Below the pieces are notes generated by a model. The model ran no database searches. It was given only the letters and a program-made list of their open reading frames with translations, and was not told where the DNA came from. This document shows positions 1 through 37,247 of a stretch of 37,247 nt of DNA, piece by piece (position 1 is the stretch's first letter; each line of letters starts with the position of its first letter). The stretch spans positions 1 to 37,247 of the forward strand of contig CAYREE010000005.1 in assembly GCA_964423225.1 (NCBI GenBank), written 5' to 3'. Source of the DNA: an uncultured archaeon (lineage in GTDB: Archaea > Altiarchaeota > Altiarchaeia > IMC4 > SCGC-AAA252-I15). A program made the position numbers and the translations under genes.

Positions 1-1
1 A

Positions 2-628
2 TTATTTGACTTTATAATGCAGGACTATATGATCTCCGTATTGTCGAATTCCGTCAAGGACTAATAGATGATCCCCCTCAATATTATGCTGGATGGCATC
101 AGTCGAACCCTCTACGATTATCGGATAGACTAGCATATACATCTCGTCGGCAAGCCGCTCCCTGATCATTCTTGTAGAAAGTACTGAATCACCTTCTACA
201 AGAACCGTGTACAATTCGTTGTCACGAAGGTATTCAATCGTCTTTTTTAGATTAATAGCATATTGTCCAAATGTCTTCACCTCGACTTCCGGGTGTTTTT
301 TAGTGATCTCCCGAATCCTTGATGGGGGAGCACTCTTTGTGACAATAAGTGTTATCTCCTTCTTCTTGCCCTCGAAAACCCTTGCAGTAGGTGATAAAGT
401 GCAATTCTTATCTAATATAACAATCCTAGGAGATCTTCTAATAGAAGATTTGGATGAGAATTCAGAGTCGTCCTTCTTAACTGTGCGAGAATCAACAATT
501 AATGCATCAACCCTTCCCCGAAGCTCTTTTTTCCTAGCCTCGTTCAAGGTGTTCTTCAATTGTGGATCGTCTATGAGCTTACCATTCAAACTCATGTTCA
601 TATCCAAGATGATGCGAGTATGGGGCAT
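2..628 (-). CDS. RibD C-terminal (DHFR-fold) pyrimidine reductase-like protein, Rib7/ArfC family, divergent
   Basis: Motif order MSLNGKL ... RGRVDALIVDSRTVKKDD ... PRIVILD ... ARVF ... VLVEG ... LADEMYMLVYPIIVEG matches archaeal diaminopyrimidine reductases. Several conserved Gly/Asp residues are replaced. Confidence 0.8.
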   Translation of the reverse strand: MPHTRIILDMNMSLNGKLIDDPQLKNTLNEARKKELRGRVDALIVDSRTVKKDDSEFSSKSSIRRSPRIVILDKNCTLSPTARVFEGKKKEITLIVTKSAPPSRIREITKKHPEVEVKTFGQYAINLKKTIEYLRDNELYTVLVEGDSVLSTRMIRERLADEMYMLVYPIIVEGSTDAIQHNIEGDHLLVLDGIRQYGDHIVLHYKVK

Positions 629-678
629 TTTGATACACCTGATTAACTATTCAACTCACTATTATTAAGTAATATACA

Positions 679-1065
679 ATGGATTTGAAGTTACAGATGC
701 TGATACCTGCCATGCTACTATTAACGGTTTTCATCGCATTATACATGCATCCACTCAAAGATGAAGTATCCACTGATTGCAGAATCATAAAATCGATGAC
801 TGACATACAAACTTGTATTGGAAAGAATATCACCGCCATTGGAACGCTAGAATGCAATGTTCCGAAGGGCATGAGGAAGGGAGGAGTACACTTCCTAGTC
901 TTTAAAGATGGCACACAATTAAAATTTTTAGAAGAATATCCAACATGCAAAGACCACGACGGGAATAAAGTTGAAGTTACAGGAATGCTCTATCAATGTG
1001 GAAGAGAAGCCCAATGTTCAGGTATCGGATTATCAGGACTCGATTCAATCAAAACACAAGACTGA
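679..1065 (+). CDS. Hypothetical membrane-anchored/secreted protein, possible small OB-fold
   Basis: N-terminal hydrophobic helix, six Cys, and GKNITAIGTL ... GNKVEVTGML beta-strand pattern. Fits the gap between flanking genes. Confidence 0.6.
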   Translation: MDLKLQMLIPAMLLLTVFIALYMHPLKDEVSTDCRIIKSMTDIQTCIGKNITAIGTLECNVPKGMRKGGVHFLVFKDGTQLKFLEEYPTCKDHDGNKVEVTGMLYQCGREAQCSGIGLSGLDSIKTQD

Positions 1066-1066
1066 A

Positions 1067-2182
1067 CTACTTTTTCAAAGCTTTCTCCACGTCTTCCTGT
1101 GTATTCCTCAGCCTAATAAACCTGGTCTGACCGCGTCCCGATGCTGCCACAGTATCTATCAGCTTGCAGTGTTCCAGTTTCTTAAGCATCTCATTATAGC
1201 GTTTGACTCCAAGTCCCATCGCATCCCTCATCTTATCATAGATGGCTCCCGATTTCTCCCCGTCATTCAAAGCAATGACTCCAAGAAGCTTCTTCTCGTC
1301 TTTACTCAATGCTTTTACAGTCTCTATAAGATCAAGTTTCTGAGAGTCTTTCTCATATGCCTCTTCAACATGACTCTTATCCACATTTCTTTTCGCATCG
1401 CGTTCAGCAAGTAATGCTGCACGACGTATCAAATCTATACCGACCCTGAGGTCTCCTTGTTCAGCGGTTTTCTCTGAAACATATTCAACCAAGCTTTTCC
1501 CGATGACCCCCTCATATAACCCGTATTTCACCCTGTTTGACAGTATATCACAAACCTCATCCTGACTATATGGTGGGAAATAAACTCTCACCGGGTTGAA
1601 GACGCTGAGCGTCTTTGCTTCAAGTCCTTGCATAACATTCTCATCTATCATTATGCCGATGATACCAACCTTATCATAACCATATGTTGAATGCGCTTTC
1701 AGTAGATCAATAAGAAGATTGTTGACAGTCTTGTTCAAAAACAATAAGTCCAATTCATCCAATGCGACGCACAAGGTCTTACCTTCACGCGCAAGCTTCT
1801 TAAAAACCTTCTCCTTTATCGCGTTCAACGGCTTGCCAGTATCCGGGGGACTGTGACCGAAGACTTCCTCATGTATCCTAGAGAAAATACTAAAGCGAGT
1901 ATTATGATCCTCACAATTCACGTATACCGTAGTGATCTTACCACTCAACTCCCTTACCTGGTTGAACAAGTATTTCACACAAGTCGTCTTACCCGTACCA
2001 GGCGGCCCGTGGACGAGAGTGTTTATCGTGTTCACACCCCGTAATCCAGGCTTTATTGAAAGAGAGATCTCCTTCATCTGGTCGTCGCGGTGGATGAAGT
2101 CTTCTGGAACATAACTAGGGGTGAAGACTTCCTCGCTCTTAAAGAGCGTTTCCTCTGCTAGAAGTATGTCTTGTGGTTTCAT
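1067..2182 (-). CDS. cdc6: Orc1/Cdc6 replication initiation protein
   Basis: YVPEDFIHRDDQ, Walker A GPPGTGKT, YVNC, Walker B VALDELD, FPPYS, GDLRVGIDL and a C-terminal winged helix with GRGQTR. Confidence 0.97.
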   Translation of the reverse strand: MKPQDILLAEETLFKSEEVFTPSYVPEDFIHRDDQMKEISLSIKPGLRGVNTINTLVHGPPGTGKTTCVKYLFNQVRELSGKITTVYVNCEDHNTRFSIFSRIHEEVFGHSPPDTGKPLNAIKEKVFKKLAREGKTLCVALDELDLLFLNKTVNNLLIDLLKAHSTYGYDKVGIIGIMIDENVMQGLEAKTLSVFNPVRVYFPPYSQDEVCDILSNRVKYGLYEGVIGKSLVEYVSEKTAEQGDLRVGIDLIRRAALLAERDAKRNVDKSHVEEAYEKDSQKLDLIETVKALSKDEKKLLGVIALNDGEKSGAIYDKMRDAMGLGVKRYNEMLKKLEHCKLIDTVAASGRGQTRFIRLRNTQEDVEKALKK

Positions 2183-2206
2183 TTCTGTGTTATTATTGTT
2201 ATTGTG

Positions 2207-2214
2207 TTAAAAAA
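2207..2214 (-). promoter_or_regulatory. Candidate TATA box for cdc6 (TTTTTTAA); may double as a U-tract terminator for the upstream element
   Basis: Minus-strand TTTTTTAA 25-32 nt upstream of the cdc6 ATG, the spacing expected for a leaderless archaeal transcript. Confidence 0.45.
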
Positions 2215-2448
2215 GAGGGGTCTGGGGCAATAGTTTCGAAGGTGGTTTATTAGATGTATTTAGGCATGAAGCCTAGTTGACGGTAGGCGTACAGTTTGTC
2301 CTTACTGTCGCCTGGGGGGGTTTGACATGATTCCAATCCAGCCATCCAAGTGATTGTCCTTTTCATCTTTTATTTTACCTCGTCTTTTTGCCCCAGATGA
2401 TCCAAGTGGATTATGATCCTTGGGGTGAAGCACCCCAACCACCCATCC
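2214..2448 (-). ncRNA. Candidate structured non-coding RNA (SRP-RNA-like topology, family unassigned)
   Basis: Perfect 10-bp long-range pair 2221-2230/2388-2397. Hairpins at 2420-2438, 2285-2313 and 2261-2275. Nested pairs agatg/catct and cgaaggt/acctcg. 5' GGAUGGGU can pair with 3' ACCCCUCU. TATA-like box upstream, T6 downstream, no long ORF. Strand is not certain because some G-U extensions favour +. Confidence 0.5.
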
Positions 2449-2469
2449 GGATTATAGAATTCTCGCACG

Positions 2470-2478
2470 TTTAAAAAA
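2470..2478 (-). promoter_or_regulatory. Candidate TATA box (TTTTTTAAA) for the structured RNA; alternatively the terminator of the GNAT operon
   Basis: Centred ~26 nt upstream of the GG at 2448 on the minus strand, and ~30 nt downstream of the stop at 2508. Confidence 0.4.
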
Positions 2479-2507
2479 CACTTATCTAAGAGAGCAGTGG
2501 AAAAGTA

Positions 2508-3752
2508 TTAGTTAAGACTTTTAGTGTATAGTACTCCATCGACTCTATCATCAAGCCCACCGATTATTCTTTGTCCTACTCTAAAGCTTGCTCTTTGATA
2601 TCCCTTATCAGTGGATTCGTCTTTTACTGGTACTATAGAATTAAGTGATGTGGAACCATATTTTCTTGCTACTTGTTCAGAGACTCTGATAAGACCCTCG
2701 AATAGCTCTGGCTTGTCATGATCTTCATCCAGTACTGGTCCATAGACATATGCTTGGCCGTTTGGGTTAAAGAGCATTCCCATGACACCTACAACATTTT
2801 CCCGGTCCTTTAATCCTAATAGGACTCCGGACCATGACATCATACGCAATGTGAATGTACTTGGCTCCATAGTGGAATTTTCAATTCCTACGAGTGTAGC
2901 ACCTAATATGTCCTGATCGCTTTTGAGCTGTTGTAATGAAATATCTTGGATTGTCTCAGGTATTTCTAATGGAGGATATTTTAGATGGAATCCTACTCCC
3001 GTGGCTTTCTTAAAGTATAGCATGCCACGTTTCTCTTGGCAATGCTCTGGCCTTATGATATGTGCGACCTGAAATCCTTGATCGAATGCTTTTTGGATAT
3101 TGGGGAAATCGTTATCCTCTACTGCTAACTCGTTTTTTCCTGTAGTATCATGTCTTCCCATTATCTTGATTTGTCCGTCTCTGATCCTTGAACCAACGTC
3201 TTTCTCATCTATCTGTTCTACTGGTAATCCTACTGTTCGACGTGTTAATAATCTGTGTTCATCGGGTCCGTATATGTCCCTTCTAAATCCTATCCCAATG
3301 TTGCCTGCCTTGTTGATTATTGCATTGACTGCCGGTCCGTTAACCGGGTCTACAGTCCCCCAGGTAAAACCGTATCCTTGTTCAGCGACATCTTTGTCAA
3401 CATGGTCGTATAGGCTTCTTGATAGTTGTCCTCCCCTATATTGTTCTGTTATCGTAATCCCATGCCTGAATACTCCCCTCTCTTTTTCTGGGGGAAAGAC
3501 ATACTGGCACATACCAACAAGCATTTTATCGTCCCATGCGCCTATCTCTCGTCCAGCACGGGCTATTAGCTGGTGAGTGTATAATGATTCAGTCCTTGTT
3601 TTACCAAATCCGAGGAAATCAATGTATCTTGCCATGATAAGATCTAGATCTTCTGTGATGGCCCCGATCTTTACCCTGTCCCTCATGTATTCTTTGGGAC
3701 GGACGGGCAGATCACCAGTTTGTGTTGCTCTAAGATATGAATTCATTATCAC
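2508..3752 (-). CDS. Tandem GNAT-fold acetyltransferase-like protein
   Basis: GNAT1 has HGITITEQYRGGQLSRSL (acyl-CoA motif A), WGTVDPVNGPA and DIYGPDEHRLL. A second GNAT-like unit has VVGVMG ... YVYGPVLD ... YQRASF. Its start overlaps the upstream stop. Confidence 0.7.
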   Translation of the reverse strand: MIMNSYLRATQTGDLPVRPKEYMRDRVKIGAITEDLDLIMARYIDFLGFGKTRTESLYTHQLIARAGREIGAWDDKMLVGMCQYVFPPEKERGVFRHGITITEQYRGGQLSRSLYDHVDKDVAEQGYGFTWGTVDPVNGPAVNAIINKAGNIGIGFRRDIYGPDEHRLLTRRTVGLPVEQIDEKDVGSRIRDGQIKIMGRHDTTGKNELAVEDNDFPNIQKAFDQGFQVAHIIRPEHCQEKRGMLYFKKATGVGFHLKYPPLEIPETIQDISLQQLKSDQDILGATLVGIENSTMEPSTFTLRMMSWSGVLLGLKDRENVVGVMGMLFNPNGQAYVYGPVLDEDHDKPELFEGLIRVSEQVARKYGSTSLNSIVPVKDESTDKGYQRASFRVGQRIIGGLDDRVDGVLYTKSLN

Positions 3753-5479
3753 TCCTTTACCATCAAGTATAATTCCTTGTCGACTTCAAATTCTTTTTTA
3801 TTCCAATTCCTTGGAACAATACATACGAGCTCATATCCTTCCGCTAATATTGTCTTGATGAGTCCATAGTTGTTAATGTCCACGAGCATATTCTTATTGG
3901 ATGGATTGTATTCCATATAGCTTTTAATATATCTTGCATCATGATACTCGTATTTTTCTCTTTCATCACCCCTAGTCCTTTCACAAATCAGTCTGTGATG
4001 TCCTTTTCCGAAAAAATCAAGTATCATAAATTTTCCCTTATAGTTATACTGATTAAGTGTGGATGAGGCGGCTATTATGTCTTCTGGCATGAGAGAAAGA
4101 AAGATCCGTTTCCTATTGAAAAACTCTAATATCTCATCTACTCTATCATGGATTAATCTTCGTATTTTTTCCCTGATATAACCCGGCTTTACCGCTGTTC
4201 CATAAATATATATCCCGTCGCTTCCATCGAATATGAATTCAGAAACTGCTGCTATCGCCTGGGTCTCATTGTCAATGATACCCAGAAATAATCCGACCTT
4301 TGACAACATCATAAGGTTTTGTAAGCTTTCTGCATAGTCTCCAAACGCATTTTTCTCGATCTTGTGGATTTCCAGGATCTGGTCAGGAGTATCTAAAATG
4401 CATATCTTGTAGTTACCAGCATCTTCATCTACTGGTAATTGTACTGGTTGTCGCACATGGAGTGGATCAGCAGGTTTTAGTATGATAAGCTCTTCCCCTT
4501 CACTCGATTTCACAATCATTACCCCATCATATGACTCTTGATACTTCTCAGGATTAGATAAGAATGATGCAAGCGGTATTGCATATGTGGTGGTTGGATC
4601 TTCCGGCTCAACAAGGATCGGTATCTCCCCACCAACCTTAGACGAAATTTCGTCCATACCCCCGGTTGACTGATCGTCTTTTGTTTTAATAACAATGAAG
4701 ACCCGGCTCTCCGGTCCATAGAAATCATTTTGAATCCGTCTAATACGATACCCGTTTTTAAGGAATGTCTTAACCAATCCGATATTGCTCGTCTCAATCG
4801 CAGACCAGATCCGGGGTTTAGTGCAATGATTCTCAGCCTCTATCAGAAGCCTGCTTGGTATATCCAAACCAACCCTGTATTTGGAAGTGCTTATCGTATG
4901 TATGAATCCCCAACCGCTTCTATCATAAAATAAATCAAGTATCCCCACTATCCTACCCGCCGATTCTGCAGTTATCACTATTCCCGTGTCCTGCACCATC
5001 AATGGGAAGAACACCTCTTCTTCAGTCAGGCCAAGATCATTTAAACCTTCCCTGAATGATTTCTTGAATACTTCTAGATCACTTACTCTCTTTGTCTGGA
5101 TGTCTAATGCATCCTTGTTCAATCCAATATCATTTTCCGCGATATTATATCTTCTCATCAAATATCCTAATAGTTCCTTTTCGCCTCCAGCATCCGTCAT
5201 CATCTTCTTCATCAATTCAAAGGATAATGCAGAATCAACTATTGATTTAATAACCGTATTATCACCCACCTGTCTTATCTTCGCAGCATCATTCTTGATC
5301 TTTACAATCTCTTCTTGATAGTCTTTGTCAATCGTAACATAATCCAAGAACTTGATGGGATCAATACCTGTAGCAAGAACAAGAGACTCCAGTTCAGAAG
5401 TCAACTCACTGTAAGTCCTATATGCAGTACTCTCCTTATCCTGTATGGATTTCAACCTATCAGACATATTGGAAGACAA
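3749..5479 (-). CDS. Multi-domain protein with two GNAT-fold domains and an N-terminal helical region
   Basis: GRIVG ... FIHTISTSKYRVGLDI ... FLKNGY ... DFYGPESR, and ILEIHKIEKNAFG ... IYIYGTAVKPGY ... DFFGKGHHR. Start is uncertain (TTG 5479, ATG 5467, or ATG 5526 across a frameshift). Confidence 0.7.
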   Translation of the reverse strand: MSSNMSDRLKSIQDKESTAYRTYSELTSELESLVLATGIDPIKFLDYVTIDKDYQEEIVKIKNDAAKIRQVGDNTVIKSIVDSALSFELMKKMMTDAGGEKELLGYLMRRYNIAENDIGLNKDALDIQTKRVSDLEVFKKSFREGLNDLGLTEEEVFFPLMVQDTGIVITAESAGRIVGILDLFYDRSGWGFIHTISTSKYRVGLDIPSRLLIEAENHCTKPRIWSAIETSNIGLVKTFLKNGYRIRRIQNDFYGPESRVFIVIKTKDDQSTGGMDEISSKVGGEIPILVEPEDPTTTYAIPLASFLSNPEKYQESYDGVMIVKSSEGEELIILKPADPLHVRQPVQLPVDEDAGNYKICILDTPDQILEIHKIEKNAFGDYAESLQNLMMLSKVGLFLGIIDNETQAIAAVSEFIFDGSDGIYIYGTAVKPGYIREKIRRLIHDRVDEILEFFNRKRIFLSLMPEDIIAASSTLNQYNYKGKFMILDFFGKGHHRLICERTRGDEREKYEYHDARYIKSYMEYNPSNKNMLVDINNYGLIKTILAEGYELVCIVPRNWNKKEFEVDKELYLMVKE

Positions 5480-5603
5480 TGCGCCAAGGCTTTGACCTCT
5501 AGATTATCAAGGTCTGGGAAATCCATGATAGATAATTTAGGAAAAAAGGGTTAATTAGAATGATTTAGCAAAAGTTTATCTCACGAATGCCAATCTAGTA
5601 TCT

Positions 5604-5876
5604 TCAGAGTCTGTTTAGGTCTGTGACTTCTGCTTCTGAGACGCCGTCGATATCATTGATTTTATCCTGTAGTTCGTCCATCCCACCCTGCTTGTCGTTT
5701 AGTAGAATGTTCACCTCTAGGGCTGATAATCCGAATGCGATCGGCTTGACCTCTGAGCTGTGTACTTCGGCTTTCTCACCGACTAGTTCCCTAATCTTCT
5801 TGTCTATGCCATCCAAGTCTACTTCAATATCGTCGGGCATGATCCTTAGTCTTGCAACAACATTCCAGTCACTCAT
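5604..5876 (-). CDS. ef1b: Translation elongation factor 1-beta (aEF-1beta)
   Basis: RIMPDDIEVDL ... KPIAFGLSAL ... IDGVSEAEV, 90 aa. Confidence 0.96.
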   Translation of the reverse strand: MSDWNVVARLRIMPDDIEVDLDGIDKKIRELVGEKAEVHSSEVKPIAFGLSALEVNILLNDKQGGMDELQDKINDIDGVSEAEVTDLNRL

Positions 5877-6409
5877 TTTTTCTTCACATCCTTTACAATG
5901 ATCCTCATTTCTCCAGGCAGTTTCTTCATAGCGGACTTGAATGTGGCCTTTATGACATTCAGTCTAGGATCAGTTATGTCAAAATAGACGGTGAATAATG
6001 CCTGGCCTTTATGGACTCTCGCACATCTTCCAATAGGTTTTCCGAAAGCTCTTCTCATACCCTCTGAAACCCTGTCTGCTCCTGCACCACTTGCCTGAAC
6101 ATTCTGCCTCATGACATGGTGTGGGTATACTCTAACCTTGAAATAGTAGTTTGCAACACCGATCTTCTTTTCAAGACTCTTTTGCACATTAATCCTTGTT
6201 GCCTCAAGTGCATTATGCCTTACCTGAGTATTAGTCGTGTAGACAATCGACACTTCAGTATTGAATTCTCCGATAGGATTACCCATATCAAACCTGTTTA
6301 TCTTCGATGCTGGGATTCCTGTAATATATGATTCAGATGGATTATTCGACACTCTAGTATATGCTGGACTGTCCCACCTGTAGCATTTTGCTGGTCTAAT
6401 ACCTGCCAT
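5873..6409 (-). CDS. rpl10e: 50S ribosomal protein uL16 (L10e)
   Basis: RPAKCYR, QVRHNALEATR, RVYPHHVMR, GAGADRVSEGMRRAFGKPIG. Confidence 0.98.
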   Translation of the reverse strand: MAGIRPAKCYRWDSPAYTRVSNNPSESYITGIPASKINRFDMGNPIGEFNTEVSIVYTTNTQVRHNALEATRINVQKSLEKKIGVANYYFKVRVYPHHVMRQNVQASGAGADRVSEGMRRAFGKPIGRCARVHKGQALFTVYFDITDPRLNVIKATFKSAMKKLPGEMRIIVKDVKKK

Positions 6410-6508
6410 TTTATTAAAACACCTACGCTAAATAGAATCAACTGTCGAATATATATGAATTATTCCTTTATAAACTGTTTTTATCATCTACTACAAATAA
6501 TATCTACT

Positions 6509-7072
6509 ATGGTTGGTGCAGATCCCAGCTTTACACAAGCCCATATAGTCCGCACACTCTTCATATTGGATGAGAGTATGATGGGCCGAAAAAAGCTTGT
6601 TAAAGTACTTGGACTTGGCGAGGGAAGCGTTAGGACGATAATAAAAAGATTGACAAAGGATGGTCTGATAGACTCGTCTAAGAAAGGTCATTTTCTGACT
6701 ACTGAGGGAAAACGATGGATAAACTCTATACAAGACAGGTTTACACGGCCTTATTCAGTTGAATCAGATCTTGTTGAAGGGTTTAAGTCATTGATAGTCG
6801 TTCATAATGCTGTGGGAAGACTGGGTTCGATTGTTTCTTATCGTGATGTGGCGGTTAAGGCTGGTGCTTTAGGGGCTTTGATCTTGAAGAATGATGGTGG
6901 AAAGCTTGTTTTTCCGTCGGCAGAGGATGATTTAAAAGGTTTTGAGGGGGAGATTGATACTGGTAGGTTAAAGCTTACTGGTGATGATGTTATTGTCATA
7001 GTCTTTGCTAATACTTATGAAATCGCTGAGTCTGGGGCAGTGTCAATAGCATTGGATTTATGCGGTTTTTGA
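6509..7072 (+). CDS. Winged-helix protein, DUF4443/DUF2111-like putative transcriptional regulator
   Basis: GRKKLVKVLGLGEGSVRTIIKRL wHTH followed by RDVAVKAGALGA ... LVFP. ATG at 6509 preferred to the track start at 6455. Confidence 0.8.
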   Translation: MVGADPSFTQAHIVRTLFILDESMMGRKKLVKVLGLGEGSVRTIIKRLTKDGLIDSSKKGHFLTTEGKRWINSIQDRFTRPYSVESDLVEGFKSLIVVHNAVGRLGSIVSYRDVAVKAGALGALILKNDGGKLVFPSAEDDLKGFEGEIDTGRLKLTGDDVIVIVFANTYEIAESGAVSIALDLCGF

Positions 7073-7561
7073 AGCCATGCAGTTGGAGCGTTTTTTATCT
7101 TCTTTGATCTCTTGGCATACCCAGCTATGTGTTTCATCATCCGAGAATTTTATCAGGCATGAGTCATGCAATCTTTTATTCTCTATCTTCAAGCATATCT
7201 TCGGGTCATTATTGTTGATTGCTCTATAGTAGTAGAATCTTGACTTGCATTGGTTTATCAGATTAACATCCTTGTTTTCAAAGCAGTGTTGAAGATCTCC
7301 TGTTGAGACTGCTTTACATCTGTATCTCAACTCATCTGGTTTTATCAGTTCGCATATCTCAGGCCTTTTTTCTTCGATGGCTGTCTGATACTTATCCATA
7401 TCGTTCATATCTTGTATGTGTGTCAGGTTGATCCAATCATTGGTGCCAGTGTGATTTTCTTCAATACCTGGATTGTCTGGTATGATAGAGTATACGGAGT
7501 ATATGATGGTCACTGTCATAATGATTAAGATTATGATTATCTCTTTGAGTTGAAAATCCAT
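7058..7561 (-). CDS. Membrane-anchored protein with C-x2-I-x6/7-C cysteine repeats
   Basis: N-terminal TM helix, then CELIKPDELRYRC, CLKIENKRLHDSC and CQEIKEDKKRSNC. ATG at 7561 avoids overlap with rnhB. Confidence 0.7.
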   Translation of the reverse strand: MDFQLKEIIIILIIMTVTIIYSVYSIIPDNPGIEENHTGTNDWINLTHIQDMNDMDKYQTAIEEKRPEICELIKPDELRYRCKAVSTGDLQHCFENKDVNLINQCKSRFYYYRAINNNDPKICLKIENKRLHDSCLIKFSDDETHSWVCQEIKEDKKRSNCMASKTA

Positions 7562-7586
7562 CGTAATATATTCTATATAGTATTTA

Positions 7587-8249
7587 TTAGAAGTCATCAA
7601 GTGATGATTGTTTGGACTTTTCAATGGTGCCCCAGCTTTTCCTCACATAATCCGGTAGATTACCTTCCCGCACTAATTTATCGACAAACTGTTTTGTGGT
7701 GGGGTCTGAAGGATATCCTGATCCAAAGTCTCCATGTTTTTCCTTGAGTTTTTCAATATAATCATCCCTCTCAACTTTAGCTATAATGGATGCTGCCGAG
7801 GCTTCAATGTATGTGTCGTCGGCCCTATGTTCGGCTATTATCTTTGGGACAATTGCTTTTGGATCCACGCTTTCGATACATGCGAGAATCCTTTTTTTAT
7901 AGTTTTCTGCAATGCTGTCTGTCGCATCCACATATATGATGTCGGGTTTTGTTTTGAGGCCTGTTATCAGTTCCGCTGTCTTATATGCTTCTATCAGATT
8001 TAATGACATTTTTTTTCTGAGCCTGTCTATGTCTTTTGGTTGGATATAGATGCTATTCCATTCTACCGCGATTTTTTTCACTAGGGGCATCAGATGATTC
8101 CTTCTTTTTACAGCGATTTTTTTTGAATCTCGTACTCTTAACTCCCTTAGTTTATCACAGCCTTCTTCATCTAGCACTGCTATTGCAAGGACTAAGGGAC
8201 CAATAACCGGCCCTCTACCAGCTTCATCTATTCCACAGGTAAGATTCAT
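7587..8249 (-). CDS. rnhB: Ribonuclease HII
   Basis: GIDEAGRGPVIGP, VRDSKK, AASIIAKVERD, GSGYPSDP and a C-terminal PIP-box QSSLDDF. Confidence 0.98.
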   Translation of the reverse strand: MNLTCGIDEAGRGPVIGPLVLAIAVLDEEGCDKLRELRVRDSKKIAVKRRNHLMPLVKKIAVEWNSIYIQPKDIDRLRKKMSLNLIEAYKTAELITGLKTKPDIIYVDATDSIAENYKKRILACIESVDPKAIVPKIIAEHRADDTYIEASAASIIAKVERDDYIEKLKEKHGDFGSGYPSDPTTKQFVDKLVREGNLPDYVRKSWGTIEKSKQSSLDDF

Positions 8250-8271
8250 CAGATCATCTCATTATTAGTTT

Positions 8272-9411
8272 TTAAGAACTAGGCTTGTTCTTCTTGTTCT
8301 TCAGATTTGTCTTGATTGCCAAGAAGGCGACAAAGGTTATGCATGATAAGACTAATAGTATCATGAATATCAAGAGCCCTGTTTTACCTTCCTTAATCTC
8401 TTTTTTATTATAATCTTTGTCTAGAAAATCGACTACTTTAATGAAGTCTTTTACGATTATATCTTCCTCGTTTTCATTCATTTTTTTTATCTTCTCTTTA
8501 TCTACTGGCGTATCTATATCCTCCCTGGGGTTTTCTGTCCATAAGTCTTCTATCCGGGGGGGTCTAGCTTGTTCTTCTACTTCCCTGGGCTTGTCGTATT
8601 CATCCTCTAATACAACTGGTTCTTTCGGCGTGGTTTCTACATCTTTGGCCACTACTGGTTTTGATAATATTGTTGTCGATGTAGTCTGCTTTATCGTATT
8701 ATCTTTTAAATCACTGGCTTTGGTGATTAGCTCGTCTATTATCGTATCAATATCGTCTTTATCGACCTTGAAAATGATTTTAGAATCCTCCCTGATTTTT
8801 CTGCCGGTTCTTTGTTTCCAATGGGTGAATGAGCAGAATTTACTTGCATTCCAATAGTCCTCTCTTCTAAGCAGTACTTCATCAACTTCATCCATCAGGT
8901 CTTTACCACTACAACCCTTATGGTATTCAGGATCCACTTGGTATAGTGGATATTGGCTGTCGGCGAAATATTGTGCTGCAGTGCAGAATAATTGTACTCT
9001 AAGACAGCCAGTATTTTTCCCAGCTTCTTCGAATAGTTGGTCATATACTTCTTTGGATGGATTGGACGGGTCTGTTAGGCTTTTACACACCCAATTCCGA
9101 TGGGCGTTCCACTTCCAGATCGGGCATCTTGTATAATCCTTATGGTTTTCAATATTGTCAAATAATGTGTCTGTAATACCCAGGATACCTACTTGTTTGT
9201 TCTCCCGGCATCTGGTTCCTGCATCTTCATCAAATGTAGCTGCGATGATGTCGCAGTATCCATCAGCGAATTCTCCGAGGCATGTTGTAGTATCAGAACC
9301 CCAAGCATTGATAGAGACTTCAGAACATATGAGTTTATGAGTTTCAGATCCCCACGCATTCACCTGCAAGATCAGCGAAAAGACGGCTAACAATGCTAGA
9401 TAATACCTCAT
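8272..9411 (-). CDS. Secreted, C-terminally membrane-anchored protein with an S1/P1 nuclease / Zn-phospholipase C-like domain
   Basis: Signal peptide ending VNA, mature N-terminus WGSETH, QYFADSQYPLY resembling HxxxDxxxPLH, a Thr/Pro/Glu-rich linker, and a C-terminal TM with basic tail. Confidence 0.55.
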   Translation of the reverse strand: MRYYLALLAVFSLILQVNAWGSETHKLICSEVSINAWGSDTTTCLGEFADGYCDIIAATFDEDAGTRCRENKQVGILGITDTLFDNIENHKDYTRCPIWKWNAHRNWVCKSLTDPSNPSKEVYDQLFEEAGKNTGCLRVQLFCTAAQYFADSQYPLYQVDPEYHKGCSGKDLMDEVDEVLLRREDYWNASKFCSFTHWKQRTGRKIREDSKIIFKVDKDDIDTIIDELITKASDLKDNTIKQTTSTTILSKPVVAKDVETTPKEPVVLEDEYDKPREVEEQARPPRIEDLWTENPREDIDTPVDKEKIKKMNENEEDIIVKDFIKVVDFLDKDYNKKEIKEGKTGLLIFMILLVLSCITFVAFLAIKTNLKNKKNKPSS

Positions 9412-9500
9412 TATAATACATTAATGATAAGTCCTAATAAAAAAACTTTTTAAATATTATCCTGATTATTAATCATTCTATACTATCTAATAAGGTTAGG

Positions 9501-10883
9501 ATGACTGGCAAAGATGTGAATATTAAGGTCGGTTTGGAGATACACGTGCCTTTGAAGACAGGCCAGAAACTCTTTTGTGATTGTCCAACTGATTATTGGG
9601 ATGCTGAAAGCCCGAATATTCATACATGTCCTGTTTGCACAGGAATGCCTGGTTCAAAACCGTTTCCATTGAATGCCAGGGCTCTTGAGACTGCGGTTAT
9701 GGTAGCTCAGCTTTTAGAATGCAAGATTATACGGGATAATATCTTTGTGAAACGCAAGCATTATAACTATCCGGACCTGCCTTCAGGTTATCAGAGGACT
9801 AGTGAGCCTGTTGGAGTGGATGGGAAGCTTGGCAGTGTTGGCATCTGGGAGGTCCATCTCGAAGAGGATCCTGGAAGATATGATTTGAAGACTGGTTTCG
9901 TCGACTATAATCGTAGTGGTGTAGCATTATTAGAGATTGTTTCCGCCCCTGACATGAAGGGCCCTGAGGATGTCCGGTTGTTTCTAAGAGAGCTTGTCAA
10001 CCTTTTAAAGTATACTGAACGTATCGTGGATGTTGGTGGTGTGATGCGTGCAGACGTTAATATCAGTATTGAAGATGGTGCAAGGGTTGAGATAAAGAAT
10101 ATTAATAGTGTTCAGGGAGCTTTTAAGGCAATCCAGTACGAGGTTATTCGTCAGAAGAATATGATGAGGCGCGGAGTAAAAGTGATCCAGGAGACTCGTG
10201 GTTTTGACGAGAAGACGATGGTAACCATCTCACAGAGAGTCAAGGAGACGGCGGCAGACTATAGGTATATTCCAGACCCTGATATCCCCCCGTTGTCATT
10301 CAACAATGATTATACTGATGCAATCATTTTACCTGAGACACCACAGTTACGGAAAAAGAGGCTTATCAAAGACTTCGGTGTTAGGGAAGACTATGCTCAG
10401 ACCATGGTGAGAGATAAGGATATCGCAGACTTCTATGAAAAGTCTGTAAAGAATTATGACCCTGATTTCACTGCTATGTGGGTTGTCCGGGATGTTCTAA
10501 AACAATTAAATTACCGGGGTGTTGAACTGCGTGACACAAAGCTCGACTATAAATTATTCATTGAAGTATTAGGCCTACTGGACTCTAAGAAGATAACCGA
10601 GAATGTCGGAAAAAAGATTATTGAACGTGTAATCGATTCTGGTGAGAGTCCGAAAAAGATTGTGAAGGATGAGGGTCTTGGGAGGGTGTCAGAGTCGTCA
10701 GAGCTTGAGGAAATGGTTGAAGTTGTCATATCTGAAAATCCTCAGGCAGTAACCGATTTTAGCTCTGGTGGGGGCAAAGCCTTGAATTTTCTGATGGGCG
10801 ATGTTATGAAGAGGATGCAGGGGAGGGCTGATTCTAAGCTGGTCTTAGATCTGCTTAGAAAAAGACTGGACGATGGTCAATAA
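9501..10883 (+). CDS. gatB: Asp-tRNA(Asn)/Glu-tRNA(Gln) amidotransferase subunit B
   Basis: VGLEIH, KLFC, CPVCTGMPG, RKHYNYPDLPSGYQ, HLEEDPG, DYNRSG, RVEIKNINS, QETR, DYRYIPDPD and a YqeY-like tail. Confidence 0.97.
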   Translation: MTGKDVNIKVGLEIHVPLKTGQKLFCDCPTDYWDAESPNIHTCPVCTGMPGSKPFPLNARALETAVMVAQLLECKIIRDNIFVKRKHYNYPDLPSGYQRTSEPVGVDGKLGSVGIWEVHLEEDPGRYDLKTGFVDYNRSGVALLEIVSAPDMKGPEDVRLFLRELVNLLKYTERIVDVGGVMRADVNISIEDGARVEIKNINSVQGAFKAIQYEVIRQKNMMRRGVKVIQETRGFDEKTMVTISQRVKETAADYRYIPDPDIPPLSFNNDYTDAIILPETPQLRKKRLIKDFGVREDYAQTMVRDKDIADFYEKSVKNYDPDFTAMWVVRDVLKQLNYRGVELRDTKLDYKLFIEVLGLLDSKKITENVGKKIIERVIDSGESPKKIVKDEGLGRVSESSELEEMVEVVISENPQAVTDFSSGGGKALNFLMGDVMKRMQGRADSKLVLDLLRKRLDDGQ

Positions 10884-12018
10884 AAAAGACTCAGATTGGA
10901 AGGTTTTTATCGAGGGTTTAATAGATTTTCTTGATGGGCGTTCCACTTCATCTAAGCAGATGGGTTTGATGATTGAAAATAGTTGGAGTATTATTGTCTA
11001 TAATTTTTACATGCTTATTTTCCTATTTATCTTTGCGTCTGTCTTACTTGTTTTGCTTACACCCGTCTTATTAGCAACTGAAAACGTGTATATGCGGGGT
11101 GTTGGTGCTACTATACATGTTGGTGCGGGACTATTTCAGTTTTGCCATCAATTGCCCTACCGATCGTTTGTCATCAGTGGCATACCATATCCTGTTTGCG
11201 CCCGGGATATCGGGATATATGTTGGTATTGTATTGGGTTTGTCGACAGTCTTTTACAGGGATAAGATTCCCTTGAAGATGACAAGCGTTATTTTCCCGAT
11301 TCTCTTGACCCTACCCATCTTGATTGACGGAGTCACACAGACGATCCTACATCTTAGGGAGAGTAATAATCTGCTCAGATTGCTCACTGGATCTGTATTT
11401 ACTTTCGGATGGTCGTCTTTTATCGCTAACCGTATAGTCCTCTGGAAATATCCTGATTTTACATCTAGGATAGGTGTGAAGAGTATTCTAATCGACGGAT
11501 TAATTGTGTTGTGTGTAATACTTTTTCTAACCTTTAATTTTGCATCTCTTGTAGGTGGTGTCTACATGTCGAGGCAGGAGGCGGAAGACAGGGCTTTGAA
11601 AACAACTGAGTTAGCTCCTTCCTTAGTAAAGTCTTTTTATGTATCTTCTCTTACACCCCTAACCGTTTCAGAGGATCTTTTTTATGAGAATAACCGGGAT
11701 GTCATCCTTGATGATATCCGGAATTTTGATTGGGCGAAGAGATGGGCAAACAGGTATCATCTCCAAGATGAGGAATACACTAAAAATTATTTTAACTCTG
11801 ATAATATCTCTGTTTCATTCAATAACACCAGGGATTTCTCTTTCATGTCTTTTTTTCATGCAATATCTGAGAAAGAACATAGGCTTGGGATTTGGGTGAT
11901 AGTATTATTCAATGAAACTTATAGCCAAGGAGATTCTGTGTTTGTCTCATCTGGTAGGGGTGAATACTATTATTTCGACGCATTTTCTGGAAACTTGATG
12001 AGTAAAGAGATACACTAA
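10873..12018 (+). CDS. DUF2085-family membrane protein with a C-terminal soluble extension
   Basis: FCHQLPYRSF ... PVCARDIGIY ... IDGVTQ ... RESNNLLRLLTG and several TM helices. Confidence 0.85.
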   Translation: MVNKKDSDWKVFIEGLIDFLDGRSTSSKQMGLMIENSWSIIVYNFYMLIFLFIFASVLLVLLTPVLLATENVYMRGVGATIHVGAGLFQFCHQLPYRSFVISGIPYPVCARDIGIYVGIVLGLSTVFYRDKIPLKMTSVIFPILLTLPILIDGVTQTILHLRESNNLLRLLTGSVFTFGWSSFIANRIVLWKYPDFTSRIGVKSILIDGLIVLCVILFLTFNFASLVGGVYMSRQEAEDRALKTTELAPSLVKSFYVSSLTPLTVSEDLFYENNRDVILDDIRNFDWAKRWANRYHLQDEEYTKNYFNSDNISVSFNNTRDFSFMSFFHAISEKEHRLGIWVIVLFNETYSQGDSVFVSSGRGEYYYFDAFSGNLMSKEIH

Positions 12019-12055
12019 CACATTTTTTAACTAGTTTCTACAATTAAAATAGGCG

Positions 12056-12913
12056 ATGTCATACAAGGTATTTGCAATACTAATATTGCTAGCGGTCTTA
12101 ATGTCTGGATGTTTGAGGCAGTCAACATGCAGTGACGGAGTGAAGAACCAGTTAGAGGAAGGAGTTGACTGTGGTGGACCATGCCCTCCCTGTGTGGATG
12201 TTCAAGGACCTATAACGACTTTACCTGCTGTCGAGGAATGTAGTGTTTTTGGTGAAGCGCTTGCGGATAAATGCTATTATGGAAAAGGAACCAAGACCTT
12301 GAATGAGACGTTATGCATCGAAGTTAAAGATTCTTTCATGCGGGATTCGTGTTATCGTACTATCGCGGCTGAAAAATTGAATCCTGTAATATGTAATGAA
12401 ATAGTCTCTGAGATAGAGGAGGCTGAGTGTTTCAAACAGGTTGCTGTGAAAACAGAGAATCATACTACCTGTCTTTTGATAAAAAATGTTGTTCAGAGAG
12501 ACACGTGTTTATATCGTATTGCATCAGATCTTGAGTACGGTGAGATCTGCGATCTTATCGAGCAATCATCTTCAAAAAATCGTTGTCTTGCACTTCTTAG
12601 ACAAGATCCATCATATTGTGCCAAGATCGAATCTGACAAGGGTAGAGACTGGTGTTATAACCGGGTTGCATCTGTTGATCCGAGGACGAAGACTTGCGAT
12701 CTAATAGAGAACTCCGCTACAAAGGATAACTGTCTTTATATCGTTGCTGAAAAGAAGTTGGAATCAACAATCTGCAATACTATCACCAATGCGACGGTGA
12801 AAGAAGATTGTGATGGCAATGTAAAACAGATAATTGAACGGTTGAAAAAAATACAGACTCCGATAACAGACTCAACTAATAATTCAGTCAACCTAGATGT
12901 TAGGAATGTTTAA
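12056..12913 (+). CDS. Cysteine-repeat lipoprotein
   Basis: Lipobox LMSGC, CSDGVKNQLEEGVDCGGPCPPC module, then about 7 C-x2-I-x7-C-Y/L repeats. Confidence 0.75.
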   Translation: MSYKVFAILILLAVLMSGCLRQSTCSDGVKNQLEEGVDCGGPCPPCVDVQGPITTLPAVEECSVFGEALADKCYYGKGTKTLNETLCIEVKDSFMRDSCYRTIAAEKLNPVICNEIVSEIEEAECFKQVAVKTENHTTCLLIKNVVQRDTCLYRIASDLEYGEICDLIEQSSSKNRCLALLRQDPSYCAKIESDKGRDWCYNRVASVDPRTKTCDLIENSATKDNCLYIVAEKKLESTICNTITNATVKEDCDGNVKQIIERLKKIQTPITDSTNNSVNLDVRNV

Positions 12914-13867
12914 TCCCTTCTTCTTGATTCTTTTCCCTACAGGTTTTAAGATATCGATCAGGGCATCTCCGACAGCATTCTTAAGATCCTGTGGATGAAG
13001 TTTTTTAGACTCATAGTCATTGAGCAGTGAGTTAAAGTCTTCATAGTCCTGATTTCCACCGAATTTTTCAGGTCTTTCGACTTTTAAAATGTTTTGTCTT
13101 GGATAGATGATGAGTTTACATGTATCTAATACTGGATTGTTTTCAGTTTCGGGTGGGCAGTATGATGAATTGATTTTTTTCTTAATGGCTTCTGGCGTAT
13201 CATCTACCGCGATTATCGTTTCTGGTTTTGACGAGCTCATCTTTGAGTCCGGTCCGCCAAGCGAGCACATCAATGGTGTGTGTATGCATACTGGTTTCTT
13301 GTATTCTAAGTCAGGTAATGTTTCTCTTGCCAGCATGTGTATTTTTCGTTGTTCTATCCCGCCATACGCGATATCTGCTTCGAGTGCTTTGATGTCGACA
13401 GCCTGCATAAGCGGGTATATGGTTTGTGATACATGCGCATTGTCGATGTCCCGGGCTATCTCCTGCATGCTTCGTAACGCCCTCTTCATAGTTGTTTTAA
13501 CTCCAAGCTGTAAGACATCATGGATGTATTCTTTCTCGTATTGAAAGCTTGATCCTAAGACAAACTCTGCTTTTTCAAGGCCGAGACAATCGAAGCATTC
13601 CCTCCAGTATTTCGTCATCTGACCTATCCATTCTTCGCTTCCTTTATGGTTGAGGAGTGTGTGTACGTCGGCAAATAATATTTTAACCTTAAATCCTTCC
13701 TTTTGGAAGTCAATAAGTTTTTGTAGTGTTACCATGTGTCCGATGTGCACTGGTCCAGAGGTCTCATAACCGCAGTAGACTATAGGCTTATTATTACGGA
13801 TGTTATCAAGTTCTTCTTCAGTGACTATCTCGACCGTGTTCCTCTTTACGAGGTCTTCTTCACTCAT
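12893..13867 (-). CDS. tyrS: Tyrosine--tRNA ligase (archaeal)
   Basis: YCGYETSG, HIGH, YPLMQAVD, GGIEQRKIHM, KMSSS, LHPQDLK. Confidence 0.98.
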   Translation of the reverse strand: MSEEDLVKRNTVEIVTEEELDNIRNNKPIVYCGYETSGPVHIGHMVTLQKLIDFQKEGFKVKILFADVHTLLNHKGSEEWIGQMTKYWRECFDCLGLEKAEFVLGSSFQYEKEYIHDVLQLGVKTTMKRALRSMQEIARDIDNAHVSQTIYPLMQAVDIKALEADIAYGGIEQRKIHMLARETLPDLEYKKPVCIHTPLMCSLGGPDSKMSSSKPETIIAVDDTPEAIKKKINSSYCPPETENNPVLDTCKLIIYPRQNILKVERPEKFGGNQDYEDFNSLLNDYESKKLHPQDLKNAVGDALIDILKPVGKRIKKKGLNIPNI

Positions 13868-14108
13868 TCTTCAGGGCTTCCAGGTCGCTTACTATGTTCC
13901 ATAACGCTGTTTTTGCATGCATTGGTATGTTAACATCATTGACTATCTCGTCTATCGTGTAAATCACTGATGTGACTTTCACTGCCTGGTCTTGATCGTC
14001 TTTGAGTAGTTCTTCCTTGATTTTGGACAGTACGATCTTAACCCTCTTGGGCATCGAATGGTCGTTTGTCACATCGTCTATTTTTTCAATAACGTCTTTA
14101 ATATCCAT
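13860..14108 (-). CDS. UPF0147 family protein
   Basis: NDHSMPKRVK ... DEIVNDVNIPMHAKTALWNIVSDLE. Confidence 0.9.
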   Translation of the reverse strand: MDIKDVIEKIDDVTNDHSMPKRVKIVLSKIKEELLKDDQDQAVKVTSVIYTIDEIVNDVNIPMHAKTALWNIVSDLEALKNE

Positions 14109-14197
14109 TTTACACCGTTGTCTAATTGATCTTATAGAACAAAGACAGCTTAATTATGTTCAATATTGTTTATAAATAATAGTTATCATTATCTTTT

Positions 14198-15142
14198 ATG
14201 GTTTTGGATAATATATTGAATCCTAGAATTCTGAGAGAGAAACCTTATTATTCTGCGTTTATGAGCTTTATATTCGTGATATTGGGTTTTTTCACGGCAT
14301 CATTTATCTTTGCTAGTCAGATGAGTATTGTGATGGTTGCTTTATCCAGTCTTTTTCTACTTCCTTATGTTGTTAAGATTTTCGAGTTTGATGAGTTGAA
14401 TATTAATATCGATGAGACTTCACAAGAAGATCTAGAGGCTTGGGTGCATAAGTGTTTGAGGGATGGATACACTATAGAACAGATCAAATTCAATCTTATC
14501 CAGGATAATCTCGACAAGCCGGATTCTGTGATATATGATCTTACTGGGGTTGATCGTGTCTTTGTGAAATATATGGAGTCTTCAAACCTATTTGTAAGAC
14601 ATCGGAATATCATTAATTTTTATCTTTTCCTATTCCTTGGCGCGTCGATTGCATTCATGCTGCTTTATGGAAGCTTGAATAATGAGTTTGTAGGTGTTGC
14701 ATTTGAGAATCAGCTTGATGTCATCCGTCCAGGTCCACAAGGCATGTTCAGGGGAGAGAAGTTATTCGGTCCGATAGTCGTCAATAATCTTAAAATAACC
14801 CTTATCTGCGTATTGTTATCATTACTTTATGGGTCTGGAGCGATATTCATCCTTAATTATAATGCTTCTATTGCTGGTGTGATGTATGGTAGTAGTATTC
14901 GGACATTGCTCTGGGGCACTTCAAACCTTTATCCTAACCTGTTATTGTATCTGCCTCATACGACAATTGAGATATTCGCTTATCTTCTCGCAGCGATCTC
15001 AGGTGGTATATTATCCAAGGCTGCTTCCGGGATTCAACCGGGTAGTGAGGAAATATGGTTGAAGGATGGTTTGATATTGCTTTTCATAAGCATTGTACTC
15101 ATCTTCATTGGCGGATTTGTAGAAGTGCAGGTAATCGTATAA
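14198..15142 (+). CDS. SpoIIM/DUF95-family membrane protein
   Basis: Multiple TMs, IVVNNLK, YGSGAIFILNYNAS, LPHTTIEIFAY, GGFVE. Confidence 0.8.
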   Translation: MVLDNILNPRILREKPYYSAFMSFIFVILGFFTASFIFASQMSIVMVALSSLFLLPYVVKIFEFDELNINIDETSQEDLEAWVHKCLRDGYTIEQIKFNLIQDNLDKPDSVIYDLTGVDRVFVKYMESSNLFVRHRNIINFYLFLFLGASIAFMLLYGSLNNEFVGVAFENQLDVIRPGPQGMFRGEKLFGPIVVNNLKITLICVLLSLLYGSGAIFILNYNASIAGVMYGSSIRTLLWGTSNLYPNLLLYLPHTTIEIFAYLLAAISGGILSKAASGIQPGSEEIWLKDGLILLFISIVLIFIGGFVEVQVIV

Positions 15143-15179
15143 ATGAGCTTATTTATCCTTGGTTTTCCTATATTATACT

Positions 15180-15947
15180 ATGGGTAAAGACAATTGTAAG
15201 TATTGTTATCTATTTTTTTTACTTAGTTTCATCCTTGTCATGCTCTTTGTATTCAACCTAGATTGTATTACTCATTCGACTCCTGTGGCAAAGTTTTTTA
15301 CTGGTCCTGAATCCTGTGAAAAATCCTCTCTATCAATCATCGGGCAACAGCTTTATACTGATGAGCAAGTCTTTGATGCTAGTATTGTATATACTCCATA
15401 TGAGAAGCGGAGTATCACTTATAATTATCGTCTATTCAGTGTGGATGCGGATGATAATTTCATTTTGATGTCCTCTAATTCCGGTGACATGATAACTTCT
15501 GACAGATTCGAGTTCCAGGCTTCAAGATTATATATGATTGGGGGTCTTGACCTTGATGATGCTAAGGTCTCTCAAATTAATCTTCCGCAAGGTGATTATG
15601 TCTTGCATGCTTCTGTGAAAAGCGGTGATTGCGAGTGGACTGAAGCATTGAGGTTTAGGACGGTCAGACCGAAACCTGATCTTAGGGTTGGTGATATAAA
15701 CTATGGTTCTGATGAGATCAAGTTCACTGTGACTAATAAGGGCGGTCAGACTGCAGAGAAATTCATGACACGTTTCTGGGTTAATGATAATGTATTGGCT
15801 GACAGGCTTACTGAAAACCTTGGCCCTGGAGCAAGTGTTGAATTAACTGTTGATGGATCTGTTGGAATTGGTGATGATTTCTCAATTCACGCAGACTATT
15901 ATGAGTGGGTTGAAGAGTCAAACGAGGATAATAACAAATATCCTTGA
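15180..15947 (+). CDS. Membrane-anchored surface protein with a C-terminal CARDB (Ig-like) domain
   Basis: N-terminal TM, then KPDLRV ... TVTNKGGQTA ... LGPGAS ... AD ... VEESNEDNN. Confidence 0.8.
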   Translation: MGKDNCKYCYLFFLLSFILVMLFVFNLDCITHSTPVAKFFTGPESCEKSSLSIIGQQLYTDEQVFDASIVYTPYEKRSITYNYRLFSVDADDNFILMSSNSGDMITSDRFEFQASRLYMIGGLDLDDAKVSQINLPQGDYVLHASVKSGDCEWTEALRFRTVRPKPDLRVGDINYGSDEIKFTVTNKGGQTAEKFMTRFWVNDNVLADRLTENLGPGASVELTVDGSVGIGDDFSIHADYYEWVEESNEDNNKYP

Positions 15948-15964
15948 TGAAAAATCTTTTTTTT

Positions 15965-16747
15965 TTAGAATAGTAGGTCCCAGAGCCAGAAGTTAGATAT
16001 AATCGTTGTTGTTGTCGTACTTGTTGTGGTTGTTGATGTGGTGCTTGATAAAGTTGTTGTTACTATTGTCGTTGATGTTGTTTTTAGTATTATGGTTGAT
16101 GTTGTAGTTGAAGCGTCTTCGTTTATCTCTCCGCATATCCTGAAGTTTGGATAGGCTTCATGAAAGTGTTGTAGTTCCCAGTCGTATCCGCTATTGTATG
16201 ATTTATACACGTCGCCTTTCGCATCATATGGCATGAATCGTGGATTACTGCTTGCAATTACTATCCAATAGCTGGGTGCATCTTCCTCGAATTCTAGGGT
16301 GATGTAGTATGTGCCAGTCTTCATTAGTTTTTCAACCATTATGTTCGTCCAGGAGGCGTCTTTAATATTATGGTATATCGGAATCTCCATAAAGGGTATG
16401 TATTCAGATATGAATTCATCACCTCCTGGGGATTTCCCTATCCTTATGCTCACATCTTTCTCATAGAATTTGTCTCTTGCGAGCATAAGACTGATGCCTT
16501 CCACATATATTTCTTCAGTGACTTTGAATCCGTATGACTGGATGTTTTTAGATCCTCCAATCATGTGCTGTATCCCATTGATCTCGACTTGTCCAATCAA
16601 TATCTCATCTTGATGTGTGCACCATGGGTTGCCTGTGAATCTTCCTGCTGGATCAACTAATTTTTTGGGACTTAGAAACATTAGGACAGTGAATATCAGG
16701 GGGATCAATAGTATGATTGAGAGTATGGTCCTAACCCGGGTTTTCAT
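15965..16747 (-). CDS. Membrane-anchored surface protein with a beta-rich domain and Thr-rich tail
   Basis: N-terminal TM, QSYGF ... GTYYITL beta-sandwich pattern, poly-Thr/Ser stretch and an aromatic C-terminus FWLWDLLF. Confidence 0.7.
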   Translation of the reverse strand: MKTRVRTILSIILLIPLIFTVLMFLSPKKLVDPAGRFTGNPWCTHQDEILIGQVEINGIQHMIGGSKNIQSYGFKVTEEIYVEGISLMLARDKFYEKDVSIRIGKSPGGDEFISEYIPFMEIPIYHNIKDASWTNIMVEKLMKTGTYYITLEFEEDAPSYWIVIASSNPRFMPYDAKGDVYKSYNSGYDWELQHFHEAYPNFRICGEINEDASTTTSTIILKTTSTTIVTTTLSSTTSTTTTSTTTTTIISNFWLWDLLF

Positions 16748-16779
16748 ATGTTTAATCAGGGGTTTTATCTGTTAAAAAA

Positions 16780-17097
16780 TCAGGATTTTAAGGCTTTAAT
16801 CTCGAGGATTCCGTTTCTGTATCTTATATCTGTCTTTTTTGGCTTGATTTTCGGTGTCTGATGTATTGAAGCATATCCTATTGGTTCAATCTTTAACTGG
16901 ATGTTCTTCTCGTCAATGGTTATCTGTATGTCTTCAGCCTGGACTCCGGGAAGCTCATATGTTAATATGAGATTCTCGTCTGTCTCATTGCATTCCATAT
17001 ATGGTTCTTCAGATCCTTGGCTAAATGTCAGGTTGCAGGTTGATGCCAATAATTGCCTTGCAAGATATAAGAGGACATCCTCTATTCTTTCTGCCAT
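16780..17097 (-). CDS. Hsp20/alpha-crystallin family small heat-shock protein
   Basis: ETDENLILTYELPGVQAEDIQI ... YRNGILEI. Confidence 0.88.
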   Translation of the reverse strand: MAERIEDVLLYLARQLLASTCNLTFSQGSEEPYMECNETDENLILTYELPGVQAEDIQITIDEKNIQLKIEPIGYASIHQTPKIKPKKTDIRYRNGILEIKALKS

Positions 17098-17166
17098 CGT
17101 TGGGTAACAATTAATACTCTGATTATAAAAAGCCAGCTATTTTTTTTACAATAAATCCTGATAATA

Positions 17167-17763
17167 ATGATGGATTTGTTTGGTAAGGGTGCGGAGGCGA
17201 ACTTGTATCGTGACGGGGACAAGTTGGTGAAGGATAGGATCAGTAAGAAATACCGGGTCTCCGAGCTTGACTCTCGTCTCAGACGCCAGCGGACAAAGCG
17301 GGAGGGAAATCTCTTACAGGTGGCCAGGGAAGCAGGAGTGATGACTCCTAAAGTCTTTGAAGTCGAAAAGAAAGGATATAAGCTGGTCATGGAATATATT
17401 GACGGTCAGCTGGCCAAGGAGTATATTGATGAATCGTCTGATACTGAGATAAGGAAGATCGCTAAGAAAATCGGGGCATCTATGAAACTGCTTCATAATG
17501 TTGAGATCATCCATAATGATCTGACAACATCCAATCTCATATTAAAGGCTGATAAAGTATACTTCATCGACTTTGGCCTAGCCTATCGGTCTAGGAGGCT
17601 TGAGGATAAGGCAATGGACTTGGTAGTATTCAAAAAGAGTATTCTTGCAACGCATACTGATAAAGTTGATCTGATCTGGGATTCTGTCATCCAGGGATAT
17701 GATGCTGATAAAGAGCTTATCACAAGGATTGGTCAGATAGAGAAGCGTGTACGCTATTCCTAG
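17167..17763 (+). CDS. bud32: KEOPS complex kinase/ATPase Bud32
   Basis: GKGAEA, KDRISKKYR, RTKREG, MEYIDG, HNDLTTSN, FIDFGL, EDKAMDL and a C-terminal RVRY. Confidence 0.95.
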   Translation: MMDLFGKGAEANLYRDGDKLVKDRISKKYRVSELDSRLRRQRTKREGNLLQVAREAGVMTPKVFEVEKKGYKLVMEYIDGQLAKEYIDESSDTEIRKIAKKIGASMKLLHNVEIIHNDLTTSNLILKADKVYFIDFGLAYRSRRLEDKAMDLVVFKKSILATHTDKVDLIWDSVIQGYDADKELITRIGQIEKRVRYS

Positions 17764-18830
17764 ATTCTCCCCATAATTTTTAGGATTATATTTTTACAAG
17801 GATCTGGTATCAATCCTTTCACTGTTTTAATAATATTATTTATTGATTTATGGATGGTTTTTTGCATGATGATTCCCCGGCCCAGCAAGTAATACAATAT
17901 TTTTTTTAGATTATGGTTGCTAAGATTCATGATCTGATTGTATGTCTTATATCCTAAGGATTCTGTCATCAAGCCTAGTTCTGTCATTTGTTTGCTGTTT
18001 TCATATCTATTCGAATCAGTGTAGTGTAGTTTAAGGTCTTTTATCTCATTGATTTTTTTTGCATAAGCCTTGTAGTTCTCTGCCTTATTCCAGTATGCTT
18101 CCCTAACAGACTCCCTCCTAGCTTTTTCTATGAACTCGGTTGTGAATGGGAAATGCATTAGACATCCTTTTAACCTTGATATTTTCGCATTTTTTATTTT
18201 TTTATTTCCTGCATAGATTCTTATCCTTGGATTGTATTTTACAAGTGGGTATTTGTCTATGAGTGGGTTGATGTCGAATACCCTGTGTCTCATACCACCG
18301 AATTTTTTCCCGTAACTATCGACAATGTTTTCAGGCGGATCGAAGAATGAACAAACCTTCAATGGATCATCGCCTTTATTATATTTTGTCTGAGCAAGGG
18401 GTTTATCACTGTATATATCTAGGAATAGATTGTACATGGCATCACATCCTTCAAGCTCTAGGAATTTCGTCAAGTATCTAAGATCATTCTGCTCATATCC
18501 GGGATAGATTAATAATTCATCTGCATCAACTATGACACACCAGTATCCGATACCGTATTTTTCCAGCATTTGATTCAGCCATTTTGTCCTATTTGTGTCG
18601 GAATATTTTTCAGATGTGTGAAATAAGTGGATGTTGTCATGCTCTGTCAGAATCTCTTTTGTACCATCGCTTGAATCATTGTCCAATATTATGAATCGAT
18701 CCACTCCTATCTGGCAATAATAATCTATGAGGTAAGGCAGTCGAAGTTCCTCGTTTCTAACAACCATGAATAACCGGATCTCGCTTTCAGTACTTTTTTC
18801 TGGTGGACTATTGATCGGTTTCAAGCTCAT
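17760..18830 (-). CDS. Glycosyltransferase family 2-like (Glyco_tranf_2_4 type)
   Basis: VVRNEELRLPY, DNDSSDGT, WCVIVDADELL, GGMRHRVF, KYPLVKY. Confidence 0.88.
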   Translation of the reverse strand: MSLKPINSPPEKSTESEIRLFMVVRNEELRLPYLIDYYCQIGVDRFIILDNDSSDGTKEILTEHDNIHLFHTSEKYSDTNRTKWLNQMLEKYGIGYWCVIVDADELLIYPGYEQNDLRYLTKFLELEGCDAMYNLFLDIYSDKPLAQTKYNKGDDPLKVCSFFDPPENIVDSYGKKFGGMRHRVFDINPLIDKYPLVKYNPRIRIYAGNKKIKNAKISRLKGCLMHFPFTTEFIEKARRESVREAYWNKAENYKAYAKKINEIKDLKLHYTDSNRYENSKQMTELGLMTESLGYKTYNQIMNLSNHNLKKILYYLLGRGIIMQKTIHKSINNIIKTVKGLIPDPCKNIILKIMGRI

Positions 18831-18894
18831 CTGTATTTATTAGGATTAGGAATATTACATAGTTTTATTCTGATCTATCCTATTTTTTTATACT

Positions 18895-19620
18895 ATGGCA
18901 GATGATCCCCAAGCAAGGATGAGGGAAGCAGCAAAATCGTTATATACTAAGGATGGAAATGTTCGAGGTAATAGTCTTGCAGTATTAAGGGAAGGTTCAG
19001 CAAATGGAGATGGTCTGACTGGTGAAATAGTTAACCATCTGGCTATTGGATTAAATGATAATAATCCGGTAATGATGCCTGAACCGGATAGAAGCGTGCT
19101 TACAGGTATGATCAAGGCTGAAGTAGATCGTGGAAAACATTTGAACACGGTAGCAGTTGATTCGCTTGCAGGTTGCCTAGAACAAAGACATGATGCTCTT
19201 CCAAGCGTCCTTAATCCTGGTAAGGACTATTCAGTAATAAAACCCACGCTGGCGAAGGTATTGGAAAATGGGGACAAGATGGGTCATAGAGGTTTTATGT
19301 ATCTATCCAAACTTGCGATGAAAGAAGGGACTTTCGCACCTAACTCACAGTATAGCAATACAATAGATTTAATTGATACGGCAGGAGCAGCAGATCCGGA
19401 TTCTAGATTAATGGCCATGAAATCTTTGGAGGCCGTCCATGCGTTTCTAGACATAACTCCTGAAGATCAACGGCAGGGGCCATATTGGACTTTGAATATC
19501 CGGAGGGTTGAACAGTCTCTTGATAGGTTGAGAAGACCACAGGTTGTGGATGAGTTAAAACCAAATCAGATACTTGAGACTAGAAGACCTTCTTCGCTCA
19601 CAGATACCACTAGACCATAA
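18895..19620 (+). CDS. Hypothetical protein (helical)
   Basis: 241-aa ORF filling the interval, with an AT-rich upstream region and no recognisable motif. Confidence 0.6.
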   Translation: MADDPQARMREAAKSLYTKDGNVRGNSLAVLREGSANGDGLTGEIVNHLAIGLNDNNPVMMPEPDRSVLTGMIKAEVDRGKHLNTVAVDSLAGCLEQRHDALPSVLNPGKDYSVIKPTLAKVLENGDKMGHRGFMYLSKLAMKEGTFAPNSQYSNTIDLIDTAGAADPDSRLMAMKSLEAVHAFLDITPEDQRQGPYWTLNIRRVEQSLDRLRRPQVVDELKPNQILETRRPSSLTDTTRP

Positions 19621-19690
19621 AAAAACTTATATAATATAAATATTTCTTGTATATTATTATTTATTTTTTGTTTTTATTTGTTTTTTACCC

Positions 19691-19786
19691 ATGTTTTATC
19701 CTACTATGATGGCTAAAGAGACTGGATTATATGGACGAATGATTCTACGCTTGATTAGCATAGCTGCCATCATTATTGGGCTTTGA
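19691..19786 (+). CDS. Short upstream ORF, candidate Ile-rich leader peptide of cimA
   Basis: Reads MFYPTMMAKETGLYGRMILRLISIAAIIIGL*. From the in-frame ATG at 19739 it is 15 aa with 6 Ile and 3 Leu. Confidence 0.4.
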   Translation: MFYPTMMAKETGLYGRMILRLISIAAIIIGL

Positions 19787-19831
19787 TGCCCTCTACTACA
19801 CACTAACATTCATAGGATAAAAAAATTAAGA

Positions 19832-19882
19832 ACTGCAGCGTTTCATTTCTTTTTTCTTGTTGCAGTACAATCAATAAGGAGG
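19832..19882 (+). promoter_or_regulatory. Leader hairpin with U-rich loop, followed by the Shine-Dalgarno of cimA
   Basis: ACTGCAGC (19832-19839) pairs with GTTGCAGT (19859-19866) around a pyrimidine tract. AAGGAGG at 19876-19882 ends 7 nt before the ATG. Confidence 0.5.
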
Positions 19883-19889
19883 ATCATAA

Positions 19890-21365
19890 ATGGCAAAAAT
19901 ACTATTTCACGATACGACCCTAAGAGATGGGGAGCAGACGCCGGGTGTCAGCTTGACTCCCGACGAGAAGATAAAGATAGCTAAGGCCTTGGACGATCTT
20001 GGAGTCGATGTGATAGAAGCTGGTAGCGCGATAACAAGCGATGGAGAGCGTGAGAGCATAAAATGCATATCTACTGAAGGATTGAAGGCAGAAGTCTCAA
20101 GTTTCGCACGGATATTGAAAAGCGATATCGACTTGGCGTTAGGATGCGATGTACAATCCATATTTCTAGTGGTTCCGACAAGCGACCTTCATCTAAAGCA
20201 TAAGCTAAGGACTACAAGAGAGAAAATACTAGGGCAAGTCACGGAACTAGTAGGATACTGTAAGGATCATGGCGTTAAAGTTGACTTATGCTGCGAGGAT
20301 GGCTCTAGGACAGACCTGGATTTCTTGAAAAAAGTTATGAAGACTGGACTGAATGCTGGCATTGATCGTTTTACAATGGCAGATACTGTCGGCGTCCTCA
20401 ATCCTGAGCAGACCCAGGAATTATTCGGAAAGCTCACGAAGAATGCTAAGATACCAATTGGTTTCCATGGACACAATGATTTTGGAATGGCCACGGCAAA
20501 TACAGTGATGGCAGTTAAAGGTGGGGCAAGGATAGTCGATGTCACAATAAATGGATTGGGCGAGCGGGCAGGCAACGCTGCTCTTGAAGAGGTTGCAGTT
20601 GCATTAAGGCTTACGACCGGCCATAAATTCAATGTGAAGATAGAGAAACTCACTAAGATCAGTGAGATGGTGGAAAAATTGACTGGCATCCCGCTTCAAC
20701 CCAATAAGGCAGTTGTCGGAGAGCATGCATTCACCCATGAGGCAGGCATACATGTTGACGGCATATTGAAGAAACCGTCTACTTACGAGCCGATAAAGCC
20801 TGAGATAGTCGGAGGAAAGAGAAGATTCGTCTTAGGCAAGCATGTTGGATTCAAGTCTGTGAAAAGCATGTTGGAATCAGCGGGGATAGATATGGATAAG
20901 GATCAGATGGTGCAAGTCTATGAGCAAGTCAAGTATCTGGGCGACAAGGGGAAGAAAGTAACTTCCGTAGATCTTGAGACGATCGCTAACACCGTATTGG
21001 GTAAGAGTGAGGAGAGGGCTTTACATCTTGACGAGCTTGTAACTGTTGCAGGAAACAAGTTCACTCCGACAGCTTCAGTAAAGCTTCAAATGAACGGCGA
21101 TTCTGTTGTCACATCAAGCACGGGCACAGGCCCTGTTGATGCGGCCATCAATGCAATCAAGATAGCGACAAAAGATGTTCCATTCGAGCTTATCGAATAT
21201 CATGTGGACTCAGTCAGCGGAGGAACTGATGCGATGGTCAGCATTACTGTGAAGCTTAAGAGCAAGGGCAAGATGGTGACGGCTCAAGGAGTTGGCGCCG
21301 ACATTGTATTAGCATCTGTTGAAGCAATGATCAATGGCTTGAACTCGATTATGCTTAAGAAATAG
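19890..21365 (+). CDS. cimA: (R)-citramalate synthase (DRE-TIM metallolyase, LeuA/CimA family)
   Basis: DTTLRDGEQ, IEAGSAITS (archaeal CimA-type; LeuA has EAGFP), VVPTS, HxHNDFG, GERAGNA, HEAGIHVDG and a C-terminal regulatory domain with GPVDA. Confidence 0.88.
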   Translation: MAKILFHDTTLRDGEQTPGVSLTPDEKIKIAKALDDLGVDVIEAGSAITSDGERESIKCISTEGLKAEVSSFARILKSDIDLALGCDVQSIFLVVPTSDLHLKHKLRTTREKILGQVTELVGYCKDHGVKVDLCCEDGSRTDLDFLKKVMKTGLNAGIDRFTMADTVGVLNPEQTQELFGKLTKNAKIPIGFHGHNDFGMATANTVMAVKGGARIVDVTINGLGERAGNAALEEVAVALRLTTGHKFNVKIEKLTKISEMVEKLTGIPLQPNKAVVGEHAFTHEAGIHVDGILKKPSTYEPIKPEIVGGKRRFVLGKHVGFKSVKSMLESAGIDMDKDQMVQVYEQVKYLGDKGKKVTSVDLETIANTVLGKSEERALHLDELVTVAGNKFTPTASVKLQMNGDSVVTSSTGTGPVDAAINAIKIATKDVPFELIEYHVDSVSGGTDAMVSITVKLKSKGKMVTAQGVGADIVLASVEAMINGLNSIMLKK

Positions 21366-21371
21366 TATGGG

Positions 21372-21401
21372 TGGAGGATAATTGATCCTCCATTTTTTTT
21401 T
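21372..21401 (+). terminator. Hairpin plus T-tract terminator after cimA
   Basis: TGGAGGAT-aattg-ATCCTCCA perfect 8-bp stem followed by nine T, between convergent genes. Confidence 0.75.
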
Positions 21402-22920
21402 ATTTTTTATCTTGTTGCATTTCTCTAAGCCGTTCAGCTTCCATACCCCTATCATATTCAGCGAACAAATCTGTTGCTTTTCCAAACTTCATGAATCTGG
21501 GATTTGATGCAGCTGCAATATAGAACATGTTGGCCCGTCCATCCACGTCGCTCATGCATTTTAACTGGGGTAGATGACCGTCTGCACCTAATCTTGTCTC
21601 ATATGCGAATGATGCGATATTCTTGGTCTCAGCCCACTTGAGCATCTTATCATCACTCATACCTGTATAGTGAAAGTATGTGTAGACCCATGCATCATCT
21701 TTGATCTTCGTTAGTTCATCGCCCATAGGCTCTTTCACTCCCTTGAGAATATCTGCATTTCTTAAGATATCATCCCGTTCCTTGATCTTGGCTCCCATAG
21801 CAATATAATCTTCGTCATTATGTCCCGCTCCTTTTCCTCCACCGCGTTCGATCCATAACTCGAGGTCTATCCCGTCAGCTTTCGCCTGGTCAACGACTTT
21901 TTTTACTCCCGCTGGTGTGAGTGCGATACGATTCTCGAAATCCTTGATCTCTGCTGCTACTCCGAGAATTATCTTACCGTCTTGTGCGGTATATGGTACT
22001 TGTCCGATAGCGTCATCTGGACTAACATGAGTACGTTCAAAATATCCTGCAACTGCCTTATCAGTTACTTTTCCACCCCAAGTGTTTAACGCAGTCTTTA
22101 TTAGCGGGTCCTCGTCAAGGATATGTGTTCCCTGAGACCTTGCCTTGATTAACCGAATAGTATCCTCTAATGTTGCTGCTTCAAGCTGTTGTGATGCATA
22201 GCCTGCAGTATAGATAGAACCCGGCACGTTTGCGACAGCATAACCAGGAGATCCGCAAATGCATACGAATGGTTGGTTATGATTTGTAGCAGTTATTCCT
22301 TCGACTCCACCGCCCTGGTCGATCTGAGCATCAGCAATCACCAAAGCATTTGCTCCAACATCTGTCCGAGCCTGATTGATCGAGGCAAGCCTGTCCTGTG
22401 TCAATAATGTTGGTGCTCGCCCGCCTTTGACTAATGCGCCAAGGGCCACACCGATAGTGTCCTTTGAAGATAAAATCTCGTTTATCCTATCTTGAGCGCC
22501 CCCCTCATTCGAGTTTATGTATGTTACTCCATCTTCTCCAAACTCGTTTCTTCTGGTTGCAAGCACATCATCGTTTATATCTATGAATACTACGTTCGCT
22601 CCCATCTGGCGTGCGATCGTTGCAGTGCCTTTTCCAACGTCTCCTGCACCCCATGCCACTACGGTCTTGCCTTTGACATGTTCGAAAAGCTCTTGTTCAT
22701 CAGGTGCATTCGGAAAATTCTTAAATAATGGTTTGAGCTCTCGTCTATTAATCCTGTATCCTAGCCCTTCCCCCATATCATGGGGCTTACTATCTAATAC
22801 TCCATACAGAGTTGAGATAAGTTGAACTTGGCTCATGGCTCCATGTGAGACAGAAGCCCTTCCTGCAGGATAAGGACTCTCCTTCCTTCCTCCTTCCACA
22901 CTTTCAATATTTTGCGACAT
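21400..22920 (-). CDS. ald: Alanine dehydrogenase (AlaDH/PNT family), circularly permuted
   Basis: NAD-binding-domain motifs (WGAGDVG, IDIN, APTLLT, IDQGG, YAVANVPG, ALNTWGGKVT) come before substrate-domain motifs (LGVAAEIKDFENRIALTP, VKEP, YFHY, AYET, LPQLKCMS ... GR). ATG at 22920 preferred; the ORF is open to 22968. Confidence 0.85.
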   Translation of the reverse strand: MSQNIESVEGGRKESPYPAGRASVSHGAMSQVQLISTLYGVLDSKPHDMGEGLGYRINRRELKPLFKNFPNAPDEQELFEHVKGKTVVAWGAGDVGKGTATIARQMGANVVFIDINDDVLATRRNEFGEDGVTYINSNEGGAQDRINEILSSKDTIGVALGALVKGGRAPTLLTQDRLASINQARTDVGANALVIADAQIDQGGGVEGITATNHNQPFVCICGSPGYAVANVPGSIYTAGYASQQLEAATLEDTIRLIKARSQGTHILDEDPLIKTALNTWGGKVTDKAVAGYFERTHVSPDDAIGQVPYTAQDGKIILGVAAEIKDFENRIALTPAGVKKVVDQAKADGIDLELWIERGGGKGAGHNDEDYIAMGAKIKERDDILRNADILKGVKEPMGDELTKIKDDAWVYTYFHYTGMSDDKMLKWAETKNIASFAYETRLGADGHLPQLKCMSDVDGRANMFYIAAASNPRFMKFGKATDLFAEYDRGMEAERLREMQQDKK

Positions 22921-22976
22921 CGTATCAACTATCTGGAAGTTTGCAGTAATAAAATCCTTATGATTCAACTTTTATC

Positions 22977-23984
22977 CTACTTTACTACTAGTCTGATCAA
23001 TGATGTGAACGGTATCATCCTTCTAAATAAAACCGATTTAATGAATATCGTCAGGGATTTTACAGGCCATTTCATCACATGTCTGAATGCAACCAGGTCC
23101 ATCCAGTCGGCTGTATAGCGTTTCAACACTTTTTTATCATGTGGTTCTATGTCTTGGTCTTGAATATACTTCGAGTAGATCTGATTAATCAAACTATATA
23201 ATATTGTTAGCTCTTCTGGTTTTTCAAGTTTTTTCCCATTGATGAATCTGAATAGGTATTCGGAAGTACTGGCTGATGGTTCTATTCCTATTATCGTCTT
23301 TAACGCCATTCGATGTGTTTTCCTCCAGGACTCATACATGTTTCCATATTCTTTACTTGTTTTTGTCTGATCGTGTCTCCTACGTTTTATCAAATACTCG
23401 GATATGTTCGAGAATCTTGTTTTCGTGCTGAGCCTTACCCATAGGTCATAGTCTTCAGCAGTTACTTGATTATACGTAGTATTCCCATCAATGATATCAG
23501 TTCTCATCATCAATGAGGGATGGCATAGCTGACTAAGGAAGCAAAAAGTATAGCGTATCAAGGTATCAGATGAAAACAAATCCCATTTATTGATCGATTT
23601 TCCATGATCGTCTATGAATTGTATGTAAGAGCCTACGACTCCAACTTCAGGATTATTCTCAAGGTAATCCACTTGTTTCTCAAACCTTCTAACCTCGGAG
23701 ATATCATCAGCATCCATCCTGGCAATGTATCTCCCTGATGCTTTTCTAATGCCCCTGTTAAGAGATGAAGCGACACCCTGGATTTTCTCATTCTCTAGGA
23801 TTATGACGCGTTTATCAATCTCACAGAATTCATCAAGGATTTCTCCTGTATCATCTGTTGAACCATCGTTGATTATTATCAATTCGAAGTCTTTAAAGGT
23901 CTGGTTGATGATGCTTTCAATAGATCTTCTGAGATATTTCTCACAATTATACGTTGGAACTATTACGCTTACTACTGGGTCCAT
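22977..23984 (-). CDS. Glycosyltransferase family 2
   Basis: VSVIVPTYN, NDGSTD, YIARMDADD, HPS, AEDYDLW. ATG at 23984 preferred. Confidence 0.93.
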   Translation of the reverse strand: MDPVVSVIVPTYNCEKYLRRSIESIINQTFKDFELIIINDGSTDDTGEILDEFCEIDKRVIILENEKIQGVASSLNRGIRKASGRYIARMDADDISEVRRFEKQVDYLENNPEVGVVGSYIQFIDDHGKSINKWDLFSSDTLIRYTFCFLSQLCHPSLMMRTDIIDGNTTYNQVTAEDYDLWVRLSTKTRFSNISEYLIKRRRHDQTKTSKEYGNMYESWRKTHRMALKTIIGIEPSASTSEYLFRFINGKKLEKPEELTILYSLINQIYSKYIQDQDIEPHDKKVLKRYTADWMDLVAFRHVMKWPVKSLTIFIKSVLFRRMIPFTSLIRLVVK

Positions 23985-24076
23985 CGAATTCAATAGGTTT
24001 TCTATTATTAAAACAAGTGTTTTCAAATATATCTATAATATCATTTTTTATATCTAAAGGAAATATTGTATGCATT

Positions 24077-25324
24077 ATGTCAAATATCACTGAAAAAATC
24101 CTCTCGAAAAAGTCTGGGAAGAAAAATATCTCACCAGGAGACATAGTTGAAGCTGAAGTAGACTATGTCATGGTCAATGATGTTACCGGCCTTCCAGCCT
24201 TTAAGGTTTTCGAGGAATTCAATACTAATCCTATCGACGAGAAGACTGTATTGATACCTGATCATTATGTTCCGAATAAGGATGTGGCGTCAGCTAATCA
24301 GGCTAAGGCTATGCGGGATTTCGCAAGTAAATATGATGTCTCGAATTATTTCGAGGTGGGTCGAAGCGGTGTATGCCATCAGCTAATGATCGAGAAGGGT
24401 TTTGTAGCTCCCGGCAGGCTAATCGTCGGAGCTGACTCACATACATGTAGTTACGGTGCACTAGGTTGTTTTTCAACTGGTATCGGAAGCACAGAAGCAG
24501 CTGCAGTAATGGCCACTGGAAAGCTATGGTTCAGGGTTCCGGAGTCGATGAAGATCACGGTTGATGGACTGCTAGGCGATTATGTGATGGGAAAAGACAT
24601 AATCCTGCATGTTATCGGTGACATCGGTGTGGACGGGGCATTATACAAGTCTATGGAATGGTATGGTAGTTCAATAGAATCACTTGGTGTTGCAGACCGG
24701 ATATCAATCAGTAATATGGCGATCGAGGCAGGAGGAAAGGCAGGAATAATACCTGCTGATAATAAGGTCGATGAATACTTGAAAGATCGGGTTATTGGAG
24801 GCTATGAGAAAGTCTTTGCTGATAAGGACGCGGTTTATTCTGATATCCTGGATTATGATTCAAAGGATATTGTGCCAACTATTTCCGAGCCTTTCTTGCC
24901 TGAGAATTCTAAACCCGCTTCAGAATCCGATGTAGTAATAGATCAGGCATACATTGGTTCTTGCACGAATGGAAGAATAGAGGATTTTAGGATTGCCGCA
25001 AAAATACTGAAAGGCAAGAAGGTAGCTAAGGATGTTAGACTAATGATAGTCCCCGCCTCTCATGATATCATGGATCAGATGATAGAGGAAGGATTATACA
25101 AGGTCTTCAGCGATGCAAACGCGTATATCTCAGGACCTACGTGTGGTGCGTGTCTTGGCGGATACATGGGCGTTCTTGCCGATCAGGAAGTCTGTGTGAG
25201 CACGACTAATAGGAACTTCATAGGTAGGATGGGGCATAAGAACAGTAAAGTATATCTTGCGAATCCTGCTGTTGTCGCAGCATCAGCATTAACAGGGAGG
25301 ATAACGGATCCACAGGATCTATGA
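24077..25324 (+). CDS. leuC: 3-isopropylmalate/citramalate dehydratase large subunit
   Basis: TEKIL, DH, GVCHQ, GADSHTCSYGA, IGSCTNGR, CGACLGG, STTNRNF. ATG at 24077. Confidence 0.95.
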   Translation: MSNITEKILSKKSGKKNISPGDIVEAEVDYVMVNDVTGLPAFKVFEEFNTNPIDEKTVLIPDHYVPNKDVASANQAKAMRDFASKYDVSNYFEVGRSGVCHQLMIEKGFVAPGRLIVGADSHTCSYGALGCFSTGIGSTEAAAVMATGKLWFRVPESMKITVDGLLGDYVMGKDIILHVIGDIGVDGALYKSMEWYGSSIESLGVADRISISNMAIEAGGKAGIIPADNKVDEYLKDRVIGGYEKVFADKDAVYSDILDYDSKDIVPTISEPFLPENSKPASESDVVIDQAYIGSCTNGRIEDFRIAAKILKGKKVAKDVRLMIVPASHDIMDQMIEEGLYKVFSDANAYISGPTCGACLGGYMGVLADQEVCVSTTNRNFIGRMGHKNSKVYLANPAVVAASALTGRITDPQDL

Positions 25325-25617
25325 ATAAGATGACGGATATTACGATTAGAGACGAGTTGGCTTTAGAAAGAACGTATCTAGCAAAAGAAAGGACAGTACT
25401 AGCATATGCGAGAACCGGGATAGCCGCTATCACGCTCTCACTTGCTATAATCAAGCTTTTTGATATTAATCAACTAGAACAGATCCTAGTCATCATGTTT
25501 TTATTTGTCCCAGGATTAGTGGCTACATTATATGGTATAATCAAGGCATTCACTAGCCATAGAAAATACACTGATCTAGAAAAGAAGGTAGAGGAAGAGA
25601 TAAGCGAAGATGACTAA
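25321..25617 (+). CDS. DUF202 (YidH-like) small membrane protein
   Basis: RDELALERTYLAKERTVLAYARTG followed by two TMs. Overlaps both neighbours. Confidence 0.88.
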   Translation: MNKMTDITIRDELALERTYLAKERTVLAYARTGIAAITLSLAIIKLFDINQLEQILVIMFLFVPGLVATLYGIIKAFTSHRKYTDLEKKVEEEISEDD

Positions 25618-26101
25618 TATGATCGGAAAAACCTGGAAGTTTGGAAGTAACGTTGATACTGACCAGATCATACCTGCTGAATACCTTGTGACAGGAGATC
25701 CGAAAGAACTTGCAAAACACGCTTTTGAAAAAGTTCGAACAGAGTTCGCATCGGAAGTTAAACCTGGGGACGTTATAATTGCAGATGATAACTTCGGTTG
25801 CGGATCCAGCCGGGAACATGCGCCAAGGGCATTGATGGGTGCGGGAGTATCCTGTGTTATCGCCAAAAGCTTTGCACGCATCTACTTTAGAAACAGCATC
25901 AACCTAGGATTTCCAGCTATTGAATGCGATGTACAAGCCTCGGATGGTGATGAGATAGAAGTAGACTATTCTGGGGGGAAAGTCCGGAACCTCACCACTA
26001 AAAAAGAGTATGAATTCAAACCGCTACCACCATTCCTATTAAACCTGATGGAATCAGGTGGGCTTGTAGAATACGTGAAAAAACAATTAGAAAAAAAATG
26101 A
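25610..26101 (+). CDS. leuD: 3-isopropylmalate/citramalate dehydratase small subunit
   Basis: [30 protein letters not shown]. Confidence 0.96.
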
Positions 26102-27162
26102 AATACAAGATCGCAGTTTTACCTGGAGACGGGATCGGACCCGAGATCATGGATGAAGCAATAAAGGTTCTTGATACAGTCACAAAGAAACAATCAATAG
26201 AATTCGAGTATACTGAAGCAGACATCGGTGGGATTGCCATAGACAATCATGGAGCGGCTCTACCAAAGGAGACGATCAAGGTATGCGAATCATCTGATGC
26301 AATACTGTTGGGTGCTGTTGGAGGACCAAAATGGGAGTCCCTACCACCGGAAGAACAACCTGAGCGCGCTGCCTTACTTCCTCTCAGAAAGCATTTCGAC
26401 TTATACGCCAATCTTAGACCCGCAAAGATTTTCATGGAGTTGTCTGGAAGCTCTCCGCTAAAGGAGGAGATAATCGGGGATGGCTTGGATATACTCATTG
26501 TCCGTGAGCTTACTAGTGGAATATATTTTGGCCAACCAAAGGGTATTGAAGGTGATAAAGGCTATGATACTCTAGTATACAAAAAGAGCGAGGTAGAAAG
26601 AATAGCACGTCTCGCATTTGAAGCCGCAATGAAACGAGGCAAAAAGTTAACTTCAATAGACAAGGCTAATGTGTTAAGCTCGATGGTATTGTGGAGGCAG
26701 ACTGTAAACGAGGTTTCGAAAGACTATCCTACTGTCGAATACTCTGATATGTATGTTGACAATGCATCACAACAACTCGTCCGCAATCCAAAACAGTTCG
26801 ACGTCATCCTAGCAGGAAACATGTTCGGAGACATCTTAAGCGATGAGGCAGCAGTAATAACCGGGAGTCTTGGAATGCTTCCGTCAGCAAGCCTGAATGA
26901 ATCCAATTTCGGATTATACGAGCCAGTACACGGATCTGCACCAGATATAGCAGGTCAGGGCAAGGCAAATCCAATAGCACAAGTCATGTCAGCTGCCATG
27001 ATGTTGAAATACTCATTCGATCTTGATGAGGAGGCAAAGATGATAGAAGATTCAGTACAAAAAGTATTATCTGATGGTTATCGTACTTCCGACATAATGC
27101 AAGAGGGTAAAAAACTCGTTGACACTAAAAAGATTGGAGACCTGATTGCAGGTGGAATCTGA
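26098..27162 (+). CDS. leuB: 3-isopropylmalate dehydrogenase (bacterial-type)
   Basis: [68 protein letters not shown]. Confidence 0.96.
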
Positions 27163-28503
27163 TGGTTGACTCTTTAAAAATCATATTATTGGTTTTTTTT
27201 TCATTCTCAATTATCCTTTATTCATTCTATTCTGATAGTCCTGTCGAAAGAAGGCCAAACATTATCCTGATTCATGTGGATGCCTTAAGGCCTGATCATC
27301 TTGGATTTAATGGATATCCTCGTAACACCAGCCCGAATATTGACGCATTAGCCCGGGAAAGTATTGTATTTACTAATGCTTATTGTGTGTGGCCTCATAC
27401 TAGTCCCTCAGTCGCATCAATGATGACATCTCTTTATCCATCAGACACAGAAGTTTATGGTGGTATATCTCCTCTAAAAAAGGGGGTTGATACTTTGCCG
27501 GGAATATTAAGGGATATGGATTATCGGACAGTAGGTTTTGTTTCTAATGCAAACCTGGATAAGACTTTTAATTTTGACCAGGGTTTTGAAGAGTATCATG
27601 AAGTATGGCGTAAGAGAGCTGATGGTTCAAGGGATCGTTGGATTGGATATGATGCAAAAACCGTTACAAATGACATACTCTTTTGGCTGAATTGGTTTGA
27701 TAGCGAACCGTTCTTCCTATGGGCGTTCTACATTGACCCACACGGGCCATATACACCCCCCACCCCTTATGATACTATGTTTGAAAACGATATTCTTTAT
27801 AATCAGACGGTCGATAAGCTTAGACCCAAAGATATTCGAAGGTTTGAATTATACAATTCAACTAGCTTGAATCTTTATCTTCAAAGATATGATGGAGAGA
27901 TACGATACACTGATTATTGGATCGGGGAATTATTGACAAAATTGAAGGAAAAAGGATATTATGATAATAGTATCATCATCTTAACATCTGATCATGGAGA
28001 AGCGATAGGTGAAGATGGTCGCTATATGCAGCATGGTAAAAGCATACATGAACCACAAGTGAGAGTACCATTGCTAATAAGGATACCTGGCGAAAGAAGG
28101 CAGACTATTAGAAACCCAGTCTCCCAGATCGATCTGACACCCACAATCCTCGATCTTGCAGGAATTAATACTCCACCAAACCTTGCTGGTAAAAGCCTTA
28201 CACCACTCCTGGATGGAGAAGCTGATTATTGGCCGATTACGCGATATTGTGGGGATGATAGATGGGGACATGAAGATAGTCAAGGATTTATTGAGTGGGA
28301 AAACTCATCTGGTAAACCTGTCAATTAGGGGTGAAAAAAAGATTAATCCTAAAAAATTTAATAGAGACAAGTTCAAAAAGCTTAAGAATAAAATATCCTT
28401 AAGAGAAAGTGATTTTGCTTATGATGCGAAAACAAATGGTTCTATCACATATTTAGATGAGGAATCGATTAAACAACTCATGGAACTAGGATATATTGGA
28501 TGA
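27162..28503 (+). pseudogene. Membrane-anchored sulfatase-like hydrolase/transferase, frameshifted near 28220 (or an assembly error)
   Basis: PNIILIHVDALRPDHLG, DPHGPY, YDGEI, TSDHGE, IDLTPTILD in frame 27162..28328. The family-typical tail (MKIV ... LDEESIKQLMELGYI) lies in the +1 frame ending at 28503. Confidence 0.75.
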
Positions 28504-28590
28504 TAAATAAATCAGTTTGAATTCAGTTTCATCTTTTTAATATTACTGGTCTAATATTAACTTCTTAAAATAATATTCGGGGTGATTTAG

Positions 28591-29655
28591 TTGGTTAAAA
28601 AACTTTTTATTCCAGGTCCGGTCGATGTTAGTCCTGATGTAGCTGAAAAGATGGCTGATCCTATGGTAGGCCACAGGAGCAAGGAATATGCTCAACTACA
28701 CGAGAGTATGATCACTGGATTAAAGAAAATATTATTCACTGACAACAATATCTTCATTACTGCGACATCCAGTACTGGATGGATGGAGGCTGCAGTATTG
28801 AATTGTGTCGGTAAGAAGTCTTTGCACATAGTGAATGGGGCTTTTAGCAAGCGGTGGAATGGTATTGCCACAGCTTGTGGTAGACAGCCTCAGACCGTAG
28901 AGATTGATTGGGGAAATGCTGGAAAACCTGAAGATGTAGAGGATTTATGCAATTCTGGAGATTTCGAGTCCTTATTCATCACACATAATGAGACTTCTAC
29001 TGGAGCAATGACGGATCTTGAAGGATTTGGAAAGCTTTGCCATGATAATAATATGTTATTATGTGTGGATGCTGTTAGCAGTGCTTGCGGAGTCAAGATA
29101 GAGACAGATAAACTTGGTATAGATATCCTGGTTACTGGAACCCAGAAAGCCTTTGCAGTAGCACCTGGAATGGCGATGACTTGTGTTTCTGAAGCTGCTC
29201 TTGAGCGTAGCAAGGATATGCCCAATAAAGGCTATTATTTTGACTATCATGTCTATCTTAAGAAGGCAGTTAAACATAATACACCTTCTACTCCACCCAT
29301 ACCTCAGATGAGGGCTATCGACTATCAGGTCAAGAAGATCCTCAATGAAGAGGGACTGGAAAACAGGTTTAAAAGACATATTGCTTTAAGAGATGCTACC
29401 CAGGATTGGGCTAAGGATAAATGGGAGCCATTCACTCAGGAATGGTGTCTTTCTAACACTGTAAGCTGCTTTAATAACTCTCGCGACTTCGACATAAATG
29501 ACTTGAAGGCAAAGCTTAATGACGCAGGATACGAGTTCTCCAATGGTTATGGAAACCTAAAGGGCAAGGCTTTCAGGGTAGCTCATATGGGTGATAGGAA
29601 AATGGAGGACTTGAAAGAGTACTTAGCTAAGATAGATGAGATAACAGGGGCATAA
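28591..29655 (+). CDS. Class V PLP-dependent aminotransferase (alanine-glyoxylate / serine-pyruvate / phosphoserine family)
   Basis: LFIPGPV, HRS, HNETSTG, DAVSS, TGTQK (PLP lysine), TPSTP, FRVAHMG. TTG start preceded by a GGGGTGA SD. Confidence 0.92.
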   Translation: MVKKLFIPGPVDVSPDVAEKMADPMVGHRSKEYAQLHESMITGLKKILFTDNNIFITATSSTGWMEAAVLNCVGKKSLHIVNGAFSKRWNGIATACGRQPQTVEIDWGNAGKPEDVEDLCNSGDFESLFITHNETSTGAMTDLEGFGKLCHDNNMLLCVDAVSSACGVKIETDKLGIDILVTGTQKAFAVAPGMAMTCVSEAALERSKDMPNKGYYFDYHVYLKKAVKHNTPSTPPIPQMRAIDYQVKKILNEEGLENRFKRHIALRDATQDWAKDKWEPFTQEWCLSNTVSCFNNSRDFDINDLKAKLNDAGYEFSNGYGNLKGKAFRVAHMGDRKMEDLKEYLAKIDEITGA

Positions 29656-29693
29656 TCTATATTTAACCCCTGCATCATATTTTTTTTTAGAAT

Positions 29694-30638
29694 ATGGCCA
29701 AGATAGCTGCTGTCTCATGGATTCCACGGAGTCGGATGCATGTTCACGAAACTTATGTTGGACTGAAGAAGGTCAGTCTGCCGATAACTGATATAGACTA
29801 TTATAAACAATTAAGTCTCACAATTACTAAGGCGCGTGGTTTTAAAGATATTAGATTCATGCAGGAATGGAGTGGATTACATTCTTTCATTATTGATGTT
29901 CCTGATGAGGGAGTTGTTGAAAAAGCTAATGAGTTCATGACTGCGATGCAGATGATGCTTGTTGAGGATATTTTGAAGAACTGTCATACAGTAACTTATA
30001 ACCAGATAGTAAATGACATAATCCCCGTGAACTTTCACATGATAATCTTCTCGAAAACTCCACATGATATCCCTGAACATAGGAAGAAGAAGGTGGGGGA
30101 TCTGACAATACACTATGATCCAAAAAGCTATTATGAGAGCGGCACGATCACTTATGTGGAGGGAACAGAAGATCCATCTGATATGAGTCCATACATGTAT
30201 CACATCTATCAGGAGGTTGTATGCGATTTCTTGCTTGCGATGCAGAAGAAGATGATACGATTATATCATGAGACTGATATGGCGATAGAGCAGATCAAGG
30301 AGACAAAGGAACTCAAGAAAGTCCATGAGGCTATGAATATTGTGGATGATGTATTGAAGGAGGCTGCTGAAAGCTATGGGAAAATCAAGCAGGCGAGGAC
30401 TAATATGGGTTTGAAACGTGCTGCTTATCGCGAAGAACGATATGAAGGATTAGACAAGGAAGTATGTGATGCTCTCGACCTAGAATATTACTTTAAAGCA
30501 TTGATTTCAGACACTGATTATGCTATCTCACAGTGGAGTGATGTTCTCGTTGAATACATCAAGAATGTGAATGAGATGATGGATGCTAAACTCATGCTCT
30601 TCCAAGCAGAATCCGGGAAGAAGAAAGGATGGTTCTGA
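29694..30638 (+). CDS. Hypothetical protein with an alpha/beta N-terminus and a long helical C-terminal half
   Basis: 314-aa ORF with no TM, ending GKKKGWF. Confidence 0.65.
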   Translation: MAKIAAVSWIPRSRMHVHETYVGLKKVSLPITDIDYYKQLSLTITKARGFKDIRFMQEWSGLHSFIIDVPDEGVVEKANEFMTAMQMMLVEDILKNCHTVTYNQIVNDIIPVNFHMIIFSKTPHDIPEHRKKKVGDLTIHYDPKSYYESGTITYVEGTEDPSDMSPYMYHIYQEVVCDFLLAMQKKMIRLYHETDMAIEQIKETKELKKVHEAMNIVDDVLKEAAESYGKIKQARTNMGLKRAAYREERYEGLDKEVCDALDLEYYFKALISDTDYAISQWSDVLVEYIKNVNEMMDAKLMLFQAESGKKKGWF

Positions 30639-30668
30639 TTTTTTAACATATATCTCTAGTTTTTTTAC

Positions 30669-31760
30669 GTGGTTAGTAAAAATATTTTTTTATTCGGATC
30701 ATTAGTGGTAATCACATTGTTTGTCGCTGTCTTTCTTTTTAATGGATTTTCTGAGACTGTTCCAAAGGGACGTTTCACGGAGACTACGATGGATGATGGA
30801 GTTGATACATCATCATTGACTGTTATTGAGTATTCCTCTTCGATTTCCAGTTCTTCCTCATCTTCATCTTTGAATGTGAGTCCTTTTGTGTCCTCGTCTT
30901 CGACTGTTACTCTCACCTCTATGTCATCTTCTAGTTCGTCTATGACTACTACGTCTACAACCACGACCACCACTACTCTAGCGTTCTGTGCTGTTCCAGA
31001 AAATGATGGAGCGTTTTGTGGCGGGAATCAAGACTCAGAGAATATAAACTATCCCTGTATGAAGTGTGTGACTGGAGTCTGCGTTAACATAGAGCCTGAA
31101 TATAATGATATTATAGACGAATGGGTATACCAGTCATGTGCGACCATAGCATCTGGTAATTCAGAATGTGCAAGATGTGATGGCGGTATATGTTATGCCA
31201 CTCCTGATGGAACCTATTGCGGTGCTCAACAAGGATGTAAACAGTGCAGTTCAGGTGTTTGTGCACCAGCAGCTATCGGGGAACGGTGTCCGAGACTAAG
31301 CTATAACTGTGGCAGATGTAATTCAGATGGAGAATGCGCGCCTGACCCATCCACCGTTGGATTATCATGCTTTGATGGGGGTCAAGACAGTCTTTGCTGT
31401 ACATGCGATTCTAACGGAGAGCCCGACAACGAGCCATATGAAGGAGATTTTTGTGGCGCAGGCGATGATGTAAGATGCCATACCTGTCAAGCCGGACAGT
31501 GTCAGGAGATCGGGGGCATATTGAATCCACCCCCCATAATGTGCGGGGATGGAACGGACGAACAATGCCAATACTGCGACTCTGGCTCTTGTCTGGATGT
31601 AATGGACGGCCAAGCCTGTTATTACACTATACAAGATGACGATAGCTCTACAGAAGGATGGGGGCATTGTGAGAGCGGAGCATGTATATACTCAGCATCA
31701 AGCTCTTCCTCGATGACCTCGTCCACAATGGAATATGGTCCACCATCTACCGGAAATTAG
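30669..31760 (+). CDS. Membrane-anchored Ser/Thr-rich, CxxC-repeat surface protein (paralog A)
   Basis: N-terminal TM, poly-Ser/Thr stalk, about 32 Cys in C...CxxC-x2/3-GxC modules. GTG start. Confidence 0.8.
   Translation: MVSKNIFLFGSLVVITLFVAVFLFNGFSETVPKGRFTETTMDDGVDTSSLTVIEYSSSISSSSSSSSLNVSPFVSSSSTVTLTSMSSSSSSMTTTSTTTTTTTLAFCAVPENDGAFCGGNQDSENINYPCMKCVTGVCVNIEPEYNDIIDEWVYQSCATIASGNSECARCDGGICYATPDGTYCGAQQGCKQCSSGVCAPAAIGERCPRLSYNCGRCNSDGECAPDPSTVGLSCFDGGQDSLCCTCDSNGEPDNEPYEGDFCGAGDDVRCHTCQAGQCQEIGGILNPPPIMCGDGTDEQCQYCDSGSCLDVMDGQACYYTIQDDDSSTEGWGHCESGACIYSASSSSSMTSSTMEYGPPSTGN
30749..30791 (+). repeat. 43-bp direct repeat, copy 1 (encodes SETVPKGRFTETTM)
   Basis: Matches 31915-31957 at 42 of 43 positions; the single difference is synonymous (CGT/CGG). 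Confidence 0.9.
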
Positions 31761-31837
31761 TTTAAAAATAATTGGATGATCGTCTCTACTAATAGCTAGC
31801 CGAAACCTTTTTTACTTGTAGTTCCTGTTTTTTAAAC

Positions 31838-33769
31838 ATGGTTAGTCAAAAACTTGTATTCGGATCTTTAATTATTATTTCATTGTTTATTGTTGTTTTT
31901 CTGATGACTGGTTCTTCTGAGACTGTTCCAAAGGGACGGTTCACGGAGACTACGATGAACTCGGGGTATTCACCCTCTTCAACAAACTATGAATCTTCTT
32001 CCTCTACCATCTATGAGTATACAGTCTCAACGATCGAGGAGTATACTTCTTCCACGCAGTATGTCTATACTTCTTCAACGGTTACTGTAGAAACATCACT
32101 TACGACTTTGGATCCTGCCACATTCTGCGCTATTGAAGATAATGATGGAAAGTGTTGTGGTGCAGATCTTGATGAGGAAGACGAGGATTACTGTTGCATG
32201 CACTGCGCAGATGGAGAATGCAAGAACTCTAATAGCTTCTTTTATAATGGTAATTGGTTCCATATGAATTGTGGTGCATCATCCTCAACAGACAAGGATT
32301 ATTTGTGTAAACGGTGTGTTGACGGTGATTGTGCAAACTCTCCTGATGGGTTAATTTGTGGTGAGGAACGTGGTTGTAGTGAATGCAGTTCAGGTTCTTG
32401 CGAGCCTGCATTGACTTCAGGCGAGAAATGCCCTGAAAACGATTATAACTGTGGTAAATGCAATTCTGATGGTGAATGTGAGCCTGATTCAGATACTAGT
32501 GGTGAAGCATGCTTGTCGGGATATCAGGCTATTGAATGTTGTGTCTGCGATGAGGAAGGAGAGCCGAATTACAGGGATTTTGATATGGAAGACTGTGGTG
32601 ACGGTGACGACTTGAAGTGTTATTCATGCTTTAGGGGAATGTGCAATCCTAAAAACATGGATAGATCAAATGTGTATTGTGGGATGGGAAAGGATCTTGA
32701 ATGTAAATTCTGCGAAGGTGATGATGAATCAGCATCATGCTCTGGTAGTGTAGAAGACGGAGAGACATGTAGGATCCCAAGTGCTGATGATGACAGTATC
32801 TTTATCGGTACAGGTACCTGTGAGTCAGGTGAATGCGAAGATCCATGTGACGGCAAGTCTGAAGGCGATTCATGCGGTCCTGAAGGAGAAGACGAGATAT
32901 GCAGTGTATGTGCAATAGACGAAGAATCAGGCGATCTTACATGCAAGTTCAGGGATGATGTCTATGAAGATGATTCTGACCTAGAGTGTGGTGAGGAGGG
33001 AACCGATTCAAGAGGATGTAAATTATGTGCAAGAGGCGAATGCAGTAATATCGAGGTTGTTAGGAGAACAAGTCCTTTCGTACCAGACAAGCATTATTGC
33101 GGACCATCTGGAATAGACCATACCTGCAAGATATGTGGGAACGGACACTGCGGATTCAACAATGAAGTTAACTGCGGCGGAGTCTTTAATAGAGGATGTA
33201 AGATATGTGATATGGGCTCATGTCTGAATATTCAAGAAGGTCAAAATCCACTGATAATCGATGATCTTCGAAACGAGGTCCTAGAGGATTGTGCAGTCTG
33301 TAATAGTGGTACAAAATCCTATATTGAAGACGGTCTACCCTGCACTGCAGACCTGGATTATTATGATAACTGGGATCCAGGCCTATGTGGTACTTGCCAG
33401 GATTATGAGTGTCAAGTAGATGAGGGAATGGATTATTGCGGTCAGGTAGGTAATTTTTTCTGCTATGTCTGCACTGCAGGTGGTGTATGCGAACCAGCTA
33501 ATATACCCCCTAATCCACCATTTAATCCTAATCCGCCAAAAGCCAAATGCGGCGACGGAAAGGATAAGAACTGCAAGTACTGTGATGACTTCAATGACTG
33601 TGTAGACGAGTTGAATGGAAAGGCATGTCAGTACCGTATAGAGCTTGATGATGGATGGATTGACGGATGGGGCCACTGCCTGCATGGGGAATGCATTATA
33701 CCTGTAACCTCGACTAGTGGGGGTAGTCCATCTTCTACAATGGATTATACTACATCATCGACATTGTGA
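31838..33769 (+). CDS. Membrane-anchored Ser/Thr-rich, CxxC-repeat surface protein (paralog B, expanded)
   Basis: Same N-terminus, module order and C-terminal GWGHC ... SSTMxY as paralog A, with roughly twice as many modules. Asp/Glu-rich. Confidence 0.82.
   Translation: MVSQKLVFGSLIIISLFIVVFLMTGSSETVPKGRFTETTMNSGYSPSSTNYESSSSTIYEYTVSTIEEYTSSTQYVYTSSTVTVETSLTTLDPATFCAIEDNDGKCCGADLDEEDEDYCCMHCADGECKNSNSFFYNGNWFHMNCGASSSTDKDYLCKRCVDGDCANSPDGLICGEERGCSECSSGSCEPALTSGEKCPENDYNCGKCNSDGECEPDSDTSGEACLSGYQAIECCVCDEEGEPNYRDFDMEDCGDGDDLKCYSCFRGMCNPKNMDRSNVYCGMGKDLECKFCEGDDESASCSGSVEDGETCRIPSADDDSIFIGTGTCESGECEDPCDGKSEGDSCGPEGEDEICSVCAIDEESGDLTCKFRDDVYEDDSDLECGEEGTDSRGCKLCARGECSNIEVVRRTSPFVPDKHYCGPSGIDHTCKICGNGHCGFNNEVNCGGVFNRGCKICDMGSCLNIQEGQNPLIIDDLRNEVLEDCAVCNSGTKSYIEDGLPCTADLDYYDNWDPGLCGTCQDYECQVDEGMDYCGQVGNFFCYVCTAGGVCEPANIPPNPPFNPNPPKAKCGDGKDKNCKYCDDFNDCVDELNGKACQYRIELDDGWIDGWGHCLHGECIIPVTSTSGGSPSSTMDYTTSSTL
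31915..31957 (+). repeat. 43-bp direct repeat, copy 2
   Basis: Matches 30749-30791 at 42 of 43 positions. Confidence 0.9.
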
Positions 33770-33859
33770 TGAGATGATTGGATATTGGATAGCTGTCTGA
33801 ACACAACTACCAATACTCTCTTTTTTTTATTATTGCTCTATTGTAATACATAATCCATC

Positions 33860-34069
33860 ATGGTCAAGATAACAGTTGATCCTGAAATGTGTAAAGGCTG
33901 TGGAATATGCCTTGAATTCTGCCCTAAGAAAGTCTATGACTGGAGTAAAGAGTATACTGCCCGGGGTGTGAAAAACCCGGTTCCAGTAAGGATAAAAGAT
34001 TGTATTAAATGCCGGCTCTGCGAGCTTATGTGCCCGGACATGGCGATAACCGTTGAAGATGAAGATTGA
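33860..34069 (+). CDS. korD: 2-oxoglutarate:ferredoxin oxidoreductase delta subunit (2x[4Fe-4S] ferredoxin)
   Basis: CKGCGICLEFCP and CIKCRLCELMCPD; first gene of the kor cluster. Confidence 0.92.
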   Translation: MVKITVDPEMCKGCGICLEFCPKKVYDWSKEYTARGVKNPVPVRIKDCIKCRLCELMCPDMAITVEDED

Positions 34070-35219
34070 AGATAAGATACTCAGGGTCCTCGGAGGGAAA
34101 GAGCAATTCGTCCAGGGAAACATGGCATGTGTATACGGGGCCCTGCTTGCAGGCTGCAGATTCTATGGAGGATATCCGATCACACCGTCCACTGAGATAA
34201 TGGAGGGAATGTTCGAATTGATGCCGAAGATCGGCGGTACCGTCATACAAATGGAGGATGAGATTGCGTCAATAGCATCTATTATAGGTGCATCACTTAC
34301 CGGGGTCAGGTCGATGACTGCGACAAGCGGACCCGGATTCTCACTGATGCAGGAGAATATCGGATATGCATGCATGACCGAGACACCGATAGTCCTAGTT
34401 AACGTGATGCGTGGAGGACCCTCGACTGGACAGCCGACAGAACCTGCTCAAGGTGATGTTATGCAGGCAAGATGGGGGACTCATGGAGACCATGAGATCA
34501 TCGCTTTATATCCAAACTCAGTGCAAGAAACATTAGAACTAACAATAAAAGCATTCAACATGTCGGATATGTATCGCGTACCAGTCATCCTGCTTATGGA
34601 TGCTGAACTAGGCCATATGCGTGAGAAGATAACAATCCCTAATGAAGTCGAGTATGTCGGACGCACGATTGCGACAATAGAGCCTGAGAAATACATGCCC
34701 TTTAGGACAGGATATACTCGTCCGAGCAAAGTACCTGAGATGGATCATTTTGGGGGAAGTTATAAGACATATCTGACAGGATTGACGCATGACTGGTCTG
34801 GACTTCCCACGACCACAGAAGTTGAAGTGCATGAAGCATTAGTGAAACGGCTTAGAGATAAGATACTGGACAATAAAGATCATATCTGCCTGACAGAAAG
34901 CTGGAATCTGGAGGATGCGAAACATGTTGTATTATCGTATGGTATTACAAGTCGACCTGCGTTAAGCGCTGTAAACTCTTTAAGGAACGAGGGTAAACGA
35001 GCGGGATACTTGCGGCTTAAAACATTATGGCCATTTCCAGAGGATATTATAACTGAGATAGCAAAAAAAGCAGATTTGATAGTTGTCCCAGAATTGAATC
35101 TTGGACAAATCTATCATAAGGTTGTTGAAAGCGCGAGAGGAAACTGTGAAGTCAAGTTAATCTCGAAAGTTGGTGGAGCCATACACACCCCCTATGAGAT
35201 TATGGAGGTGTTGAAATGA
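34053..35219 (+). CDS. korA: 2-oxoglutarate:ferredoxin oxidoreductase alpha subunit
   Basis: GYPITPSTE, QMEDE, TATSGPGFSLMQE, RGGPSTGQPT. Confidence 0.93.
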   Translation: MKMKIEDKILRVLGGKEQFVQGNMACVYGALLAGCRFYGGYPITPSTEIMEGMFELMPKIGGTVIQMEDEIASIASIIGASLTGVRSMTATSGPGFSLMQENIGYACMTETPIVLVNVMRGGPSTGQPTEPAQGDVMQARWGTHGDHEIIALYPNSVQETLELTIKAFNMSDMYRVPVILLMDAELGHMREKITIPNEVEYVGRTIATIEPEKYMPFRTGYTRPSKVPEMDHFGGSYKTYLTGLTHDWSGLPTTTEVEVHEALVKRLRDKILDNKDHICLTESWNLEDAKHVVLSYGITSRPALSAVNSLRNEGKRAGYLRLKTLWPFPEDIITEIAKKADLIVVPELNLGQIYHKVVESARGNCEVKLISKVGGAIHTPYEIMEVLK

Positions 35220-36064
35220 AGATGCCTTCTCAAAAGACGATAAAGGAAAAATACTTTAGGAAAGAGATGTTTCCAAGCATTTTCTGTCCGGGATGTGGGA
35301 ATGGTATGATAATGAATTATACTGCGAGGGCGATAGAGAATCTGGGCATGGACTTGTCTAAATTCGTCTTTGTATCTGGGATCGGATGTTCCTCTCGGAT
35401 TCCCGCCTACTTTAATGCAAATGGTATCCATACGACTCATGGGAGAGCGCTACCTTATGCGACCGGCATAAAGCTTGCGAAACCCGACTTGAATATCGTG
35501 GTGTTCACTGGTGATGGAGACTGCATATCCATTGGAGGCAACCATTTCATACATGCGATAAGAAGGAATATCAACTTGACTGTAATCGTATCCAATAATT
35601 ATATCTATGGGATGACTGGAGGACAGTTAGCCCCGACCACACCAACAGGAAACAAGAGCACAACATCATTATACGGTTCTATCGAACATGTCATAGATAT
35701 CTCGCGGACAGCCCGAGTATTGGGTGCTCCATATGTGGCAAGATGGACTGTCGGCCATCCACACCAGGCCATCAAGTCTATTGAAAAAGCTATAACAAAA
35801 GAGGGATTTTCCCTAGTTGAAATGCTTTCACCCGGACCCGTCTGTTATGGAAAGAGAAATGTCACCCCGGACCCATCTAAACTATTAAAATGGTATATGC
35901 GGGGTACAGTGCTTTTTGATGATAAGGAAGGCAAGATGCCATTATCCCAATACTTCAAGGATATGGAGAACGAGATGGTTATCGGAGAATTCGTAGACAA
36001 GGAGAAAAAGGATTTCGGCAAATCATATATGGAATTGGTCGAGGGATTGAAGGATGAGGACTGA
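35216..36064 (+). CDS. korB: 2-oxoglutarate:ferredoxin oxidoreductase beta subunit
   Basis: FCPGCG, SGIGCS, HGRA and the TPP motif GDGD ... NN, YGMTGGQ. Confidence 0.93.
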   Translation: MKMPSQKTIKEKYFRKEMFPSIFCPGCGNGMIMNYTARAIENLGMDLSKFVFVSGIGCSSRIPAYFNANGIHTTHGRALPYATGIKLAKPDLNIVVFTGDGDCISIGGNHFIHAIRRNINLTVIVSNNYIYGMTGGQLAPTTPTGNKSTTSLYGSIEHVIDISRTARVLGAPYVARWTVGHPHQAIKSIEKAITKEGFSLVEMLSPGPVCYGKRNVTPDPSKLLKWYMRGTVLFDDKEGKMPLSQYFKDMENEMVIGEFVDKEKKDFGKSYMELVEGLKDED

Positions 36065-36614
36065 GATTCGGATAAGCGGTTTCGGAGGCCAGGGAGTAAT
36101 ACTTGCAGGGATAGTACTTGGTAATGCGGCAAGTTTACATGATGGATTGAATGCAGTGCAAACACAGACTTATGGCCCACAGGCGAGAGGGGGAGCATGT
36201 AATTCAAACGTGATTATCGGTGACGAGGAGATAAGATACCCGAGGATAATCAATTCAGATTATCTTTTAGCCATGTCGCAGATAGCATTCGATAAATTCA
36301 AGAGGAAGATAAGCGACTCGGGGGGGATGATTTTATATGATCCAGACTTGGTTGTGATAAACGATGAGGATGTTGCATACTTCAAGTCAAATAATATCAA
36401 TTTCATTGATGTCAATGCATTAAAGCTTGCTGAAGGAGTAGGCAGGAAAATTGTTGCGAACATGGTGATGCTCGGAGCATTTTCAAAAATATCAGATCTA
36501 GTAAAAATCGAATCATTGGAAAAATCTATTGGAGACATATTACCCCGGGAGAAGATAGAGATGAACATCTCTGCATTAAGGACAGGTTATGATGCTGTAG
36601 GTGCAGAGGGATGA
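36054..36614 (+). CDS. korC: 2-oxoglutarate:ferredoxin oxidoreductase gamma subunit
   Basis: SGFGGQG, QTYGPQARGG, NMVMLGA. Confidence 0.92.
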   Translation: MRTEIRISGFGGQGVILAGIVLGNAASLHDGLNAVQTQTYGPQARGGACNSNVIIGDEEIRYPRIINSDYLLAMSQIAFDKFKRKISDSGGMILYDPDLVVINDEDVAYFKSNNINFIDVNALKLAEGVGRKIVANMVMLGAFSKISDLVKIESLEKSIGDILPREKIEMNISALRTGYDAVGAEG

Positions 36615-37247
36615 AGCTCCACGAATATATTGCAAACAAATTGTTTTCAGATTATAATGTCCCAATGATACGGGGTTATGTTGTATCAAGTCCTGATGAG
36701 ATAAAAGACTTTGAAAAACCAGTCGTCCTAAAAATCCAGATCCTTTCTGGTGGGCGTGGAAAAGCTGGTGGAGTGAAAAAAGCAGGAGATATAATTGAGG
36801 CTAAAAAGATTGCATCAGAGCTGATAGACTCGAAGATAAAGGATCATAAGGTTGAAAAGCTATTCATAGTTCCTGCAGTCGATTATGACAAAGAATATTA
36901 TCTCGGCTATACGATTGATCGCCAAGATAAAAACACGGTCCTATTAGTATCTGCAAGTGGTGGAATAGATGTTGAACAAGCAGCAAAAAATGATGAGATG
37001 ATACGGATACCAATAGACCCTGTTGACGGCTTTGATGCCAATAGAGTCCTAGAAACACTTGTGGAAAAAGTAGATGAAGCAAAAGAAATAACCTCTATTG
37101 CAGAAAAACTATATGGATTATTCACTGAATATGATGCCACAACCTGCGAGATAAACCCGCTTGTAAGGACTGCAGCCCGTTTACTAGGATAGGATACCAA
37201 ACTGGTATTATATGACAACAGCCTATACAGACACGAGGAATTTACAC
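36611..37247 (+). CDS. sucC: Succinyl-CoA synthetase beta subunit, partial (in-frame TAG at 37190-37192; runs off the window)
   Basis: MKLHEY, VLKIQILSGGRGKAGGV, EYYLG, SGGIDVE, EINPL. Homology continues past the TAG as DTKLVLYDNSLYRH. Confidence 0.88.

Follow-up and report, generated by a model that had tools for sequence, protein, structure and literature searches.

The window analysed here is a 37,247-nt stretch of DNA from an uncultured altiarchaeon. Within it, a 325-nt spacer (2183-2507) separates two genes of the minus strand, an orc1/cdc6 gene (1067-2182) and a gene for a GNAT-domain protein (2508-3752). An initial annotation had proposed a structured RNA of about 235 nt in this spacer, and all the pairings that it named are present when checked in the sequence. 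TCTGGGGCAA (2221-2230) is the exact reverse complement of positions 2388-2397, giving 10 bp; CGAAGGT at 2237 and ACCTCG at 2377 form an inner pair; hairpins are found at 2261-2275, 2285-2313 and 2420-2438; the box TTTAAAAAA occupies 2470-2478 and an A6/T6 tract lies within 2207-2214. The signal from this single sequence is modest: when 2183-2507 is shuffled by mononucleotide, 11 of 300 sequences contain a perfect inverted repeat of at least 10 bp. Folding gives z-scores of -2.88 for the plus strand, where 1 of 200 shuffles folds equally well, and of -2.84 for the minus strand (2 of 200).

Since direct similarity to the spacer DNA spans only 3 of 41 related genomes, that of the window (G000) included, relatives were reached via the Cdc6 protein. 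The loci compared are the regions upstream of Cdc6 orthologues, taken from 19 of the 21 genomes of the family and from eight full orthologues of the sister family. Placed side by side, the spacers of these relatives show blocks in a common, fixed order.

The nested complementarity had initially been likened to archaeal SRP RNA, and the element does lie in a similar size range, with a predicted rod-like fold and a terminal helix. However, no Rfam covariance model matches the window at its gathering score. Even at E ≤ 10, the segment 2100-2600 gave no match to the archaeal SRP RNA model (RF01857) and a single chance match of 12.7 bits. The 12 orthologous loci of relatives gave no Rfam match. A canonical SRP RNA is encoded elsewhere in the same genome (G000:C135:4188-4467), where it aligns full-length with the model (positions 1-317) and scores 140.7 bits against a cut-off of 96.5. 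SRP RNA is thus ruled out, which removes the false lead of a second, derived copy. What had been described as a long interrupted rod with a distal branched domain is mostly a small coding ORF with a Shine-Dalgarno (SD) site. The element is therefore better regarded as a structured small mRNA than as a new class of non-coding RNA, the second possibility that had been put forward. What stands of the original proposal is a discrete element on the minus strand, with which the comparative data agree. Its outer helix and the position of the hairpin at 2420-2438 are conserved among relatives; the hairpins at 2261-2275 and 2285-2313 fall within coding sequence and, by inspection, are not.

The small ORF and its protein

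The small ORF lies on the minus strand at 2250-2366 and comprises 38 codons, read from 2366 to 2253, and a stop codon at 2250-2252 (MKRTITWMAGLESCQTPPGDSKDKLYAYRQLGFMPKYI). Its SD sequence, GAGGU, is located at 2377-2381 and is able to pair with 2237-2243. The same ATG frame, led by an SD of the GGAGG type, is found upstream of the Cdc6 orthologues of relatives. In alignments of 18 and then 29 homologues, residues M1, Y26, G32 and F33 never vary, and P35 is shared by at least 90% of the sequences. Synonymous codons are used at invariant residues: GGC, GGA, GGT and GGG for glycine, four codons for proline, TAC and TAT for tyrosine, TTC and TTT for phenylalanine. Summed over 14 codons, the entropy amounts to 12.8, 13.4 and 20.8 at the first, second and third codon position, respectively. 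Judging from this pattern of codon variation, the small ORF is under purifying selection as a protein.

The conserved part is restricted to the C-terminal 11 residues, which share the motif Y-x-[YF]-x-x-h-G-F-x-P; in family f1 the proline stands 3-10 residues before the stop codon. The peptides of family f5 are conserved at their N-terminus too (MIYPTL.EC). Their ORF is 45-69 codons long and follows a short leader devoid of the two helices, P1 and P2, that are described below. The fold is thus not required for the protein, since the f5 ORF exists without it. Conversely, genus g8 retains both P1 and P2 around an ORF of only 19-20 codons that lacks the Y..GF.P motif, which may point to a separate role for the RNA scaffold. 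By inspection, the differences between these short peptides are mainly synonymous.

A profile built on the ORF gives exactly one match per genome in 22 of the 61 genomes of the phylum, all belonging to families f1 and f5. Searched against 1.84 billion representative proteins, it retrieved 23 sequences at E ≤ 1e-3, of which 22 are 36-78 residues long; the remaining one, of 2731 residues, was rejected as spurious. Two named homologues, MFH0860053.1 and MCX6695810.1, come from metagenome-assembled genomes of Altiarchaeota, share Y..GF.P and are annotated solely as "hypothetical protein". The 38-residue protein of the window is itself absent from the protein collection searched, and the unit is another example of small genes overlooked by annotation pipelines. 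Pfam gave no match at E ≤ 0.001 with six small proteins of the family. No membrane helix is present in the peptide, which is hydrophilic and basic. Its predicted structure is of poor confidence (pLDDT 56.7), with one short helix at residues 20-31 and disorder elsewhere, and a search of the ESM Atlas was uninformative (best score 0.85, unnamed clusters). These sequences make up a new family of 19-78-residue proteins for which no family model exists.

Transcription signals and predicted mRNA fold

The TATA box of the small-ORF unit (TTTTTTAAA on the minus strand, 2470-2478) had been placed about 26 nt before 5'-GGAUGGGU. The comparative data agree with this assignment, a TATA-like tract lying at the same place in relatives. 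Transcription would accordingly start near 2446-2448 and yield an RNA of about 235 nt, extending roughly from 2446 to 2210. Among the sequencing runs listed as containing the locus (1900-2800), none is of RNA, and three are DNA-type metagenome runs, all from one study. Upstream of the TATA box, at 2490-2507 on the minus strand, stands the motif ACTTTTCC-ACT-GCTCTC, separated from it by a 10-nt spacer. It conforms to a family-wide pattern, CTTTTCC-N3-GCTCT, which has 64 matches in the 21 genomes of the family against 7 for a reversed control. Among the 30 loci examined, the motif followed by a TATA-like tract precedes the small-ORF unit (7 loci), radA (3 loci in three genera), a NurA gene, a gene for an XPD-like helicase and several small genes without a known role. 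In the genome of the window, the motif is also found ahead of a tyrosine recombinase gene.

At the other end of the unit, a few C-rich bases follow P2, and after them comes a T-rich tract. This tract contains a run of at least five T in 8 of 15 genomes and a TTCTTTAAA-like sequence in the remainder. It lies 25-33 nt before the Cdc6 start codon in most genomes, and 26-33 nt before the ATG in the window, where it corresponds to the T6 tract, or TTTTTTAA (2207-2214, minus strand). The tract likely ends the small transcript and would also provide the TATA box for the gene that follows, a leaderless cdc6. The terminal helix and the T tract that had been noted at the far end of the element are thus backed by the comparison with relatives. 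Some minimum-energy folds also contain the outer helix that had been suggested, in which 5'-GGAUGGGU pairs with ACCCCUC ahead of the T tract; by inspection, this partner sequence is inconsistent among relatives.

A putative leader hairpin, P1, is made of a 5' strand (UGGGUGGUUG, 2436-2445) and a 3' strand (2400-2413) that includes the near-invariant dyad ATCCACTTGGAT (2400-2411). Its tip in this genome is the 8-bp hairpin at 2420-2438, and the length at this position ranges from about 5 to about 60 nt among relatives. In the comparison, P1 appears as two nearly invariant blocks, GGGUGGUUG and CAAUCCRCUUGG, upstream of P2. In a pairing test, pairs form in 85% of 120 cells; sliding the 3' partner lowers this proportion to 27-52%. 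Covariation within P1 does not exceed that of shuffled data, the observed score being attained by 110 of 500 shuffles. Three columns are G.U or U.G, and a U faces the sole variable base of the dyad, which is A in 6 cases and G in 5. As these columns can pair only in an RNA of the minus strand, they support that strand. The dyad is nearly invariant across nine genera and is missing from family f5; it could equally be a site in the DNA to which a protein binds. Its extended form, AATCC[AG]CTTGGAT, occurs once in the genome. A second, degenerate copy, specific to this genome, lies at 2344-2352 on the minus strand, in the variable N-terminal part of the ORF. Another exact copy of the 12-nt dyad, at C13:17980, is located in coding sequence, shares no context with the unit and was discarded.

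The closing helix, P2, joins a 5' arm (UCUGGGGCAA, 2388-2397) to a 3' arm (UUGCCCCAGA, 2221-2230). It is extended by the predicted pairing of the SD with an anti-SD segment (2237-2243, ACCUUCG on the RNA), which is found 7-13 nt past the stop codon. In family f1, P2, made of the arms and the SD/anti-SD pairing, thus encloses the whole ORF in its loop. The 5' arm begins 3-5 nt past the dyad in 14 of 15 genomes and continues into the SD. Between the stop codon and the 3' arm there are 3-35 nt in the 15 genomes, and the anti-SD and the 3' arm start 3-19 nt past the stop in 12 of them. The arms are complementary in all 15 genomes even though at least six unrelated arm sequences are represented and many genera have no arm sequence in common; examples are TCTGGGGCAA, CGGGAGGCGTCC, GGGG[T/C]ATAGG, GAGGGCGTGAA, TGGCGGAGCGTGC and GGGGGGA...GAAATAAAA.

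MAFFT left the arms out of register, both in full alignments and in alignments trimmed at the helix ends, which made pair counting unusable. P2 was therefore assessed by an alignment-free permutation test. The longest Watson-Crick run between cognate arms measures 8-13 bp in 14 of 15 genomes, and in the fifteenth two runs of 5 bp flank a G.U pair. The mean cognate run is 10.0 bp, compared with 6.0 bp for 192 cross-genus pairings. None of 20,000 permutations reached the observed mean, and one in 20,000 did so when a single genome was kept per genus (n = 8). An A-T to T-A compensatory flip is also found within the genus of the window. On this evidence, the pairing of P2 has been preserved by compensatory changes. 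When 12 full-length RNAs were folded, the minimum-energy structure contained P2 in 10, and the SD region paired mostly with sequence beyond the stop codon. This mRNA fold, which encloses an entire ORF and shows compensatory evolution of unusual clarity, had not been described before.

P2 alone leaves the strand unfixed, because in several genomes the opposite strand would give a duplex of equal or better energy and because, in three genomes, an A.C mismatch at the SD would be a G.U pair on that strand. P2 could in principle be an inverted repeat acting at the level of DNA. The doubt that had been expressed about the strand nevertheless resolves to the minus strand: the SD and the ORF lie on it, the G.U pairs of P1 could form only there, and the order motif-TATA-gene, which is the same at radA and the other loci, implies leftward transcription of the spacer.

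Linkage to an accessory Cdc6 paralog

The orc1/cdc6 gene downstream of the unit (1067-2182, minus strand) codes for a protein, named Cdc6-A here, that matches the Cdc6_lid domain (E = 6e-18). It is present in 28 of the 61 genomes of the phylum and in 6 of the 13 of high quality, namely in families f1 and f5 and in one f3 genome. A second paralog, Cdc6-B, encoded at G000:C149, is universal (58 of 61 genomes, 13 of 13 of high quality) and matches Sulfolobus Orc1-1 better than Cdc6-A does (E = 2e-61 and 5.6e-33, respectively). On this distribution and similarity, Cdc6-A is an accessory paralog and not the core initiator of the lineage. The spacer of about 120 nt upstream of Cdc6-B contains no obvious repeats.

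The small ORF and Cdc6-A are co-inherited and closely associated. Twenty of the 22 ORF-bearing genomes also carry Cdc6-A. The distance between the two genes is below 120 nt in 18 of these 20, and in the other two they lie on the same strand at 1.4 and 2.5 kb. In one more genome, a fragment of Cdc6-A is found where a contig ends. At the f5 loci measured, the stop codon of the ORF is located -1 to 43 nt from the start codon of Cdc6-A, so that the two genes look like a translationally coupled operon in these sequences. The association is not obligatory. Genome G016 retains a complete unit, T9 tract included, with about 1.3 kb of inserted sequence between this unit and Cdc6-A; the insertion contains a HEPN-domain gene and a weak match to a nucleotidyltransferase. 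In genome G010, a simple unit and a second one with P1 and P2 are found, neither of them beside a cdc6; in the second (G010:C63), P1 and P2 are kept around a diverged ORF. From its arrangement in these two genomes, the small-ORF unit is autonomous of cdc6, and the suggestion that the element is simply a structured cdc6 leader is not supported.

The accessible part of the literature on Altiarchaeota origins, on their Cdc6/Orc1 proteins and on archaeal small ORFs near cdc6 yielded nothing on this unit, which is real, conserved and previously undescribed. Tied as it is to Cdc6-A and to a motif common to recombination and repair genes, the unit offers an entry point to the regulation of replication or repair in Altiarchaeota.

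Function of the small-ORF unit

We consider it likely that the element is an autonomous small gene of the minus strand, the mRNA of which folds around its ORF, and not a non-coding RNA. Its promoter, composed of the upstream motif and the TATA box at 2470-2478, would drive leftward synthesis of an RNA from about 2446 to 2210. In this RNA, the leader hairpin P1 would form, followed three nucleotides later by the 5' arm of P2. P2 would then join the ribosome-binding region (2388-2397 and the SD at 2377-2381) to the sequence beyond the stop codon (2237-2243 and 2221-2230). Such a fold would hold the small ORF silent, or throttle its translation, for as long as P2 stays closed, and would probably also lend stability to the transcript. 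The small protein may work with Cdc6-A or within the same programme of DNA replication and repair. A structure prediction for a complex of the small protein with Cdc6-A scored 0.00, which speaks neither for nor against binding.

This arrangement recalls the mRNAs of hok-type type I toxins, in which a small ORF is silenced by a long-range fold-back of the 5' and 3' regions that hides the ribosome-binding site. As in these mRNAs, a short ORF sits in a loop and the SD is predicted to pair near the 3' end of the transcript. The differences lie in the peptide, which is hydrophilic and basic and has no membrane helix, in the archaeal host and in the link to orc1/cdc6. No antisense RNA or toxin signature was seen at the unit. 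A hok-like toxin, which would be a small hydrophobic membrane peptide, was rejected on the hydrophilic character of the peptides.

A broader proposal, which we regard as doubtful, is that the unit exerts a two-layered control over an altiarchaeal DNA-damage or cell-cycle network. Cdc6-A would be a transcription regulator recognising CTTTTCC-N3-GCTCT at radA, nurA, xpd, the tyrosine recombinase gene and the unit of Cdc6-A itself. The small Y..GF.P protein would be dedicated to Cdc6-A as a partner or antagonist, and the P1/P2 fold would gate production of this protein. To our knowledge, no partner small ORF is known for Orc1-2 of the Sulfolobales. If the proposal holds, Cdc6-A would represent, independently of Orc1-2, a second conversion of an Orc1 paralog into a regulator, in this instance with a small-protein cofactor and an RNA switch. 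Orc1-2 is a non-initiator Orc1/Cdc6 paralog that, according to the accessible part of its description, controls the DNA-damage response through a promoter motif (PMC6061795). Both systems, as far as that part of the description goes, comprise a non-universal paralog beside a universal one and a motif common to repair genes and to the unit of the paralog. In contrast, the motif of Orc1-2 is given there as ANTTTC, whereas the one found here is CTTTTCC-N3-GCTCT and stands upstream of the TATA box; regulation by Cdc6-A is suggested here by analogy.

The ORF could also be a regulatory upstream ORF, although we find this unlikely. Its nascent C-terminal motif would stall or pace the ribosome, which, when near the stop codon, would cover the anti-SD and the 3' arm, open P2 and so set the transcription or translation that reaches cdc6-A. 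SecM and TnaC are examples of peptides with a conserved arrest motif at the C-terminus, and conservation of the small protein is restricted to the last 11 residues, with the proline placed shortly before the stop in family f1. The anti-SD and the 3' arm, 3-19 nt past the stop in 12 of 15 genomes, would be within reach of a terminating ribosome, and the short distance between the f5 stop codon and the cdc6-A start suggests coupling. However, the unit is intact 1.4 kb away from cdc6-A in G016 and stands alone in G010, and in most f1 genomes a TATA-like box for cdc6-A lies between the two genes. In addition, the f5 peptides are conserved at their N-terminus, as expected for a folded or binding protein, and genus g8 does without the motif.

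It is quite unlikely that the element is part of a replication origin, in which Orc1/Cdc6 would bind the dyad ATCCACTTGGAT and the G-rich inverted repeat as ORB-like sites, for firing or autoregulation, and the ORF would be incidental. The element does lie directly upstream of an orc1/cdc6 gene, and the dyad is near-invariant across nine genera without covariation, as would be a protein-binding site. Its ATCC-N4-GGAT form resembles the Pyrococcus mini-ORB TTCCAGTGGAACT, for which the accessible part of PMC1904270 gives the cores "TTCC" and "GAA". The resemblance to ORB/mini-ORB origins, as depicted in that part of the source, thus covers the orc1/cdc6 neighbour, a dyad of the xTCC-N-GGAx type and a flanking inverted repeat. 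In contrast to those origins, the element has one full dyad and one degenerate copy, the extended motif occurring once in the genome. The "TTCC" and "GAA" cores are unmatched, and there is no AT-rich unwinding region, the GC content across 2201-2450 being 0.42-0.49, at or above that of the flanks. Moreover, the arms change completely between genera and yet stay complementary, which is typical of an RNA helix and not of a site for a conserved protein; the sequence between them is coding and selected, family f5 has no dyad, and the neighbouring Cdc6 is the accessory paralog and not the universal one. The relative G024 has its unit next to a tract of about 700 nt with 6-30% GC, and an origin may lie near the unit in some genomes.

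Finally, a non-coding or dual-function RNA, in which the P1/P2 scaffold would be the product (for instance a protein-binding or antisense sRNA) and the ORF secondary, would account for the retention of P1 and P2 in g8 and in G010:C63 and for the fixed 3-5 nt between dyad and 5' arm in 14 of 15 genomes, but is very improbable given the clear purifying selection on the ORF wherever it is present, the mainly synonymous variation seen by inspection even in g8, the lack of any Rfam match in the window or the 12 loci of relatives, and the fact that neither a second copy nor a target was found.

Genes downstream of the promoter motif

The motif CTTTTCC-N3-GCTCT, located 5' of TATA boxes, occurs at window positions 2490-2507, at further sites in the genome to which the window belongs, G000 (C20:7943, C80:5317, C56:7122 and C212:89), and at loci of the window's family (L065-L094). 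A search of the 21 family genomes returned 64 matches, vs 7 with a reversed-pattern control. The motif is found 5' of radA in three genera, and the other genes downstream of it include those for NurA, an XPD-like helicase and a tyrosine recombinase, together with several small genes of unknown function. Its distribution is regulon-like. At G000:C56:7122-7300 (L035), a strong hairpin (UAUGGGAGGA...UCCUCCCAUA) lies 3' of a copy of the motif and a TATA box, and no ORF is evident; this region may correspond to a further small transcript of the regulon.

Variation of the small-ORF unit

In genus g8 (L015, L016, L019 and L020), the long-range helix P2 encloses an ORF of just 19-20 codons, MIxKPxCIGTAKPL..., which lacks the C-terminal Y..GF.P motif of the small protein, yet both the leader hairpin P1 and P2 are retained. 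In the window, the leader dyad recurs in degenerate form at 2344-2352 (ATCCAAGTG), with flanks that resemble those of the first copy; this second copy falls within the variable N-terminal region of the small ORF and suggests a local duplication. The canonical archaeal SRP RNA of the genome is located at G000:C135:4188-4467 (RF01857, 140.7 bits); a highly derived SRP RNA was one of the identities that the initial annotation had suggested for the spacer element.

The accessory cdc6 gene and its linkage to the unit

The cdc6 gene of the window (1067-2182) encodes an accessory Orc1/Cdc6 paralog, cdc6-A, present in 28 of the 61 genomes of the phylum. A second paralog (G000:C149:584-1864) is near-universal (58/61), and Sulfolobus Orc1-1 is nearer to it than to the product of the window gene. 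In G016:C19 (L091), an insertion of about 1.3 kb splits the small-ORF unit from cdc6-A. It contains a HEPN-domain gene (27.2 bits, above the cut-off) and a second gene whose match to a nucleotidyltransferase is weak (20.9 bits, below the cut-off), and this gene pair looks like a toxin-antitoxin pair. Genome G010 carries two units, at L097 (C18) and L069 (C63), neither adjoined by a cdc6 gene: the leader is simple in one, and in the other a P1/P2 scaffold surrounds a diverged ORF of 36 codons. No cdc6-A was found in this genome, which is 85% complete.

Surroundings of the unit

In the sister-family genome G024, the small-ORF/cdc6-A unit is immediately preceded on its 5' side by about 700 nt of non-coding sequence with a GC content of 6-30% (C19; L043:500-1200). 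This tract looks like a replication origin; the window contains no comparable tract. The same-genus assembly G001 is broken inside the unit (L005 tail, L007 head), the ends of its contigs C5 and C9 sharing an 18-nt overlap, and several further assemblies stop within a few kb of cdc6-A.

What the first reader, a model, noticed from the sequence alone, without database searches (positions are those of the whole stretch)
21400..22968. Circularly permuted bacterial-type alanine dehydrogenase
Known: AlaDH and transhydrogenase alpha (AlaDh_PNT_N then AlaDh_PNT_C) start with IGVPKEIK..E.RV, and the Rossmann domain follows. Seen: the order here is reversed within one uninterrupted ORF. Numbering from the 522-aa track ORF, aa ~100-320 hold the Rossmann domain and the normal C-terminal segment (GAGDVG, DIN, IDQGG, VANVPG, ALNT.GGKVT..AVA). 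After a short linker, aa ~333-490 hold the normal N-terminal domain (LGVAAEIKDFENR, VKEP, YFH, AYET, LP.L..MS...GR). The substrate-binding Arg and Lys and the catalytic His and Asp all appear retained. The native termini are therefore joined, and new termini fall at the inter-domain crossover, with a novel ~80-100 aa N-terminal extension and a helical tail. Inference: a functional natural circular permutant, which I do not know to be described for this family. MSEVAGR reads MSDVDGR here, which could alter specificity. It sits convergent with cimA, which also uses pyruvate.
Basis: partly seen in the sequence, partly recalled or inferred. Interest (0 to 1): 0.85.

Follow-up and report, generated by a model that had tools for sequence, protein, structure and literature searches.

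The report
Circularly permuted alanine dehydrogenase-family enzyme
This archaeal gene encodes an alanine-dehydrogenase-type enzyme whose two sequence halves are in swapped order, a rare natural rearrangement that keeps the catalytic residues and appears to be undescribed.

Summary
The ORF at 21400-22968 (-) has Pfam AlaDh_PNT_C (aa 98-303) before AlaDh_PNT_N (aa 336-475). Solved AlaDHs align in two swapped blocks by sequence and by predicted fold.

It is not an assembly artefact:
- Co-linear homologues at 39-61% identity occur on independent contigs.
- Per-run contigs bridge the junction.
- dN/dS is 0.16.

The permutants form one clade on a long stem. They are rare: 3 of 61 genomes of the phylum, and 9 of 386 fetched family proteins. 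Every permutant record that carries a name is Candidatus Altiarchaeota.

The AlaDH catalytic set is invariant. The nicotinamide-contacting Ala137 is Asp in 10 of 10 permutants.

The break lies at about canonical residue 150, just inside the NAD domain. The true start is probably ATG 22920.

In 4 of 7 distinct loci the gene sits antisense between a LeuA/CimA-family synthase and leuC.

Best reading: a functional NAD-dependent amino-acid dehydrogenase, probably alanine/pyruvate, with the substrate unproven. Five literature searches found no description. I rate it a new variant of a known kind.

The parts
21400..22968 (-). Longest ORF (522 aa, TTG start) of the permuted AlaDH-family gene. The likely CDS is 21400-22920 (ATG, M17); an alternative start is ATG 22836 (M45).
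   Evidence: Homologue N-termini align at M17 or M45, and aa 1-45 have pLDDT <50.
22669..22836 (-). Family-specific N-terminal segment, aa 45-100 (motifs GEG..RI.R...LF..FP.AP). It holds a beta-hairpin and two helices before the Rossmann beta-1 strand. aa 70-98 take the place of canonical residues ~150-170.
   Evidence: A profile of this segment hits only the 8 permutants at E<1e-3 among 267 proteins. VIA-align places model 70-325 on 2vhw_E 150-373.
22060..22677 (-). AlaDh_PNT_C (NAD-binding Rossmann domain), aa 98-303. It carries GxGxxG (G107, G109, G112), D130, D217 (canonical Asp270) and N247.
21970..22005 (-). Linker, aa 322-333, joining the canonical C-terminus to the canonical N-terminus. 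This is the permutation junction.
   Evidence: The gap between the two aligned blocks is seen. Logan contigs X2 record 6 (21811-22504) and X1 record 3 (21881-22107) bridge it with 0 differences.
21544..21963 (-). AlaDh_PNT_N (substrate-binding domain core), aa 336-475. It carries R347 (Arg15), K412 (Lys75), H433 (His96) and E457 (Glu118).
   Evidence: VIA-align places model 333-476 on 2vhy_A 1-137 with Z 12.2 and rmsd 1.9.
21478..21570 (-). C-terminal hinge motif LPQLKCMSDVDGR, a helix (aa 469-487) and a short strand (aa 493-497). It is the equivalent of canonical residues ~127-150, now at the chain end, and contains the clade-specific D476 (canonical Ala137).
   Evidence: The roles of Met133, Ser134 and Ala137 come from passages of PMC4691113.
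21403..21477 (-). Helical tail, aa 498-522, found only in this member.
21369..21395 (+). Terminator-like hairpin with a T-run, in the 34-bp gap between the convergent synthase gene and the permuted gene.
   Evidence: This is a pattern match only; 3 were found against 1.8 expected in shuffles.
19890..21365 (+). LeuA/CimA-family synthase, convergent neighbour.
   Evidence: NF002085 630 bits against a cut-off of 517; the citramalate synthase equivalogs fall below their cut-offs.
22977..24026 (-). Family-2 glycosyltransferase directly upstream on the same strand. It is found between the permuted gene and leuC only in this genome.
24080..27162 (+). leuC, leuD and leuB homologues, divergent from the permuted gene and GT2 pair.

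Best explanation
The gene encodes a functional, naturally circularly permuted member of the L-alanine dehydrogenase family.

Architecture. [quoted passage not shown] Here the chain starts at about canonical residue 150, just before the GxGxxG strand. It runs through the rest of the NAD domain and the C-terminal helices. It crosses a ~12-residue linker that joins the old C- and N-termini, continues through the old N-terminal domain, and ends with the hinge motif and the first helix of the NAD domain. A family-specific N-terminal segment (aa ~45-100) replaces the canonical hairpin region.

Inferred function. The Arg/Lys carboxylate clamp, the catalytic His and Asp, GxGxxG and the Asp after beta-2 are all kept. 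The inferred chemistry is therefore NAD(H)-dependent reversible oxidative deamination and reductive amination of a small 2-oxo acid, most likely pyruvate/L-alanine (inferred, about 0.55). The invariant Asp at the nicotinamide-contacting Ala137 position may shift specificity.

Inferred origin. The permutation arose once, presumably by tandem duplication, in-frame fusion and loss of the outer parts. It is inherited patchily within one family of Altiarchaeota, ancestrally lodged antisense between a LeuA/CimA-type synthase gene and leuC.

The confidence of 0.8 is for a real, functional, permuted AlaDH-family dehydrogenase. The alanine/pyruvate substrate on its own is about 0.55.
For: Shown:
- Swapped Pfam order.
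- Two-block alignment to solved AlaDHs by sequence.
- Two-block alignment by fold: model 70-325 on 2vhw_E 150-373, Z 14.9, rmsd 3.2, 214 aligned; model 333-476 on 2vhy_A 1-137, Z 12.2, rmsd 1.9, 136 aligned. The AF2 model has pLDDT 79.6 and pTM 0.81.
- Best NCBIfam hit is alaDH TIGR00518 at 167.7 bits, against pntA models at 37-51 bits.
- 8 of the 120 listed hits are co-linear over 80-100% of the query; the other 112 cover 27-32%.
- 9 of 386 fetched family proteins are permuted, 372 are canonical and 5 have a single domain.
- 7 of 15 metagenome loci are permuted, collapsing to 4 distinct loci.
- R347, K412, H433, E457, D217, N247 and D130 are invariant in 8 of 8 members.
- At positions conserved in at least 80% of 70 canonical AlaDHs, R15, K74, E75, H95, E117, M132, S133, D269, N299 and H282 are the same in 10 of 10 permutants.
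- dN/dS is 0.16 over 468 codons (L063 against L012), with both halves similar at 0.17 and 0.15. The neighbouring synthase gene gives 0.07.
- The junction is bridged by per-run contigs with 0 differences.
- The permutants form one clade, SH-aLRT 97 for 11 rows and 99 for 10 rows.

From the literature (passages of PMC4691113): the domain limits 1-128/309-371 and 129-308; mutation of His96 and Asp270 abolishes activity; the nicotinamide ring contacts Met133, Ser134, Ala137, Ile267, Asp270 and Met301.
Against: - No enzyme assay exists.
- TIGR00518 scores 167.7 bits against an equivalog cut-off of 391.85. Identity to canonical AlaDHs is only ~27-37% per half.
- Eleven positions conserved in canonical AlaDH differ in the clade: K72, F91, L94, L96, A97, L106, A136 to D, M257, V304, T307 and Y319. 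A136 to D touches the cofactor site, so the substrate or kinetics may differ.
- The alignment behind the model has only 8 sequences.
- The tree used a quick search, and the attachment point among canonical AlaDHs is unresolved.
- No duplication intermediate was seen among the long proteins checked.
- The per-run contigs come from a single study that may be the window's own source.
Confidence: 0.8

Rival explanations
1. The scaffold is the same permuted one, but the enzyme is not an alanine dehydrogenase. It acts on another 2-oxo or amino acid, for example 2-oxobutyrate or branched-chain 2-oxo acids from the adjacent LeuA/CimA-LeuCDB pathway, or a substrate with a cationic side chain that pairs with the new Asp476.
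For: - Asp replaces the nicotinamide-contacting Ala137 in 10 of 10 permutants, and ten other conserved positions differ.
- The clade sits on a long stem branch, 0.89 + 0.92.
- The score is below the alaDH equivalog cut-off.
- The gene lies between a LeuA/CimA-family synthase and leuC in 4 of 7 distinct loci, spread over both subclades of the family.
Against: - The gene is antisense to the leu genes, not co-transcribed with them.
- 3 of 7 distinct loci have unrelated neighbours: ApbE/SufBD, an MscS-type channel and cupin, and ORFs without Pfam hits.
- The genome already has two IlvE-type aminotransferases for the last step of branched-chain amino acid synthesis.
- All residues that bind the pyruvate carboxylate and catalyse the reaction are unchanged.
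- All loci come from related archaea, so the synteny may be inherited rather than functional.
Confidence: 0.3
2. Assembly artefact: a chimeric collapse of two tandem or separate ald copies in a metagenome-assembled genome.
For: The genome is a fragmented MAG of 245 contigs, 84% complete. Per-run depth is only ~2-4x.
Against: - The same C-then-N order is found in at least 7 distinct DNA loci and further proteins from other assemblies, at 39-61% identity.
- Contigs from two separate runs bridge the junction with no differences, joints or loose ends.
- No canonical ald that could supply the pieces was found in this genome; it has a single PF05222 match.
- dN/dS is 0.16 in both halves.
Confidence: 0.01
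3. A decayed or non-catalytic relic, or an NAD-binding regulatory protein or transhydrogenase dI-like component, rather than a dehydrogenase of amino acids.
For: - Distribution is patchy, 3 of 61 genomes of the phylum.
- One distant member, P0121, lacks the GxGxxG part.
- Canonical PntA-type genes exist in a relative (L010).
Against: - The gene is under purifying selection.
- AlaDH-specific catalytic residues that the PntA sequence lacks (K74, H95, D269) are invariant.
- pntA models score 37-51 bits against cut-offs of 383-444.
- The ORF is intact in all full-length members.
Confidence: 0.05

Closest known systems
Canonical bacterial L-alanine dehydrogenase (EC 1.4.1.1; e.g. M. tuberculosis Rv2780, PDB 2VHW/2VHX; T. 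thermophilus 2EEZ; TIGR00518)
   Same: - Both Pfam domains are present.
- The fold of each block matches (Z 12-15).
- The Arg15/Lys75/His96/Glu118/Asp270/Asn300 equivalents, GxGxxG and the NAD-type Asp after beta-2 are present.
- The hinge motif LPxLxPMS is kept.

   Different: - The sequence order is circularly permuted at about residue 150.
- A ~12-aa linker joins the old termini.
- There is a family-specific N-terminal segment.
- Ala137 is Asp, and ten other conserved positions are changed.
- Identity per half is 27-37%.
- The score is below the equivalog cut-off.

Proton-translocating NAD(P) transhydrogenase: domain I (PntAA), and the permuted domain order of some eukaryotic transhydrogenases (SeqCP paper PMC9763678, passages read)
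   Same: It belongs to the same AlaDh_PNT superfamily. Circular permutation is documented in the superfamily, but at the level of whole-protein domain order.
   Different: - That permutation reorders the dI, dII and dIII modules of a ~1,080-residue protein. It does not reorder the two halves inside the AlaDH-like unit.
- The present protein keeps AlaDH catalytic residues that the PntA sequence from L010 lacks.
- It scores only 37-51 bits on pntA models.
N5-(carboxyethyl)ornithine synthase and saccharopine dehydrogenase (L-lysine-forming), other AlaDh_PNT-fold enzymes. The relationship is recalled; the Atlas listed a CEOS cluster at rank 26, score 0.89.
   Same: Two-domain AlaDh_PNT fold, and NAD(P)-linked chemistry at an amino-acid C-N bond.
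   Different: They have canonical domain order and a much lower resemblance than AlaDH. They were not among the significant NCBIfam or PDB sequence hits.

Membership tests
AlaDh_PNT superfamily (Pfam PF05222 + PF01262) | Both domains score above Pfam gathering cut-offs | tested here: met
   85.3 bits against 30.4, and 81.7 bits against 23.
L-alanine dehydrogenase (TIGR00518 equivalog) | Whole-protein score at or above the curated cut-off, i.e. co-linear with the N-then-C model | tested here: not met
   167.7 bits in two swapped stretches, against a cut-off of 391.85.
L-alanine dehydrogenase | Catalytic and substrate residues Arg15, Lys75, His96, Glu118, Asp270 and Asn300 (M. tuberculosis numbering; His96 and Asp270 are essential per passages of PMC4691113) | tested here: met
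   R347, K412, H433, E457, D217 and N247 are invariant in 8 of 8 members and in 10 of 10. Mapping is by the alignment to 2eez.
L-alanine dehydrogenase | NAD-binding GxGxxG, plus an acidic residue after beta-2 | tested here: met
   G107, G109, G112 and D130 are conserved. Reading D130 as the NAD-specificity residue rests on general Rossmann-fold knowledge (recalled).
L-alanine dehydrogenase | Nicotinamide-pocket residues Met133, Ser134, Ala137, Ile267, Met301 | tested here: inconclusive
   - M472, S473 and I216 are kept.
- Ala137 is Asp476 in 10 of 10 permutants, against Ala in 69 of 70 canonical sequences.
- Met301 is Val248 in this protein.
L-alanine dehydrogenase | Two-domain AlaDH fold | tested here: met
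   Two blocks cover chain residues 1-137 and 150-373 at Z 12.2 and 14.9. The relative domain orientation was not tested.
L-alanine dehydrogenase | NAD-dependent interconversion of L-alanine and pyruvate plus ammonium | not testable with these tools
   Needs an enzyme assay.
Transhydrogenase alpha subunit / domain I | Score at or above the pntA cut-offs | tested here: not met
   NF006942 50.7 bits against 383; TIGR00561 37.1 bits against 444.4.
Natural circular permutant (general definition) | Halves A-B in the relatives appear as B-A in one uninterrupted chain, with the same fold, recurring in independent genomes | tested here: met

The most novel reading that the evidence does not exclude
The permutation created a new enzyme rather than a reshuffled AlaDH.

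The first helix of the NAD domain, which carries the nicotinamide-contacting residues, now hangs from the C-terminus. An invariant Asp has been introduced at the Ala137 position. With both changes, the clade may have acquired a different substrate or cofactor geometry, for example reductive amination of 2-oxobutyrate or branched-chain 2-oxo acids made by the flanking LeuA/CimA-LeuCDB genes.

That would give Altiarchaeota a dehydrogenase route into or out of the isoleucine/leucine pathway that is not known elsewhere.
Probability: 0.2. Interest if true: 0.7.

Novelty: new variant of a known kind. Interest (0 to 1): 0.55.

Why it matters
Natural circular permutants show which connections in a fold are dispensable. 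This one cuts an amino-acid dehydrogenase inside its NAD-binding domain, next to the hinge that drives open-closed motion, yet the gene stays under purifying selection.

AlaDH is a workhorse of biocatalytic amino-acid synthesis and a studied drug target. A natural variant with a free hinge helix, continuous domains and an extra active-site Asp is a ready-made test case for how chain topology affects domain closure, cofactor positioning and specificity.

It also adds an unannotated enzyme to the metabolism of the uncultivated Altiarchaeota. The only two permutant proteins that carry a database name, P0006 and P0121, are both called 'hypothetical protein'.

It is not a new kind of biology. Circular permutation is known in many families.

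Tried and rejected
1. Assembly chimera. Rejected; see the rival explanations.

2. Tandem-duplication intermediate. Among the fetched proteins longer than 480 aa or with more than two domain hits (18 rows printed, 4 of them the permutants themselves), none had an N-C-N-C layout. All the long non-permuted ones were N-then-C within larger proteins.

3. Sequence homology of the N-terminal segment (aa 45-100) to the canonical linker. A profile search found only the permutants. The link is structural only.

4. Branched-chain amino-acid dehydrogenase replacing IlvE. Weakened, because two Aminotran_4 genes are present.

5. Sole route of ammonium assimilation. Rejected, because GS and GOGAT genes are present. 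Only a marginal GDH-family hit was found, at 24.7 bits.

6. Foldseek and VIA rows for D-2-hydroxyacid dehydrogenases, McyI and DpaA span model ~100-495 with 260-280 aligned residues at rmsd ~5 A. I read these as generic pairing of two alpha/beta domains, not as a specific relationship. This was not tested further.

7. The ESM Atlas gave only canonical AlaDh_PNT clusters at scores of 0.88-0.91, and no structure search was possible.

8. No RNA holder was listed for the stretch, so expression is unknown.

9. A permutation-aware superposition could not be run, because model coordinates are not exposed to scripts.

10. Complex prediction and the second structure job were not used. No binding claim is made.

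11. The genome of P0121 was not among the 61 phylum genomes, so its locus and true N-terminus could not be examined.

12. The 44 weaker loci and the 8 weaker loci were not checked individually for domain order. Their match lengths (~1.0-1.1 kb or less) and E-values fit canonical genes.

13. Literature. Searches found no paper describing a permuted AlaDH. Only open-access PMC and bioRxiv were searched. InterPro/Pfam architecture tables could not be queried, so the architecture may be listed there without comment. Supplementary files were not requested.
Full report
**Observation**

The window holds an uninterrupted 522-codon ORF at 21400-22968 on the minus strand.

- Pfam places AlaDh_PNT_C at aa 98-303 and AlaDh_PNT_N at aa 336-475. 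Both are far above the gathering cut-offs, and the order is the reverse of the family norm.
- NCBIfam's best model is alaDH TIGR00518, at 167.7 bits in two stretches against a cut-off of 391.85. The transhydrogenase models reach only 37-51 bits.
- phmmer against the PDB aligns query 101-321 to residues 167-367 of T. thermophilus AlaDH (2eez), and query 334-479 to its residues 2-138.

**Structure**

An AlphaFold2 model from the 8-sequence family alignment has mean pLDDT 79.6 and pTM 0.81. Only aa 1-45 fall below pLDDT 50.

- Foldseek's best PDB matches are AlaDHs, and each aligns to only one half: 226 or ~138 columns.
- VIA-align places model 70-325 on M. tuberculosis AlaDH 2vhw_E 150-373 (Z 14.9, rmsd 3.2, 214 aligned).
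- VIA-align places model 333-476 on 2vhy_A 1-137 (Z 12.2, rmsd 1.9, 136 aligned).
- Together the two blocks cover almost the whole canonical chain in swapped order.

Passages of PMC4691113 give the canonical domains: the substrate-binding domain is residues 1-128 plus 309-371, and the NAD-binding domain is 129-308, joined by two helices.

- The new termini therefore lie at about canonical residue 150. That is after the hinge motif and the first helix of the NAD domain, and before the hairpin that leads into the GxGxxG strand.
- That first helix, with the hinge motif LPQLKCMSDVDGR, is now the C-terminal element (helix 469-487, strand 493-497).
- The old termini are joined by aa ~322-333.

**Not an artefact**

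- Word-indexed search of 5.8 billion proteins: 8 of the 120 listed hits (P0001-P0008, 430-522 aa, 39-61% identity) cover 80-100% of the query. The rest are ~370-aa canonical AlaDHs covering 27-32%.
- Exhaustive search of 1.84 billion representatives: 5 of the 150 listed matched in one co-linear stretch. These are P0004, P0005, P0006 and the fragments P0121 and P0123. Seven proteins in all had E <= 1e-30.
- Scoring the two halves separately against all fetched proteins: 9 of 267 were permuted (253 canonical, 5 single-domain). After a further search this became 9 of 386 (372 canonical, 5 single-domain).
- DNA loci: 2 of 46 genome-contig loci have full-length co-linear matches, both titled Candidatus Altiarchaeota archaeon. 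7 of 15 metagenome loci do too. Together with the window these collapse to 7 distinct lineages.
- Per-run contigs from two runs of one study bridge the junction at 21970-22005 with no differences (X2: 21811-22504; X1: 21881-22107). That study may be the window's own source.
- Between two members that are 86% identical, dN/dS is 0.16 over 468 codons (0.17 and 0.15 in the two parts). The adjacent synthase gene gives 0.07.

**Conservation**

In the 8-member alignment the equivalents of the AlaDH residues are invariant: Arg15 (R347), Lys75 (K412), His96 (H433), Glu118 (E457), Asp270 (D217) and Asn300 (N247). So are GxGxxG and D130.

I compared the clade with 70 canonical AlaDHs at positions conserved in at least 80% of them.

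- 10 of 10 permutants keep R15, K74, E75, H95, E117, M132, S133, D269, H282 and N299.
- The clade differs at K72, F91, L94, L96, A97, L106, A136, M257, V304, T307 and Y319.
- A136 (Ala137 in M. tuberculosis) contacts the nicotinamide ring. It is Asp in 10 of 10 permutants.
- His96 and Asp270 mutants are reported inactive (as cited there from Agren et al.).

**Termini**

- aa 1-16 precede the position where P0002, P0005 and P0006 start. P0003 and P0004 start at the equivalent of M45. The likely start is ATG 22920 or ATG 22836 rather than TTG 22968.
- aa 45-100 are conserved within the family but have no detectable sequence match in canonical proteins.
- The last ~25 residues, a helix, are unique to this member.

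**Phylogeny and distribution**

A tree of 82 rows was built from separately aligned N and C segments concatenated in a script, with a quick IQ-TREE search and a PntA outgroup from L010.

- The permutants form one clade: SH-aLRT 97 for all 11 rows, and 99 for the 10 without P0121.
- The clade sits on a long stem, and its position among canonical AlaDHs is unresolved.
- P0121 is named 'hypothetical protein [Candidatus Altiarchaeota archaeon]'. It is a deep, more canonical-like permuted sequence that lacks the GxGxxG part. Its locus could not be fetched.

Among the genomes held:

- 3 of 61 genomes of the phylum carry the gene: the window's genome and two of five in one other genus.
- The same-genus relative G001 (89% complete) gave no match.
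- The window's genome (84% complete) has no other PF05222 gene.
- With P0121 as query, no canonical AlaDH appeared at E <= 1e-30 in the 61 genomes.
- The one weak family hit among relatives that I opened, L010, is a PntA-type gene.

**Context**

The window order is as follows:

| Gene | Coordinates | Strand |
|---|---|---|
| LeuA/CimA-family synthase | 19890-21365 | + |
| Permuted gene | 21400-22968 | - |
| Family-2 glycosyltransferase | 22977-24026 | - |
| leuC, leuD, leuB | 24080-27162 | + |
| Sulfatase | 27162-28328 | + |

- The synthase passes the 2-isopropylmalate synthase subfamily cut-off (630 bits against 517). It misses both citramalate-synthase equivalog cut-offs, so 'cimA' is not established. 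A 46%-identical paralogue lies on another contig.
- The permuted gene lies antisense between this synthase and leuC in the window, in L012 and in L063/L062. It lies next to leuC in L057, whose contig ends there. That is 4 of 7 distinct loci, spread over both subclades.
- The other three loci have unrelated neighbours.
- Among 15 relatives' loci with the orthologous synthase: 6 have leuC directly downstream on the same strand, 1 has the permuted gene, 1 has a leuB-like gene, and 7 have none of the tested neighbours within 1.5 kb.
- The gene therefore looks like an old antisense insertion into a synthase-leuCDB operon, later lost or moved. This association is suggestive only, because all the loci come from related archaea.
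- The genome has GS, GOGAT and two IlvE-type aminotransferases.

**Interpretation**

Shown:
- The permuted architecture is real, recurs in independent genomes and arose once.
- The gene is under purifying selection.
- The AlaDH catalytic set is conserved.

Inferred:
- The chemistry is NAD-linked oxidative deamination and reductive amination.
- The substrate is probably alanine/pyruvate (about 0.55). A changed substrate is the main rival (about 0.3), because of the Asp at the nicotinamide pocket and the long stem.
- The origin was by duplication, fusion and truncation. No intermediate was found.

**Novelty**

Five full-text searches found nothing on a permuted AlaDH. The one related paper, SeqCP (passages read), concerns the module order of a whole transhydrogenase. 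The two permutant proteins that carry a database name, P0006 and P0121, are both 'hypothetical protein'.

I rate it a new variant of a known kind. It is of moderate interest for protein evolution and for engineering of amino-acid dehydrogenases.

Noticed in passing
window 22977-24026 (-): A family-2 glycosyltransferase sits between the permuted gene and leuC only in this genome. In L012, L057 and L062/L063 the permuted gene is ~100 bp from leuC.
   Followed up: partly
window 25325-25609: An ~285-bp gap separates leuC from leuD here. In a relative (L074) the leuD match begins about 20 bp after the leuC match ends. A 101-aa antisense ORF at 25576-25881 overlaps the gap.
   Followed up: no
G000:C16:22435-23904 (-): A second LeuA/CimA-family paralogue, 46% identical to the window's synthase. 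Most relatives also carry two copies. Which one is LeuA and which is CimA is unresolved.
   Followed up: no
L010:1498-2634 (+) (G020): A canonical-order PntA-type transhydrogenase alpha gene (RAQSMDVLSS motif), in a relative that also carries the permuted gene. A response-regulator-like ORF lies upstream.
   Followed up: partly
P0121 (protein only): A 366-aa Altiarchaeota 'hypothetical protein' with the permuted order and more canonical-like motifs (GIPKEIK, PMSWVAG). It has no GxGxxG region. It may be a truncated gene call, a decayed copy or an early-branching form.
   Followed up: partly
L073:3286-3942 (-) (G001, same genus): In the same-genus relative the orthologous synthase (84% identity) is followed by unrelated ORFs instead of the permuted gene or leuC, so the region has been rearranged.
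   Followed up: no
window 27162-28328 (+): A sulfatase-family gene overlaps the end of leuB by one base, an unusual partner for a leu cluster.
   Followed up: no
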